64,000 nucleotides of DNA from a virus, in IMG/VR virus record IMGVR_UViG_3300032313_001465, positions 32,001 to 96,000 of that record. One strand, 5' to 3'. A program made the position numbers and the translations under genes. Shown one piece after another: positions 1 through 64,000 of this stretch. The notes beneath the pieces are model-generated. The model searched no databases and was not told the origin of the DNA. It saw nothing but the letters and a program-made list of their open reading frames with translations. The first letter of the stretch is position 1, and each line of letters opens with the position of its first letter.

Positions 1-279
1 TATTTCACTGAAAAAATATTAGATTGTTTTTTATTAAAAACTATTCCCATATATAATGGGTGTTCTAATATAGGTGATTTCTTTAATAAAGAAGGAATTA
101 TAGAATTTGGAAATGTGGATGATTTTATTTATATTAGTAATCAATTAACCGAAGAATTTTATATATCTAAAAAACATATTATAGAAGAAAACTACCAATT
201 AGCCCTTCAGTATGTTGATTATGAACAAAACATAATTAATAAAATAAAAGAAATATTTAACCTAAATCAATTAATATGA
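1..279 (+). CDS. GT10/alpha-1,3-fucosyltransferase-like glycosyltransferase, C-terminal part (5' truncated by window)
   Basis: Frame 1 reads YFTEKILDCFLLKTIPIYNGCSNI... to TGA at 277-279; YxTEK...PIYxG is the GT10 nucleotide-sugar motif. Not in ORF track. Confidence 0.65.
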   Translation, partial: YFTEKILDCFLLKTIPIYNGCSNIGDFFNKEGIIEFGNVDDFIYISNQLTEEFYISKKHIIEENYQLALQYVDYEQNIINKIKEIFNLNQLI

Positions 280-1418
280 AAAAAGTATGGTATGCCCCTT
301 ATAAATTTGAATCTTATGGAGAAGAAGAAATTAAAGCTGTAGAAGAATCTCTTCGTTCAGGATGGTTGGGGGGACAAGGTCCTAAATCTATTGAATTTGA
401 AGAAGAAATAGCTAAACGTTTTGGTAAAAAATATGGTGTATTTGTTAACTCAGGTTCATCTGCTAATTTATTAGCTTTAGCAGCTTTAAATTTACCAAAA
501 GGTAGTAAAATAATTACTCCAGCATGTACTTTTGCTACAACACTTGCCCCAATTATCCAACTAGGATATATTCCTATTTTTGTGGACGTGGTTTTAGACA
601 GTTATGTAGCAGATATTGATCAAATCATTAAAGCCATTACCCCAGAAATAAAAGCTATTATAATACCCAATTTAATAGGAAATAAAATTGATTGGAAAAA
701 ACTTAAAGATAATTTAAGATTATTAGGAAGAAAAGATATATACTTAATTGAAGATTCCGCAGATACTATTACATATACTTCTGAGAGTGATGTATCTACT
801 ACTAGTTTTTATGCTTCACATATTATAACGGCAGGTGGAGTAGGGGGAATGGTTATGTTTAATGATAAGAAACAAGTTGAATTGTGTCTACAATATAGAG
901 ATTGGGGTAGAATTGGTGGTGACTCTGAAGCTATGGAAGATCGTTTTAACCATAAAGTGGATGGTATTCCATATGATCATAAATTTTTATATGGTGTTTT
1001 AGGTTATCATATGAAAGCTTGTGAAATGAATGCTGCTTTTGGTTTAGTTCAATTAAATCGTTTTGAAAAATTTTCTCAAATAAGAAGACAAAATATTAAA
1101 CGTTATATAGAAAACTTACAAAATGTAGGAGATTTAATTCTTCCTGATGACTCTATTGAACCTAATTGGTTAGCAATTCCATTACAAACAGAAAATCGTT
1201 ATGAGTTGCTTAATTTTTTAGAAACAAATAATATCCAAACTCGCGTAACATTTGCTGGTAATGTAACTCGCCATCCTATTTACAGAGAATATCTACAACC
1301 ATTTGAAAACTCGGATGTTATTATGAAAAATGGGTTTTTATTAGGTGCCCACCATGGAATGAATATTGAAGACGTAGATTATGTTTGTAATAAAATTAAA
1401 GAATTTTTTAATAGATAA
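276..1418 (+). CDS. DegT/DnrJ/EryC1 family PLP enzyme, RfbH/ColD-like NDP-4-keto-6-deoxyhexose 3-dehydratase type
   Basis: NSGSSANLLAL, EDSAD, SFYASHIITAGGVGG with His at the position of the usual Schiff-base Lys. Confidence 0.8.
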   Translation: MKKVWYAPYKFESYGEEEIKAVEESLRSGWLGGQGPKSIEFEEEIAKRFGKKYGVFVNSGSSANLLALAALNLPKGSKIITPACTFATTLAPIIQLGYIPIFVDVVLDSYVADIDQIIKAITPEIKAIIIPNLIGNKIDWKKLKDNLRLLGRKDIYLIEDSADTITYTSESDVSTTSFYASHIITAGGVGGMVMFNDKKQVELCLQYRDWGRIGGDSEAMEDRFNHKVDGIPYDHKFLYGVLGYHMKACEMNAAFGLVQLNRFEKFSQIRRQNIKRYIENLQNVGDLILPDDSIEPNWLAIPLQTENRYELLNFLETNNIQTRVTFAGNVTRHPIYREYLQPFENSDVIMKNGFLLGAHHGMNIEDVDYVCNKIKEFFNR

Positions 1419-2029
1419 TGGATTTAAAAAAACGAATAGTCGAAATTGCTTTTAAACACAAATTAGGTCATTTAGGAAGCTATCTTTCTAGTGTTGAAAT
1501 AATAAATGAAATATATTCTAAAATGGATAAAGATGATATATTCATCTTATCCTCAGGGCATGCTTCATTAGCGATGTATGTTTGTATAGAAAAATATTTT
1601 GGTATTAATGCAGAAATGTTATTTTTAAAACATGGGGGCCATCCCCACAGAGATGAAGAAAATAAGATTCACTGTTCAACAGGTAGTTTAGGTTTAGGTT
1701 TACCAATTGCATTAGGTAGAGCTTTATCTAATCGTACTAGAAAAGTATGGGTACTAATTAGCGATGGTGAAGCAGCTGAAGGTAGTATATGGGAATCACT
1801 CAAAACTATACAAGAGTTGGAAATTGATAATATTGAAGTGTTTGTAAATATAAATGGAGTTTGTGCCTACAAGGAAGTAAACCCAGAGTATATGACGGCA
1901 AGGCTTAAAGCATTTTTATCAAGAATACAGTTAAGATATACTACAGTCGAGCAATATCCTTTTTTAAAAGGACTTAATGCTCATTATCACATTATGGATG
2001 ATCACGATTATAAATCAACACTATTATGA
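1418..2029 (+). CDS. Transketolase-like TPP enzyme, N-terminal subunit
   Basis: GHLGSYLS, LSSGHA, STGSLGLG, SDGEAAEGSIWE TPP-binding motif. Confidence 0.85.
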   Translation: MDLKKRIVEIAFKHKLGHLGSYLSSVEIINEIYSKMDKDDIFILSSGHASLAMYVCIEKYFGINAEMLFLKHGGHPHRDEENKIHCSTGSLGLGLPIALGRALSNRTRKVWVLISDGEAAEGSIWESLKTIQELEIDNIEVFVNINGVCAYKEVNPEYMTARLKAFLSRIQLRYTTVEQYPFLKGLNAHYHIMDDHDYKSTLL

Positions 2030-2502
2030 GAAAAGCATTTGCACAACTTTTGCACGCTGAAATGGCTACCAATCCAGATATTTATCTAATTACAGGTGAT
2101 TTAGGATATGGATTATGGGATAAGGTTAGAGACGATTACCCAGATAGATTTTATAATGTAGGCTCTTCTGAGATGGTTATGATGGGAGCAGCTATTGGAT
2201 TAGCTATGGATAAAAAGATACCTTATGTTTATTCCATTACACCATTTGCAATTTACAGACCTTTTGAAATGATACGTAACTATCTTGATCATGAAAAGAT
2301 ACCAGTAAACATCATAGGTGGAGGAAGAGATAAAGAATATGGTTATTTAGGGTTTTCACACTGGTCTCACGATGATAAAAAGATAATGAGTGTATTTGAT
2401 AATATTAAGTCTTTTTGGCCTGAAAATGAGGAAGAAATGGCTATTACGTTTAATCAAACGTTGACAAAAAAAGTCCCAACTTACATAAATTTAAAACGAT
2501 GA
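2026..2502 (+). CDS. Transketolase-like enzyme, pyrimidine-binding subunit
   Basis: GDLG, RFYNVGSSE, GAAIGLA, RPFEMIRN, GFSH. Confidence 0.85.
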   Translation: MRKAFAQLLHAEMATNPDIYLITGDLGYGLWDKVRDDYPDRFYNVGSSEMVMMGAAIGLAMDKKIPYVYSITPFAIYRPFEMIRNYLDHEKIPVNIIGGGRDKEYGYLGFSHWSHDDKKIMSVFDNIKSFWPENEEEMAITFNQTLTKKVPTYINLKR

Positions 2503-3278
2503 AAATATTAATAACAGGAGGTAACGGATACATTGCTAAGAGCTTAAACAAAGCTTTTAAGGATGCTTATGATGTTACTCTAATCACACGACAAGACTTT
2601 GATCTACTAGATAGTAGGGCTGTAAACTTCTGGTTTAAGGATAAATATTTTGATGTTGTGATACACACCGCTGTAGCTGGTGGTAGCAGGTTAAAACCTG
2701 ATATCGCTGAAGTATTAGATATAAACCTGATAATGTATTATAATTTAATTAGCAATCGTGATAGGTTTGATAAATTTATACATTTTGGATCGGGTGCTGA
2801 GCTATTAATGAAAGATACACCTTATGGTTTAAGTAAGCATATTATTCGAGAGTCTTTATTGATTAAAGCGAATTGCTATAACATTAGAATATATGGAGTA
2901 TTTGATGAAAACGAATTAGATACAAGATTTGTTAAATCAAATATAAAACGGTATATTAATAAAGGGCCAATGCTAGTACAAGATAAAAAAATGTCTTTTT
3001 TCTATATGGAGGATTTAGTTATGCTGGTCAAACATCACATAGATACAGATGCATCAAAATTAATGCAAGAATGTAGTTGTGCATATATACAAGAGACATC
3101 TTTATTGGATATCGCTAACATAATTAATCAATTGAGTGATTACAGAATACCAATTTACATGGATACACAACCTAGCATGGACTATCAATCAGAACTTAAT
3201 GCACCGTATGGATTAAAGTATATTGGGCTAAGACAAGGAATAATAAACACTTATAATAAATTAAAAAATGAATATTAA
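2499..3278 (+). CDS. NAD-dependent epimerase/dehydratase/reductase (SDR)
   Basis: ITGGNGYIA Rossmann motif, YGLSK catalytic YxxxK. Confidence 0.85.
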   Translation: MKILITGGNGYIAKSLNKAFKDAYDVTLITRQDFDLLDSRAVNFWFKDKYFDVVIHTAVAGGSRLKPDIAEVLDINLIMYYNLISNRDRFDKFIHFGSGAELLMKDTPYGLSKHIIRESLLIKANCYNIRIYGVFDENELDTRFVKSNIKRYINKGPMLVQDKKMSFFYMEDLVMLVKHHIDTDASKLMQECSCAYIQETSLLDIANIINQLSDYRIPIYMDTQPSMDYQSELNAPYGLKYIGLRQGIINTYNKLKNEY

Positions 3279-4209
3279 AATAATGCTCCACATAATGCCG
3301 TGGGATATAGATTATGCATTGTTAATTTTTGATAAGTTGAAGCAGTCCTCTTATTTTATAAATAGTGATGATAAAATTTATATTGATTCTTTTTTAAATT
3401 TATCGCATGATATAATTGATTGGGATAATTCTACATTTCCAAAAGAATATTTTATAAAAAAATATCAAGTATTAGATGACTTAATAAAAAATGTTTTTAT
3501 TCATAAACCATTTATATATGATAAAGAGGGGATTTATGGTCATTTAGATTCCCAAAAAACAATAATTGAATCACATATTGATTACTATATAGGGTTATGT
3601 CCCGATGTTGATTTTCAAGAACATCTTCTTTATTACTTAATAGAATCGGCTAAACAAATAAAAAATGAATATTTTGTTTTAACACCACAAATTTTTAAAT
3701 GTTGGGATTCAAGTTGGGATATTTTAGTAAATTCAAAATTCCAACAAATTCCATATAGTCAATGTTACAATATTGATATCCATAAAATACGACATGATTG
3801 TTTAGAATTAGATACTCCTATATTAAAAAAATCTCCTGTTTTTAAATTTGCCGGTTGGCTAGATTTATACAATAAGAACTTTTATGAGAAATTAATTCCT
3901 ACCTTAGATGAATGGAAAGGTTACGGTCCTTGGGATCTATACGCTATGAATGTGTGTGAGATAGCTAAATCTAAAGGGGTAGATGTAGAACAATACATTT
4001 TGGAAAATCAAGTAATATGGTTTAAAGATGTGGGTTGTTGGCAAAATAAAGAAGAACATGCAGGTCATGGGAAAATAAGATTAATTTATAAAGATTTTTT
4101 ATCAATAATAATTGGAAGACAAGAACAGAGATCATATATTGATACAAATATGGTTCAATATTTAAATCAATGGGTAGAATATGCTAAAAATAATAATATA
4201 ATTAAATAA
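3268..4209 (+). CDS. Putative GT-A fold glycosyltransferase-like protein
   Basis: PDVD (DxD), GYGPWD motif, cluster context. Confidence 0.45.
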   Translation: MNIKIMLHIMPWDIDYALLIFDKLKQSSYFINSDDKIYIDSFLNLSHDIIDWDNSTFPKEYFIKKYQVLDDLIKNVFIHKPFIYDKEGIYGHLDSQKTIIESHIDYYIGLCPDVDFQEHLLYYLIESAKQIKNEYFVLTPQIFKCWDSSWDILVNSKFQQIPYSQCYNIDIHKIRHDCLELDTPILKKSPVFKFAGWLDLYNKNFYEKLIPTLDEWKGYGPWDLYAMNVCEIAKSKGVDVEQYILENQVIWFKDVGCWQNKEEHAGHGKIRLIYKDFLSIIIGRQEQRSYIDTNMVQYLNQWVEYAKNNNIIK

Positions 4210-4212
4210 AAT

Positions 4213-4908
4213 ATGAAAACAATTACAACTTATGAAGATCTAGTCCAAGATCTTATTGATAATAAAATTACTATGGTTCGACCAGATGAATTTAAAACTA
4301 TACTTAAGCACTATCCTAAAATATCTGAGGTAGAAGGAGATATAGTAGAATGTGGGGTCTGGAGAGGTGGATTTTCAATATTTCTAAGTTACATATTTCA
4401 AGATAAAAATATCTGGGTATGTGACTCATATGAAGGATTTCAACCTTTAGAAACTGCTAAACATAAATATGATAAAGAAAGACATATTCCCCAATATACA
4501 CATAATGCTATAGGCCCATTAGGTATTAGTTTAGAAGAAGTTCAATCCCATTTTAGAAATTATGGTTTAGGAGATCAAGATCGAATTAAATTTTTAAAAG
4601 GATTTGTTAAAGATACCCTACCAACATCAGGAATTGAGAAAATAGCTTTATTAAGGATAGATGTGGACGCATATTCAGCTACATTAGAAACTTTAGAAGA
4701 ACTATATGATAAAGTTCAACCTAGGGGATATATTATTTTTGATGATTCATGTTTATATGAAACTCTAGATGCTATAAAAGTATTTTTTAAACAAAGAAAT
4801 TTACCTGAATTTATAAACCACCCAGTAACTGGTCAACCTTTAAATATTAATGAAAAACACACTGATGATAATTCAGGGTTACCAGCAGGATGTTATATTA
4901 TAAAATAA
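4213..4908 (+). CDS. TylF/MycF (macrocin) family sugar O-methyltransferase
   Basis: GDIVECGVWRGG, DSYEG, KGFVKDTL, LRIDVDAY, GYIIFDD. Confidence 0.9.
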   Translation: MKTITTYEDLVQDLIDNKITMVRPDEFKTILKHYPKISEVEGDIVECGVWRGGFSIFLSYIFQDKNIWVCDSYEGFQPLETAKHKYDKERHIPQYTHNAIGPLGISLEEVQSHFRNYGLGDQDRIKFLKGFVKDTLPTSGIEKIALLRIDVDAYSATLETLEELYDKVQPRGYIIFDDSCLYETLDAIKVFFKQRNLPEFINHPVTGQPLNINEKHTDDNSGLPAGCYIIK

Positions 4909-4915
4909 ATAAGAT

Positions 4916-5623
4916 ATGAAAAAAACACTAACACAAATCGCAAATTCAATTGGAATTGATAAAGGAACAATTACAAATTCATGCCATGGATTTACAAAAA
5001 TGTATGATGATATATTAACTCCTTTAAGAGAAAAATCTATTATTATGTTAGAAATAGGAGTATCTGGGGGCGGTTCTCTTAAAATGTGGGAAGAATATTT
5101 TTCGGATGCTATAATTATTGCTCTAGACATTGTTAATGAGACTCATTTATCAAATGATAAAACTTTTGTTTACCAATTAGATCAATCTGATGAAACTCAA
5201 TTACAAAATTTTGTAAATCAATGTAAAGAAAACGGATACGAATTTGATTTTATTATTGATGATGGAAGTCACCATATGCAAGATCAACAATTAACATTAG
5301 CTTATCTCTTTCCATTATTAAAGTCTCAAGGAATATATGTTATAGAAGATCTCCATACATCTTTACTTCCTAATGGTTATCCATTATACGGAAAACTTAC
5401 AGAAATCTTCCCGGATAGATATAATACTACATTAAATTATCTTTCTCATGGTGTAGATAGTATTTATATTACTGCAGAACAAAATATATATTTAAATAAA
5501 AATATTGATTCTATTAATATACATAATATATTTAATCCTATTATAGATACATGGCATGAATCTTTAGGTGTAGGAAAACCATATATGGGAAGAAGCATAA
5601 CATCATTTATAATTAAAAAATAA
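4916..5623 (+). CDS. Class I SAM methyltransferase (MycE/demethylmacrocin-like)
   Basis: DKG...H.F...Y, LEIGVSGGGSLKMW, FDFIIDDGSH, GIYVIEDL. Confidence 0.85.
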   Translation: MKKTLTQIANSIGIDKGTITNSCHGFTKMYDDILTPLREKSIIMLEIGVSGGGSLKMWEEYFSDAIIIALDIVNETHLSNDKTFVYQLDQSDETQLQNFVNQCKENGYEFDFIIDDGSHHMQDQQLTLAYLFPLLKSQGIYVIEDLHTSLLPNGYPLYGKLTEIFPDRYNTTLNYLSHGVDSIYITAEQNIYLNKNIDSINIHNIFNPIIDTWHESLGVGKPYMGRSITSFIIKK

Positions 5624-5627
5624 GAAT

Positions 5628-6209
5628 ATGAAGATAATTCAAATAGGAGCTAATAATGGAAAAGATAGTGTTTTTGACTTTATTAAAGAAAATCAAAAAT
5701 TTTTAGAGTTAGCTATACTAGTAGAACCTATACCTTTTATTATTGATGAATTAAAATCTCAATATGAAGGTATAAATAATGTTGTAGTAGAAAATATAGC
5801 TATAACTGACGAAGAAAATTCTGAAAAAATGACTCTATATTATTTAGGAGATAGTAATTATGAGGTAAGTTCCTTTAGTAAGGATCATGTCATAACCCAT
5901 AAACCTCCAGGTTCATCATTTTCATTAGAATCATTAGAAGTTTCTTGTTTAACTATTAATAAGATTATGACTAAATATAATTTAGAAGTAATAGACTATC
6001 TATTTATAGATACAGAAGGATTAGATGTTCATATAATAGCTAGTATTGATTTTACAAAATATAAAATTAAAAATATCATATTTGAAGCTGTTCATACTGA
6101 TGGTGCATTTCATAAAGGGGAAAATTTTAATAAGATATGTAATTATCTAAATCAATTAGAATATAGTCTATCAAATATAGATCAATTAAATATAAAAGCT
6201 AGTCTATGA
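5628..6209 (+). CDS. FkbM family methyltransferase
   Basis: QIGANNG, VEP, IDTEGLD. Confidence 0.85.
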   Translation: MKIIQIGANNGKDSVFDFIKENQKFLELAILVEPIPFIIDELKSQYEGINNVVVENIAITDEENSEKMTLYYLGDSNYEVSSFSKDHVITHKPPGSSFSLESLEVSCLTINKIMTKYNLEVIDYLFIDTEGLDVHIIASIDFTKYKIKNIIFEAVHTDGAFHKGENFNKICNYLNQLEYSLSNIDQLNIKASL

Positions 6210-6934
6210 AAATAATATATAGAATATCAGATTCTGGTTATAACAAAGTAAAACCAGACTATATTACAAACGAAAACTGTCTTAAAAATTTTGTTTACGT
6301 ATTTGGTAATCAAAATCTTGAGATTATAGCAGATAATTGTAGCAAAGAAACACTACAAATGATTACTAAATATGTTTATCCTAACAAAATATCCTCAGTA
6401 TCAGTGGGTCATGGAGCTGGGACATTTAATTTAGCCCTAGATATGGCTTTAAAATGGGATGATGATGAAATAGTTTATTTTGTAGAAAATGATTATTTAC
6501 ATTTACAAAATTCTCCTCAAATACTAGAAGAAGGGTTTAAATTAGGAGCTCCATATGTAACTTTATATCTTCATCCTGATAAATTTATCTCACCCACAAG
6601 TGGTGGGAATCCTGAGGTTGGTGATGATGGTGGGTACTTAACTAGAATTTATAGAGGTGAAACTCAATTATTTGGGATGTTTAATAGTACAACTATGACT
6701 TTTGCTGCTAAAGTAAAAACATTAAAAGAAGATGAGGAAATATTAAGAAAATGGACAAATGGAACTCACCCTGATGATTTTAGAATGTTTCTTGAATTAA
6801 GAGATAAAGGAAATGCATTATTATGTCCCTTAAACACATTCAGCACACATGGTGAAACAAATTGGTTGGCCCCTTTATATAAAATAAAACAAGAAAATCT
6901 AGTTGAAGAATGGAAAAAACACTTATTTCAGTAA
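6206..6934 (+). CDS. Putative glycosyltransferase (GT-A)
   Basis: ADN, YFVENDYLH, STTMTFA, STH motifs; cluster context. Confidence 0.6.
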   Translation: MKIIYRISDSGYNKVKPDYITNENCLKNFVYVFGNQNLEIIADNCSKETLQMITKYVYPNKISSVSVGHGAGTFNLALDMALKWDDDEIVYFVENDYLHLQNSPQILEEGFKLGAPYVTLYLHPDKFISPTSGGNPEVGDDGGYLTRIYRGETQLFGMFNSTTMTFAAKVKTLKEDEEILRKWTNGTHPDDFRMFLELRDKGNALLCPLNTFSTHGETNWLAPLYKIKQENLVEEWKKHLFQ

Positions 6935-7674
6935 TTATCCCAACTTACAAATCCCCAGAAATGTTAGATTTATGTCTACGTTCTGCTATTGAGGGCCAAC
7001 AAAATAAAAATCAAATTATAGTTGTTGTAGATGGATTTTATGAATTAAATAAAGAGGTACTTGAAAAATGGTCTGAACATATTGATATTTTAAATCTAGA
7101 ACAAAATGTAGGTTTATGTAGAGGTACTAATTTAGGAGTATATAATGCTAAACACGATAAAGTACTTATTGTGAATGATGACAATGTATTTCCATATGGA
7201 TGGGACAAAGAATTATTGAAAGACTATATCCCAAATTCCGTAATATCCCCAAATCAAATTGAACCCACACCTAGTATGTTTAATCAATTTTATATTAGAG
7301 ATTGTGGGCGTGATCCTAAAACATTTAGTTTAGAAAATTATTGGAAATACGAAGAACCACTACGTGGATTTTTTCCTGATGAAAGTGGTTCTACACTACC
7401 TATTTTCATGTCTAAAATAGATTATTTAAAAGTAGGTGGTTGGGATGAAAACTATGAACAAGGGATGGTAGCAGACTGGGATTTCTTTTTAAAATGTCAA
7501 CTCTCAGGTCTTAAAATGCTTAGAACATATAATTGTCATTTTTACCATTTTGCTTCAGTTTCAGTTAATGGAGAAAAAAGAAGACAAGCTGAAATTCAAG
7601 GTCACGAATATGCTAAATATAAATGGGGGAATTATATAAAACATAACCCAAATACTAACCTTAAATATTTATAA
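6910..7674 (+). CDS. GT2 family glycosyltransferase
   Basis: SVIIPTY, VVVDG, NDD, GGWDE, DWDF. Confidence 0.9.
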   Translation: MEKTLISVIIPTYKSPEMLDLCLRSAIEGQQNKNQIIVVVDGFYELNKEVLEKWSEHIDILNLEQNVGLCRGTNLGVYNAKHDKVLIVNDDNVFPYGWDKELLKDYIPNSVISPNQIEPTPSMFNQFYIRDCGRDPKTFSLENYWKYEEPLRGFFPDESGSTLPIFMSKIDYLKVGGWDENYEQGMVADWDFFLKCQLSGLKMLRTYNCHFYHFASVSVNGEKRRQAEIQGHEYAKYKWGNYIKHNPNTNLKYL

Positions 7675-7686
7675 TAAACTAATATT

Positions 7687-7998
7687 ATGGAAGAGGTAAA
7701 AGTAAGAAAACCAAAGGAGTTAGTTATTAATTATAATAATGAGACTGATTTGAATGAACTATGCACTTCAGATGTATTTTCAGATTTCATATTAAGTGAA
7801 ACCTTAGAAGCAATAGAAGAAGCTATTGAAACTAACAAAACCGAAGCACATATAATTAATATATCCAACTATAGATTTAAAATTACTATTAATAGAGAAC
7901 AATTTGAATCAGCTATCAATAGTGTTTTGAAAAAATATGAGAAAGAGGAAAATTATGATAAGTGTATTTATTTAACTCAATTAATAAAAAAGATATGA
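7687..7998 (+). CDS. Hypothetical protein with C-terminal UVR-like ExYxxC motif
   Basis: EKEENYDKC; ATATTTAT motif upstream. Confidence 0.6.
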   Translation: MEEVKVRKPKELVINYNNETDLNELCTSDVFSDFILSETLEAIEEAIETNKTEAHIINISNYRFKITINREQFESAINSVLKKYEKEENYDKCIYLTQLIKKI

Positions 7999-8159
7999 AC
8001 GAAGAATACGGGTTTTTTTCCAAGAGTGATGATAAACAAGAGATTATTTATAAAGCAAAAAGTATAAGTAAAAGAGATGCTATTGAATTATTTGCTCGAA
8101 TAAAAAATTTAACTATCGATATTTTTAAATCATTATATTCTGTAATTAAAATACGATAA
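7995..8159 (+). CDS. Hypothetical protein
   Basis: ATG at 7995 overlapping previous stop. Confidence 0.5.
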   Translation: MNEEYGFFSKSDDKQEIIYKAKSISKRDAIELFARIKNLTIDIFKSLYSVIKIR

Positions 8160-8638
8160 TGGACCCAAAGAAAAATATTCAAGAATTACTCCAACAAATT
8201 ATTGGAGCTAAGATTACTTTAGAAGAACACACTATAGATAGTGATAAAGAAATATTTTGTAATATTTTAGAATCATGGGTCGCATCTTGGGAAAAACAAC
8301 AATATATCTATGAACTATATCAAATCGATCTTCAAGGTTATGATGAAAGTTTATATGAAATAATTGATGCTTTTGTTATGTTGTATTTTAAAAACTCTAG
8401 ACTGTCTGATTTAATATTATGGTATGTTTATGAGAGGAAAAATATATTTGGTGGAGAAGAAGAATATGCTAAATTATACAATTCAAAAAGCGATAAAGAA
8501 ATAGACATCACCACTCCCGAGAAATTCTGGGATCTAATCCAGGAAATTATAAATAATACTGTTAAAGTAGATGACCTGGAAGTTATTGGGTTAGAAGAGG
8601 AAGATGAAGATGATGAGGATGATGAAGAGGAAGAATAA
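8159..8638 (+). CDS. Hypothetical acidic protein with poly-D/E tail
   Basis: Ends EEEDEDDEDDEEEE. Confidence 0.7.
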   Translation: MDPKKNIQELLQQIIGAKITLEEHTIDSDKEIFCNILESWVASWEKQQYIYELYQIDLQGYDESLYEIIDAFVMLYFKNSRLSDLILWYVYERKNIFGGEEEYAKLYNSKSDKEIDITTPEKFWDLIQEIINNTVKVDDLEVIGLEEEDEDDEDDEEEE

Positions 8639-9291
8639 TGAGAGTAAAACATATAACTAAAGAGGATTGCTTACGAGCAATGAGACATACTAAATCAAAT
8701 AGAGCGGCTGCTCGGTATTTAGGAGTATCATATCAACACTATAGAAAATTTGCTTTATTATATAAAAATGAAGAAGGCAAATCCCTTCTAGATGTACATT
8801 CTAACCCGTCAGGTAAAGGTATAAGAAAATTTGTTACGGATCCTAATAAACACCCCCATTCCAAACAAGAGATAGCAATGGTTGACTTGATGGAAGGAAG
8901 AATAGATCCATCCCACTATACTGCTAAAAGAATAAAAACTAGACTAATTAATGATGGTATTCTAAAAGATGAATGCTATAGGTGTGGCTTTCATGAATAC
9001 CGAGTAGTAGATTACAAAATACCATTAGTATTACATTTTAAAGACAAAAATAAACGAAATTTCGGAGTAGATAACTTGGAACTGTTGTGTTATAATTGTT
9101 ATTTTCTTTATGTTACTGATTTATTCAATACCAAAGACCTATCAGCATTAGAAGATAATTTAGATGTAACATTCAAAACCTCGGAACATGTTGAATTAGA
9201 ATTAGATGAATATAACTTACAGAAGTTAAGAGAATTAGGATTAATGGATGATAAACCTGAAGATGGTTCTGAATTTATTTCTAGAACATAA
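8638..9291 (+). CDS. HTH plus HNH-like zinc-finger protein
   Basis: SNRAAARYLGVS HTH; CYRC...LHFKDKNKRN..DNLELLCYNC. Confidence 0.65.
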   Translation: MRVKHITKEDCLRAMRHTKSNRAAARYLGVSYQHYRKFALLYKNEEGKSLLDVHSNPSGKGIRKFVTDPNKHPHSKQEIAMVDLMEGRIDPSHYTAKRIKTRLINDGILKDECYRCGFHEYRVVDYKIPLVLHFKDKNKRNFGVDNLELLCYNCYFLYVTDLFNTKDLSALEDNLDVTFKTSEHVELELDEYNLQKLRELGLMDDKPEDGSEFISRT

Positions 9292-9308
9292 TATTTATTG
9301 TAAAATAG

Positions 9309-9467
9309 ATGGCTAAGCATAAAAAACATGACAAAATCGTCTCCGACTATTCAGCCCAAAAACAAAAACACTTAGAAAAACTAGCAACTCAACTTTTAAA
9401 ACAAGATGAAACAAATCAGAAATTAAAAGAGAAACAAATTAATCCTAACTTCCTAAATTTATTTTAA
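9309..9467 (+). CDS. Small basic hypothetical protein (52 aa)
   Basis: MAKHKKHDKIV...FLNLF*, preceded by ATATTTAT, stop overlaps next ATG; not in ORF track. Confidence 0.6.
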   Translation: MAKHKKHDKIVSDYSAQKQKHLEKLATQLLKQDETNQKLKEKQINPNFLNLF

Positions 9468-9772
9468 TGAGTGTTTATAAAATTAAAGTCAATACTTTAG
9501 AGGAATGGGAGAACATAGTGAAAGATCAAAATTATGATGTATCAAAAGCTGTTGTTAATAAAATATTAGAAAATCTCCACACTAAAAAACGATTTATCCC
9601 AATATTAGAAATTGAAATAAATGATAATGGGGAAATTTATGATATTACTCTAGACAGAAAAAATATGTTAAATACTCTTCAAGTAAATTTAAAAATATTT
9701 GAAAAATATGAAGATTATGAAGGATGTGATAGCATTATAAAAGCTATTAATACCATATCATCTAAACGTTAG
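9467..9772 (+). CDS. Hypothetical protein with UVR-like C-terminus
   Basis: EKYEDYEGC; resembles 7687 ORF. Confidence 0.6.
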   Translation: MSVYKIKVNTLEEWENIVKDQNYDVSKAVVNKILENLHTKKRFIPILEIEINDNGEIYDITLDRKNMLNTLQVNLKIFEKYEDYEGCDSIIKAINTISSKR

Positions 9773-9778
9773 TGCAAG

Positions 9779-9844
9779 GCGTCATGTAAGCGTCATACGA
9801 AATGGTTGGCAAATCGAAACCCCATTCGTATATTGATTGCACAA
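9779..9844 (+). promoter_or_regulatory. 66-bp early promoter element, copy 1
   Basis: GCGTCAT-N4-GCGTCAT-N9-TTGGC-N15-TCGTATATTGA. Confidence 0.85.
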
Positions 9845-9858
9845 GAAAAATAAAGGTT

Positions 9859-9966
9859 ATGAAAAATACATTAAAAATTATCGTAGGTTCGTTATTAGTA
9901 ATGTCAATAATCGGTGGTTCAATCGCCGCATTATGGATAATCGCAATATTGCAAGGTAATATATAA
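9859..9966 (+). CDS. 35-aa membrane peptide
   Basis: MKNTLKIIVGSLLVMSIIGGSIAALWIIAILQGNI*, directly behind promoter copy 1; resembles the 25915 ORF. Confidence 0.65.
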   Translation: MKNTLKIIVGSLLVMSIIGGSIAALWIIAILQGNI

Positions 9967-9967
9967 G

Positions 9968-10033
9968 ACGTCATACCTACGTCATACGAGAAGGTTGGCA
10001 AATCGAAACACCGTTCGTATATTGACGTATAAT
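9968..10033 (+). promoter_or_regulatory. 66-bp early promoter element, copy 2
   Basis: ACGTCAT-N4-ACGTCAT...TTGGC...TCGTATATTGACGTATAAT. Confidence 0.85.
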
Positions 10034-10052
10034 AAAAATTAAAATAAAAAAT

Positions 10053-10292
10053 ATGAAATTTACATTTAAAACAAAAGCGAGCTACAACGCAGCATGTAGA
10101 ACTGGTAGAATTGACCATTATGATATGGTAAGAATTGTTAGAAAATTGAAAAACGGAGATGAGTGGGATATTCCAACTCATAGTGAAGAAGAATTCAATG
10201 AATTAATGGACAAATGGAAAAAAGATCCAAATGTGGTTGAGATAACTCACTATCCAGATGTATCATTTTATGACTTAGAAGAGTACTTGTAG
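10053..10292 (+). CDS. Hypothetical protein
   Basis: ORF behind promoter copy 2. Confidence 0.65.
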   Translation: MKFTFKTKASYNAACRTGRIDHYDMVRIVRKLKNGDEWDIPTHSEEEFNELMDKWKKDPNVVEITHYPDVSFYDLEEYL

Positions 10293-10297
10293 GGAAG

Positions 10298-10329
10298 TTT
10301 GGCTTCCCAGGAAACCTGTATTATATTTA
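10298..10329 (+). promoter_or_regulatory. Bacteroidota-type -33/-7 promoter without GTCAT repeats
   Basis: TTTG-N20-TATATTTA upstream of DUF932 gene; similar sites at 42571-42602, 60762-60793 and about 39805-39835. Confidence 0.55.
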
Positions 10330-10366
10330 CTGCATAGGAAAAATTAATAAAATAAAAATTTTAAAA

Positions 10367-11167
10367 ATGTTAGACATCAACAACGGTCAATTTAAGACAC
10401 AAAACGAATTGAAAAAATTAGCCCCTTCAATTTTTACCAAAACGGGTTCGGATAGTACATCTGAAAAATACATTCACATTTCAACTGATAGAGTTATCCA
10501 AGATATGGAAACTTTGGGATGGGGTGTGGTGGATGCTAAGGAAGTAAAAGCCCGTAAACAAGTAGGGTTCCAAAAACACTTAGTTGTATTTAGAAACAAT
10601 GATATCATGGTTACAGGTAATGATGGAGATGTTGTATATCCACAAATCCTATTAACAAATTCTCATGATGGAAAAAATGCATTTACGTTTACTGCTGGAA
10701 TGTTCCGAATGATTTGTGAGAATGGTTTAGTGGTTTCTACTCAGGAATTTGAGAATATGAAGATCCGTCATTATGGTTACAATTTTGAAACATTACAAGG
10801 AACTATTAAAAACATTGTGGAAGCATTACCTTTAACAGTTGAATCTATGAATAGATTTAAGGGGATTGAACTTGAGCAAGAACAAGCCATTGAGTTTGCT
10901 AAACGTGCTGTTGGTTGTCGTTTTACTGAAGAAGAAATTGAAAATGTAAAAATTGATTGGGAGGATTTATTGACACCAACACGTCCCGAAGATCGTGGAA
11001 CCGATTTGTGGAGTGTATTTAATGTGGTTCAAGAGAAATTGGTACATGGTATGTTTAATTACAAGGCTGGTGGTAAGAATAGAAAAGCCCGTAAAATTAA
11101 GAACTTTAAACAAGATATAGTTTTAAATGAGAAACTTTGGGAAGTAGCTGAAGAATTTTGTAATTAG
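10367..11167 (+). CDS. DUF932 (TIGR03299-like) phage/plasmid protein
   Basis: NSHDG, GMFRMICENGL, RH, DLWSVFNVVQE. Confidence 0.85.
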   Translation: MLDINNGQFKTQNELKKLAPSIFTKTGSDSTSEKYIHISTDRVIQDMETLGWGVVDAKEVKARKQVGFQKHLVVFRNNDIMVTGNDGDVVYPQILLTNSHDGKNAFTFTAGMFRMICENGLVVSTQEFENMKIRHYGYNFETLQGTIKNIVEALPLTVESMNRFKGIELEQEQAIEFAKRAVGCRFTEEEIENVKIDWEDLLTPTRPEDRGTDLWSVFNVVQEKLVHGMFNYKAGGKNRKARKIKNFKQDIVLNEKLWEVAEEFCN

Positions 11168-11174
11168 AAATTAA

Positions 11175-11287
11175 TAACCTGTACCCTTGAAAAACTCGTA
11201 TTAGTAATGACAATACCCTGAGCGTGAGTATATAACCGTTGGTTAAAACATTATGAGATAAGCAGGTTAGTTCGAAATAAAAGGGTA
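11175..11287 (+). ncRNA. Candidate pseudoknotted ncRNA
   Basis: TAACCTGT/GCAGGTTA, CTCGTA/TATGAG, TAACC/GGTTA, TACCCT(T)/(A)AGGGTA. Confidence 0.35.
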
Positions 11288-11304
11288 AGAGAATAAGAAC
11301 AAAT

Positions 11305-11382
11305 GGTCAGGTATGGTAGACACAGTAGGGAGAGCCAAAGAGGTATCTACTAAAGTTACAGGTTCGATTCCTGTCCTGACTA
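11305..11382 (+). ncRNA. tRNA-framed RNA 1 (no canonical anticodon arm)
   Basis: GGTCAGG/CCTGACT acceptor, ACAGG-TTCGATT-CCTGT T-arm, GGTAGAC D-like segment, inner AGTAG/CTACT stem. Confidence 0.65.
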
Positions 11383-11397
11383 CAATAAAATAAAAGT

Positions 11398-11487
11398 ATG
11401 AATAAAGAAGAAAAACAACAGCATTTGATAGTTTGGGTCATAATAGGAATACCTTTATTAGCTTTACTTTATTGTTTATTAACATAA
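11398..11487 (+). CDS. 29-aa membrane peptide between two tRNA-framed RNAs
   Basis: MNKEEKQQHLIVWVIIGIPLLALLYCLLT*. Confidence 0.5.
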   Translation: MNKEEKQQHLIVWVIIGIPLLALLYCLLT

Positions 11488-11490
11488 CAT

Positions 11491-11594
11491 AGTCAGGTGG
11501 TGTAATAGAGGCAACACGTGGTTCGAGTCCACAATCTATCTAGTAACGATAGATGCTGATAGGAGCGATACAGGTTCGATTCCTGTCCTGACTA
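11491..11594 (+). ncRNA. tRNA-framed RNA 2 (three inner hairpins, extra T-arm-like hairpin)
   Basis: AGTCAGG/CCTGACT; D-arm GTGT/ACAC; GTGG-TTCGAGT-CCAC; TCTATC/GATAGA; GCT/AGC; T-arm ACAGG-TTCGATT-CCTGT. Confidence 0.7.
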
Positions 11595-11623
11595 CTAAAT
11601 TAAATAACTTAAAAAATAAAAAT

Positions 11624-11905
11624 ATGTTAAAAATCGAAGACAAACCAAATTACTTTCTTATAGTAACTCCTGGAGTATATGATGGTCATGAGTTTAATAT
11701 TCTTGACACGGATAAAGGATTATACATCATGTTTAAAGACTATTACGAAAAGGACCCACAATCATTCAATGATATCCAGGAAGAAATTAAAAGCCAGTAT
11801 TTAAACACTAGAGTATCAGGATTAGATGTTGGTTGTAAGTTTAATATGGCTGGTGGCTTTGAACAAGATATTTTTGAAGAATTTGTACGTTACAATGATA
11901 AATAG
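11624..11905 (+). CDS. Hypothetical protein
   Basis: ORF with A-rich leader. Confidence 0.6.
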   Translation: MLKIEDKPNYFLIVTPGVYDGHEFNILDTDKGLYIMFKDYYEKDPQSFNDIQEEIKSQYLNTRVSGLDVGCKFNMAGGFEQDIFEEFVRYNDK

Positions 11906-12191
11906 AGAATTTAGATTTTTAGATGCTCGTACTAGCGTTAGTGAGTTAGTAAAGGAGTCGGCTGTTAATTTCATGTATGGATTTATTGCTAACACAATCA
12001 CTGTGTTTGTAATTATGAAATATGATATTGCAGTGTTGATTAATTTTCTAATATATTATATGTTTGTGAGTATAGTTATTAATAGAGACAAGTATGAAAC
12101 CCGAGTAGGAAAATACATGATATTTCCAGCTGCCGCTGCATTAGGAGCATTTGTTGGATACAAATTAGCATTCTTTCTTTCACTAAAATAA
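11895..12191 (+). CDS. Membrane protein (about 3 TM)
   Basis: Hydrophobic segments; ATG at 11895 preferred. Confidence 0.6.
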   Translation: MINREFRFLDARTSVSELVKESAVNFMYGFIANTITVFVIMKYDIAVLINFLIYYMFVSIVINRDKYETRVGKYMIFPAAAALGAFVGYKLAFFLSLK

Positions 12192-12217
12192 TTTATTAAT
12201 ATTTATTATAAAATGAT

Positions 12218-12655
12218 ATGGTAAAATTAATAGATATCCTAAATGAAATAGGAGATGCTACATCCAAAAAGTATGATTGGAAGGAAGTTTATAATAATGG
12301 ATATATTGATGAACCAGATGGGGAATCTGAATATGAATTTAAAACCGATTCGGGTATTGAATATGGTGTTCAAATCCATAATATTGGGAAATATTTGGAT
12401 GTTGATTTTGTAGCTGATGGTACTTATGATGAAGTAAATAAAGGAGAGGTTTTTAGTGTGATGGCTACTATTGTCGATATTATAAAAAGCATAGTAGATA
12501 AAGGAGGAATTAAAGGAATTAGATATATAGCTAAATCCAAAGGGAATGATGCTGGTATTGCAAGAGATAGATTATATAGAATATATATTTCAAAACTATA
12601 CCCTAATGTCACTTTTCTACAACAAGGTGGAACAATATTCGCTACACTTAAATAA
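12218..12655 (+). CDS. Hypothetical protein with MVKLIDILNE leader (probable virion-internal)
   Basis: Leader shared with 62558 and 63316; ATATTTAT at 12199. Confidence 0.6.
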   Translation: MVKLIDILNEIGDATSKKYDWKEVYNNGYIDEPDGESEYEFKTDSGIEYGVQIHNIGKYLDVDFVADGTYDEVNKGEVFSVMATIVDIIKSIVDKGGIKGIRYIAKSKGNDAGIARDRLYRIYISKLYPNVTFLQQGGTIFATLK

Positions 12656-12667
12656 AATAAAATAAAA

Positions 12668-12946
12668 ATGCCAAGTTTTACAGAATACCAAGACGTTGAG
12701 ATGGAAATCGAAATCGATCCATCAGATTACTTAGATAGTTGCAGTGATGATGACATAGATGAACTAATTGAAGAATTAGTGGAAAGAGGTTTCATTAAGA
12801 ATAATGACATAATTGACCAATCAGCATTATCAAATAATCTTGATTTCGTTCAAAATATTATGAAATTAGCTAATCCATACAATCGTATGCTTCTAACAGT
12901 AGAAGAGGAGCAGATTTTGGAAAAAATGGCTAGTAGATTTTTATAA
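12668..12946 (+). CDS. Acidic hypothetical protein
   Basis: ORF track. Confidence 0.6.
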   Translation: MPSFTEYQDVEMEIEIDPSDYLDSCSDDDIDELIEELVERGFIKNNDIIDQSALSNNLDFVQNIMKLANPYNRMLLTVEEEQILEKMASRFL

Positions 12947-12952
12947 TACGAG

Positions 12953-13018
12953 ACCTCATAGCTGAGTCATACGAAATGGTTGGCAAATCCAAATAACGTT
13001 TGTATATTGATGTATAAT
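12953..13018 (+). promoter_or_regulatory. 66-bp early promoter element, copy 3
   Basis: Same spacing; precedes DNA ligase. Confidence 0.8.
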
Positions 13019-13033
13019 TAAAAAATAAAGGTT

Positions 13034-14107
13034 ATGAAATTATCAACACTGTATTCTAGGTCGGTAAACGGCAAGATAAATACATTTACAATTCACATTG
13101 AAGGAAACAAGTATTATACTGTAACTGGATTTTTAGATGGAGTTAAAACTCAATCCCTCCCAACAGTATGTAATGCCAAAACGTATTGTACTGCTGAAGA
13201 GCAAGCAATAAAAGAGGCCACAGCAATTCATCGAAAGAAAATGGAAAGCGGTTCATTTGAAAATGTTTCCGATATTGATAATGAGACATTTTTTGAACCG
13301 ATGCTCGCTCACGATTTCAATAAGGAAAAGCACAAAATCAAATATCCCCTTTATAGTCAACCGAAACTAGATGGTATCCGTTGTTTGGTGAAACGAGACG
13401 GAATGTGGTCAAGAACAGGCAAACCAATAATTTCAGCCCCACACATATTTGAAGCGTTAAAACCATTATTTGAAATTAATCCAAATCTTATATTTGATGG
13501 AGAGTTATATGCTGATAAATTTGCAACCGACTTTAACGCTATATGTTCCTTAGTAAAGAAAACAAAACCAACTCAGCAAGATTTAGAAGATAGTTCTAAA
13601 GCTATTGAATATCACATTTATGATTTACCAAGTTGTAGTGGTGTGTTTTCTGATAGATATGAAGTATTACTTGAATTAATTTTGCCAAAATGTTGTAAAT
13701 TAGTTGAAACCCGCATTGCTAATAATGAAACTGAACTAATGGCTTATTATGAGAACTATGTTGTTAACAACTATGAAGGACAAATGGTTCGTTTAAATAG
13801 CAAATATGAAAATAAAAGATCAAAGTCCTTACTTAAGCACAAGTCATTTATTGATGAAGAATATACAATTTTAGATATTGAAGAAGGAATTGGGAATAAA
13901 AGTGGGATGGTAGGAGCATTTGTATTTGAAAATAGAGATGGTAAACGCTTTAAAGCTAGTCCTAAATTTAATTGGGAAGAATGTACAAAAATGTGGAATA
14001 CAAAACACCAACTAATCGGAAAAACAGCAACAGTTAAATATTTCAACCTAACTCCAGATCATATACCGAGATTTGGATATGTGATTCAGGTAGATCGTTG
14101 GTATTAG
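13034..14107 (+). CDS. ATP-dependent DNA ligase
   Basis: EPMLA, QPKLDGIR, DGELY, YDL, YEGQMVR, KRSKSLLK, OB domain ending PRF. Confidence 0.95.
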   Translation: MKLSTLYSRSVNGKINTFTIHIEGNKYYTVTGFLDGVKTQSLPTVCNAKTYCTAEEQAIKEATAIHRKKMESGSFENVSDIDNETFFEPMLAHDFNKEKHKIKYPLYSQPKLDGIRCLVKRDGMWSRTGKPIISAPHIFEALKPLFEINPNLIFDGELYADKFATDFNAICSLVKKTKPTQQDLEDSSKAIEYHIYDLPSCSGVFSDRYEVLLELILPKCCKLVETRIANNETELMAYYENYVVNNYEGQMVRLNSKYENKRSKSLLKHKSFIDEEYTILDIEEGIGNKSGMVGAFVFENRDGKRFKASPKFNWEECTKMWNTKHQLIGKTATVKYFNLTPDHIPRFGYVIQVDRWY

Positions 14108-14111
14108 TAAA

Positions 14112-14177
14112 ACGTCATGTAAGTGTCATGCGAAAAATTTGGCAATCCTACACTTTGTTTGTATATTGATGTATAAT
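14112..14177 (+). promoter_or_regulatory. 66-bp early promoter element, copy 4
   Basis: ACGTCAT-N4-GTGTCAT...TTTGGC...TGTATATTGATGTATAAT. Confidence 0.85.
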
Positions 14178-14192
14178 TAAAAAATAAAGGTT

Positions 14193-14480
14193 ATGACAAA
14201 GAAAGAATTAAAAAATTTACAGTTAAAAAGCATATTTGCTGCTATTAAAGAAAATTATAATGTAACTTCTGATTTCGAAGATATGGAAGGACATGGATAT
14301 TTCACATTTCAAATTACAGTAGATGGTGTACAATATGCTTTTGATTTAAGCAGAAATGACTTTAGTGTTATAGGATATAAGCTAAAGGGAGATATAGATT
14401 TTACAGAACAAAGGATTCTTGAAACTGAAATAGAACATCTAATTGAACAAACATTAAATAATATTTTTAAATATAAATAA
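14193..14480 (+). CDS. Hypothetical protein
   Basis: Behind promoter copy 4. Confidence 0.65.
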   Translation: MTKKELKNLQLKSIFAAIKENYNVTSDFEDMEGHGYFTFQITVDGVQYAFDLSRNDFSVIGYKLKGDIDFTEQRILETEIEHLIEQTLNNIFKYK

Positions 14481-14481
14481 A

Positions 14482-14703
14482 ATGATAGTAGATAAGAAAA
14501 AACGAGTAAAAAGTAAGTTGGAGCTTGACCTGTCGGGGCCGGAAGGTAATGCGTTTGTGTTGATGGGCATTGCTCAAAGATGGGCGAAGGAATTGGGATT
14601 GGATAGTAAAGCAGTTATTGCTGACATGATGAGTGGTGACTATGAGCATTTACTTTCAGTAATGGAGAAACATTTTGGTGATCACATTATAATGTATAGA
14701 TAA
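14482..14703 (+). CDS. Conserved-looking phage hypothetical protein
   Basis: DLSGPEGNAF...MMSGDYEHL motif. Confidence 0.7.
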   Translation: MIVDKKKRVKSKLELDLSGPEGNAFVLMGIAQRWAKELGLDSKAVIADMMSGDYEHLLSVMEKHFGDHIIMYR

Positions 14704-14704
14704 T

Positions 14705-14860
14705 ATGAAATTTAAGTATAGATTAGCAGTAATAGTTTTAGTGGTGCCTTGCTTATTAATTGATACAATTACCTTACCTATTTTGTTTGTGAATTGGATA
14801 ATAACAGGACATATATTTTCATCTTTCACTCAAGAAATATTAGAACAACATGAGAAATAG
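14705..14860 (+). CDS. 51-aa membrane protein
   Basis: MKFKYRLAVIVLVVPCLLID...; not in ORF track. Confidence 0.45.
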   Translation: MKFKYRLAVIVLVVPCLLIDTITLPILFVNWIITGHIFSSFTQEILEQHEK

Positions 14861-15047
14861 TATGACAGCAGTAGAATGGTTGAAAGAGCAATATTATCAA
14901 TCAGAAGGGAAATTAACAAGGCATGACTTTGAACAAGCCAAGCAAATGGAGAAGGAACAACTAGAAAATGCTTGGTATGCTGGAGATGAAGATGGAGCTA
15001 TACATGAATTCGAATATTATTACAACGAAACTTTTAAAAAAGACTAA
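14850..15047 (+). CDS. TAVEWL/MEKEQ/YYNETF family protein
   Basis: Paralogous motifs with 15049, 15539, 35413. Confidence 0.7.
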   Translation: MRNSMTAVEWLKEQYYQSEGKLTRHDFEQAKQMEKEQLENAWYAGDEDGAIHEFEYYYNETFKKD

Positions 15048-15048
15048 A

Positions 15049-15531
15049 ATGGCACAAACAGCAGTAGAAAACATAATCGAAAAACTTAAAGAACAAATAA
15101 GAAAATCTGCTCACAACAAATTAGGAACTAATAGAACTGGAGATTATCGAATTGGATTAATTAAAGCAATAGATCTTTGTAATCAAGCCAAAGAAATGGA
15201 GAAGGAGCAGATGATGAATGCTTGGGCAAAAGGTGTTACAAGTGAAAATAATGTAACAGCAGAACAATACTACAATCAAACATTTAAAAAAGATCAAGCC
15301 AAAGAAATGGAAAAAGACACTGTGAAAGCGAAAGAAGAAACACTAGCAGCTGAAATAAGTTTAAGAATTGATGGAGTATTAACACGATTCATTCACGAAG
15401 ATGAATATAAATCCATAATAGATGCTTATGAAAAAGAAGTAAAGGAATTACATGATAGAATTAGGAATCAATCTAAAATAATAAAGGATTCGATGGATGT
15501 ATTAGGTAAAATCAATAGCTTAATAAAATAA
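15049..15531 (+). CDS. TAVE/MEKEQ/YYNQTF family protein with C-terminal extension
   Basis: ATG 15049 preferred; internal QAKEMEK duplication. Confidence 0.7.
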   Translation: MAQTAVENIIEKLKEQIRKSAHNKLGTNRTGDYRIGLIKAIDLCNQAKEMEKEQMMNAWAKGVTSENNVTAEQYYNQTFKKDQAKEMEKDTVKAKEETLAAEISLRIDGVLTRFIHEDEYKSIIDAYEKEVKELHDRIRNQSKIIKDSMDVLGKINSLIK

Positions 15532-15538
15532 AATAAAA

Positions 15539-15769
15539 ATGGAAAAGACACAAACAGCAATTGAAAGCCTAATCGAAAAAATACAACCTCTTATTGATAG
15601 AAGCAAAATAAGCGACACTATGCTTTATAGTTTAGTTGAGGAGCATTTAGAAATGGAAAAAGAACAGGTAATAGATGCTTTTGTAGATAGCAGAATTTTA
15701 TCTATTGCTAATAATTGCAGTAGCGGAGAACAATACTACAACGAAACTTATAAACAACAAGATAAATGA
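15539..15769 (+). CDS. TAIE/MEKEQ/YYNETY family protein
   Basis: Paralogous motifs. Confidence 0.7.
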   Translation: MEKTQTAIESLIEKIQPLIDRSKISDTMLYSLVEEHLEMEKEQVIDAFVDSRILSIANNCSSGEQYYNETYKQQDK

Positions 15770-16500
15770 AAATTTGGCATATAAGCGACACGCACACCTA
15801 CCATGACTTACTACAAGTTCCTGAAGGAATAGATATGGTAATACACTCAGGTGATTGTAGCAATCCTAGAGACCCATACGCTAATGAATCCGAAGTGAGA
15901 TGTTTTTTAACTTGGTTCTATTCATTAAATATCAAGTATAAAATATACGTTGCTGGTAATCATGATTCAAGCATTGAGAAAGGATTGGTTGATAAGCAAA
16001 CCTTTGATGATTTAGGTATAGTGTATCTTGAGAATGATTACGTTATAATTGAAGGTATAAAAATATGGGGTTCGCCATATACACCTACTTTTGGTCATTG
16101 GTGTTTTATGAAAGCAAGAGATAAGATTAGTAGAGTATGGGAGCACATTCCTGACGACACTGATGTTATTATAACACACGGACCACCTAAAGGAATACTC
16201 GACTTTTCGTATAGTATAGATGGTATGTTTGAAAGATGTGGTTGTAGTGCTTTGATGAAAAGAGTAATTAAGGTACAACCTACATTGTGTTTATTTGGTC
16301 ACATCCACAATTGTGAAGACATCATTAATGCAGGTACTGTGAAGCTTTCAAATTACAAGACCATTTTTAGTAATGGAAGTGTGGTTACTGATGGAAAGTT
16401 TGGTAGATTGAGTAGTAACGGAAATATTTTAGAAATAACAACACCATATGTTTCAGATGACTTTCAAATTGGACCTGATGGTGCTTATGAACATATTTAA
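15766..16500 (+). CDS. Calcineurin-like metallophosphoesterase
   Basis: SDTH, HSGD, AGNHD, THGPP, GHIH. Confidence 0.9.
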   Translation: MKIWHISDTHTYHDLLQVPEGIDMVIHSGDCSNPRDPYANESEVRCFLTWFYSLNIKYKIYVAGNHDSSIEKGLVDKQTFDDLGIVYLENDYVIIEGIKIWGSPYTPTFGHWCFMKARDKISRVWEHIPDDTDVIITHGPPKGILDFSYSIDGMFERCGCSALMKRVIKVQPTLCLFGHIHNCEDIINAGTVKLSNYKTIFSNGSVVTDGKFGRLSSNGNILEITTPYVSDDFQIGPDGAYEHI

Positions 16501-16587
16501 AAAATTAACAAATGAAAGTACTAATAGTAATAATTGCATGGGAATTAAGTAAATGGATTGTAAATAAAATTTTTAATAAATACTTCA

Positions 16588-17048
16588 ATGACTAAAGGAA
16601 CACTTAAAAAAACAAAAGCAGGTTGGATAGTAATCTATGATGAGATTCTTGGAGAAAACATTGTAAAGAAAAATCAAAACTCATTACCACTACATCCAGA
16701 AGATGTAGAAAAGTTTAAATTATTATCCGAAATGTTTGATAATTTTGAAGCAAGAGTTAATGATGATCCCGAAGTAGAATTTGAAATTATCGATAACACA
16801 GCTAAACTAATACACAACATATGATGTACAGAATTAAAATAGATTACTATAACAAACAAAAAGAAACTTATACGCCACAGGTAAAAGGACTTTTATTTTG
16901 GAGCAATTTAGATACTACAGGGGAAATTTCATGGTTAGGTGGTGGATACTACAATAAAGACTTAGCACTTGGTGCTATTAATAAACACGATTTTAAATAT
17001 GGGAAACCTAGATCTTCTAAAATAGAATATATAAATTTAACAAATTAA
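16588..17048 (+). CDS. Two hypothetical proteins (16588-16824, 16821-17048)
   Basis: Coupled ORFs. Confidence 0.55.
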
Positions 17049-17060
17049 AATAAACAAGTT

Positions 17061-17591
17061 ATGATATATTATTATTCAAAACAAGAATTAACAATGAAAA
17101 AGGTGTCTATACTGAATTATGTATGGGCACTATTGATTATACTACTTGTAGGTAGTTCCTTAGGATTCAGCGGAGCCATCAAAGTGAATGATTTCATAGA
17201 AAAGGTACCCGTTATAATAAGACCTAATCAAGAGGTGTTAAACGAAAAGAACCTAAGAAACGAAATTAAAAAGCTAAATTTAAAGTATGAAGACGTTATT
17301 GTAGCCCAATACAAAATTGAGTCTAATGAAGGTAAATCTCATATTTACTTGGAAAACCATAACTTTTTAGGCTTAAAAGAAGCTAAGTTAAGACCAACTA
17401 CTGCTTTAGGGACCAACCTTGGTCACGCTTATTATGATAGGTGGGAATCGTGTCTAATTGACTATAGTTTATGGCAATTATCCAACACTAGAGGCATTAA
17501 TTCGCAGGAAGAATACATTCAGTTGTTAGGTTCAATGTATGCTGAAGACGATTCGTACATGAACAAAATCTACAAGATATTAAATAAATAA
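17061..17591 (+). CDS. Membrane-anchored glucosaminidase (GH73-like) cell-wall hydrolase
   Basis: N-terminal TM; AQxxIES, NxLGLK, YAED..Y. Confidence 0.7.
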   Translation: MIYYYSKQELTMKKVSILNYVWALLIILLVGSSLGFSGAIKVNDFIEKVPVIIRPNQEVLNEKNLRNEIKKLNLKYEDVIVAQYKIESNEGKSHIYLENHNFLGLKEAKLRPTTALGTNLGHAYYDRWESCLIDYSLWQLSNTRGINSQEEYIQLLGSMYAEDDSYMNKIYKILNK

Positions 17592-17592
17592 G

Positions 17593-17658
17593 GCGTCATG
17601 TAAATGTCATGCGAAAAATTTGGTAATTCCATATTTTATTCGTATATTGATGAATAAT
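17593..17658 (+). promoter_or_regulatory. 66-bp early promoter element, copy 5
   Basis: GCGTCAT-N4-ATGTCAT...TTTGG...TCGTATATTGA; upstream of the RNA-repair genes. Confidence 0.85.
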
Positions 17659-17672
17659 AAAAACGTAGAAAT

Positions 17673-17924
17673 ATGAAAGCATATCAAGTATTTAGAGGAG
17701 AAGAAAATAAACATGGATTTCAAGTCTATGATTTAGTTGCTACGTATTTTGATAAAGAAAGGGCATTACAACAATGTGAGCAAATAGTAGCAGAAGAACA
17801 AATATCATCAGGAGATATTTTACAGGAATATGAATCTCATGGAGGTAAATATAAAAGTTGGAATGCTGTAGGTTGGGATATAGTTACCATTGCCCAACTC
17901 AGAGAAATAGAAATAACAAAATAA
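17673..17924 (+). CDS. Hypothetical protein
   Basis: Behind promoter copy 5. Confidence 0.65.
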   Translation: MKAYQVFRGEENKHGFQVYDLVATYFDKERALQQCEQIVAEEQISSGDILQEYESHGGKYKSWNAVGWDIVTIAQLREIEITK

Positions 17925-17938
17925 CAATAACAATTAAA

Positions 17939-18283
17939 ATGAAAAATCAAGAAACAATTGCACAGCAATTAAAAGTAAAAGAATTCCCATTTGTAATTAG
18001 GGATTCTAAAGGTAATAAAATTTATTGGGAAAACAGTGTTGGGTTATGGTACAAATATGAATATGATTCCAAAAATAATGAAACACATTGGGAATCCAGT
18101 AGTGGATATTGGGAAAGTAGAGAATATGATTCTAAGGGTCTCTGTGTTTATTTCGAAACCAGTAATGGTGTAGTTTTGGATGTTAGAATATTATTACCTA
18201 GAAAAGAAAATGTAGAATTAACTATGGATGAGATAGCAACTAAATTTGGGGTTGATGTAAACCTTTTAAAAATTAAAAAATAA
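17939..18283 (+). CDS. Protein with EYDSKG/N repeats
   Basis: Three 23-aa DSKxN..YxExSxGxW units; C-terminal ELTMDEIA. Confidence 0.65.
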   Translation: MKNQETIAQQLKVKEFPFVIRDSKGNKIYWENSVGLWYKYEYDSKNNETHWESSSGYWESREYDSKGLCVYFETSNGVVLDVRILLPRKENVELTMDEIATKFGVDVNLLKIKK

Positions 18284-18285
18284 CA

Positions 18286-19605
18286 ATGTTAAATAATCAA
18301 TCAGAGAACCCAAACTATAGAGCTAAAATAGTTCAACTAAGTAATGGTAAGAAACACAGTAATGCAGACAAATTAATGTGTTGGAATATAGATTTCCAAA
18401 ACGTTATCACCAATCTCGACTATAAGGATGGTGATGTAGTAGTCTACTTTCCTGTAGAGTGTACTATAAACAAGGATTTAATCAGTTATATTGATGGATT
18501 TGAGGACACAACTAAAAACAATAACCCTGAATATAAAGGATTTTTCAATAAACATGCTAGAGTTAGAGCCATTTCATTAAGGGGAGAAAAATCTCAAGGG
18601 TTTGTTTTAAAATCATCCATATTTGAAAATTGGTTGAAACTTGATCTCACAACAATGTATGACTATATTGGTCAAGAGTTTGATAGTGTTATGATAGGAC
18701 ATAACAATATTTCTATTTGTAGAAAATATGTTCCTGTTACACAATCTAAAGGTACTCAACCAAATAAAGGAAAACAACCAGTTTCTAGAATATCTAGATT
18801 AGTAGAAAATCAGTTTAGATTACACAACGATACTTCTAACTTGAGGAAAAATATTGATAAAATATATCCAGACGATATCATTAGTATACATTATAAGAAA
18901 CATGGTACTTCATTTGTAGTTGGAAATGTTTTGTGTAATAGGAAGCTAACATGGTATGAAAAACTAATTAAAAAACTGGGAATCAACGTTTCATCTACTG
19001 AGTACGATATCATATATTCTTCAAGAAGAGTTGTTAAAAACCAGTATGAAACTAGAGGTGCCACTTCATATTATGAGGAAGATATTTGGGGAATTGTTAA
19101 AGAGGAAATTAAAGACAAAATACCTAAAGGAATTACTTTATATGGTGAAATTGTTGGATTTTTACCAAATGGTGGTGAAATTCAAAAGGGTTATGATTAT
19201 GGGTGTAAACCAAATGAACATAATACCTATATTTACAGAATAACTTTTACTAACGAAAATGGTGATGTGTTTGAATTCACAGATAAACAAATTGAGGAAT
19301 TTTGTAAAAAGTATGATTTGTTGTATAGCGATACATTCTTTTATTATGGAAAAGCTAGACATTATTATAATGATATGATAATAGATTTACAATCTTGGAG
19401 AGAAGGTCTTTTAAGATATTTAGAAAAACAATACAACGAAAAAGATTGCTCGATGTGTACCAATAAAGTACCAGAAGAAGGTATTATCGTTAGAGTAGAA
19501 AAGCTATACGAATATGAAGCATATAAATTAAAAAGTGCTAGATTCTTGGAATGGGAAACAAAACAACTAGATTCAGAAGAAACAAATATTGAAGACAATG
19601 CCTAA
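18286..19605 (+). CDS. ATP-dependent RNA ligase (DRB0094-like, N-terminal OB/tRNA-binding domain)
   Basis: HSNADKL, LRGEKSQG, KKHGTS (motif I), YGEIVG, EEGIIVR, KLKSARF. Confidence 0.85.
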   Translation: MLNNQSENPNYRAKIVQLSNGKKHSNADKLMCWNIDFQNVITNLDYKDGDVVVYFPVECTINKDLISYIDGFEDTTKNNNPEYKGFFNKHARVRAISLRGEKSQGFVLKSSIFENWLKLDLTTMYDYIGQEFDSVMIGHNNISICRKYVPVTQSKGTQPNKGKQPVSRISRLVENQFRLHNDTSNLRKNIDKIYPDDIISIHYKKHGTSFVVGNVLCNRKLTWYEKLIKKLGINVSSTEYDIIYSSRRVVKNQYETRGATSYYEEDIWGIVKEEIKDKIPKGITLYGEIVGFLPNGGEIQKGYDYGCKPNEHNTYIYRITFTNENGDVFEFTDKQIEEFCKKYDLLYSDTFFYYGKARHYYNDMIIDLQSWREGLLRYLEKQYNEKDCSMCTNKVPEEGIIVRVEKLYEYEAYKLKSARFLEWETKQLDSEETNIEDNA

Positions 19606-20023
19606 ATGCTATATTTTAATTGGAATGCCCACAAGCGGAAAATCAACTTGGGCTAAAAAACAAGGATTGCCTATCATATCATGTGATGAGATAAGAAAAG
19701 AATTTGGAACTAATTACGATCCCGAACAGGAAAAAATGGTTTGGGATTGTTTTTATAAAAGATTACCTTTGTTTACAAAAAGTTTTATTGTTGATAACAC
19801 AAACAGTAAATCAGGTTATATTAATAAAATTAAAGAATGCTTAGGTAAAGACTTCGAAATTGAATACGTTTGGTTTGATATTCCACTATGGAAAGCATAT
19901 TATAGAAATGTAGTTAGGTATCTTATTCAAGGTAAGTGGATTCCATTTAAAGTATTAGATAGTATGTATAACAATTACAATAAATTAAAAAATCACAATG
20001 AAAAAGGTAAAACTTTTTGGTAA
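19598..20023 (+). CDS. Polynucleotide kinase-like P-loop kinase (AAA_33)
   Basis: GMPTSGKSTW, SCDEIR, VDNTN, RNxxR lid. Confidence 0.8.
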   Translation: MPKCYILIGMPTSGKSTWAKKQGLPIISCDEIRKEFGTNYDPEQEKMVWDCFYKRLPLFTKSFIVDNTNSKSGYINKIKECLGKDFEIEYVWFDIPLWKAYYRNVVRYLIQGKWIPFKVLDSMYNNYNKLKNHNEKGKTFW

Positions 20024-20603
20024 AAGTATAGGAGAATTTTCTGATGTATTCTTCTCTTCGGACCTGCACATAAATCATGAGCGAGTTATCACATTCGGTA
20101 GGAATTTTGAGAATGTTGAAGTAATGAATGATTATGTTATAGATGAGATTAATCGATTGTGTGATGCTGATTCATTATTAGTGCTTTTAGGAGATACTTT
20201 AATGATAGACAAAAATTATAACTCATTCATCTCTAAATTACAATGTAACTTAATTATGTTATATGGTAACCATTGTAACAGAAACAGATTCAACGAAGTT
20301 ACTGGAGAATGTTCTAACCGATTACTATATCATGGTGATTATTGTGAATTAGCAGTTGATAAACAAATATTTTGCTGCAGTCATTATCCTATGATGCATT
20401 GGAATTATCAAGATGAGGGTAGCATTAGTTTGCATGGACACACTCACGCATTTGAAAGTGATATTTTATATCAAATACATAAATACAAGTCACTTGATGT
20501 TGGAATTGATTCGTTTTATCAAAAATATGGGGTGTATTCGATATTTTCCTATTCAAACATAGTTGCTTACCTTAACAGCAATAAAACAGCAGACAGACAT
20601 TAA
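19998..20603 (+). CDS. Metallophosphoesterase (probable 2',3'-end healing)
   Basis: SDLH, LGD, GNH, SHYP, HGHTH, DVGID. Confidence 0.85.
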   Translation: MKKVKLFGKSIGEFSDVFFSSDLHINHERVITFGRNFENVEVMNDYVIDEINRLCDADSLLVLLGDTLMIDKNYNSFISKLQCNLIMLYGNHCNRNRFNEVTGECSNRLLYHGDYCELAVDKQIFCCSHYPMMHWNYQDEGSISLHGHTHAFESDILYQIHKYKSLDVGIDSFYQKYGVYSIFSYSNIVAYLNSNKTADRH

Positions 20604-20613
20604 AAATAAAATT

Positions 20614-21207
20614 ATGGCAAAAGAAACACTAATATACCAAGGCGACTCTAAGTGGTCAAGAAACGCATACATAAAGTTTGTAGATAATAAAATTGTATTT
20701 GATTGTTCTGATGGAGAGTATGGACCAATTGAAGTTGATATTCAAATGTTTTATGAAGCCGAATTAAAACATGCTCATGATATTCCAAATGAAGTGGATG
20801 ACTTGGAGGGGAAGGCTGAAATAGGTGAGGTTGAGACCCATTGGCTTACTGATGAAGATGTCTCAAATTTTTCAACTAACACCTACATGGATGAGTTGGA
20901 AAATCAAAACAAAAATCGCATATCGATATGTATGTCAAAAGAAGATACTTGCAATTGGACACTAGTTCGTGAGAAGGATGGTTTAACTAAGCAATCTAAG
21001 GATATAACGTGGATAGAATGGGATGAAGATGGAGCATTTAAGGCTCGATATAAGGAAATTGCGGTAGGTAGATCATTACTTATGTCACCATTTAATATAT
21101 ATTTTACTTGGCAAACCACACAAATAACTGAGATTTTGGAGGAAAAGGAACATTACATTAAGTTTAAAACACTTAATAGTACTTACGAACTTTTTAAATT
21201 AGTATAA
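20614..21207 (+). CDS. Hypothetical protein
   Basis: ATG 20614 preferred. Confidence 0.6.
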   Translation: MAKETLIYQGDSKWSRNAYIKFVDNKIVFDCSDGEYGPIEVDIQMFYEAELKHAHDIPNEVDDLEGKAEIGEVETHWLTDEDVSNFSTNTYMDELENQNKNRISICMSKEDTCNWTLVREKDGLTKQSKDITWIEWDEDGAFKARYKEIAVGRSLLMSPFNIYFTWQTTQITEILEEKEHYIKFKTLNSTYELFKLV

Positions 21208-21216
21208 ACAAAAGAT

Positions 21217-21459
21217 ATGGCAAAGGTAATTATTGAATTTGATCCAGTTGAAGAAGCAGAAGAACTCAGAGCTGCATTAGATGGATATAAGTATAAAAAT
21301 CTTATTTATGAACTAGATCAGAAATTACGTAGCGTATGTAAATATGGAGCTGCTATTGAAGGTACCGGAGAAGCAACTGAAGCAGAGCAAGATGCGTGTG
21401 ATAAACTAAGAGATATTATTAGAGAGATGTTACGAGAAGATAATTTAACAATAGAATAA
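21217..21459 (+). CDS. Hypothetical protein
   Basis: ORF track. Confidence 0.65.
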   Translation: MAKVIIEFDPVEEAEELRAALDGYKYKNLIYELDQKLRSVCKYGAAIEGTGEATEAEQDACDKLRDIIREMLREDNLTIE

Positions 21460-21460
21460 A

Positions 21461-22657
21461 ATGAATAAACTAGATAAACAATACACAGACCTACTTCAAG
21501 ACATCTTAGATAATGGAGTAAAGAAACAAACCAGAAATGGAGAAGTGCTATCAGTATTTGGAAGACAAATACGTCATAAAATGAGTGATGGGTTTCCTTT
21601 ACTCACAACTAAAAAGATGGCTTGGAAACAAATCGTAACTGAGTTGATATGGTTCTTACGTGGTGATACAAATATCAAGTATTTGGTTGATAACGATTGT
21701 CATATTTGGGATGGTGATGCTTATAAAAAGTTTACAAAAACTTATGAAAGTATAGATGGTGAGATTACACTACCTCCAGATGACTATATCAATGATGGTG
21801 GTGAGTTACTATCACAAGAAGAATTCATTAACAAAATCAAAACAGATGATGAGTTTGCTAGACAGTGGGGTGATTTAGGACCAATCTACGGTAAGCAATG
21901 GAGAAGATGGACTAAAAAGAAAATGTATCTATCAACCGATGGTTCATATGAGAACATCTATGATGAAGCTGACCAAACGGTTGTTGACCAAATATCAATC
22001 CTAATCAACGACCTTAAAACAAATCCTGATTCAAGACGATTAATGGTTAATGCTTGGAATGTAGGTGAATTAAGTCAAATGACTCTACCGCCTTGTCATT
22101 ATGGATTTCAAGTTTATACAAGAGAGTTGAGTGATGATGAACAGAGAGCTAGATGTCATCCTACAACACCTAACGCATGGGACGACTTAAAAGAGTTTGC
22201 TCGACTGACGGGTAATAGCGTTGAAGAAGCAGCAAAGGCAGTAAGAATATCAACCAGAGCAATCTCATTAATGTGGAATCAACGTTCAGTAGATACATTC
22301 TTAGGTTTACCATTCAACATAGCATCTTATGGATTGCTACTTGAAATAATCGCCAAGGCAGTTAATATGGTTCCAGATGAGCTTATTGGAAATTTAGGTG
22401 ATGTACATTTATATTCAAATCATGTTGAACAAGCTAAAGAACAAATTGGTAGAGAACCATATGGATTACCTAAATTGAACATCAACACAGAGTTTTGGCG
22501 TTATGAAGGTGGTGAGTGTGGTGAAGGACCTTTAGATGCAGCGGCTATTTTTGAATCATTTAAAAATGATGACTTTTGTAGATGCTTATTAGAAGAAGAC
22601 ATACAATTAGGTGATTATCAATCACATCCAACAATTAAAGCACCACTATCAAATTAA
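21461..22657 (+). CDS. thyA: Thymidylate synthase
   Basis: GFPLLTTKK, ELIWF, GPIYGKQWR, SRR, LPPCH, QRSVDTFLGLPFNIASY, DVHLY. Confidence 0.97.
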   Translation: MNKLDKQYTDLLQDILDNGVKKQTRNGEVLSVFGRQIRHKMSDGFPLLTTKKMAWKQIVTELIWFLRGDTNIKYLVDNDCHIWDGDAYKKFTKTYESIDGEITLPPDDYINDGGELLSQEEFINKIKTDDEFARQWGDLGPIYGKQWRRWTKKKMYLSTDGSYENIYDEADQTVVDQISILINDLKTNPDSRRLMVNAWNVGELSQMTLPPCHYGFQVYTRELSDDEQRARCHPTTPNAWDDLKEFARLTGNSVEEAAKAVRISTRAISLMWNQRSVDTFLGLPFNIASYGLLLEIIAKAVNMVPDELIGNLGDVHLYSNHVEQAKEQIGREPYGLPKLNINTEFWRYEGGECGEGPLDAAAIFESFKNDDFCRCLLEEDIQLGDYQSHPTIKAPLSN

Positions 22658-22726
22658 AAATGAAGAGTAACAAGACCTTCTTTCCTAATAATTCAGAACT
22701 AAGTCTTAAAACATTAAACGTATGAT

Positions 22727-23074
22727 ATGGAAATTAAAAAAATAACATACCAAGAAGTTAAGAAAGAATTTGAGGAACTAAAACCCGATCTATTAGATGA
22801 ATATGCTACCTACTTTGGTTGTTTCATCAAAGATGATTTAGTAGGAGTAGTATCTTATGTTGAGCATCCTGCTGTCATTTACTTGTGTCATGCCTATGTT
22901 AAAGAGGAACATAGAGAAAAAGGAATATACAAACTATTATGGAACTATAGAGATTCAAAAATCAAAGATTCCACCAAAATCATCTACGCTCACTGCAATG
23001 TAGATAGTCTAAAACACTTCATCAATAATGGATATAATATTGAGAAGGCACTATTCAAGGTAGTAAAAAAATAA
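22727..23074 (+). CDS. GNAT family acetyltransferase
   Basis: YVKEEHREKGIY acetyl-CoA motif. Confidence 0.8.
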   Translation: MEIKKITYQEVKKEFEELKPDLLDEYATYFGCFIKDDLVGVVSYVEHPAVIYLCHAYVKEEHREKGIYKLLWNYRDSKIKDSTKIIYAHCNVDSLKHFINNGYNIEKALFKVVKK

Positions 23075-23093
23075 TACATACGTTAAATCATGA

Positions 23094-23117
23094 ATGGGCC
23101 TGAGAAATCAGGCCCAT
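23094..23117. terminator. Strong 10-bp hairpin (GAAA loop) just upstream of promoter copy 6
   Basis: ATGGGCCTGA-GAAA-TCAGGCCCAT; no clear U-tract. Confidence 0.5.
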
Positions 23118-23123
23118 CATAAT

Positions 23124-23189
23124 GAGTCATATAAACGTCATATAAAGCGGTTGGCCTTCATGCAAATCGGTCGTATATTGATGTATAAA
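23124..23189 (+). promoter_or_regulatory. 66-bp early promoter element, copy 6
   Basis: GAGTCAT-N4-ACGTCAT...TTGGC...TCGTATATTGA. Confidence 0.85.
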
Positions 23190-23204
23190 TAAAAACGTAA
23201 AAAT

Positions 23205-23555
23205 ATGAAACGTACAGTAAATACAAAATTCTACGAATATTCACAAAACAATACTGGTGGTTCGTTTGAAAATTCTGAAACAGATGGAATTTGTGAATAT
23301 GTGATTATTGAAGCATTGAATGCAAACCATGCAAATGCGAGAGCAGAAGATATAGGACTTTATTTTGATGGATGTGAAAATGATATGGATTGTGATTGTT
23401 GTGGTGATAGATGGTACAGAGCAGATGAAAGTGATGGTTCTGATATTCCTTCAATATATGGTACTCCTTTAGAGGACGTGACAAAGACTTTATTTAGAGA
23501 AGAATGTTTTATTCATTATTTAGATGGTACTATTTCTAAAATTATTTTCAAATAA
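23205..23555 (+). CDS. Conserved phage protein with QNNxGG and CxCCGDRW motifs
   Basis: Motif recognition. Confidence 0.7.
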   Translation: MKRTVNTKFYEYSQNNTGGSFENSETDGICEYVIIEALNANHANARAEDIGLYFDGCENDMDCDCCGDRWYRADESDGSDIPSIYGTPLEDVTKTLFREECFIHYLDGTISKIIFK

Positions 23556-23556
23556 A

Positions 23557-24333
23557 ATGAAAAATTTACACTTAATAAGTACGGACAAATATTCTCCATT
23601 AGCATACTCCACAAATGGAGGTGGACACTTATTTAAAAGCGAACACTACTCACCAATGAAAGAAATGGGAGACTCTTACAAAAATATCTACATCACTTCT
23701 GATGAAGAAATTAAAGTAGGTGACTGGGTTTATTGTAACATAGAGGGTTTTGAACCTGTATTAAAACAAAAAGTTAATCCAATGGAAGTAAATAATAACC
23801 TCTTAATGAAAAAAATCATCGTAACAACAGACCAATCATTAGATGGTATACAAAGTATTGATGATGAGTTCTTAGAATGGTTCGTTAAGAATAGTAGTTG
23901 TGAGGAAGTGCAGGTAGTAACAGATAGAGTTTTTAGATTTGATGAATTTCATCAAAGAGAATTTTTTAATAGACACAAAATCATCATCCCTAAAGAAGAA
24001 CCTAAACTAAACTTATCATTATTAGAATCAAAACTTGATAAAGCACTATCTAAGGAAACAGAAGAATCTCTTACTGATTGGGTGAATGGAAAAAGAACTA
24101 AACAAGAAACACTTGAAGAACGAGCAGCTAGATATGATAATATAAAATTTCCAATACCTTATGGTTATGTTGGTGCAGCAAATGATTTTATTAATGGCTA
24201 TCAATTAGCACAAGAAAGAATGTATAGTGAGGAAGAAGTATTAGATATTTTAGATAAGTTTCTAACATCAATGGTTAAAGGTGAAAAAACAGGTTTAATT
24301 GAACAATGGTTTAATCAATTTAAAAAGAAATAA
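23557..24333 (+). CDS. Modular phage hypothetical protein
   Basis: NIYITSDEEIK, KKIIxTTD, IDDEFLEWFVKN, QETLEE, RMYSEEEV blocks. Confidence 0.7.
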   Translation: MKNLHLISTDKYSPLAYSTNGGGHLFKSEHYSPMKEMGDSYKNIYITSDEEIKVGDWVYCNIEGFEPVLKQKVNPMEVNNNLLMKKIIVTTDQSLDGIQSIDDEFLEWFVKNSSCEEVQVVTDRVFRFDEFHQREFFNRHKIIIPKEEPKLNLSLLESKLDKALSKETEESLTDWVNGKRTKQETLEERAARYDNIKFPIPYGYVGAANDFINGYQLAQERMYSEEEVLDILDKFLTSMVKGEKTGLIEQWFNQFKKK

Positions 24334-24337
24334 AATT

Positions 24338-24697
24338 ATGAACAAAGAATTTATTCCATACGAACAAGCACTAGTACTTAAAGAATTAGGATTTGATGAA
24401 CCTTGCTTTGGTTGGTGGTTTGCAGACGAAGAAATGCTTATTATAGATAAATCAACTAAATCTACATCTGAAAACATAATACAAGCACCACTATACCAAC
24501 AAGCATTTAAATTTTTTAGAGAGAAGTATAAGTTATCAGGAACACCTCATTACTTCACAGGTGGGTTTTATTGTTATACAATTAATGACATGAAAGACAC
24601 CAAAGAAAGTAATAGACTATTTACTGAGTTTGAAACCTACAAAGAAGCAGAACTTGAATGCCTTAAAAAATTAATAGAAATAGTTAAAAAGAAATAA
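24338..24697 (+). CDS. KEFIPYEQAL family protein A
   Basis: Tandem paralogue of 24699. Confidence 0.75.
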   Translation: MNKEFIPYEQALVLKELGFDEPCFGWWFADEEMLIIDKSTKSTSENIIQAPLYQQAFKFFREKYKLSGTPHYFTGGFYCYTINDMKDTKESNRLFTEFETYKEAELECLKKLIEIVKKK

Positions 24698-24698
24698 C

Positions 24699-25148
24699 AT
24701 GGATAAAGAATTTATTCCATACGAACAAGCATTAGAACTTAAAGAATTAGGGTTTAATGAACCTTGTTTTGGATACCATCTTAACAACGAGTTTCAATTT
24801 TTTGCTAATATAAGAAGTTGCAATAATAATTCAGAGTTTAAATTTTATCCAACTGCACCAACATTCTCTCAATGTTTCAAATGGTTTAGGGATAAGTATG
24901 ATTTAGTACACGAAATAAGTTGGAGTAAGTATAAAGGTGGATTGAATTTTGATTACGATGTTTTCAGTTTAGTTTTACCTACTGATGATGAATTAGGGGA
25001 TGAAGATGATATCGCATCAGATAAATCAATGGAAACATACGATAGTTTGGTTGATAAAGACTTTAGGCACCATGAGTCTAATACCTACGAAGAAGCAGAA
25101 CTTGCTTGTCTTAAAAAATTAATTGAAATAGTAAAAAATGAAAAATAA
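24699..25148 (+). CDS. KEFIPYEQAL family protein B
   Basis: Shares N-terminal, central and C-terminal blocks with 24338. Confidence 0.75.
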   Translation: MDKEFIPYEQALELKELGFNEPCFGYHLNNEFQFFANIRSCNNNSEFKFYPTAPTFSQCFKWFRDKYDLVHEISWSKYKGGLNFDYDVFSLVLPTDDELGDEDDIASDKSMETYDSLVDKDFRHHESNTYEEAELACLKKLIEIVKNEK

Positions 25149-25635
25149 AACACAAATGACACAAAAATTAACAGTAAAAGTAACCGAGGTTTTAAAAATA
25201 CATGAAATAGCATGTCCAAGATGGAAAGCAACCATCTCATCTTATCTATCTAGAATAGATGAAGATCAAAACATAACGTTTTTTCCTGAAGAAATTAAAT
25301 GTATGTTTAAAGCAGCAACCGAAAGTCAATTACCTGTGTTGGAAGAGGTATTTGGTAAAGTAGCAGTGGTAATAGAGTATGATAAATTAAAGACGGGATC
25401 TATTGTTAAATTACATAAAAATAAAAAGGGACAATGTGTTGGAGGTACTGGTGACATGGATCTATCTAAAACGGTGAATATAGTTTTTGCCAACACACCA
25501 CATTCAATAGATTTTCGGGGCAAATTCGTTAAAAAATGTTATTATGCTAGCTATTATACATTTGAACAAAATGGTGTTTTTGCAAGATATAGTTCTGATG
25601 AGTTGGATTACATAGCCGAAGTAATAGAATATTAA
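25138..25635 (+). CDS. Hypothetical protein with ACxxWK domain
   Basis: Domain shared with C-terminus of 31113. Confidence 0.65.
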   Translation: MKNKTQMTQKLTVKVTEVLKIHEIACPRWKATISSYLSRIDEDQNITFFPEEIKCMFKAATESQLPVLEEVFGKVAVVIEYDKLKTGSIVKLHKNKKGQCVGGTGDMDLSKTVNIVFANTPHSIDFRGKFVKKCYYASYYTFEQNGVFARYSSDELDYIAEVIEY

Positions 25636-25652
25636 TCATTTAAAACCGTAAA

Positions 25653-26100
25653 ATGACAGCAGATAGAATCAAAGAAATACAAATGGCAACTACTTATCCT
25701 GATAGTGTAAGTGTTCAACAAGCATTGTTACAAGTTTGGAATGAATGTGAGCAGGAGCACCAAAATAAAGCACATGATGTAACAAGATTTGAAGTTGTTA
25801 GTTGTGATGAGGAAGGCAGAGTATACACAAATTACAATTGCAAAGTGGTATTGTCTTATCAAGATGATGGCAAAACTTTAAAAGCATTTATCACCACAAG
25901 AAACAAATAAAAATATGAGAAAAATTACACAAATGTATAGTACAGCAAAGTCTGAGATCATGAGTTTTAAAAAGGAATTTGATGGGTTAGAAACCACAGC
26001 TTTAAAGGTTGTCGTAGGAGGTATCCTGTTTGCTGTGGCTCTATGGTTTGGTTTGTATGTATCTCTTTGGTTAATTGTAATATTACAGGGTTGTGCTTAG
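25653..26100 (+). CDS. Two hypothetical proteins (25653-25910; 25915-26100, membrane)
   Basis: ORF track. Confidence 0.55.
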
Positions 26101-26807
26101 ACACATAATATAGGGCCCAATTCAACGCTGTATAAACGCTTTAACGGCGGTAATGATAGGGAATAAGAATTATGGTGTGTGGAAGTAGATCGTTGGATAA
26201 GAGCAGGTAAATGCGGTGAGGAAAGGGTGTATGTTACCTGTATGCGGGATGGGGACCGTGGAGAGATGGAGGAAGGTAACCAATTTTTCGCGCGCTCGCA
26301 CCCTCTCCGTCGATAACCCTAAAAAAACGTTTCGGGCGCCCTAAACCTCTGTTTATAGCACACGAATAACTAACGCACTATAACATCTGAAAATATTTTG
26401 CAAAAAAATCGACTTTACTATCCTCCTAACATATGTATCGGCAGCAATTACGACGCGAGACATAAGTGTTGGCTACGGCGTAGTGAGTAGTAGATCCCAC
26501 CTCAGTGTGTATATGAATGATACGAACCTCACCTTCACAACAAATGCATCAAAATCGCAATATGCTACAATAAATTAAAGTAGATGGTCTTACCAAAACC
26601 ATTAGGTGTGATGTAACGCGATGCGAAAAGTACCTAACCCAAAACATTAGGATTAATACCCTACCACCATGTAAACCATATTACGGACCATTGCCCGTTG
26701 ACGCAATAAAATTTATATGCTATCTTACTGCCTGTGTTATTGATACACATATTGCTAACACTCTACATATACACGCTGTTCATATCCATGAACGGCTACC
26801 TTTGACT
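26101..26807. other. About 700-bp ORF-free, relatively GC-rich region with hairpins
   Basis: No ORF of 60 aa or more; G-rich then C-rich halves; hairpins such as 26775-26796. Confidence 0.5.
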
Positions 26808-26873
26808 ACGTCATAACTGAGTCATATGAAATGGTTGGCTAGGCGAAACACCGTTCGTATATTGATGTATAAT
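26808..26873 (+). promoter_or_regulatory. 66-bp early promoter element, copy 7
   Basis: Same consensus and spacing. Confidence 0.85.
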
Positions 26874-26888
26874 TAAAAATAACAAATT

Positions 26889-27476
26889 ATGAGTAAAATT
26901 AAAAAGAAACTAAAATTAGTAGATGTAAGTGATATTAAATCTGAAAAATGGTATTTTATTAAACATGATAATCCTAATAATCCATGTTATTTAGTTGAAG
27001 GAGATGATGCTCTTAGAATAATATTTAAATGGTGTGGATTTGATTTTGATGACAAAGAAAAAATGGATAAATTAGGAGGAATAAAATATCTACAAGAAAA
27101 TGATCCAATTCTTAATTTAGCAGAAGGATATGTTGAGAAACCAGGTAAAGGTAGAGGTAGAGGAATGGTTATTTTTGAATTATTTGAATATGAGGAAGGT
27201 GAAAAGAAAATCGATGATTTATTAGGATTAATACCTGGAAAAAGATATTATAGACATAAAAAATGTAAGAGTGGTGTTTATCAAGGGAGTTATTTGGTAG
27301 ATGGAGAGGAAGAGATTCGTTTTAAATATTCTTGGAACCATGATTATAATTGTACATTAATGGAGCTTCATGATAATGATATATGTTTTAAAAATGGAAA
27401 ATGGAGAGATTATACTGAATGTAATGAAGAATTTGATACTAGTTTATGGGATAAAATATATAATATTAAGAAATAA
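26889..27476 (+). CDS. Hypothetical protein
   Basis: Behind promoter copy 7. Confidence 0.7.
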   Translation: MSKIKKKLKLVDVSDIKSEKWYFIKHDNPNNPCYLVEGDDALRIIFKWCGFDFDDKEKMDKLGGIKYLQENDPILNLAEGYVEKPGKGRGRGMVIFELFEYEEGEKKIDDLLGLIPGKRYYRHKKCKSGVYQGSYLVDGEEEIRFKYSWNHDYNCTLMELHDNDICFKNGKWRDYTECNEEFDTSLWDKIYNIKK

Positions 27477-27488
27477 AAAATAACAAAT

Positions 27489-27698
27489 ATGAAATGGATT
27501 GAAACAAACAAATTGGCTCCCGAATTCGAAAAATTAGTGCTTGGTTATACTGATTCGAAGAAGATAGTTATTGTAAAATGTATTGAAAAAAGATCTCGTA
27601 AAAATGGTGACCAATACTATTGGGAATATGCTGAAGGAGAGGATTGTTATTGTTGTGTTACACATTGGATGGAATTACCATCCGCACCAGAAATGTAA
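27489..27698 (+). CDS. DUF551-like protein
   Basis: MKWI...P ... VTHWMELPSAP. Confidence 0.75.
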   Translation: MKWIETNKLAPEFEKLVLGYTDSKKIVIVKCIEKRSRKNGDQYYWEYAEGEDCYCCVTHWMELPSAPEM

Positions 27699-27758
27699 TA
27701 ATATAGTCATATCAGAGAGTTGGCAAATCGAAACACTGTTCGTATATTGATGTATAAT
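27693..27758 (+). promoter_or_regulatory. 66-bp early promoter element, copy 8
   Basis: ATGTAAT-N4-TAGTCAT...TTGGC...TCGTATATTGATGTATAAT. Confidence 0.8.
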
Positions 27759-27777
27759 AAAAATTAAAATAAAAAAT

Positions 27778-28236
27778 ATGAAAAATCAATTAATCCAAGT
27801 ATTAAACAGTGATATCCAAAGTGATGTGTTTTATGGTTCATTCCGTACCAAAGTAAAAGGTAAATATATTACAGTAAATGTATCTAACCACATTAAAGAC
27901 ACTACCAAAAAATATGAATTCAGAGCCGCATTCAAATGTAGAGCAGGATTCGTATCAATAGGTGATTATAATACAATACCATATGATGTTATTTCAAGAT
28001 GGGGCCATAATAACCTAATAAACGTTCAGGTGAAATCTGAAGGTGGGAATTGGTTTGATGTTTATACTACCAAAGGTGGTAAATGGTATTCAATTGATAA
28101 AGGATTTTTAGATGTTTTAACAGTTGGAATTATGAGAACATCATTCCCTGATATGTGTGATTATCATATTTGGGAAATTATGGACGCCAAAACATGGGCC
28201 GATAAAGCGTTTACACCAAACGTCATGGTTGCGTAA
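27778..28236 (+). CDS. Hypothetical protein
   Basis: Behind promoter copy 8. Confidence 0.7.
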   Translation: MKNQLIQVLNSDIQSDVFYGSFRTKVKGKYITVNVSNHIKDTTKKYEFRAAFKCRAGFVSIGDYNTIPYDVISRWGHNNLINVQVKSEGGNWFDVYTTKGGKWYSIDKGFLDVLTVGIMRTSFPDMCDYHIWEIMDAKTWADKAFTPNVMVA

Positions 28237-28285
28237 TATAAAAAATTTGGCGAAGCGGAATAGTGTTCGTATATTGATGTATAAT
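28220..28285 (+). promoter_or_regulatory. 66-bp early promoter element, copy 9
   Basis: ACGTCAT-N4-GCGTAAT... Confidence 0.8.
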
Positions 28286-28299
28286 AAAAAATTAAGAAA

Positions 28300-28521
28300 A
28301 TGATAAACGCAAAAACAAAAGCAGGAGAATTAGTATTAAAATTCATGAGGTTACAAGAACCTAATTATAATTGGTTCAATACAAGGTTAGCAGTAAAATG
28401 TGCTTTAATAACAGTTGATGAAATGTTAAATAACCCAAAGAACAATATGATGGATTTATCTGAGGAACTCCATGATGAATTTTGGAATGCAGTTAGAACA
28501 GAAATTAACCTTATTAAATAA
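28300..28521 (+). CDS. Hypothetical protein
   Basis: KAxEL...AxxCALITVDE...W..V..EI. Confidence 0.7.
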   Translation: MINAKTKAGELVLKFMRLQEPNYNWFNTRLAVKCALITVDEMLNNPKNNMMDLSEELHDEFWNAVRTEINLIK

Positions 28522-28522
28522 G

Positions 28523-28588
28523 TAGTCACATCTAAGTCATATGAAAAATTTGGCGAAGCGGAACAGTGTTCGTATATTGATGTATAAT
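28523..28588 (+). promoter_or_regulatory. 66-bp early promoter element, copy 10
   Basis: TAGTCAC-N4-AAGTCAT... Confidence 0.8.
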
Positions 28589-28602
28589 AAAAAAATAAAA
28601 AC

Positions 28603-28824
28603 ATGGCAACATTAATTAAAAAAGCAGTAGTACCAAAAATACAAGACATTCATAAATTCGAAATTGGTGAAGTGGTTGAATGGAGTAAACAATTCCATGA
28701 TGGCCGTAGTTATGAAACATGGAAATATTCAGGTGAGATTATCCGAATTAATCCTAAAACAGTTACTGTAGAGGATAGTAGTGGTAATATCTGGAGAGTA
28801 GGATATAAAGAAATTATTTTATAA
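28603..28824 (+). CDS. Small SH3/KOW-like protein
   Basis: FEIGEVV...GEIIRINPKTVTV...WRV. Confidence 0.6.
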   Translation: MATLIKKAVVPKIQDIHKFEIGEVVEWSKQFHDGRSYETWKYSGEIIRINPKTVTVEDSSGNIWRVGYKEIIL

Positions 28825-28890
28825 GTGTCATAACTAAGTCATACCGAAGGGTTGGCAGTTGTAAAAATGGTTTGTATATTGATGTATAAT
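28825..28890 (+). promoter_or_regulatory. 66-bp early promoter element, copy 11
   Basis: GTGTCAT-N4-AAGTCAT... Confidence 0.8.
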
Positions 28891-28915
28891 TAAAAATTAA
28901 ATAAAAATAAAGGTT

Positions 28916-29386
28916 ATGTTTAAAGAAAGTAAAAAAATGGGTGAAGCAGTAAGAGCAGGTTCAGAACGTAGAGGTAGACCAGTTAAATCTGATAGTGCCC
29001 GTCAAATGAGATTAAATAAATTTGCTGAGTTAAAAGCAAATGGTATAGTAGTTAAAAGAGGTAGACCAGCTAAAGTAGTGGATCCAAATGCCCCGGTAAT
29101 TGTTAAAACACCTAAGGTTAAGGTACCTAAAGAACCTAAGGCGAAAAAAGCGAAATCAAGCGAGGTAAAAACGGAACCAACAGTTGTGTTGAGTGAGGGT
29201 GTAAACCATAAGACCGTTTCTCATCCAACAGGTAAACCAGTTACTTATATCCGTTCTCCTTATATAGTACAAGCAGCTGGTAAAGGATTTGAGGACGTAG
29301 CTCAAGACGGTGAATTAGAAATTGAAGATATCATTGTGGATGAGTTCGTTCCAAATGAAGATGATATTGCTGAATTAGAAGCATAG
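28916..29386 (+). CDS. AT-hook DNA-binding protein with acidic tail
   Basis: RRGRP, KRGRP, PK repeats, acidic C-terminus. Confidence 0.7.
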   Translation: MFKESKKMGEAVRAGSERRGRPVKSDSARQMRLNKFAELKANGIVVKRGRPAKVVDPNAPVIVKTPKVKVPKEPKAKKAKSSEVKTEPTVVLSEGVNHKTVSHPTGKPVTYIRSPYIVQAAGKGFEDVAQDGELEIEDIIVDEFVPNEDDIAELEA

Positions 29387-29473
29387 TATTGCTGAGAGAT
29401 AAAGAAGTAAATATATGGAAGAAGTGAGGTTAAGTCCCAACATAGTACATTAATGCTCAGTAATAAAATATAT

Positions 29474-29570
29474 AGTCAGGTGGCGCAATTGGTAGACGTT
29501 GTTCCTCTGTACAAGGAATGTAAAACGAGGTGATCCTCGTAGTATACAGGTTCAAATCCTGTCCTGACTA
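29474..29570 (+). ncRNA. tRNA-framed RNA 3 (Tyr-GTA-like loop on a 7-bp stem, long variable arm)
   Basis: AGTCAGG/CCTGACT; GCG-CAATTGGTAGA-CGT; TGTTCCT-CTGTACA-AGGAATG; ACGAGG-TGAT-CCTCGT; ACAGG-TTCAAAT-CCTGT. Confidence 0.75.
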
Positions 29571-29604
29571 CAATTGTTGTGTTATTTTTAGTAATAAAAT
29601 ATAT

Positions 29605-29733
29605 AGTCAGGTGGCGAGTTGGAACACGCACCGAAACATTGACGTAAAAACTTTCTGACAGAAGTACAACGGAGTATCTGCTTTATCAATGTGCTGATGG
29701 ATACTATCACAGGTTCAAGTCCTGTCCTGACTA
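29605..29733 (+). ncRNA. tRNA-framed RNA 4 (129 nt)
   Basis: Same acceptor/T-arm; GCG/CGC D-arm; CCG/CGG and AGTATCTG/TGGATACT inner stems; loop-loop ACATTGA/TCAATGT complement. Confidence 0.75.
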
Positions 29734-29766
29734 CAATTGTTGTGTTATTTTTTATTATTGGTAATA

Positions 29767-29968
29767 GGGTCCTGCCATTAAATGGACCCCGACCGGCTGT
29801 ATTGGGATGGAAGCGTCCGCCTACATGCCGCTTTTTAAAAAACAACTTATGAAGTCTTCCGCACCGTAGTTGTTACTTACCATTTCGCTCATTGCGCAGC
29901 GCCGGAGGTAGGGTTGTTAGACGGAGTGAGGAGCAACACGGGATAGGCCGGGGCCAAACGTTGGTCCC
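29767..29968 (+). ncRNA. Candidate GC-rich structured ncRNA
   Basis: GGGTCC/GGACCC; nested CCGGC/GCCGG, CGTC/GACG, CCTAC/GTAGG, AACAACT/AGTTGTT; GGGCCAA/TTGGTCC. Confidence 0.45.
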
Positions 29969-30009
29969 TTGCCTCTCCCTTTTAATGTCATCAATTAATT
30001 AATTATATA

Positions 30010-30267
30010 ATGAAAGTAAGAGCAAATTACTTAAACCGAAGTGCGAAACAAGCATTTTACACAGCACGTAAACGTAGTGGAGATGTTACTCGTATTGCTG
30101 AGGCAACCGGTTATTCAACATCACACATTTCAAATGTGATGTCAGGCCGAAGAAACGTTAATGATATTATTGCCAATGAAATGTACAATATATCAAGACG
30201 TAGAATGAAGAATAGTGATAAACCAGAGATGGTAGATTACGATTTTGAATTCGTAGTATCGTGGTAG
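30010..30267 (+). CDS. XRE/Cro-like HTH DNA-binding protein
   Basis: VTRIAEATGYSTSHISNVMSGRR. Confidence 0.75.
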   Translation: MKVRANYLNRSAKQAFYTARKRSGDVTRIAEATGYSTSHISNVMSGRRNVNDIIANEMYNISRRRMKNSDKPEMVDYDFEFVVSW

Positions 30268-30307
30268 GATAGGACAACGTACTTAGTAGGATAGGACTAC
30301 GTACTTA
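30264..30307. repeat. 22-bp tandem repeat x2
   Basis: GTAGGATAGGAC(A/T)ACGTACTTA. Confidence 0.85.
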
Positions 30308-30588
30308 GAACGTATGAGGTACTTGGGTGGGCGTATCGTACGGTCGCCCAGGTACGTTATATGCTCCCACGTGCGCCGTTATCCATCGATACGGCGGGCG
30401 ACGGAAAAGGTGCTTACATGTCCAAACCCATCGCATACGATCTCTCCACATCGATCTCATATATCCATATATATACAACATATGTAATCTATAATTTCCA
30501 AAATACCATTTCACGGCATTTTCACAACCCCACAACCCCTTCTTTTTATAACCCCTTTCACGTCGATAAACATATATACTTATATAAA

Positions 30589-30654
30589 GCGTCATGTAAG
30601 TGTCATATAAAATACTTGGCATCTCCAAATTTCGTTCGTATATTGATGTATAAT
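30589..30654 (+). promoter_or_regulatory. 66-bp early promoter element, copy 12
   Basis: GCGTCAT-N4-GTGTCAT... Confidence 0.85.
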
Positions 30655-30667
30655 AAAAAACGTAAAA

Positions 30668-31094
30668 ATGAGTGAAACAACTAAGATTAGAAAGGGGCAT
30701 TACATCCACATTAAAAGTGGATTACACATCGTATTTTGTATGGGTGAGAAATATGGTTATTGGAACATATGGGATGATGAAGAAGAGTGGCAGATAGGAA
30801 TACCTACAAAATGGCAATGTATTGAAAAAATAGAAAAATTCTTTACCAACTTTAATTAAATAAATCATGAAAGTAAAAGTAAGAACAAAATCAAATTTCA
30901 GACTTTTGAATGACAGATGGTTAGAATTGGTAGAGGTAGTAGGAACAAGAGTTACTACAAGACATTCATTTGCTGAATTCGGGACGCAGACCATAGACTT
31001 TACTCTAAGTGAAGTAGTGGAAATGGATACTACACAAAATGTAGAAAGGAATTTAGGTAGTATTTTTGATAGAGCACTTAAACCATTTATGTAA
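30668..31094 (+). CDS. Two hypothetical proteins (30668-30859, 30867-31094)
   Basis: Behind promoter copy 12. Confidence 0.6.
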
Positions 31095-31112
31095 TAATTT
31101 AAAATAATAAAA

Positions 31113-31751
31113 ATGAATAAGAAACTATTAAACACAAGAATTGAATCATTAACTGATGCTCATGGTATAGAAATTGTAGACTTTTATAAATCTCAAGGAT
31201 TTGATACTGGTGCATTTTGTGGTTATAATACTAGATTAGAGGGTAATACTCATAGATATTATGGGGTTAAAAGCAATGGTGATTTTTCTTCTTCTTCTTT
31301 TTCTACTGACTTCACCTTACTTACCCTAGAAGAAGCTAAACTATTAGTACAAGAAAAAACATATCCTAGAGTTATGTTGGTTAGTAATGTGAATAAGATT
31401 AAAACTGCTAAAAAAAGAGTAGTTTTTATGGAGAAAAATGGTAAATATCTAGCTTGGAATGGTGTAGAAACACTTGAAGAAGCAGAAAATGAAATGAATG
31501 TAGGTTATTGGGATTTTGCTTGGGAATTAGAAGAAAAAACAAGATTTCCATTTACATTAACTCCATTTAATGCCCAAAATATACTCAAAATAGCTTGTAA
31601 TAATTGGAAAGAGCCATTAGCTGAAAAATGGGCTAAAGACATAGTCTTAAACCAAAATATCTTAGTAGATGAACAATTCTACAAAGAAATGAGAAATGCT
31701 TGTACTACTCCACAAAATGAGCTATTTGACGAGATATTTGGTAAAGATTAA
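31113..31751 (+). CDS. Multi-module hypothetical protein with C-terminal ACxxWK domain
   Basis: YPRVMLVS module plus domain shared with 25138. Confidence 0.65.
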   Translation: MNKKLLNTRIESLTDAHGIEIVDFYKSQGFDTGAFCGYNTRLEGNTHRYYGVKSNGDFSSSSFSTDFTLLTLEEAKLLVQEKTYPRVMLVSNVNKIKTAKKRVVFMEKNGKYLAWNGVETLEEAENEMNVGYWDFAWELEEKTRFPFTLTPFNAQNILKIACNNWKEPLAEKWAKDIVLNQNILVDEQFYKEMRNACTTPQNELFDEIFGKD

Positions 31752-31961
31752 TAATTAAAGTTAAAAACAATCAAAAACAATTAAAATATGATAAGTAAAT
31801 ATTGGGGTTTAGTTTTTGGTGTTATTACTTTAATAGTGCTATTATTACTATTATTAAAAGGTGTTATATGGATTTTTACATAATAATATTGTTTAATTGA
31901 ACCATTATCGGAAATTGAAAGGGATAATTTAGAACTCCACACTCAAATTCAATTAAATAAA

Positions 31962-32084
31962 GTTGGGGTGGCGGAATAGTAGACGCAAATACATCCAGTT
32001 ATAGGGACTGAATTTCAAGTACGGTATCACTTTAGATATTAAGAAATGAAAAAACTAATGCAGGTGCAAGTCCTGTTCCCAACG
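31962..32084 (+). ncRNA. tRNA-framed RNA 5 (different acceptor stem, G discriminator)
   Basis: GTTGGGG/TCCCAAC; GCG-GAATAGTAGA-CGC; CAGTT/GACTG, GGTATC/GATATT; GCAGG-TGCAAGT-CCTGT. Confidence 0.65.
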
Positions 32085-32099
32085 CTAAAAACAAATAAA

Positions 32100-32321
32100 A
32101 TGAAAAACGAAAAAACAACATCAACCGGATTTGGACTTGGGACCGTCCTATTCTTAATATTTTTGGTCCTTAAACTAACTGGAGTTGGAATAGTAGCTAC
32201 TTGGTCGTGGTGGTGGGTTTTATCCCCTCTTTGGATTCCTATAGTAATTACTCTCGGTATACTTATTTGTGTATTAGTATTTGTTAGTTTGTTAGCATTA
32301 ATAGGAGCATTATTATCATGA
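32100..32321 (+). CDS. Small membrane protein (LKLxGxxxWSWWWVxxPLW family)
   Basis: ATG 32100; characteristic motif. Confidence 0.75.
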   Translation: MKNEKTTSTGFGLGTVLFLIFLVLKLTGVGIVATWSWWWVLSPLWIPIVITLGILICVLVFVSLLALIGALLS

Positions 32322-32830
32322 AAAAAACAGCAATAAAAACATTTATGGATTGGTTCGCAACTGAATCAAACGCGGTAAAAACATTAACGGATAGTAATAT
32401 CCAAGAAATTAATCAAAAGCTTAATCAATTACTTGACGTAGAAAAAGAATTTTTACAAGAAGTTCATAGAGATGGTATTGGATATCAAAGATATAATAGA
32501 AAGTGGGGCAATGTAAGTACTGATGAAATTTGCGATAATTATAATAAATAATACGATATGGCAGGAAAAATAGCAGAATTCAAGTTAGGAAATATAAATG
32601 TAATGGGAGTGTTCCGCCACAAATGGGACTCACCAGAAAACTTATATACTACGATACATGAATATAAAACAAAGGAACTTGGTATATTCTACAGAAAAGA
32701 TATGTGTCTTCATATAGGTAGAAAAAACCCAAAATATAATCTATATCCTTCTATCATGTTAGGTCTAAACTTAATATGGGCGAAATGTTGGATACAAATC
32801 AACTATAATATACACCACTCAGAAGTGTAG
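32318..32830 (+). CDS. Two hypothetical proteins (32318-32551, 32558-32830)
   Basis: ORF track. Confidence 0.55.
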
Positions 32831-32870
32831 TCCCATACTACAGATTGTAGTTATTACGTCGTCTTATGAG

Positions 32871-32936
32871 GCGTCATGTAAGCGTCATGCGAAAGATTTG
32901 GCATTTCCGGATTTTGGTCGTATATTGACGCATAAT
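32871..32936 (+). promoter_or_regulatory. 66-bp early promoter element, copy 13
   Basis: GCGTCAT-N4-GCGTCAT... Confidence 0.85.
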
Positions 32937-32950
32937 AAAAAACGTAAAAA

Positions 32951-33160
32951 ATGGAAAATATGTTCACAACAAAAGTTAGTTTAATAATTCTTAGCCACTT
33001 AGAAGATATGGAATTAGAAATTTCTACTAATCCGGAAATGGCTTATAAAAGAATGAGACTTGTTAGGATATTAATATCAGAATATCCAGATACTAATGTT
33101 AGGATTTCGGATGAAAAATTAGATGAACTTTGGAATGGATTAAGTTTAGGAGAATTTTAA
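32951..33160 (+). CDS. Hypothetical protein
   Basis: Between promoter copies 13 and 14. Confidence 0.65.
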   Translation: MENMFTTKVSLIILSHLEDMELEISTNPEMAYKRMRLVRILISEYPDTNVRISDEKLDELWNGLSLGEF

Positions 33161-33164
33161 CAGA

Positions 33165-33230
33165 GCGTCATAACTGCGTCATGTAGTAGATTTGGCGAAG
33201 CGAAACACCGTTCGTATATTGATGTATAAT
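33165..33230 (+). promoter_or_regulatory. 66-bp early promoter element, copy 14
   Basis: GCGTCAT-AACT-GCGTCAT-N9-TTGGC-N15-TCGTATATTGATGTATAAT. Confidence 0.85.
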
Positions 33231-33251
33231 AAAAAATAAAAAATAAAGGTT

Positions 33252-33833
33252 ATGTATTTAAGCACAAGAGAAACAGCAGTAGGACCATTTAAAATCTATA
33301 AAGATGTAGATGGTAAATTTAGAAATTTTTCAATTGGTTGTAGAGTTTTACCTTCACCATTTTTCGAAAATGAGTATACCACAGTATTTACTTTAAAAAG
33401 AAAATACGAACCTGGTGAAAATAGTCAATTTAAAAACGGTGGTTTTGAAGTTTACGGTCCATCAGGTGAAATAAGAAACTTTGATTTAGATCAAGTAATC
33501 GTTCATCCTTTTGAGCTAAAAATGACTAAATTCTTTGAAAAAGAAGATAACGTTGCTGCTAAAAATGAAACTGTAAAGGATGGTGTTAAACGTAAAAGAG
33601 GTCGTCCATCACTTGGTTTAATGGTAAAAGAAAAAGTAGCATACGTTTCTACAGGTAATAAAAGAGGTCGTCCTGCATCTTTAACACCTAAAACACCTAA
33701 AGTTAGTAAAGGTGGTAAACGTGGTAGACCATCACTTAGTGATGCAGAAAAATTAATTCGTCAAGCAGAATTAGAAGCAAAAGCAAAGAAATCAGGTGGT
33801 AAAAGAGGTCGTCCTGCTAAAGCAAAAAGATAA
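33252..33833 (+). CDS. Protein with four AT-hooks
   Basis: KRGRP x4 in basic C-terminal half. Confidence 0.75.
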   Translation: MYLSTRETAVGPFKIYKDVDGKFRNFSIGCRVLPSPFFENEYTTVFTLKRKYEPGENSQFKNGGFEVYGPSGEIRNFDLDQVIVHPFELKMTKFFEKEDNVAAKNETVKDGVKRKRGRPSLGLMVKEKVAYVSTGNKRGRPASLTPKTPKVSKGGKRGRPSLSDAEKLIRQAELEAKAKKSGGKRGRPAKAKR

Positions 33834-33837
33834 TATT

Positions 33838-34062
33838 ATGACACAAAGTGGTTTAGTTGATATAATGCAGAAGCGTTTAGAGTGGTGTATTGAAACAGAA
33901 CATTATGAAATGGCTGCTAAATTAAGAGATTTAATTAAGTATGAAACAATTGATGATGAAAAATATAAACATCAATATTATCTAGAATTACTCAAAAAAT
34001 ATGCTCCCGAAACTCCAGAATTTTACGAACGAATGAAAGAAAAATATAATATCGAAGATTAA
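33838..34062 (+). CDS. UVR (UvrB/C motif) domain protein
   Basis: LEWCIETEHYEMAAKLRDLI. Confidence 0.7.
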   Translation: MTQSGLVDIMQKRLEWCIETEHYEMAAKLRDLIKYETIDDEKYKHQYYLELLKKYAPETPEFYERMKEKYNIED

Positions 34063-34069
34063 ATAATTA

Positions 34070-34135
34070 ACGTAATTTAAGTGTAATATGAAAGGTTTGG
34101 TTTTATATCAAATCTTTCGTATATTGATGTATAAT
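34070..34135 (+). promoter_or_regulatory. 66-bp early promoter element, copy 15
   Basis: ACGTAAT-N4-GTGTAAT...TTTGG...TCGTATATTGATGTATAAT. Confidence 0.8.
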
Positions 34136-34149
34136 CAAAAATAAAAATT

Positions 34150-34281
34150 ATGAGCTGTTCATCAGGTAAATCAACAAAAAAAGGTCGCTATAATAAAGCG
34201 AACAATCTAAAACAACCTATATCGTACACAATCGATTCAAAAGGTAATGTTAAACCAATTTATTCACTTAAAACAAAATAA
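34150..34281 (+). CDS. 43-aa basic protein
   Basis: MSCSSGKSTKKGRYN...IYSLKTK*; not in ORF track. Confidence 0.55.
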   Translation: MSCSSGKSTKKGRYNKANNLKQPISYTIDSKGNVKPIYSLKTK

Positions 34282-34540
34282 AAATTATGAAAGTATTAGT
34301 TAATAGAATCCTTAATTTAGATGGAACATGGCAAGGTTATAAATTAACCCCATCTCATGCTCATGCAAAAGTAACATGGTCTAATCCAGGTAAACAATTT
34401 GATTCATTAGATGAAGTAGTTGAATTTTACAAATTACAAAATGTACGTGAGTTAGGTGTAAAATATACTTACGATAATAAAAATCAAAAATATGGAATTG
34501 AAGAATGGGAAGCAATTTATTCACTTAAAACAAAATAAAA
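34256..34540. repeat. 28-bp perfect direct repeat (34256-34283, 34513-34540)
   Basis: CAATTTATTCACTTAAAACAAAATAAAA. Confidence 0.85.
34287..34538 (+). CDS. Hypothetical protein
   Basis: Ends IYSLKTK like the preceding ORF. Confidence 0.65.
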   Translation: MKVLVNRILNLDGTWQGYKLTPSHAHAKVTWSNPGKQFDSLDEVVEFYKLQNVRELGVKYTYDNKNQKYGIEEWEAIYSLKTK

Positions 34541-34541
34541 T

Positions 34542-35330
34542 ATGATACGAAATAACTTAAATCTTATCCCGTTAAATAATAACATTGATAAGTTAGTAGC
34601 GTTTATTCCCTCTCTTAACAAAGATTGGCGAAATAATCAATTAATTAAATCAAAACCATTTCAAATCGAATCTTTAGATGCTATCAGAGAGTTTCAACGA
34701 CAAGGATGGTATATAAAAGGAGCAAATGAAATTAGAGATAAAGGACGAAAAATTAAAAATCACTTTATCAAAATGGAACACCCTGATTTTATGATTCGTA
34801 ATAAAAAAGGTCAAACCGAAGCAGTTGCTAATATGAATATTCAAAACAGTTGTGATGGTTCTAAACCTTTAGAAGTGGATTTAGGTGTATATCGTATGAT
34901 TTGTTCGAATGGAGCGATTGCTCATACATCTTATAGTAATGCTAAAGTATCTCATACTGAAAAAGGTTTGTATTCATTAAATGAAATCCTTTGTGATTTA
35001 GGTATTCGTACGCAAGGTGTAATTAATGAATTCGATAAATTAAAACATAAAGATTTATCACCTCGCCAAATGATGGCTTTAGCTAGTGATGCAGCAAATA
35101 TTCGTTTTGGTGTAGGTAATAAAGTAAATGCAGCACAATTACTTAATGTAGTACGTGACGAAGATAAAGGTAATGATATTTGGACAGTGTTTAATCGAAT
35201 TCAAGAAAATTTAACACAATCTAATCGTATTAAAGATGCGAATAAAAAATTATTAGGTGGTGTTAGTAACGTATATGAAGATACACGCATCAATAAAGAG
35301 TTATTTCAATTAGCACATTCGTACGCATAA
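34542..35330 (+). CDS. DUF932-like protein, second paralogue
   Basis: NSCDG, GVYRMICSNG, DIWTVFNRIQE. Confidence 0.8.
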   Translation: MIRNNLNLIPLNNNIDKLVAFIPSLNKDWRNNQLIKSKPFQIESLDAIREFQRQGWYIKGANEIRDKGRKIKNHFIKMEHPDFMIRNKKGQTEAVANMNIQNSCDGSKPLEVDLGVYRMICSNGAIAHTSYSNAKVSHTEKGLYSLNEILCDLGIRTQGVINEFDKLKHKDLSPRQMMALASDAANIRFGVGNKVNAAQLLNVVRDEDKGNDIWTVFNRIQENLTQSNRIKDANKKLLGGVSNVYEDTRINKELFQLAHSYA

Positions 35331-35334
35331 CAAA

Positions 35335-35400
35335 GCGTCATAACTAAGTCATGCGAGAGATTTGGCATATTGCCAGATCTTTCGTATATTGACGTATAAT
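35335..35400 (+). promoter_or_regulatory. 66-bp early promoter element, copy 16
   Basis: Same consensus. Confidence 0.85.
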
Positions 35401-35412
35401 AAAAATAAAAAA

Positions 35413-35640
35413 ATGGAAAAGACACAAACAGCAGTAGAATGGTTAGAAAGTAATTTACCAACAGCATTTAAAGACTTGACTATTAATAAACAACTAATTG
35501 AACAAGCCAAACAAATGGAAAAGGAGCAGATATTAAATGCTTATAATTTTGGATATTGGGAAAGTGAAGATCCAACTAAAATTGCTGATATGTATTATAA
35601 TGAAACATTTGGAAAGCGTCACAACGACGTCATACAATAA
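35413..35640 (+). CDS. TAVEWL/MEKEQ/YYNETF family protein
   Basis: ATG 35413. Confidence 0.7.
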   Translation: MEKTQTAVEWLESNLPTAFKDLTINKQLIEQAKQMEKEQILNAYNFGYWESEDPTKIADMYYNETFGKRHNDVIQ

Positions 35641-35681
35641 ATTTGGCGAAGCGAAACAGGGTTCGTATATTGACGTATTAT
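35616..35681 (+). promoter_or_regulatory. 66-bp early promoter element, copy 17
   Basis: GCGTCAC-N4-ACGTCAT... Confidence 0.85.
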
Positions 35682-35703
35682 TAAAATTAAAAAAATAAAG
35701 GTT

Positions 35704-36501
35704 ATGCAACAATTACAAAAAAGAAGAGGTCGTCCTTCAAAAACACAATTACCAATCGAAAGTTCATTTAACGCAGATTCAATTAAATTAATTAGAGGAA
35801 ACGAACTTAAATTCAATGATGCGTTATTTATACCAATGAAAACAAATAGTGAAGTTGATACTATTTTATCAACTGAAGGTGGTTTAATGCCAGGTACTAA
35901 TTTAGTTTTTGCTGGTGGTCCAGGTTCAGGTAAATCAACAATAGTGTTAGATATATTATCTAATTTAACACAACAAGGTTATAAATGTTTATTTGTTAGT
36001 GGTGAAATGGATGAAATAGCTCACTATAAGTATTGTAAACGTTTACCTAAATTTAATTGTGTTCAAACGTTGTTTTTGAAAAACTATTCACATTGTGTAA
36101 AAGAAACAATTGAACATGTATTTGATATGGGATATGATGTTATTGGTATTGATTCAATTGCTGAAGTAATAGATATGTATAAAGATGCTTATCGTACTAC
36201 TGAAAGCGCAGCTGAATATTGGTTTTTACAAATACAAGATAAAAATAAAAAAGGTGAAAATAAAGGTGGTTATAACACAACATTCCTTAACATACAACAA
36301 GTAACTAAGCAAGGTGATTTTGCAGGTTCGAACAGACTAAAACACATGACTGACGGAATGTGTCACATCGAAAGATCAAAGGATGGTTTACAACGTTCAA
36401 TGCATTTTAGTAAAAATAGAGATTGTGATAAAGATTTTAAAATGTATTTTTCATTTTATAATGATCAGGTTCAATATACTTATGAAACATTTAATGATTA
36501 A
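35704..36501 (+). CDS. RadA/Sms/KaiC-like RecA-fold ATPase with N-terminal AT-hook
   Basis: RRGRP; GGPGSGKST; SGEM; IDSI; QVTKQGDFAGSNRLKHMTD; KNR. Confidence 0.8.
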   Translation: MQQLQKRRGRPSKTQLPIESSFNADSIKLIRGNELKFNDALFIPMKTNSEVDTILSTEGGLMPGTNLVFAGGPGSGKSTIVLDILSNLTQQGYKCLFVSGEMDEIAHYKYCKRLPKFNCVQTLFLKNYSHCVKETIEHVFDMGYDVIGIDSIAEVIDMYKDAYRTTESAAEYWFLQIQDKNKKGENKGGYNTTFLNIQQVTKQGDFAGSNRLKHMTDGMCHIERSKDGLQRSMHFSKNRDCDKDFKMYFSFYNDQVQYTYETFND

Positions 36502-36503
36502 AA

Positions 36504-36953
36504 ATGATAATTGAGTTAGAAATATTAAAAAAGTATGCTGAGAGTTTCGGGTTCAAATTAAATTTGAACTCGAAATCTTCTGAGGTAACTTTTAAACGGG
36601 GCACATTAAATACTCCTAATAAAATTAATATTATTAATACTAACTCAATCCATCAATATTATTTGTTATTACATGAATTGGGTCATTGGGAATTGATGAA
36701 GGATTGGGGTTTATATAAGCAGAAATATTATTTTTCATCAATGGGTGAAGAATTTGCTCTTGATAAGATATATAAATATCGAAGACGAGTTGCATATAAG
36801 GTAGATATAATGAGAGAAGAATTTGATGCTTGGGAAGCTGGTAAGAATTTAGCTGATAGATTAAATCTTTTTTTGGATATAGTTGACTATAACCAATATA
36901 GCGTTTCATATTTATTTTCGTATATTAAATATTTAGGTAAAAAAAGTAAATAA
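36504..36953 (+). CDS. HExxH metallopeptidase-like (ImmA/IrrE-like) protein
   Basis: LLHELGH...EFDAW. Confidence 0.65.
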   Translation: MIIELEILKKYAESFGFKLNLNSKSSEVTFKRGTLNTPNKINIINTNSIHQYYLLLHELGHWELMKDWGLYKQKYYFSSMGEEFALDKIYKYRRRVAYKVDIMREEFDAWEAGKNLADRLNLFLDIVDYNQYSVSYLFSYIKYLGKKSK

Positions 36954-36954
36954 A

Positions 36955-37495
36955 ATGGATTTAATTTGTATAAACGACACATACTCACCCGATACTTTAG
37001 AATTTTGGGCTAAAAACGGAGTTTGGTACCCTTGGAAAGATAGGATATATTCATTAAGAAATTCTCAAAGACATACAAACGGTAAGATAGGAATTAGAGT
37101 AAATGAAATTATTAATCCAGCGATTCCTGTAAAACACAATATCCTTACGCAAATTATAGTAGAGCCGACTTTCAATATTTTACGGTTTGCTTTATTAACA
37201 GGAGAAACATTAACTAAAGAAATAATAGAACAAGTAGAACATGAGATATCAAAATAAAGAACAAATGAGAGTAGATTATATTAGGATGAGAAGCGATAAT
37301 GCGCTTTACCTTGACCTATTCTATGAAATTTACCTTCATAAAAATCAAAAACAAAACTTAGATTTTAATACATTTGCTCATACATTTCAAATATACATGC
37401 ATTCTACCGGATTTTCGCTATTGAATGATATGGATATTTATTTTAATGTGGTTAAGGTCTTAGATAAAGATAAACATATTATTAAGTGGATGTAA
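36955..37495 (+). CDS. Two hypothetical proteins (36955-37257, 37241-37495)
   Basis: ORF track. Confidence 0.6.
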
Positions 37496-37561
37496 ACGTC
37501 ATGTAGACGTCATACGAGAAATTTGGCGAAGCGAAACAATGGTCGTATATTGATGTATAAT
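37496..37561 (+). promoter_or_regulatory. 66-bp early promoter element, copy 18
   Basis: ACGTCAT-N4-ACGTCAT... Confidence 0.85.
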
Positions 37562-37576
37562 AAAAAAATAAAGGTT

Positions 37577-37822
37577 ATGACACAAACAACAATTAAATAC
37601 TACGAAGGTTCAGTTGAATTTTATACTGTTAATTCAGCAAATGAAGTTAAACAATTGAATAAGTATGTTTTAAGTACATTTAAACATAAGTGTGCTTCTA
37701 AGAAAAGAATTGATGGTGAGCTTTGGGCTGAGGTTTTTGAAAATGGTAAATCGATTTCTAGATTTATATATAATCCAAAACAAGGTTTAAAAGTATTTTC
37801 AACACAAGAATTATCTAAATAA
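37577..37822 (+). CDS. Hypothetical protein
   Basis: ATG 37577 after AAAGGTT leader. Confidence 0.65.
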   Translation: MTQTTIKYYEGSVEFYTVNSANEVKQLNKYVLSTFKHKCASKKRIDGELWAEVFENGKSISRFIYNPKQGLKVFSTQELSK

Positions 37823-37823
37823 T

Positions 37824-38252
37824 ATGGCTTTATACGATTGCACAATACAATACGACATGTTTAGTAGTGAAGTTAACCAAATAATATATTCAGAAGGTCC
37901 TTTAGCTTTACAACCTAAAAAACAAGGTATATCATCATCACATGTTAAACGTTTTTTCTATGAGGTAGAATCAATAGTAGCGCCTCAATTACTTAAGATA
38001 AGAGACCAAAAATACATTATTCCTAACTGGCAACCCGTTCATCTTAATACTGAATTAACTGATATTATTTGGATAAAACCAAAATCAGATAAAGTGATTG
38101 TTGAAAAAGAACAATGGGAATTTTTAGGATCTGATGGTGTAAGTAAATATTTTGTTAGAAAAACAGGTAATCAGTTTAAATGTACTTGTCCTGGATACTA
38201 TCGTTCATTTACTAGAGAATGTAAACATATTAAAGAATGTAAATTAAAATAA
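37824..38252 (+). CDS. SWIM zinc-finger protein
   Basis: CTCPG...CKH. Confidence 0.75.
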   Translation: MALYDCTIQYDMFSSEVNQIIYSEGPLALQPKKQGISSSHVKRFFYEVESIVAPQLLKIRDQKYIIPNWQPVHLNTELTDIIWIKPKSDKVIVEKEQWEFLGSDGVSKYFVRKTGNQFKCTCPGYYRSFTRECKHIKECKLK

Positions 38253-38253
38253 A

Positions 38254-39786
38254 ATGGAAACAGCACAATTGATTCAAAAAGTTTATAGAGTAAACTTTAT
38301 ATATAAAGGAGAAAATTATTTTTCAATAATTACCGAAGATCTTCTTTCTGATAAAGTTAATTTAGAAGTTATTATGAAGGAAAGAAATAGAGTAGCAATT
38401 GATAGCGATGAAGAAATTTATAAAAATCTTGAAAAAATAACATATGAGCAATATACAGCAACCAAAAAGAGGTAGACCATCACGTGAAGATGCAGTAGTT
38501 GAGTCTAAATTTACTAGACGATTCGATGATGAAAATGGAGATTATTCAATTTGGACGTTTGATTTAAATAAAAATTCTAATGGACCAATAAAAACAGAAA
38601 CGTTTTATAAAAAAATCCCAACCACATTTGATCAAGATCAAGAGAAACTACCATTAACAAAACGAAAATTTGTTAATGAAGAAAATAATAAAGTAGTTTC
38701 GTATCAAAGAGCTAAAGCTTTAAATATCATATAATGGCAGAAAAAAGAGGTTGGACAGATAAAAGCATTTATGACTTTAACCCATCAGCATTTTTAGAGA
38801 TTTTACTCAATGAACAATGGTTTAGAGTAACTTGTGAGGACTTTAGAAGTTTTGATGGTCCTAGAAGAATTACTCATTGGAAAGATAGAGAAAAAATATG
38901 TTCTGATTACTATGGGCCCGTTTACTTTCATCGTACTAATAAAAAAGCAGATCCAACTAATAGTAATACAATATTATATATTTCTACTGACTTAAATAAG
39001 GTACAAAAGTTAAAGAATAGAGATATGAAACGTGGGAAATTGGAAGAAGATTATTACATTTAAATAAATAAAGGTTATGAATAGAAAAGAAATAGTAGAA
39101 ACGTATTTAAAAAATACAATAGAGTTTTTAGAAGAAAATGAATTTTTTGAAGACGTTCTAAATGAAGATGGTATTCAAGATATTGATAAATTTAGGGAAT
39201 TATTTCTATACGAATTAGAAATTAAAATATTAGACGCTTATGATAAACATAAATCGCCTGTATTAACTGAAGAAGAGTTTCTTGATGCTACCAAGTTAGC
39301 TATTGTAGGGTGTCATTTAGAATCTTTAAAAGATAAAGGATTAATTCAATCTGAATTCGATTTAGAATCAGGAGAAATAGTTTACTCTTTAAATAAAGAT
39401 ATCTCTTTAGATGATGATGGCGGATATGGAATGTATGATCATTAATTAAAATAATATAAATGCAAACACAAACTTACATAAACAACGACCAAATTATTAA
39501 ATTCAATATCTCTCCAGATCATAATTCAATTATTGTTATTTTGGAAGATATAGGAATGGGTGATGAATATATCTTAGCCAAGTTAATAGGAGGTAAATAT
39601 GAGTGGGTAAGTGAAAAAAATAAGAATTTATACTTTTCTTTATTCAGAAAATATATTTACTTAAAAAGGCACTTAAAAAAGGCAATTAAATTACTTGATA
39701 ATAGTAATACCGATAATGATCTAAAAATTAGAATGCAGTGTTTTAAAAGAAAATTTTCAATACAAGTATCAAAAATATTAAAATAA
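38254..39786 (+). CDS. Five hypothetical proteins (38254, 38444 with AT-hook, 38734, 39077, 39460)
   Basis: Contiguous ORFs; KRGRP in 38444. Confidence 0.6.
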
Positions 39787-39849
39787 AAGAAAAATAGTTG
39801 AGAACTTGGTAAAGAAAAAATGGGTTATATATATAATATAAATAAACAT

Positions 39850-39923
39850 GCTGCGTTAGGCAAATTGGTTAAGCCGCTACCCTTTCACGGTAGAAATTGA
39901 GGGTTCGAGCCCCTTACGCAGTA
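39850..39923 (+). tRNA. tRNA-Glu (TTC)
   Basis: GCTGCGT/ACGCAGT; CTACC-CTTTCAC-GGTAG; GAGGG-TTCGAGC-CCCTT. Confidence 0.92.
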
Positions 39924-39931
39924 CTTTTTAT

Positions 39932-40003
39932 TGCCCTTTCGTCTAATTGGCAGGACAAATGATTTTGGTTCATTAAATTGGAGTTCGAATCTCTGAGGGG
40001 CAA
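39932..40003 (+). tRNA. tRNA-Gln (TTG)
   Basis: TGCCCTT/AGGGGCA; AATGA-TTTTGGT-TCATT; TTCGAAT T-loop. Confidence 0.9.
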
Positions 40004-40008
40004 CATAT

Positions 40009-40084
40009 CGCGGGATAGGGCAGTTGGTAGCCCGCTAGGCTCATAACCTAGAGGTCGTGGGTTCGAATCCCACTCCCGCAACCA
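40009..40084 (+). tRNA. tRNA-Met (CAT), initiator type
   Basis: C1:A72 mismatch, CTAGG-CTCATAA-CCTAG, encoded CCA. Confidence 0.92.
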
Positions 40085-40122
40085 AGTAAGTAACAGTTCT
40101 TTGACATATAGGAGATAAAAAC

Positions 40123-40446
40123 ATGGAAATATTATCATTTGCTTTTGGTATGCTTTCGATGATTGCAGTAGGTTTAATTGCTGTAGTTGTTGTGGGTATA
40201 GTAAAGGTAATAAAAATGCAAAATCAAATAAACAATTTAGATCGTATGACTGAAAGTGGTCATGATCAAATTCACAATCGTGTTACCAACGAATACGAAC
40301 ACCTTAGTAATGTTATTGAGAGTGATCGTAGGGAGTTGAATTCAAGAATCGATGAACTACTCAGTCACGTTGATTCAAGAATCGATAAAACTGAAAACAA
40401 AATGAAAAACGGCAATATTGTCACAAAACAAACCATTAACGGTTAA
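40123..40446 (+). CDS. Single-TM coiled-coil protein bracketed by inverted repeats
   Basis: N-terminal TM; AGGAGA SD-like sequence; inverted repeat at 40085-40105 / 40452-40473. Confidence 0.7.
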   Translation: MEILSFAFGMLSMIAVGLIAVVVVGIVKVIKMQNQINNLDRMTESGHDQIHNRVTNEYEHLSNVIESDRRELNSRIDELLSHVDSRIDKTENKMKNGNIVTKQTING

Positions 40447-40482
40447 AAATAGTTAATAGAGCTGTTACTTACTATCTTATAT

Positions 40483-40858
40483 GGGGGTGTCAAGGCATCG
40501 ATTGGCAGTCGTAGTTTTTTAGATGCAGGCAGGATAAGATGGAAATCCTTATAAGACTATCAAACAACAACCGCAGTAGAATTATCTACAATGACCTTCG
40601 AAGATGCAATGTCTTTTGTTGGTGCTGACTTAGCAGTAGCTGCCTAGTCGCTCCCGTATCACTCACGGGACTTAAAAAAGAAGTGAAGCTCAGGTGGAAA
40701 AGTGATTGAACCTAAAAATCGAATCACCTATTGTTTGTTGGTTGCCGATGGTAAAGAACCAACCGAATATTTTGTTAGTTAAGAAAAACTGACTAAGCCT
40801 GTGAATGAGTCTAAGAAATTAGCTGAGCAAGACGGAGATTCGAATTCTCCCACCTCCA
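40483..40858 (+). ncRNA. ssrA: tmRNA
   Basis: GGGGGTG/CACCTCC acceptor with G3:U70, GGAGA-TTCGAAT-TCTCC T-arm, tag ORF 40573-40647 AVELSTMTFEDAMSFVGADLAVAA*. Confidence 0.92.
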
Positions 40859-40863
40859 CAAAT

Positions 40864-40891
40864 AAGCCTACTTTTAAGTGGGCTTTCTTTT
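40864..40891 (+). terminator. Intrinsic terminator after tmRNA
   Basis: AAGCCTAC-TTTTAA-GTGGGCTT-TCTTTT. Confidence 0.75.
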
Positions 40892-40931
40892 ACCTTTTAT
40901 TAAATTAACCATATTTATTATAAACGACATA

Positions 40932-41177
40932 ATGAAATTAATTAATTGGTTAAGTAATGCTTTAAAAGATGAAAAGGGTAATCCATCATCAAAAAGAATT
41001 GTAGGTATCATGTGTGCTATTGCTTTGTGCATAACAATGTATCACAATAGTTTTTCACCAACAGAAACCGCTCCTTCTACTGCCTTAGTAGACGCTGTAG
41101 CATTGTTAGCTTTTGGCTGTTTAGGACTATCTTCTGTAGATAAATTTACTAATAGAAAATCAAAAGACGAAAATTAA
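40932..41177 (+). CDS. Putative holin (2 TM)
   Basis: SSKR + two TM segments + basic tail; precedes endolysin; ATG 40932 after ATATTTAT. Confidence 0.55.
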   Translation: MKLINWLSNALKDEKGNPSSKRIVGIMCAIALCITMYHNSFSPTETAPSTALVDAVALLAFGCLGLSSVDKFTNRKSKDEN

Positions 41178-41178
41178 T

Positions 41179-41778
41179 ATGAACTTAGAAAAATTAAAAG
41201 GACACATTCCAGATAGTGTTATAGCCCAAATTCCAAGTATTCAAACCAAATTTGAAATTAATACCCCGTTACGTTTAGCTCACTTTTTAGCTCAATGTGG
41301 TCACGAATCAGGAGGGTTTAAAGTGTTAAGAGAAAATTTAAACTACGGAGCAAAGGGATTAAGAACTATTTTTGGTAAATATTTCCCAACTGATGCTTTA
41401 GCTTTACAATACGAAAGAAAACCTGAAAAAATAGCAAATAGAGTATATGCAAATCGAATGATGAATGGTGATGAAGCTTCAGGTGATGGGTATAAATTTT
41501 GTGGTAGAGGTTTTATTCAATTAACTGGGAAAGAAAATTATACTAATTTTGGTAAAGCTATTGAAGTAGATCTTACTGCAACTCCTGACTTAGTTGCTAC
41601 TCAATATCCACTATTATCTGCTGCTTGGTTCTTCCACAAAAATGGTTTACACAAACTTGCCGATGGTGGGGCTACTGATGCTGTAGTAACTTCTGTAACT
41701 AAAAGAGTAAATGGTGGAGTAATTGGTTTAGCTGATCGTATTAAACATTTTAATGAATATTATAGCTTACTTAAATAA
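41179..41778 (+). CDS. GH19 chitinase-like endolysin
   Basis: AHFLAQCGHESGGF, ENLNY, GRGFIQLTGKENY, VTKRVNGG. Confidence 0.92.
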   Translation: MNLEKLKGHIPDSVIAQIPSIQTKFEINTPLRLAHFLAQCGHESGGFKVLRENLNYGAKGLRTIFGKYFPTDALALQYERKPEKIANRVYANRMMNGDEASGDGYKFCGRGFIQLTGKENYTNFGKAIEVDLTATPDLVATQYPLLSAAWFFHKNGLHKLADGGATDAVVTSVTKRVNGGVIGLADRIKHFNEYYSLLK

Positions 41779-42077
41779 TGTTTAGTACTGGAAATGTATG
41801 GCTAACTACTTTTGCTGTAATGTTTGGCATTGCTTTTATAGCAGCTGGTGTGTATTATGTAAATAAACTTTTTATAAACTCTACAAAGGATATTCTTGTT
41901 AGGTTTATATTATTAGTATTTGCAGCATTAGTTGGTGTATTTATAGTAGATAAAGTAATAGCATTTGGAATGCCATTGCTATCTGATCACCAGAACGACC
42001 AACTATTTGACTTAATTAAGACTTTGACTTTAATGATATTCTCTTATTATTTTGGAACACAAAAACAAGAAAAATAA
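41778..42077 (+). CDS. Membrane protein (3 TM), possible lysis accessory
   Basis: Hydrophobic; YYFG C-terminus. Confidence 0.6.
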   Translation: MFSTGNVWLTTFAVMFGIAFIAAGVYYVNKLFINSTKDILVRFILLVFAALVGVFIVDKVIAFGMPLLSDHQNDQLFDLIKTLTLMIFSYYFGTQKQEK

Positions 42078-42098
42078 ATATTTTTTAAATTAATATAA

Positions 42099-42130
42099 AA
42101 GACCCACACTATTTGTGGGTTCTTCTTTCT
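42099..42130 (+). terminator. Intrinsic terminator after lysis cassette
   Basis: GACCCAC-N7-GTGGGTT-CTTCTTTCT. Confidence 0.65.
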
Positions 42131-42146
42131 TATAATATTTATCAAT

Positions 42147-42563
42147 ATGGATGTAAATAAAATTTTTGATTTATTTGGTGACAAATATGATGAAGGCGAT
42201 AAAAAGACCATAAACAACGTTTTAATCGACTTCACTCGGTTACCTGAATATAATGCGCGAATGTTTATAAAATCGTTTTTAAACAGTGAGGTATTAGAAA
42301 AGAAAATGGATAAACTTTTAAAAAATACCAATATCGACGAATTGGATATTGCTGAGATTAGTAATAAATTGGTCTATAATATGGCATGGAAATATATCTC
42401 AGAATTAGATTTAGATCAAGAATATGATATCATGGTAATTAAAAATATAAAGGAAAAAGAATTTGATATTGGATTAAATAATTCAATGAAATATTTTGAA
42501 AGAATGGAGGAATATGAGAAATGTGCTTTCATATGTAAAATAAAGAACCTTCGAGAAGATTAA
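42147..42563 (+). CDS. Hypothetical protein with UVR-like C-terminus
   Basis: FERMEEYEKCAFI. Confidence 0.65.
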   Translation: MDVNKIFDLFGDKYDEGDKKTINNVLIDFTRLPEYNARMFIKSFLNSEVLEKKMDKLLKNTNIDELDIAEISNKLVYNMAWKYISELDLDQEYDIMVIKNIKEKEFDIGLNNSMKYFERMEEYEKCAFICKIKNLRED

Positions 42564-42633
42564 AGAAAAATTTGGAGACCCAAGAAATCTTCATTAACTT
42601 AAGAAAATTATAAACAATTAAACATATTAAATA

Positions 42634-42834
42634 ATGAGAAACAGAAACACAGTTTTAAAAAAAGTAGAAAATATAGAAGGGAAATTAAAACAATTAAAGT
42701 TTTGTGTCCAAAGAGGAGCTGAATTAAATGAATATTTAGACGCTTTGGCATTAGCAGAGGAAGAATTATCAGAATTAAAATCATGTATTGAAAGAGAGCC
42801 AATGTCTCCTGAAGAAATGAATCCATACCTTTAA
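42634..42834 (+). CDS. Small coiled-coil protein
   Basis: After TTTG-N20-TAACTT promoter. Confidence 0.6.
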   Translation: MRNRNTVLKKVENIEGKLKQLKFCVQRGAELNEYLDALALAEEELSELKSCIEREPMSPEEMNPYL

Positions 42835-42848
42835 AATATAAAATAGTT

Positions 42849-43526
42849 ATGAAATTAGCCCAAGAAAAACCATTAGAAGGTGTTATTTATATAACAACAA
42901 ATTTAATTAATGGGAAAAAATATATTGGGTCGGATTCTAATAATGATAAATATTATTATGGTTCAGGGGTTAATTTAAAACTAGCAATTAAGAAATATGG
43001 AAAATCTAACTTTAAAAAAGATATTTTATGTTATTGCCCCTTAGATAAATTAAGGGAAATGGAAGAATATTACTGTCACTATTATAATGTAGAGAAAAGT
43101 CAACTATTTTATAATTGTACTAATAAAGGGTTAGGTTCAATAAAAGGAATTCCTCATAAAAGAAATAAAAAAGTGTTGCAGTATGATTTACAAGGTAATT
43201 TCCTTCAGGAGTGGGATTCATATACTGATGTATGTAGTAAATTAAATATTAAAACATTAGGATCTGCTTTAAAAGGAGAACAAAAAACTGCAGGTGGGTT
43301 TATTTGGAAATATAAAACAAATGAAGACTTTCCAAAAGTAATATCATCCTTTAAAGATGATAGACTTAAAGATAAACCTATATTACAAATTGATTCAAAT
43401 GGTATTGTGATTAATGAATTTTATTCAATGTGGGAAACTAGAAAAACATTTAAAGAACCTTCTAATATACGAAATGCTTTAATAAAAGGATGTAAAGCTT
43501 ATAATTTTTATTGGAAATTTAAATAA
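42849..43526 (+). CDS. GIY-YIG homing endonuclease with NUMOD1-type domains (Seg-like)
   Basis: VIYITTNLINGKKYIG, YYGSG, FYN; QYDLQG...AGGFIWKY repeats. Confidence 0.88.
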   Translation: MKLAQEKPLEGVIYITTNLINGKKYIGSDSNNDKYYYGSGVNLKLAIKKYGKSNFKKDILCYCPLDKLREMEEYYCHYYNVEKSQLFYNCTNKGLGSIKGIPHKRNKKVLQYDLQGNFLQEWDSYTDVCSKLNIKTLGSALKGEQKTAGGFIWKYKTNEDFPKVISSFKDDRLKDKPILQIDSNGIVINEFYSMWETRKTFKEPSNIRNALIKGCKAYNFYWKFK

Positions 43527-43543
43527 ATAAATACAAACAAAAT

Positions 43544-44317
43544 ATGAAACAAATATACACCCCAGAAGAAACACAAAAAATGTGGGATAGATTAATTAAT
43601 TATATTAATAATTATATAACTTCCCCCCGCAAAGAAAAACTAATAGAATTCTATCAGAAATATCAAGAAAGAATACTTTTTATGCCTGCCAGTCATTTAA
43701 AACAATATCATAACTGTCATGTATCAGGATATATAGATCATGTGTTAAGAGTTATTGAATGTGCTTTAGACTTACATAAACTTTGGGAAAAACATGGTGT
43801 AGATACTTCAACATATACTCTTGAAGAATTAGTATTCGCAGCATTAAATCATGACTTGGGAAAGTTAGGTGATGAAGAAAATGAAGCATATATCCCACAA
43901 ACCGATACATGGAGGAAAGATAAATTAGGTGAAGACTATATGTTTAATACTAAATTACCTTTTGCATCTGTTCCTGATAGAGGATTATATCTACTACAAT
44001 CACATGGAATTCAATATTCATTTAATGAAATGATTACTATTCAGATACATGATGGTTTATATGATGAAGCTAATAAAAAATATTTAATGGCTTTTACTCC
44101 CGAACAAAAACCAAGGACATCATTACCTTATATCGTTCATCAAGCTGATTTAATGGCAGCTAGAATAGAATTTGAAGTAGAATATTTGCCTAAATTCAGA
44201 AATGATACTCCTAAAAAAGAGAATAATTTTTCTATTAAAAAGGAAAATGGAAATAAGAGTAAAGCATTAGGTTCTATAAAGAGTGAAGGTTTAAAAAATA
44301 TGTTAAACAATATTTAA
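43544..44317 (+). CDS. HD-domain phosphohydrolase
   Basis: PAS...YH, HVLRV, HDLGK, HDG, HQAD. Confidence 0.85.
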   Translation: MKQIYTPEETQKMWDRLINYINNYITSPRKEKLIEFYQKYQERILFMPASHLKQYHNCHVSGYIDHVLRVIECALDLHKLWEKHGVDTSTYTLEELVFAALNHDLGKLGDEENEAYIPQTDTWRKDKLGEDYMFNTKLPFASVPDRGLYLLQSHGIQYSFNEMITIQIHDGLYDEANKKYLMAFTPEQKPRTSLPYIVHQADLMAARIEFEVEYLPKFRNDTPKKENNFSIKKENGNKSKALGSIKSEGLKNMLNNI

Positions 44318-44319
44318 TT

Positions 44320-44592
44320 ATGATTTATTTTATTATTCTCTTATTACTAATTATTGGGGTCTTAGTATTTATTCTTCTTAACCTTTTGAAGAAACAAGAA
44401 AAGATGGAAGACGCTGTCATTTCATATCAGGAGTATATTACCAAACTCACAAACGCTATTAATGAGTCAGATAAACTACTAAATAAGGTAGATGAAAGAG
44501 GAACATTTAGAAGTGATGATGAAGTTGGTTTTTTCTTTACATTTATTAAAAAAATTCAATCCGAGTTGAATGTATTTAAAATTGATCTATAA
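44320..44592 (+). CDS. Single-TM protein
   Basis: N-terminal TM; SDDEVGFFF. Confidence 0.65.
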   Translation: MIYFIILLLLIIGVLVFILLNLLKKQEKMEDAVISYQEYITKLTNAINESDKLLNKVDERGTFRSDDEVGFFFTFIKKIQSELNVFKIDL

Positions 44593-44594
44593 TT

Positions 44595-45374
44595 ATGGTT
44601 GAATTAAAAAGAAAGAAAAAAAGTAAAAATTACTTTACGCAAGAAACAGAAGACGCAATTGTACTATATAATAATACTATAGATACAGATGTTCGCAGTA
44701 AAATATATGGTGATAAAATTCACTATGCTTTTTTTAAGTTAACTGAAAATATAATTCACACCTTTAAATTTTACTATACTGAAGTAGATAATATTGAGGA
44801 TCTTCAGCATGAGATTATAACTTTCCTATTATCTAAAATTCATCTATTCAATCCAGCAAGAGGAGCAAAAGCATACTCATATTTTGGAACTATTGTAAAA
44901 CGATATTTAATTTTAAATAATAAGAAAAATTATAAAAAAAGAATTGAAGTAATTTCAATGAATGGTCATAGTGAAAAAGATAAGGAAAAACTTGAAGAAA
45001 ATATTGCTATAAATTCTTTAAACTCAAATCTAATAGAAAATGAAACGGAAATAGATATTAATGATCCATTATATTCTGATTATACACCAGTAGATAAATT
45101 ATCTAAATTTACTGATTTATGGATAAACTATTGTTCCGATAATTTATTTACTTTATTCCCTAAACCCCAAGATGCTTGTGTGGCAGATGCTATTTTAGAA
45201 TTATTTCGTAGTAGAGAAACTATAGATATTTTTAATAAAAAAGCATTATACATTTATATAAGAGAAATAATAGATGTTAAAGCTCCAAAAATAACTAAAA
45301 TATCAAATATACTACGTGATAATTTTAAAGAAAAATATACATTCTATTTAGAATATGGTTATTTTAAGTTTTAA
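44595..45374 (+). CDS. Putative phage late sigma-factor-like protein (gp55-like)
   Basis: KNYF, sigma region-2-like FNPARGAKAYSYFGTIVKRY; sits before structural genes. Confidence 0.55.
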   Translation: MVELKRKKKSKNYFTQETEDAIVLYNNTIDTDVRSKIYGDKIHYAFFKLTENIIHTFKFYYTEVDNIEDLQHEIITFLLSKIHLFNPARGAKAYSYFGTIVKRYLILNNKKNYKKRIEVISMNGHSEKDKEKLEENIAINSLNSNLIENETEIDINDPLYSDYTPVDKLSKFTDLWINYCSDNLFTLFPKPQDACVADAILELFRSRETIDIFNKKALYIYIREIIDVKAPKITKISNILRDNFKEKYTFYLEYGYFKF

Positions 45375-45382
45375 ATTGTGTA

Positions 45383-45390
45383 ATATTTAT
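45383..45390 (+). promoter_or_regulatory. Putative late promoter ATATTTAT (also 7665, 9291, 12199, 40911, 42135, 47946, 57593, 62546, 63839; variant 59349)
   Basis: Recurs about 4-18 nt before starts of structural, lysis and leader-bearing genes. Confidence 0.6.
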
Positions 45391-45395
45391 TATAA

Positions 45396-45761
45396 ATGAA
45401 ACCTAAAAGTCTAGACGCAATAATATTTGGGAAAAAGAAATTCGGAGATATTTTGGAGGAGATTTATACTAACCAAAAGAAGAAAGAAAATCAAATCTCA
45501 AATTTAATAAATGAATTGAAACCCCTAATCTCGGAAATAGGAGATGCTACTTTAGTGGTTCCCTTAATCAGAGACTATTTAGAAATGGGTATTAAAAATG
45601 ATGAGCAGCTTATAAAAATGGCTACTATTATTCAAAGATCTTTACAATCCTCAGGAACATCATCTGATGAATCATTTGGTATATCAGAAGAAGAAAAACA
45701 ACAACTTTTATCTGATATAAATAAACTTCACGATAAAAATAAAGATAATGGCGAAAAGTAG
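45396..45761 (+). CDS. Hypothetical virion-module protein
   Basis: Coiled coil; late motif upstream. Confidence 0.65.
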   Translation: MKPKSLDAIIFGKKKFGDILEEIYTNQKKKENQISNLINELKPLISEIGDATLVVPLIRDYLEMGIKNDEQLIKMATIIQRSLQSSGTSSDESFGISEEEKQQLLSDINKLHDKNKDNGEK

Positions 45762-46995
45762 GTATGGGTTTAGTGCATTAAATAATAATTTAAATTCATC
45801 TACTTCTAATTTAGGAAATAACTTACCTAATGTTAGTGCTAATAATACTGCGGTAAGAGTAAAAAGCATAGTTTTAGATGAAAATCATCCAAGATTTGAT
45901 GAGTTAGGAGGATGGAATGGGTTAGGAACTATAGAATTTCAAAGTGTTGAAAATCCTTTAGAATTAGCTATATATCCTACTGCTCGACCTATTTACCCTA
46001 ATGTAAAAAACTATCCATTAGAAAATGAGATTGTATTTTTAATGTCAATGCCTAATACTGGAATAGGTTCATCAACAACAAGTACTCAAAATTATTATAT
46101 AAGTGTAATATCTCTTTGGAATCATCCACATCATAATGGATATCCTTCAAACCCTAATACACCACCCCCTTCACAACAAAAAGACTATCAACAAACAGGA
46201 GATGGAAGTGTTAGAAGAGTAACAGATCAATCAACTGAAATAAATTTAGGAAAAACATTTAAAGAAAGATCAAATATTCACCCCCTATTACCATTTGAAG
46301 GAGATGTAATTCATGAAGGAAGATGGGGTAATAGTATTAGAATAGGTTCAACTGTTAAAAATACATCCAATACTTGGTCAAATAATGGTACGGATGGTGA
46401 TCCAATATTAATTATTAGAAATGGACAATCAGTAAATGTTAGTCCTGAAGGGTGGATTCCTATTATTGAAGATATTAATAATGATATATCATCACTATAT
46501 ATTACTAGTACTCAAAAATTACCATTAAAATCATCTACTCCTACTGATTATTTTAGTTATAAAATCGACAAACCTGATTCACCTAATCAATATAGTGGTC
46601 CTCAAATAATACTAAATTCAGGTCGTTTAGTATTTAATTCTAAAACAGATCATATATTATTAAGTTCTAAAAAATCAATAAATTTAAATGCTGTTGATTC
46701 TATAAATTTTGATACTGCAGGAAATGTAATAATACAATCTGGAAAATTATTCTTAGGATCAAAAGATGCTACTGAACCTGTATTATTAGGGGATACAACT
46801 ATTAAATTTCTAACAGAATTAGTTAATAGTTTAAATCAATTTATGATTGTATGTTCTAATGCAGTTTCAACAACTCCAGGCACTCCTATAGGTACATTAA
46901 ATGCAGCTGCTACTCAGATGAATGTATTTTTAGAAGATATAATTTCAAACAAAAAGCTTGAAGGTGCCAAGTCTAATAATAACTATACAATATAA
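45748..46995 (+). CDS. Baseplate hub/spike (gp5-like) protein
   Basis: OB-like N-terminus, EGDxxxEGRWGNSIR, NSGRLVFNSK beta-repeat region, EPVLLGD. Confidence 0.6.
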   Translation: MAKSRYGFSALNNNLNSSTSNLGNNLPNVSANNTAVRVKSIVLDENHPRFDELGGWNGLGTIEFQSVENPLELAIYPTARPIYPNVKNYPLENEIVFLMSMPNTGIGSSTTSTQNYYISVISLWNHPHHNGYPSNPNTPPPSQQKDYQQTGDGSVRRVTDQSTEINLGKTFKERSNIHPLLPFEGDVIHEGRWGNSIRIGSTVKNTSNTWSNNGTDGDPILIIRNGQSVNVSPEGWIPIIEDINNDISSLYITSTQKLPLKSSTPTDYFSYKIDKPDSPNQYSGPQIILNSGRLVFNSKTDHILLSSKKSINLNAVDSINFDTAGNVIIQSGKLFLGSKDATEPVLLGDTTIKFLTELVNSLNQFMIVCSNAVSTTPGTPIGTLNAAATQMNVFLEDIISNKKLEGAKSNNNYTI

Positions 46996-47930
46996 TGACA
47001 ACATCTAGAAAAACATCTCAAGAAATAGATGCTGAAATTAAAAAGAAAGCAGAAAAAGTTAGAATATCATTAGAAGGATTAAAAACATCTAGTGCTAAAG
47101 ATATTTTAAATGCCGTTCCTACTTCTTTAAAACTAACAGGTACCGCAAAAGTTCCAAAATTAATTTTAAGTTTAGGAATTCAAATATCAACATTATTACT
47201 TCCGCAAGCTTTAAGTTTATTACAAAAATTAAATGTATGTCCTACTGATGCTAAGTTAAAAGAAATAATAAATATAAGAAATGGAATAGTTAGATCACTT
47301 AATAGTATTTCAAAAACATTAAGTGTTTTGACAAAAATAATAGATGGAATTAATACTACTATTTCAACATTAACTGGAATTATTACTGGATTACAAGTAG
47401 CAAAAACAGTAGCTTCAGCCGCAGCCAAGGCATCCCCAGTAGTACCTGGAGCTATTCCTGCAACTTTAAGTGATTTAGGAGATCTTATTAATAAGTTAAC
47501 ATTTTCTACTACAGGTAAAGCTATTATAGAAAACTATAAATCAATAGTAGCTTCTGCCTCGTTATCTATATCAATGGTTAATAAAAATATTCTTCAGATT
47601 ATAACTGTTTTAAATAATATCGATAGTAAAATTAAAACATGTAATAAATATGTTTCAAACGATTTATCAACGATTTCCCCAGATTTAATCAAAATAGCCG
47701 ACCTACAAAAACAAGCAGAAAAAACGCAGAATAATACAACATACAGTGGCTTTATTATTGAAATAGAAAAAGTACCATATACTCCCACTGTAGATCGTAA
47801 ACGTGCAGTAGGTAAAAATCAAGACAACATTACATTAATTCAAACACCACTATCTTTTACAACCGATGATCAGATTTTAATAGAAGAACTCAAAATCATA
47901 ATTGATAAAGATAGCTTAAAAGCGTATTAA
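46995..47930 (+). CDS. Helical virion-associated protein
   Basis: Structural module context. Confidence 0.55.
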   Translation: MTTSRKTSQEIDAEIKKKAEKVRISLEGLKTSSAKDILNAVPTSLKLTGTAKVPKLILSLGIQISTLLLPQALSLLQKLNVCPTDAKLKEIINIRNGIVRSLNSISKTLSVLTKIIDGINTTISTLTGIITGLQVAKTVASAAAKASPVVPGAIPATLSDLGDLINKLTFSTTGKAIIENYKSIVASASLSISMVNKNILQIITVLNNIDSKIKTCNKYVSNDLSTISPDLIKIADLQKQAEKTQNNTTYSGFIIEIEKVPYTPTVDRKRAVGKNQDNITLIQTPLSFTTDDQILIEELKIIIDKDSLKAY

Positions 47931-47957
47931 AAGTTTTTTAATCAAATATTTATAAAC

Positions 47958-48302
47958 ATGGACGTAACAAAATTTAAAAAAATAATCAAAGAAGCAGTAA
48001 GAGAATCAATTCAAGAAGAATTAAAAGATATTCTTTTAGAAGCATTAAAATCACCAAAAGGAAATATGGTTAATGAGCAGATAAGAACAACCCCATTATT
48101 AGGCAGTTCTCAAGGTGAAATGAGTCCAATTGATCGTAGAACAGCAATCCAAAATATCTTAGGAGAAACTCAAAGAGCGTTTACTTCTAATGATGTTAAA
48201 ACTTTTGTTCCCACAAGTGTAGACCCAGTAAATGGAACTCTTCCTTCAGGAGATTTAGGTATGGATCAAATAATGAGTTTAATAGGTAAGAATAATAAAT
48301 AG
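47958..48302 (+). CDS. Hypothetical virion protein with IIKEAVRE leader
   Basis: Late motif upstream. Confidence 0.6.
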   Translation: MDVTKFKKIIKEAVRESIQEELKDILLEALKSPKGNMVNEQIRTTPLLGSSQGEMSPIDRRTAIQNILGETQRAFTSNDVKTFVPTSVDPVNGTLPSGDLGMDQIMSLIGKNNK

Positions 48303-48709
48303 TGGCATATAATCCTCGTAGAATATTTCCAATTGATACTAAGCCAAGTACGGCTGTTGGGGTTTCTCTTCCTTTTAATGCTCCAGGAACTTTTTTTTCA
48401 ACCTATACTACTCAAGATGCTATTAGAAATAATTTATTAAATTTTTTCCTTACAAATAGTACAGAGAGATTTTTAAATCCTGATTTTGGAGCTAATCTTA
48501 GATCTTTTATTTTTGAACAAATATCTAATGGAAATATTGAAGGATTAAAAGAAGATATTCAAAGTCAAGTAGCAATATACTTTCCTTCAGTTTCTATAGT
48601 TACTTTGGAAGTACTACAAAATCCGGATAATAATGAAATAATAGTTACTATGCAATATCAAGTAATACACACAGGGATAGTTGATCAAATTCAAATATCA
48701 TTTATATAA
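48302..48709 (+). CDS. Baseplate wedge subunit, gp25-like
   Basis: NLLNFFLTNSTERFLNPDFGANL..FIFE. Confidence 0.85.
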   Translation: MAYNPRRIFPIDTKPSTAVGVSLPFNAPGTFFSTYTTQDAIRNNLLNFFLTNSTERFLNPDFGANLRSFIFEQISNGNIEGLKEDIQSQVAIYFPSVSIVTLEVLQNPDNNEIIVTMQYQVIHTGIVDQIQISFI

Positions 48710-48710
48710 A

Positions 48711-50564
48711 ATGGCAGTAAAAAGAAATATAAAATATCTTAATAAAGATTTTACAGAATTTAGAGCTAGTCTTATTGATTATGCTAGAACATATTTTCCA
48801 ACAACCTATAATGACTTCAGTCCATCATCTCCAGGAATGATGTTTATGGAAATGGCAGCATATGTTGGTGATGTTTTATCTTTTTACCTTGATAATCAAA
48901 TTCAAGAAAATTATTTACAATATGCTCGTCAAAATAATAATTTATTTGAGTTAGCATATATGTTAGGATATAAACCCAACGTTACTCAAGTTGCTACTGC
49001 GGATATTGATTTTTTCCAACAGGTCCCATCAAAATTATCAGGTAGTACTTATATTCCTGATTTTGACTATACTCTTTTTATAAACGAGAATGCAGTAATT
49101 TCATCTCCATTAACAGGTGCTTCTAATTTTATTATAGAAGATCCCATAGATTTCTCAGTATCTAGTTCGGCTGATCCTACTGAAGTAAGTGTATATGCTA
49201 TCTCAGCTGGAAACCCAACATTTTTCCTTTTAAAGAAAACAAGAAAAGCAATTTCATCCACAATTAACACTACTACTTTTAGCTTTGGTAGTCCGGTTAA
49301 ATTTTCAACGGTTAATATTAATGCAAATAGAATAGTAGGAATATTAGATGTGATGGATTCTGATAATAATGAATGGTATGAGGTAGATTATTTAGCACAA
49401 GAAACAATTTATGATTCTATAAAGAATACAAATGCGAATGATCCTAATTTTAGTTCGGCAGGAGATACTCCGTATTTATTAAAATTAAAAAAAGTACAAA
49501 GGAGATTTGCAACAAGGTTTATAGATTCTGGATCTTTACAGTTACAATTTGGTGCAGGAACTTCTAGTGATACAGACGAAACAGTAGTACCTAATCCTGA
49601 TAATGTAGGTTTAGGATTGCCATTTGAAAGGCAAAAACTTAATACAGCATATTCTCCTTCTAACTTTATTTTTACTAAAACATATGGAATTGCTCCCTCC
49701 AATACTACTCTAACTGTTAGATATTTAACTGGAGGAGGAGCAACAGCAAATACTCCAGCAAATACATTAACTAAAATCTCAGGAGATATTAAATTTCTTA
49801 AAAACAATCTAAATACAAGTACTGCTAATTATATTTTTGCATCATTAGCAGTAAACAATGCATCCGCAGCTGATGGAGGAGGGGATGGAGATACAATAGA
49901 AGAAATTCGTCAAAATGCCTCTGCTAATTTTAGTACCCAATTAAGAAACGTAACATCAGATGATTATTTAGTTAGAGTACTATCAATGCCTGCCAAATAT
50001 GGAGCCATTGCTAAGGCATTTGTTGAAACAACAAAAGCACAAAACATCTCAGTAGGTGAAACTAATTCAATTTTAGATTTATATGCTTTGAGTTATAATG
50101 CTGATAAAACATTACGAGTCCCTTCTACTGCCCTAAAACAAAACATTTCAACTTATTTATCTCAATATAGAATGATAAATGATGTCGTAAATATAAAAGA
50201 CGGATTTATAATTAATATTGGAGTTAACTTTGAAATAATAGTATTACCCGATTATAATAATAACGAAGTTTTAATTAATTGCATTACTGCTTTAAAAAAT
50301 TATTTTGCTATAGATAACTGGCAAATAAATCAACCTATTCTTTTAAAAGATTTAAATTTATTACTAGATAGAATAGAAGGAGTACAAACAGTAAATAAAG
50401 TAGAAATAGTAAATAAAGTAGGAGAAAATTTAGGATATAGTAAATATGCATATGATATACAAGCAGCAACTATTAATAATGTAGTTTATCCTAGTTTAGA
50501 CCCCAGTATTTTTGAAGTTAAGTATCTCAATACAGATATTGTTGGAAGAGTTAGTAGTTTTTAG
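48711..50564 (+). CDS. Baseplate wedge protein (gp6/baseplate J-like)
   Basis: KDFxxFRxxL, DFS.SSPGMMFMEMAAYVGDVLSFY, QFG.G, RNVTxDDY; ATG 48711. Confidence 0.85.
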   Translation: MAVKRNIKYLNKDFTEFRASLIDYARTYFPTTYNDFSPSSPGMMFMEMAAYVGDVLSFYLDNQIQENYLQYARQNNNLFELAYMLGYKPNVTQVATADIDFFQQVPSKLSGSTYIPDFDYTLFINENAVISSPLTGASNFIIEDPIDFSVSSSADPTEVSVYAISAGNPTFFLLKKTRKAISSTINTTTFSFGSPVKFSTVNINANRIVGILDVMDSDNNEWYEVDYLAQETIYDSIKNTNANDPNFSSAGDTPYLLKLKKVQRRFATRFIDSGSLQLQFGAGTSSDTDETVVPNPDNVGLGLPFERQKLNTAYSPSNFIFTKTYGIAPSNTTLTVRYLTGGGATANTPANTLTKISGDIKFLKNNLNTSTANYIFASLAVNNASAADGGGDGDTIEEIRQNASANFSTQLRNVTSDDYLVRVLSMPAKYGAIAKAFVETTKAQNISVGETNSILDLYALSYNADKTLRVPSTALKQNISTYLSQYRMINDVVNIKDGFIINIGVNFEIIVLPDYNNNEVLINCITALKNYFAIDNWQINQPILLKDLNLLLDRIEGVQTVNKVEIVNKVGENLGYSKYAYDIQAATINNVVYPSLDPSIFEVKYLNTDIVGRVSSF

Positions 50565-50587
50565 TATAATAAATAAATAAATAAAGA

Positions 50588-51700
50588 ATGGCTGTATATA
50601 AAATTTTCCCTGAAAAAGACGCAACTCTATATTCATTATATGAAGAAATGAATACCGGATTGGATGAAATCCTAGAGGCATCATTAGTTGTAGGAGATTT
50701 AGGTAAACCTGCTCCTCAAGCAAGTAGGTTTTTGATCCAATTTTTCACAAGTGAAATTAACGATGTAATAAACACTAAAATTTCAAGTTCAACTTGGCAA
50801 TCTAATCTAAGATGTTTTGTGGCCAATGAAGACGGATTAAATTTAGATACCACAATTGTGGTATTTCCAGTATCCGGATCATGGAATATGGGAACAGGTA
50901 AGTTTTCTAACTCACCTGAAACTCAAAATGGATGTAGTTGGGTATGGAGAGATTATCAAGGTTCTACTAGATGGACAACTTCTTCTTTTGCAGCTGGAAG
51001 TACAGGTTCATATTCTACATCATCAGATGCTGGTGGAGGAACTTGGTATATTTCAGGTTCATATAGTGGTTCTCAAACATTTGGATATTGGAGTGATAAA
51101 GATATAAACATAAATGTAACTAATGTAGTAAGTGCTTGGTATTCTGGTTCTATTCCTAATAATGGATTTATCCTAAAACAAGATTTAGAATTTGTTGATA
51201 ATGTAAATGTACAACCAAATATAAAATATTTTTCAGTAGATACCCACACTATTTATCCTCCATGTTTAGAATTTAAATGGATAGATTTTACATTTAATAC
51301 TGGTTCATCAACTCAAACTATCATAAATACTATCCCTGCTACTATCTCAGTAGCCGAAAACCCAGGTATTTTTTATCCAAGTAGTATTAATAAATTTAGA
51401 GTAAATGCTAGGCCTACTTACCCTAATAGAGTATTCTCAACATCCTCATATTTTACAAATAATTATTATTTACCTACAAGTTCATATTATGCTGTAAAGG
51501 ATTTGACTACTAATGACTATATAATAGATTTTGATACCCAATATACTAAATTAAGTGCTGATGCTACTAGTAGCTATTTTAATCTTGATATGAGTGGATT
51601 TGAAAAAGAAAGATATTATGAAATCTTTATAAAAACCACTATAGATGGTTCAACATTTGAATTTAATGATAATTTTTATTTTAAAATAGTAAATGGATAA
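50588..51700 (+). CDS. Virion structural protein (DNRLRE-like beta domain)
   Basis: KDATLY, SRFLIQF, W..G.G, NNGFILK, FS......PxL. Confidence 0.55.
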   Translation: MAVYKIFPEKDATLYSLYEEMNTGLDEILEASLVVGDLGKPAPQASRFLIQFFTSEINDVINTKISSSTWQSNLRCFVANEDGLNLDTTIVVFPVSGSWNMGTGKFSNSPETQNGCSWVWRDYQGSTRWTTSSFAAGSTGSYSTSSDAGGGTWYISGSYSGSQTFGYWSDKDININVTNVVSAWYSGSIPNNGFILKQDLEFVDNVNVQPNIKYFSVDTHTIYPPCLEFKWIDFTFNTGSSTQTIINTIPATISVAENPGIFYPSSINKFRVNARPTYPNRVFSTSSYFTNNYYLPTSSYYAVKDLTTNDYIIDFDTQYTKLSADATSSYFNLDMSGFEKERYYEIFIKTTIDGSTFEFNDNFYFKIVNG

Positions 51701-52025
51701 GATTAATTTAACAAAAAAAGTATATAGTAAGAATCAATACCCAAAAGTAATTGATACTTCATTTACACAACTAATCGATCCAGTTGTAGATGTTACTCAA
51801 CCTACTATTTCAGTTGAAGATTTCTTTAACTATTATCAGGAATTATTTTATATTATACCTCAGTTTGGAGATATAAATTCTCATGAGTATCTTATAAAAA
51901 CAAGTACTGCATATATAGGTAACGCTCAAAATGATGAATTAATACAATCGTTATTAGAAGAAATAACACAACTTAAAGGTGAAAATGTAAGTTTACTTCA
52001 AACAATTACAACTTTACAAAAATAA
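51693..52025 (+). CDS. Virion-associated hypothetical protein
   Basis: Structural module. Confidence 0.6.
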   Translation: MDKINLTKKVYSKNQYPKVIDTSFTQLIDPVVDVTQPTISVEDFFNYYQELFYIIPQFGDINSHEYLIKTSTAYIGNAQNDELIQSLLEEITQLKGENVSLLQTITTLQK

Positions 52026-52026
52026 A

Positions 52027-55000
52027 ATGGCCAAAATAGTTAATATAAACCCAATAGATCCAATAACTTTTGAATATCAAGAATATTCATCAGAAGATAA
52101 CAATTTAATAGCATCAACAAACATTGATGTTGCATTTGATCCTTCAACTGATTATCTTGAGTATTTTATTTTAGATAGTAATCAAAATATTTTAAGTTCA
52201 AATGTTTTTGGTTATCCCAACTATAAGTTAATAGACAACGTTGTAACTATAGATCCTGAAGGAGATTTACAATCATTTGGATACGACATAGGAAATTACA
52301 ATACAGTATATAATTTTCTAAGAAAAAGACTAAGTTCTTCAGTAACCAATAAATATTATATTGATCAAATTAGTCCTGATAGAACTGAAATTAGGTTAAA
52401 TACTACTTCTATTACAAACACAGAGGTAGTAAGTTCAACTAATGATTTTATCTCTTACATACAAAATGATCCTGGAGGATATTTAGACTTTTATTTAGAT
52501 TTTAATGATAATAAATTATTAATAGCAAATAATATTTTATTAGATAATACTAATCCGGATGACCCAACAGTTTTAATTAAATTATATGAGCCCCTACCTG
52601 CAGAATTTGATATTAAAAGTGAATGTTGGGTAGTAGAAAAAATATCGGATACTATAGCTTATTCTATTAATTCTTTTGAAACGTTTGAATTTACAGACAA
52701 TAATATTTATTTATCTGGACCTAATACAAATATAGGAATAAAAGACCAAATAAATAATTCTACAGGGTATAGTAATTATAATTCATTAACTTCTAATACT
52801 TCAGTGTTAGGAACGGGAAGTTTATTTTATCAAGCAAAAAGTATTTTAGCCGAAAAAGGAATTGAAATTAATATAGATTACTCAGATTATTCTCAATTTG
52901 TAAACTTCTCATCAGCATATACTAGATTAGAAAACTTCTACTATAAACTTTCACTATTAGAACAATATCAAGTAAGTTCTAGTTTTGGAGGATCTTCGGG
53001 TTATTATTTATCTTCTAGTAATGATTTATGGTTAAATAAAATAAATGACATCATAACTAATTTTGATGGTTATGAATATTATTTATATTTTGAGTCATCA
53101 AGTACCGCTTGGCCTAAAAGTAATAGTGTATTTCCATACAGAAATGTTATATCAACTTCAGCAGCCGGATTAACCTGGTTATCAGGACAATTAAGTACAG
53201 CATCACTATATGATGAAGAAAATTCAAACTATTTAATAAATACAATACCTGAATATTTAAGAGAAGATTCAAATAACGATAAGTATAAATTATTTGTTGA
53301 GATGATAGGACAACACTTTGATAGTGTTTGGGTTTATCTTAAGGATGTAACTAATAAATCTAATGCTGATAATCGTTTAGATTATGGAGTATCAAAAGAT
53401 ATAGTAGCTGATATTTTAAGAGATTTAGGTGTAAAAATATACCAAAATAATTTTTCAACAAACGATCTATATTCAGCTTTAATAGGTATAACACCAACCG
53501 GAAATTTATATAACTTACCATATACAACAGGTTCGTTACCTACTCCAAGTGAATATGAATATATAAATTCTTATGTAACTTCTAACGCAACTGGATCTCT
53601 TGTTCCTGTTGATGATATTAATAAAGAAATTTATAAAAGAATTTATCATAATTTACCATATCTTCTTAAGAAAAAAGGCACAGTAGAAGGATTAAGAGCA
53701 TTAATTACAACTTATGGAATACCTGATACTATTTTAAGAATAAATGAATTTGGAGGAAAAGACAAAAATAGTAATACTTGGGATAGTTGGCAAGATGTAT
53801 ATGATTATGCTCTTAGATTTACTACATATGGAAGTGTATATGGTTCTTTTATTTTAAATAGTTTATGGCCTACTACGTTTGGAAATACACCTAACACAAT
53901 ACAATTTAGATTTAAAACTGACGGAGCCCCAACAGGTTCATATATTACATCGTCTTTAAACCAAAGTTTATTTTATGGAGATATGGGTATATATCTCTCA
54001 TTAAGATATAATGGGTCTGGTTCAACTACAGGCTCATACTCTGGAGCTCCTATTGACCCATATAACAAATATGGATATCTAGATCTTTCAATAGATGGAT
54101 TTACATCTCAAAGTTTATATTTACCATTCTTTAATGGTGATTGGTGGTCAGTTCAAGTTACTAAAACCGATATTAATAACCTTACTGGAAGTTTTGTTTT
54201 ATATTCTGCCAACAAACAGTATATCGGAGAGGATGGAAATATAATAGGTTTTAATAGTTCATCTTCTATGAACTCAGACCCATCAGGGTGGAATACAAGT
54301 ACATCTTGGCAAATGGGATATACTGGAGGTCCTGTATTTAAAGGAAATATACAAGAACTAAGATTTTATAGTCAAATTTTAAATAAAGATTCATTCTTTA
54401 AATATACTATGAATCCTAATTCTATTGAAGTTAATGAAATAAATGGTGCTGGAAATCATCTAGCTTTTAGAGCTTCTTTAGGTGGTGAATTATATACTGG
54501 TTCAAAATCCATTCATCCAAAAGTAACTGGTTCATGGGTTTCTACTTCATCTTTTGCATCTAATAGTAATTTTACAATAGATAGTTGTTCATTTGAATCT
54601 AATACTGAAGTAATATTTTATGATCAAGTAACATCTGGTATTAGGAACGCAATATCAAACAAGATAAAACAAAAATCAAACATTTTACCATATAGTGGTA
54701 GCGACTCCAATACCTTCAATTCAGATGTATTATCACCGTTTAAATCGCTTCAACAATCGTTTTCAATAAGTGAAAGTTATACTAGAGATATAGATTATGT
54801 TGAAATAGCATTTTCCCCTCAAAATGAAATAAATGAAGATATTAATTCTTCAATTGGGTATTTTAATATTGGAGAATATATAGGAGATCCAAGAAATCAA
54901 AGTACAGATTTAACTTATTATCCGGATTTAAATGTTTTAAGAGATGAATATTTTAAAAAATATACTCATAACTATGATATATGGGATTATACAAGATTAA

Positions 55001-57576
55001 TCAAATATCTTGATAATTCATTATTTAAAATGTTACAAGATTGGGTTCCAGCTCACACAGACTTAGCATCCGGCATTGTTATTAAACAACATTTACTTGA
55101 AAGAAATAAATATCCAGTACCTCAATTAACTCAATCTCAATATTACTATACAGCATCTATAGGAAGTTCGGGTTCAATGTTAAATGATCAAAAAATATAT
55201 ATTTCATCAACAGATCAACAATCATTTCCATTAGAAACTTTTGGTGGTGGTACAGCAGGTGTTATGCCGGATTTACCAGGAACTTCTTCTATTAATTTAT
55301 TTGTAAATATAAACCAAAACTGGTCAGGTTCTAATAATACAGTTTTAGGTATAGTTCCATTTATTCATAAAACACAAGACGAATTTTATAATGGAGAATT
55401 TAGTGGTTCTATTCTTCAAGTATCTCATCAAAGTCTTGTTGATATTGATTGTTTAGAATTATTACATGCCTCATCAACAGCTACTAGTTATAAAACAATA
55501 TATTATAGAACTACTGATTTTGAAATACCATCTGGTTCTGCTTGGTATTCAGCATCTTTCCCTTTATTAAATAGTGTTAATGCCGTTAATAATCAAATTA
55601 ATTCATTCCTTAACTCTAATACCTCACCAAATAGTGGTGAAATATATATCTTTCAAAGAAATCCAACTGGCTATTTCTCTGGATTACCATCAGCAACTGA
55701 TATAACGAGATATCCTCAATTTCAACCATATGGAGTTAATTATATTAAAATAAGCAAAACAGATTCAACAGGATTAGATAATACTATTCCTTTAGGATTA
55801 GTAGATAATATAAGGATAAAATTTACAGATATTTTAGCAGGTGTAGATCATGCTGTTTTAAGCATAACTGAATATCCTACTTATTACTTATATAATATTT
55901 CTCCAGCACAAGATATTATTTCAACAAACACTGAAATATTAAATTATAGATCATCTGCTTCTTTTTCAGGTACAAAAGTAATAAATTCCCCTTTTAAAAC
56001 AATAATAGATAATTATAATTCAATAAGCGGAAATACACTTAGTTATTTTAACACTAGTTCGGGTTTATATACATTAAATAATACTCCAAATATCCCAACA
56101 ATATTTTCAGCATCAATAACCACAGACGTTAATAACCCAGGTACTCCTGGGGATGTAGGATATGTTTATATAGTAAAAAAAGACTCAAGTGGATTAGAAA
56201 CTATTCTTAAAACTGAAATTTTTAATATAGTATCTGTAACTTCAATAAATACTAATATTTCTGCTTCTTATTTTGGAATCAAAGGAGACACTATAGGTTT
56301 ATATTCTGCCGCCGGAATAGGCTTGTCATTCAATATGCGTAATGCTAGTTTTTTAATAACTCAATCTATAACCCCAATATCTGGCACAGTTAATCCTTTA
56401 ATAATACCTGAACCATATATTGTAGAAGCAGGATACTATAATAGTGATTGTAATCCACTAATTAATAATGTTTTAGAAGCAAGTTCTAATAATGGTTTAT
56501 ATATGGATGTCGATTATTCTGATAATAATATAATAGCATTAAATCAATCTGGAATTTTAGCGGGTACAGCAACTTTAGCAAATATAAACTTATGGAATTA
56601 TTCATATGATTCACATATTAATGCTCGATATGTAGGAACAAAACAATTCCAAACTGCAAGTAATAAATATACTGCTGGAGATACAGCCTTTGGTAAAGAA
56701 CCACTTATTCAATCTTTAGATTCTTGTATATATGAAAAACTATGGGGAGGTAGTGGTTATCCTGAAAATACATCTGGAGGTAATATTCAATTATCAAATA
56801 TTTTATTAGTAGGAGATAATAAAGATAGTATAACTGTAATCTCACCTTCTGACCCAGCATATAATGATACTATAGGAAGAGGCTTTAAACAATCTGTAGG
56901 ACAAGCAGCATCAATGCAAAATTTCCAATATAATAATACAACTAATTTAATTTCACCACTACCTATTTTACACACAAATTTAGCAATGCAAGATGCAGCA
57001 TATTGGGTTCCAACAAATTATGATAAACCAGTAGGTAGTCCTGTAGCTAATGTAGTAGTTTCTGAAAATAAAATGTATCTTACAGCATCAAGTAATATCC
57101 AACTTGCTACAAGAAATTCTTCCAATCAACAAGTTTCATCTTCTACTACAGTTACAATGGGTGCAGCTTCAATGGTTATTACTAGTTCATTTTATAATGG
57201 TGATAGGTGGTTTGTAAGTTTTTATAATAATTTAGGAGGCATAGCTACAGGAAATTTATATGCGGGCGGAGTATTTTATGGTCCACCTTGGGAAATAACA
57301 TACGCTGGAACTCCTGGTTCATACAATACTTATAATATAATAAATCCTCCAGGATATAACATTGCTGATTATTTAAGTGATTTCCAAATAGGAGTTGGTA
57401 CTGGTATATTATTATTTAAAGGAATCCCATCTCCAGGTACTATGGTAATTTACGGCCCAGGTGGTGATAGATTCAGTAATTCAGGTCCGGGATACATGTT
57501 AGATTTATATCCGAAAAAAATAATTACTGATAATGTTCAATACATTACTAAAACTTATGGTTCAAACCCTAATTAA
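52027..57576 (+). CDS. Large baseplate/tail structural protein (1849 aa)
   Basis: IPEYL, MIGQHFD, LLKKKGTVEGLRALIxxYG tail-protein motif, LamG-like segment, S/T/N-rich C-half. Confidence 0.7.
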   Translation: MAKIVNINPIDPITFEYQEYSSEDNNLIASTNIDVAFDPSTDYLEYFILDSNQNILSSNVFGYPNYKLIDNVVTIDPEGDLQSFGYDIGNYNTVYNFLRKRLSSSVTNKYYIDQISPDRTEIRLNTTSITNTEVVSSTNDFISYIQNDPGGYLDFYLDFNDNKLLIANNILLDNTNPDDPTVLIKLYEPLPAEFDIKSECWVVEKISDTIAYSINSFETFEFTDNNIYLSGPNTNIGIKDQINNSTGYSNYNSLTSNTSVLGTGSLFYQAKSILAEKGIEINIDYSDYSQFVNFSSAYTRLENFYYKLSLLEQYQVSSSFGGSSGYYLSSSNDLWLNKINDIITNFDGYEYYLYFESSSTAWPKSNSVFPYRNVISTSAAGLTWLSGQLSTASLYDEENSNYLINTIPEYLREDSNNDKYKLFVEMIGQHFDSVWVYLKDVTNKSNADNRLDYGVSKDIVADILRDLGVKIYQNNFSTNDLYSALIGITPTGNLYNLPYTTGSLPTPSEYEYINSYVTSNATGSLVPVDDINKEIYKRIYHNLPYLLKKKGTVEGLRALITTYGIPDTILRINEFGGKDKNSNTWDSWQDVYDYALRFTTYGSVYGSFILNSLWPTTFGNTPNTIQFRFKTDGAPTGSYITSSLNQSLFYGDMGIYLSLRYNGSGSTTGSYSGAPIDPYNKYGYLDLSIDGFTSQSLYLPFFNGDWWSVQVTKTDINNLTGSFVLYSANKQYIGEDGNIIGFNSSSSMNSDPSGWNTSTSWQMGYTGGPVFKGNIQELRFYSQILNKDSFFKYTMNPNSIEVNEINGAGNHLAFRASLGGELYTGSKSIHPKVTGSWVSTSSFASNSNFTIDSCSFESNTEVIFYDQVTSGIRNAISNKIKQKSNILPYSGSDSNTFNSDVLSPFKSLQQSFSISESYTRDIDYVEIAFSPQNEINEDINSSIGYFNIGEYIGDPRNQSTDLTYYPDLNVLRDEYFKKYTHNYDIWDYTRLIKYLDNSLFKMLQDWVPAHTDLASGIVIKQHLLERNKYPVPQLTQSQYYYTASIGSSGSMLNDQKIYISSTDQQSFPLETFGGGTAGVMPDLPGTSSINLFVNINQNWSGSNNTVLGIVPFIHKTQDEFYNGEFSGSILQVSHQSLVDIDCLELLHASSTATSYKTIYYRTTDFEIPSGSAWYSASFPLLNSVNAVNNQINSFLNSNTSPNSGEIYIFQRNPTGYFSGLPSATDITRYPQFQPYGVNYIKISKTDSTGLDNTIPLGLVDNIRIKFTDILAGVDHAVLSITEYPTYYLYNISPAQDIISTNTEILNYRSSASFSGTKVINSPFKTIIDNYNSISGNTLSYFNTSSGLYTLNNTPNIPTIFSASITTDVNNPGTPGDVGYVYIVKKDSSGLETILKTEIFNIVSVTSINTNISASYFGIKGDTIGLYSAAGIGLSFNMRNASFLITQSITPISGTVNPLIIPEPYIVEAGYYNSDCNPLINNVLEASSNNGLYMDVDYSDNNIIALNQSGILAGTATLANINLWNYSYDSHINARYVGTKQFQTASNKYTAGDTAFGKEPLIQSLDSCIYEKLWGGSGYPENTSGGNIQLSNILLVGDNKDSITVISPSDPAYNDTIGRGFKQSVGQAASMQNFQYNNTTNLISPLPILHTNLAMQDAAYWVPTNYDKPVGSPVANVVVSENKMYLTASSNIQLATRNSSNQQVSSSTTVTMGAASMVITSSFYNGDRWFVSFYNNLGGIATGNLYAGGVFYGPPWEITYAGTPGSYNTYNIINPPGYNIADYLSDFQIGVGTGILLFKGIPSPGTMVIYGPGGDRFSNSGPGYMLDLYPKKIITDNVQYITKTYGSNPN

Positions 57577-57618
57577 AAAACATAAAATTTATATATTTAT
57601 AACAAAAACATAAAATAA

Positions 57619-58272
57619 ATGGGATATCTTAACTCTTCTATTGTAACAATAGATGCAATTCTTACAACAAAAGGTAGACAGCTTTTAGCTAAAGGAGACG
57701 GCACTTTTAAAATAACTCAATTTGCATTAGCAGATGATGAAATTGATTATACATTATATAATCCGTCTCATCCATCTGGATCAGCATATTACGGTGAAGC
57801 TATTGAAAACATGCCTATTCTAGAAGCATTTCCCCAAGAAACACAAGTTATGAAATATAAACTTATAACTTTACCAAGAGGAACAGCAAAATTACCAATT
57901 CTAGATTTAGGTTATACTTCGATTGTTATTAAACAAGGAGCATCATTAGCAATTACTCCACAAACATTAAATTATTTAGGAGGAAACACATTTGAATCTA
58001 GTGGATATACGGCAACAATATCTGATGTTAGATTGATGCAAACATTTGAAGGTGTTGGTATTAATACACCTCAGGCAACATCTTTAAATTCGACAACAAC
58101 ATTGGGAACAAATGTATCTAAAACAGTTGTAGGTACTACAATCAACATTAGAGCAACAACCGTAAATACATTGTTTGGTTCTAATACCTCATTATATGCA
58201 ACTTTAACAGTTGAAGGACGTGATTCAGGGAGCCGTTTAACAATTCCAATTACTGTAACTCGAGTATCTTAA
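57619..58272 (+). CDS. Virion structural protein
   Basis: MGYL...DAILTTKGR...ITQFALADDEIDY..Y. Confidence 0.7.
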   Translation: MGYLNSSIVTIDAILTTKGRQLLAKGDGTFKITQFALADDEIDYTLYNPSHPSGSAYYGEAIENMPILEAFPQETQVMKYKLITLPRGTAKLPILDLGYTSIVIKQGASLAITPQTLNYLGGNTFESSGYTATISDVRLMQTFEGVGINTPQATSLNSTTTLGTNVSKTVVGTTINIRATTVNTLFGSNTSLYATLTVEGRDSGSRLTIPITVTRVS

Positions 58273-58304
58273 TAAAAATAATTAAATCAAAAATATATTA
58301 AAAA

Positions 58305-59345
58305 ATGAGCTTTAAAAGATTAGATGCAGAAGATTTTGTAGTTAGTTCGGATACTATTTCCGCTACTTTATGGTCATCAGCTTCCCCAACATTATCAACT
58401 TTCTTTACTTCATCCACCCAAGAAGCAGGATCCTCAGGTAATTATTATTTAAACATATACCAAACTTCATCATCAGATACTAGCGCAGCCATCCAATTTG
58501 CTTTAGCTTATGGAAATAACAATGGTAGTGGTAGTTTAAATTATAATAATGCGGTGAATGGAAGATCACCAACGTCAACTATATATGGTCAATATCAAAA
58601 CCTAGTGATAGGAGATGAAAACACAAATTTTGCTTTTGGTTCTGTAGTTTCAGATGAATTTTATGTTTTATCAATTGATAGAACAAGATATAAAGAGAAA
58701 TTATTATTAGGATCTTTAGCATTAACAATATCTGGTTCATCCGGTTCTATAACATTAACAGATAATAGCGCATATGTCCCTTCAATTTCATTTAATGAAG
58801 CAGGTAGAGTATTTCAATTAATTACAGGGTCTCAAGGATTAATAGGCCCTACTTCCGCAGGAAACACAGCAGATGGATATTCTAAGAACTCAGGATCTTA
58901 CGGTTGGTTCTTACCGGATATTGGAACTATAATTTTAAACTCTAAAGCATTAGCCGACTATGCTGTGAGTGGGGGCATAGGACTACAATATAGTGGTTCA
59001 TCAACAGGTTCAGTAACACCTAATAGAACTCCAAATGCAAGTTTATACACAGCCATAAGTGGAGGAGCCAATTTTAAATTAAATAGTCAAGAAACAATAA
59101 CTTCAGATTATATATTTATTAGAGCTAGAAATGCAGAATTTAATTATTCAGAAAATCCAAGTTACATCTCGGGTTCAACTGGAGAAATAGTATATAGTTC
59201 ATTTATTAATGCACCACAAACCTATATAACTACAGTTGGTCTTTATAATGATACTAATGAATTATTGGCTGTTGCAAAGATATCTAGACCTTTATTAAAA
59301 GACTTTACGAAAGAAGCACTTTTGAGGCTGAAGTTAGATTTTTAG
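58305..59345 (+). CDS. Virion structural protein (tail/baseplate)
   Basis: EFNYSENP, YITTVGLYNDxNELLAVAKxSxP. Confidence 0.7.
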   Translation: MSFKRLDAEDFVVSSDTISATLWSSASPTLSTFFTSSTQEAGSSGNYYLNIYQTSSSDTSAAIQFALAYGNNNGSGSLNYNNAVNGRSPTSTIYGQYQNLVIGDENTNFAFGSVVSDEFYVLSIDRTRYKEKLLLGSLALTISGSSGSITLTDNSAYVPSISFNEAGRVFQLITGSQGLIGPTSAGNTADGYSKNSGSYGWFLPDIGTIILNSKALADYAVSGGIGLQYSGSSTGSVTPNRTPNASLYTAISGGANFKLNSQETITSDYIFIRARNAEFNYSENPSYISGSTGEIVYSSFINAPQTYITTVGLYNDTNELLAVAKISRPLLKDFTKEALLRLKLDF

Positions 59346-59369
59346 TATATACTTATATAAAAATAATAT

Positions 59370-60320
59370 ATGAGTGCCTATAAACCATTTTTAGCATCTA
59401 ACATAATTGTTACTCCCTTTGAGGTAAATAAAAATTTTACATTCACTGGAAGTTTAACATCATCTATAGGTAGATATTTAGGTACAAATATTACAACATC
59501 CCTTTTTTCTCCAACAACTGACCCAACATCTAATGGTCAATATCAAAGATTAATTTATAATTCTATAAAAGAATTATATTATTCAAATTATTTGAGTTCA
59601 AGTTATGGAGATCCTGTTAATAGAGCTACTTTAATTCCTGGGAGAGATTCTGAAGGAGATAGATACGTAGGAAGTCCTCAAGCTCCAGGAATGTATGAAA
59701 ACTATCAACCCACAACATTAACATTCCCTAAAAATTTTCCAACGGCATCTAATAGTGAAATAGCTGTTATTTCAATTCCTTCCACTTATTACGGGAACTA
59801 CGTCAAGCCGTCTACATTCGTTTTTAAATGTCAGAGTGGTTCATTTTATGATGATGGAGAAGGAAATATAAAATCAGGTAGTATAAGCTTACCTTATTCT
59901 AAATCCTTATCTTATGGTAATATATTTTATGAACATGGGATAGCAATTATATATGGATTACCTTCACCATCATTATATAATATTACAAGCTCAGTTCAAA
60001 GTACAACTTGTTCATTCCAATCCTCTCTTACTATTTACGAAACTCAATATAAATGTACTATAAGAGAAAGTGAATTTAATTTTACATTAAATCCATCAGT
60101 AACTTCTGGAAGTACACCTATAACCGGGTCATTTTATAATTATTACCCTCCCTCAGAAAACTTAAATGATTTTGCTACAGGTTCAGTATTTCAACCTTAT
60201 ATAACTACTATTGGATTATATAATGATAATAAAGAATTATTAGCAATAGCTAAACTTGCTCAACCCTTACCCCTATCCAAAACAACGGATACGAATATCG
60301 TCGTATCATTGGATCGTTAA
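59370..60320 (+). CDS. Virion structural protein, paralogue of 58305
   Basis: DDGEGN, GNIFYEHG, EFNFTLNP, YITTIGLYNDxxELLAIAK. Confidence 0.7.
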   Translation: MSAYKPFLASNIIVTPFEVNKNFTFTGSLTSSIGRYLGTNITTSLFSPTTDPTSNGQYQRLIYNSIKELYYSNYLSSSYGDPVNRATLIPGRDSEGDRYVGSPQAPGMYENYQPTTLTFPKNFPTASNSEIAVISIPSTYYGNYVKPSTFVFKCQSGSFYDDGEGNIKSGSISLPYSKSLSYGNIFYEHGIAIIYGLPSPSLYNITSSVQSTTCSFQSSLTIYETQYKCTIRESEFNFTLNPSVTSGSTPITGSFYNYYPPSENLNDFATGSVFQPYITTIGLYNDNKELLAIAKLAQPLPLSKTTDTNIVVSLDR

Positions 60321-60333
60321 AAATAAATAAAAA

Positions 60334-60774
60334 ATGTGGTTATATAAAGAAAAAGAGGTTACATCTATATCAGATATGCCGGACAACACTTTTGGATTCA
60401 TATATCAAATAGTTCACTTAGAAACCGGTCAATTTTACATTGGACGTAAAAATCTCCAACTAAAAAAGACTAAAAAGATAGGAAAAAAAGCCCAAGCATT
60501 GCAAGAAGGAAAAGGACGTAAAAAAACTAAAGAAGTAAAATACGAAGAAAGTGACTGGATAACATATTGGTCATCTTCTAAAATAATACATAAAATGGTA
60601 GAGGAACAAGGCCCACAAGTATTTAGAAGAGAAATATTAGAATACGCATATCATCCTAAACAATTAAGTTTCTTAGAAGCTGAATATCAATTTAAAGCAG
60701 ATGTGTTACGCAACCCAAAAGCACTTAATGAAAATATACAAGCTAGATATTTTAGAAAAGATTTGGAGAACTAA
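60334..60774 (+). CDS. GIY-YIG endonuclease (T4 endo II/Seg-like)
   Basis: FGFIYQI...FYIGRK, ESDWxxYWSS, FRREIL. Confidence 0.8.
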   Translation: MWLYKEKEVTSISDMPDNTFGFIYQIVHLETGQFYIGRKNLQLKKTKKIGKKAQALQEGKGRKKTKEVKYEESDWITYWSSSKIIHKMVEEQGPQVFRREILEYAYHPKQLSFLEAEYQFKADVLRNPKALNENIQARYFRKDLEN

Positions 60775-60798
60775 AATATTATCATTATATTAATAAGC

Positions 60799-61731
60799 AT
60801 GACTAATCAGTTATTAATAAATCTAGTAAACTCAGTTTTGGGTGTTGGTAAAGCTACATCACGTAATAATTATGCTTATCATTGTCCGTTTTGCCATCAT
60901 AGTAAGAAGAAATTAGAAATTAACTTTACTGAAAATCAGGAGGGATTAAACCCATGGAATTGTTGGACTTGTCTTACTAAAGGTAAAAAAATATATAGTT
61001 TATTTAAAAAAATAGGGGTAGCTCCTGAGAAATATGATGAACTAAGAAAATTAGTTACGTCTACTTCTTCATTTAACCCCACCACTCAACCTATCCATAA
61101 ATTAGTATTACCTACTGAATTTAAATCATTGATTAATGTTCCTAAAAGTAATATAATTGCTAAACACGCTCTTTTATACCTTAAAAAACGAGGAGTAAAT
61201 GAACACGATATTATGAAACATAATATAGGATTTTGCGAATCCGGAGAATATAACAATATGATAATTATCCCATCATACGATGCAGATGGTAAAATTAATT
61301 ATTTTACAGCCCGTTCCTTTAATAAAGATTCATTTATAAAATTTAAAAATCCTGAAGTATCAAGAGATATAATAGCTAATGAATTATTTATAAATTGGGA
61401 TTTACCCATAATAATATGTGAGGGGATGTTTGATGCACTAGCAATTAAACGTAATGTTATTCCACTATTAGGAAAAAACATCCAAAATAGTTTAATGAAA
61501 AAATTAATCACTTCTAAAGTAAAAAAAATATATATAGCACTTGACAAAGATGCTATTAAACAATCTGTTAAGTTTTGTGAAAATCTAATTAATGAAGGAA
61601 AGGAAGTATATTTAGTAAAAATAGACGGAAAAGATCCAAGTGAATTAGGCTTCAATAGATTTACAGAATTAATTCAACATACAAACCCGTTAAGTTATTT
61701 TGATTTAATGGAAGCAAAATTATCATTATAA
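60799..61731 (+). CDS. DNA primase (Zn finger + TOPRIM)
   Basis: CPFC...CWTC, YLKKRG, IIIP, CEGMFDA, LDKD, KDPSE. Confidence 0.9.
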   Translation: MTNQLLINLVNSVLGVGKATSRNNYAYHCPFCHHSKKKLEINFTENQEGLNPWNCWTCLTKGKKIYSLFKKIGVAPEKYDELRKLVTSTSSFNPTTQPIHKLVLPTEFKSLINVPKSNIIAKHALLYLKKRGVNEHDIMKHNIGFCESGEYNNMIIIPSYDADGKINYFTARSFNKDSFIKFKNPEVSRDIIANELFINWDLPIIICEGMFDALAIKRNVIPLLGKNIQNSLMKKLITSKVKKIYIALDKDAIKQSVKFCENLINEGKEVYLVKIDGKDPSELGFNRFTELIQHTNPLSYFDLMEAKLSL

Positions 61732-62522
61732 TGTTAATAGAAAAAGATACACATGTTTATAAAAAAACAATCACAAGAATTCTAGAAATAGATCAAAAGG
61801 CAAAACAAGTTAATTTTTTAGACTCTCGTTTCTACAAAAGAAATAACTCATACTATCCTTCTATCACATCAGTATTACAATATTTTCCAAAAGGTAAATT
61901 TTTTGAAGACTGGATTAAGCAAGTAGGTTCTAATGCTGAACATATAGCATATAAATCAGCCAAAGAGGGTACTCATACACATGATGCTATTGAAAGATAT
62001 CTTAAAGGAGAAGAAATATTGTGGGTAAATGAATATGGTAATGCTAATTATTCCTTAGAAGTATGGAAAATGATATTAAGATTTGCTGATTTTTGGGAAA
62101 CATATAAACCAAAACTAATACATTCAGAAATACATCTCTTTTCAGACGTCCATAAAATAGCAGGTACCTGTGATTTAGTATTAGAAATAAATGGAAAAAT
62201 TTGGTTATTAGATATAAAAACATCAAACAATCTTCATACATCATATGATTTACAAACCGCGGCATATGCCGTATGTTGGAATGAAACATTTGAAGAAAAA
62301 ATAGAAAACACAGGCATAATATGGTTAAAATCAGGTAAAAGAGGACCTGATAAAAATCAGAAAATAATGTGTGGAAAGGGATGGGAAATCTATGAATCTC
62401 CTCGTTCTATTCAAGAAAATTGGAATTTCTTTTCAAGTATATTAGATATATATAGAATGGAAAACAAAAACAATAAACCCGCTTTTGAGTCATTTCCTAC
62501 CAGTGTAAAACTTAAAAATTAG
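61731..62522 (+). CDS. PD-(D/E)XK exonuclease
   Basis: YPSITSVL, GTxxH, AGTCD, DIKTS, QxAAY. Confidence 0.85.
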   Translation: MLIEKDTHVYKKTITRILEIDQKAKQVNFLDSRFYKRNNSYYPSITSVLQYFPKGKFFEDWIKQVGSNAEHIAYKSAKEGTHTHDAIERYLKGEEILWVNEYGNANYSLEVWKMILRFADFWETYKPKLIHSEIHLFSDVHKIAGTCDLVLEINGKIWLLDIKTSNNLHTSYDLQTAAYAVCWNETFEEKIENTGIIWLKSGKRGPDKNQKIMCGKGWEIYESPRSIQENWNFFSSILDIYRMENKNNKPAFESFPTSVKLKN

Positions 62523-62557
62523 ATTTAACTATTATATTATCTGTCATATTTATGGGT

Positions 62558-63316
62558 ATGATTAAATTACTAAGTCTTTTAAAAGAAATAAAAGGTAAAC
62601 CTAAAGCTATCTTTTTATCGGGTCCTGCAGGATCTGGGAAAACATTTATTTCTAAAAAATTAATCTCTTTAGACAAATTTCAAGTAATTAATATAGATGA
62701 TACTTATGAGGAACTATTAAAATCTTCGGGTATGGGGATGAATCAAAAGAATTTTAGTCCTGAAGAGTTATCTCAAGCTACTAAATTAATGGGTCGTGCT
62801 CAAGCAGTAACTAAAGAAAAATATGCTAAAGCACTTGAAGGATTAAACAATGTTATTATAGATGGTACAGGTGCTGCTTCAAAACCACTAATAAAGAAAA
62901 AATCAGAATTAGAAGCACTAGGATATGATACATTCATGTTAATAATTTGGACATCCCCTATAACTTCTTTATCTAGAAATGCAGAACGTGAACGTTCATT
63001 AATGCCAAGTATTGTGTTACGTACTTGGAGAGACATTAATAAAAATATAGATTTATATAAACAAGCATTTGGAGATAATATAGCTATAATCAATAATGAT
63101 CCTGAAGGTTTAGAAACCAAATTTGATGTTGAAGATATTAAGAAAAAATATTTTACAAAACAAATGGGAAAACCAAAAACACCTGCAGAGCAAGAAAAAT
63201 CTAAAAAAGAAACAGAACAGTTGAATAAAGATATAGAACAATTTATTAAAGAAAAACCACAATTCAACACCTTATCAGACGCTCAATCCAAAATAAATAA
63301 ATTCATAAACAGCTAA
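62558..63316 (+). CDS. Zeta-toxin-like/AAA_33 P-loop kinase with MIKLLSLLKE leader
   Basis: KAIFLSGPAGSGKT, INIDD, IIDGTG, RNAERER. Confidence 0.75.
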   Translation: MIKLLSLLKEIKGKPKAIFLSGPAGSGKTFISKKLISLDKFQVINIDDTYEELLKSSGMGMNQKNFSPEELSQATKLMGRAQAVTKEKYAKALEGLNNVIIDGTGAASKPLIKKKSELEALGYDTFMLIIWTSPITSLSRNAERERSLMPSIVLRTWRDINKNIDLYKQAFGDNIAIINNDPEGLETKFDVEDIKKKYFTKQMGKPKTPAEQEKSKKETEQLNKDIEQFIKEKPQFNTLSDAQSKINKFINS

Positions 63317-63852
63317 TGATAAAACTTTTAGACCTCTTACGCGAAGAAAAACTAAATATTCTTAAACCTAGACGTTCCCCGGAAGAACGCCAATCTAACT
63401 TTCTTATTATAACCAATAAGAAAATTGAACAGTACATGAAGGATGGAGGCAAAGGTGATCTTGATTTAGCTAATACTAAAATTACCTCACTACCAAATGG
63501 TCTAAAGGTTGGCGGTTTTCTGGATTTAAGAAATTCTTCCATCACTACATTACCAAATGGTTTAACGGTTGGAGATTATCTTTATTTAAGAGATACTAAA
63601 ATTACATCATTACCCAATGATTTAACGGTTGGGGGTGAACTTGATTTAGCTAATATTAAAATTACTTCATTACCAAATGATCTAACGGTTAGGGGTGATC
63701 TTAATTTAAGAGATACTAAAATTACATCATTACCAAATGGTCTAACAGTTGGAGGTAATCTTGATTTAGAAAATACTCCAATAAGTAAAAAACATTCCGA
63801 AGAAGAAATTAAAAAAATGGTTCCGGGAGTAAAAGGCAATATTTATATATAA
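63316..63852 (+). CDS. Leucine-rich repeat protein with MIKLLDLLRE leader
   Basis: About 5.5 repeats of 20 aa LxLxxTxITSLPxxLxVxG (60-bp DNA repeats, about 63457-63783). Confidence 0.85.
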   Translation: MIKLLDLLREEKLNILKPRRSPEERQSNFLIITNKKIEQYMKDGGKGDLDLANTKITSLPNGLKVGGFLDLRNSSITTLPNGLTVGDYLYLRDTKITSLPNDLTVGGELDLANIKITSLPNDLTVRGDLNLRDTKITSLPNGLTVGGNLDLENTPISKKHSEEEIKKMVPGVKGNIYI

Positions 63853-63863
63853 ACATAAAACAA

Positions 63864-64000
63864 ATGAAAAAATCAGAATTAAGACAAATTATTAAAGAGG
63901 AAATTAGTAAGGTGTTGAGTGAGATACAAACACCAATAGCTAATAAAACAGACAAATTTTTATTATATAGAAAGCCATCATCTTCCCCTAGTCCGGGTCA
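63864..64000 (+). CDS. Partial ORF with MKKSELRQIIKEE leader
   Basis: Runs off window; ATATTTAT upstream. Confidence 0.6.
   Translation, partial: MKKSELRQIIKEEISKVLSEIQTPIANKTDKFLLYRKPSSSPSPG

Follow-up and report, generated by a model that had tools for sequence, protein, structure and literature searches.

What could produce two adjacent tRNA-like units whose flanks are nearly identical and whose interiors are unrelated? The locus that raises this question lies in a stretch of 64,000 nt (the window), bases 32001-96000 of a complete IMG/VR phage record of 148,581 bp with direct terminal repeats. The source is a large lake phage, a metagenome-assembled genome; the window has a G+C content of ~30% and nearly all genes lie on its + strand. 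A preliminary description had reported a 5' block of 27 nt without differences, a 3' block of 44 nt that differs at one position, the reach of both blocks outside the tRNA shape and the absence of evident similarity between the interiors, and each of these observations was borne out. In a repeat search the 5' block at 29459-29485 matched 29590-29616 over 27 nt at 100%, with a start-to-start spacing of the repeated blocks of 131 nt, and the 3' block at 29546-29589 matched 29709-29752 over 44 nt at 98%, the single mismatch falling in the T-loop. The 5' and 3' blocks are different sequences and are mutually complementary, forming the two halves of one tRNA fold through the acceptor stem. Beyond the tRNA shape they add a leader of 15 nt (29459..29473, identical to its repeat at 29590..29604) and a trailer of 19 nt (29571..29589, beginning with C74 and identical to 29734..29752), all on the + strand. 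A 25-nt motif from the 3' part of this shell occurs four times in the window and never in 100 shuffles. The enclosed interiors, at 29486-29545 in unit A (60 nt) and 29617-29708 in unit B (92 nt), align no better than shuffled sequence (semi-global score 8 versus 5.2 +/- 1.9, with 10.5% of shuffles as good; local score 10 versus 7.7 +/- 1.5, with 12% as good).

The pair is situated in an early-type region in which small genes follow repeated promoter-like elements, between a gene for 156 aa (28916-29386) and one for 85 aa (30010-30267) with a weak helix-turn-helix match. The promoter-like element (~74 nt; TTGGCA, 17 nt, TATATT) is present in four copies, at 28218-28896 and 30587-30660, with a spacing of ~303 nt, and each copy precedes a small gene, giving the early region a cassette-like appearance. 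The units themselves are intergenic on the coding strand, and no promoter or terminator of their own was detected. Between the trailer of unit B and the 85-aa gene lies a G+C-rich structured stretch (29753..30009, + strand) that is partly conserved and has three conserved hairpins; RNAalifold on four orthologues gave 21 pairs, five of them with a compensatory change, and an Rfam search of the stretch gave no match. It may or may not belong to the transcript or function of the pair. At the stop codon of the 85-aa gene a tandem 22-nt repeat begins (30264-30307, 95% identical), and after it comes a second G+C-rich block. The genome has only three canonical tRNAs, a Glu, Gln, Met cluster at 39850-40084, plus one phage-encoded tmRNA directly after it (40483-40861; RF00023, 67.3 bits).

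Both units have the same shell, composed of a 7-bp acceptor stem, U8, a D-arm, a 5-bp T-stem, a canonical T-loop and a discriminator A, and the D-arm type is that of genuine tRNA-Leu genes in related phages; unit A matches this type, and unit B has a variant D-loop. The 148.6-kb phage encodes five such units. In addition to A and B there is a first copy at 11305..11382 (+ strand, 78 nt, truncated D region), a second at 11491..11594 (+ strand, 104 nt, scoring 38.5 bits against the Rfam tRNA model), in which a T-loop-like hairpin takes the place of the anticodon arm, and a fifth at 31962..32084 (+ strand, 123 nt), which combines a Leu-type D-arm with a different acceptor stem and discriminator G. 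The spacer between the first two copies is filled by a hydrophobic mini-ORF of 29 aa (11398-11487). Other mini-ORFs were seen in related phages, a 47-aa ORF between the two units of the locus L271 and a 74-aa ORF that ends at the start of the first unit of L126.

The shell is not confined to this phage. A 24-nt 3' shell motif was found in at least 120 IMG/VR contigs, and among the matches listed there were 162-173 distinct units of 54-191 nt. The acceptor stem, discriminator A and T-arm are common to shell units across phages at the nucleotide level, while the interiors, of 20-140 nt, are folded, unrelated between most members and placed where the anticodon and variable arms would be; 204 non-redundant units fell into 173 interior clusters, 150 of them singletons. 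Comparative evidence shows the predicted shell RNA to be under structural selection at the RNA level, because the acceptor and T stems show compensatory changes in members that share the interior type of unit B. Among 185,579 prokaryotic species genomes the 3' shell motif gave 27 matches, mostly in Bacteroidota and all on MAG contigs, and the shell is therefore a phage feature and not a host tRNA or attachment site, a reading that we also rejected on the conservation of the 5' half. A MITE-like element was rejected as well, as there is no target-site duplication and the conserved D and T arms would be superfluous for one. Rfam holds no family for the shell RNAs, the GenBank phage collection gave no match to the locus (only chance matches of 24-26 nt at E<=1), and a literature search found no description of the family. 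A 2026 preprint on bacterial tRNA mimics covers the skipping-rope, DUF2693-FD and salivarius-1 RNAs and not the shell family. In one of the phage loci, L129, a GOLLD RNA (5007-5431; RF02032, 272 bits) neighbours a large tRNA cluster as well as two shell units.

The ends of the units resemble those of the tRNA genes around them. T is found at position -1 in 83% of shell units, A at -2 in 71% and C at 74, a position that lay outside the search pattern for the units, in 98%; CCA is not encoded. The corresponding values for 384 canonical tRNAs of the same loci are 69%, 62% and 94%, with CCA encoded in only 22. The true tRNA genes of these phages thus have an unusual gene-end signature that the units share, in which CCA is almost never encoded and C74 and the -1 T are kept. 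From the match at -1 T and C74 it follows that the units occupy the gene context of real phage tRNAs. Bacterial RNase P would find favourable contacts in a U at -1 and in C74. Judging by these end signatures, shell units are probably handled by the enzymes of tRNA 5' and 3' maturation. Aminoacylation is a further consideration. For Aquifex aeolicus LeuRS, leucylation is possible without the anticodon arm, and A73 is critical, as is the core of U8-A14, G18-U55 and G19-C56 (PMC2377443). Because a bacterial LeuRS can dispense with that arm, it is conceivable by analogy that shells of the Leu type are charged with leucine.

Unit A (29474..29570, + strand, 97 nt) places an interior of two hairpins in its tRNA-Leu-type shell. 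The first resembles an anticodon arm, with a 5-bp stem and a 7-nt loop, CUGUACA, that contains U33, G34-U35-A36 and a C at position 37; the second, of 6 bp, occupies the place of a long variable arm. With its GUA anticodon-like loop and long variable arm the interior recalls bacterial tRNA-Tyr. The fold has a z-score of -3.1, the RF00005 score is 36.8 bits (threshold 29 bits), and ARAGORN returned tRNA-???. In a canonical anticodon arm a stem of 5 bp carries a 7-nt loop with U33 and, at position 37, a purine. Unit A departs from this in C37; its score also lies below those typical of functional tRNAs. Rfam tRNA scores of clearly anticodon-less shell units are 35-47 bits, and most canonical tRNAs of the same loci reach ~48-71 bits. 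Because 36.8 bits lies within the band of the anticodon-less units, we do not take unit A as a proven decoding tRNA. ARAGORN called a tRNA in 32/162 real units compared with 16-18/162 units with shuffled interiors; most of its calls on the units are a chance product of the perfect shell, with a modest real excess. As regards leucine identity, unit A has A73, U8, A14, GG and the T-loop. No relative of its interior was found; it was a singleton in the interior clustering, and a 17-nt word from the anticodon-like arm matched only coding DNA in IMG/VR. The loop includes UGU, the minimal motif recognised by tRNA-guanine transglycosylases (TGT). A QueC homologue (99 bits) is encoded outside the window, at 12564-13208 of G000:C1, and the phage genome gave no match to the TGT family; a queuosine link for unit A is speculation.

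Unit B (29605..29733, + strand, 129 nt) has the same tRNA-Leu-type shell around an interior for which relatives could be compared. It lacks an anticodon arm and gave no Rfam match at E<=1. Interiors of this type (B-type) were found in 10 contigs, enclosed every time by the shell and associated with three acceptor-stem variants. They consist of a 3-bp stem, a variable hairpin, a 6-bp helix resembling a variable arm and a possible 7-bp loop-loop pseudoknot. When eight members were aligned, pairing in the proposed structure reached 97.6%, compared with 30-40% in slid controls; four pairs show compensatory change, including one position of the variable-arm-like helix with three pair types, and compensatory changes are seen in the acceptor and T stems. 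At the inner hairpin, four different hairpins substitute for one another. The 7-bp loop-loop pairing and the 3-bp stem are invariant among the aligned members and stand as unproven proposals of the structural model, in which the B-type module is probably knotted. As judged from the aligned members, the B interior is a conserved structured module with compensatory changes and not filler. The D-loop of unit B is a variant conserved within the type. Leucylation of unit B appears doubtful, because this D-loop has G, not A, where A14 is expected. A hammerhead ribozyme, brought to mind by GAAAC and by a sequence close to the CUGAUGA core, was rejected by inspection: stem I is missing, the would-be cleavage position is G, the core is imperfect and Rfam is silent.

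How the two interiors came to occupy the same frame was examined by comparing orthologous loci in related phages, the check that the preliminary description had proposed, and different interiors and unit numbers were found between the same flanks. Four related versions of this intergenic slot hold one or two units and have no interior in common. The L126 slot, whose flanking proteins are 82-85% identical in amino acids, has units of 126 nt and 75 nt set 82 nt apart; L271, with an upstream gene 89% identical in nucleotides and the same sequence before the leader, has two other units on either side of its 47-aa ORF; and L272, with an upstream gene 83% identical in nucleotides, has one unit of ~72 nt directly after the stop codon. 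The looser relative L129/L130 (next gene 69% identical in amino acids; units of 111 nt and 151 nt that precede that gene by 630-1,120 nt) was left out of the four versions, and its interiors differ too. The window and L271 are collinear up to 29498, which is 25 nt into unit A, and again from 29709, the first base of the T-arm of unit B. At a second site, the window and L164 (~90% identical in nucleotides) are collinear over 7871-11312 and 11612-13748, and the unaligned gap is exactly the block of the first and second copies. Since the interiors differ and the breaks fall inside the shells, the interiors were replaced and did not drift, in line with the earlier view that duplication plus drift was unlikely and that interiors had been swapped by recombination between conserved shells.

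Whole units also recur elsewhere. Unit B is identical over 133/133 positions in L147 and L148 and has two differences in L152, in each case with unrelated flanks. The L148 copy adjoins a homologue of window positions 32314-32829 that is only 79.5% identical, and in the source phage this is the slot of the fifth copy. A three-sequence comparison placed the exchange points of unit B within ~15 nt at each end. Across the units compared, interior identity reaches at least 95% in 20 pairs drawn from different loci, and at least one flank is unrelated in 15/20. These identical units among unrelated flanks further supported the swapping proposed in the preliminary description. On the evidence of the alignments, units are shown to have been exchanged like cassettes between phages, apparently as whole units placed in other slots.

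We consider it rather probable, overall, that both units are genes of a small-RNA family, widespread in phages and uncatalogued, in which a tRNA-Leu chassis carries exchangeable structured cargo. The shell would be the top half of a class II leucine tRNA, with the 7-bp acceptor stem, Leu-type D-arm, T-arm and discriminator A, and the exchangeable module would sit between D-arm and T-arm. RNase P and the enzymes of tRNA 3'-end maturation would excise the units from the early transcript, and CCA would then be added; the shell would act as a chassis for processing and stability that LeuRS could possibly charge, with the interior as the part that does the work. The near-invariant shell sequence could also provide the homology arms for cassette replacement between co-infecting phages. 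A more tentative extension of this proposal is that the shells serve as the chassis for a phage-borne library of small, structured effector RNAs that is shuffled by recombination and might include, for instance, decoys or aptamers directed at host factors or defences, with the frame giving processing, stability and perhaps charging, and its DNA acting as homology arms that let cassettes hop between slots and phages.

The layout of the locus, leader-A-trailer-leader-B-trailer, could have arisen by either of two routes. A 131-nt segment of leader, unit and trailer may have been duplicated and one interior then replaced, or an unequal crossover may have taken place between two genomes in which A and B were allelic; both routes require cassette replacement between shell sequences, and for unit B the crossovers would be confined to ~15 nt per side. 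Ancestrally the leader belongs with the first unit of the slot, and its first copy has an orthologue ahead of the first unit in L271; the trailer belongs with the last unit, the position of its second copy here: it follows the last unit in L272 (identical), L271 (one difference) and L126 (three differences). For this reason, duplication with replacement of one interior is the simplest origin for the tandem. The double-strand breaks for exchange might, as a speculation from analogy, come from SegE-like nucleases of the type of a GIY-YIG homing-endonuclease-like ORF at 42849-43526, which lies ~2 kb downstream of the tRNA/tmRNA cluster with a borderline score of 25.8 bits (cut-off 25). In T4, segB drives preferential inheritance of its tRNA-cluster region. 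This gene lies in the T4 tRNA cluster directly beside the rnaC/rnaD pair. Two points count against shell-guided exchange, however. Homology arms of ~15 nt are short for classical homologous recombination, and the whole early region is mosaic, so that some of the turnover may be general mosaicism.

Several other explanations were weighed against this proposal. Shells might be mere processing punctuation, RNase P/Z signals that cut a polycistronic early transcript as plant-mitochondrial t-elements do, with neutral filler inside. Such elements are documented (PMC1920247), and the intergenic position on the coding strand with no promoter or terminator of the units' own detected, the mini-ORFs between units (29 aa at 11398-11487 and 47 aa in L271) and the flanking context shared with true tRNAs would all suit this role. 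The B-type interior, however, is conserved in 10 contigs and shows compensatory changes, unit B remains 100% identical beside genes that are only ~80% identical, and stable inheritance is also seen for other interior types, across phages with 64-70% identity in the flanking protein; this is not the behaviour of neutral filler, and we regard punctuation as unlikely. We hold it to be more doubtful still that the locus is an ordinary duplicated tRNA pair made up of a functional tRNA-Tyr(GUA), unit A, and a degenerate or intron-bearing copy, unit B. The stem, 7-nt loop, U33, G34-U35-A36 and long variable arm of unit A are indeed as in bacterial tRNA-Tyr, its score passes the Rfam tRNA threshold (36.8 versus 29 bits), and the ARAGORN excess (32/162 versus 16-18/162) implies that some members keep anticodon-like arms. 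Against this, unit A has C37 and was returned as tRNA-???, its score falls in the anticodon-less range of 35-47 bits, as does that of the second copy at 38.5, and not in the ~48-71 of most canonical tRNAs, its shell is of the Leu type and not the Tyr type, and unit B, with no anticodon arm, has an interior that is conserved and structured, not decayed.

Very improbable, in our assessment, is an assembly artefact in which two strain variants of one slot were falsely joined in tandem. The source is a metagenome-assembled genome, the exact trailer-leader junction was not found in any other assembly, and a metagenome scan with the leader plus the start of the shell gave no match. Yet alleles with shared flanks would produce a bubble in the assembly graph, whereas the tandem needs real words joining the end of a trailer to the start of a leader; two-unit slots are normal in the relatives L126, L271 and L129, the record is closed at 148.6 kb with terminal repeats, and the leader or trailer of the pair was recovered from this slot in two independent metagenome contigs. 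Unit B, too, recurs in independent contigs without a single changed letter, which lends the assembly indirect support. The comparison with a repeat-spacer mini-array, made in the preliminary description on account of the tandem constant flanks around unrelated interiors, did not hold, as the blocks are halves of one tRNA fold that pair as an acceptor stem and not one direct repeat. Nor did array-like acquisition of new interiors: the interiors are folded, vary from 20 to 140 nt and recur between phages with covariation, unlike uniform unstructured spacers, units also occur alone or separated by genes, and there is no sign of acquisition machinery, with 0/28 scanned ORFs matching a Cas or integrase family. 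A CRISPR-like array that actively acquires interiors is thus scarcely credible.

Comparison with known RNAs places the tRNA-Leu chassis with exchangeable cargo between several systems. Class II tRNA-Leu (RF00005), including the genuine genes of related phages, shares the 7-bp acceptor stem, U8, the D-arm type of tRNA-Leu(UAA/UAG), a T-arm with a TTCRANT loop, discriminator A and the -1 T/C74 context. The units differ from it in having no usable anticodon arm (none in B, C37 in A), in their unrelated modules of 20-140 nt and in Rfam scores within the 35-47 bit band, below most true tRNAs. The T4 species 1 RNA (rnaC) and rnaD are likewise tandem small stable non-decoding RNAs beside tRNA genes, and rnaC combines a large folded interior with a canonical T-arm and a short terminal stem at its end. 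The search of the phage collection revealed no sequence similarity to them, however, and they have no Leu-type D-arm; only the T-arm architecture of rnaC is shared, its terminal stem is weak and rnaD has no T-arm. To our knowledge, cassette-like turnover of rnaC and rnaD has not been described. The tRNA-like domain of tmRNA also keeps acceptor stem and T-arm, lacks the anticodon and has a functional module between the halves, but the units have no tag ORF, no tmRNA pseudoknot set and no RF00023 match, and their identity type is Leu, not Ala. The t-elements are similar as tRNA-like folds between genes that act as RNase P/Z signals; they are not known to have a conserved cargo, whereas the phage interiors form conserved sub-families with covariation.

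A parallel also comes from the laboratory. Ponchon and Dardel reportedly engineered tRNA scaffolds for recombinant RNA in 2007. In such a scaffold the cargo RNA takes the place of the anticodon arm and is processed and stabilised by the cell as a tRNA; the scaffold is a laboratory design, whereas the phage shells are natural, multi-copy and exchanged between phages. If our reading of the shells is correct, they would be a natural precedent for tRNA-scaffold RNA expression. The pair itself is a clean natural example of exchange, with identical flanks, unrelated interiors, one interior unchanged elsewhere and four alternative fillings of the slot. For phage annotation, the consequence is that tRNA finders miss shell units or label them as odd tRNAs. 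On our reading, many uncultured phages, probably of freshwater Bacteroidota, would have a large pool of small RNAs, so far unannotated, that share one tRNA frame and are traded as cassettes, and, should the effector-library reading also be true, this pool would be an RNA-gene counterpart of integron cassettes.
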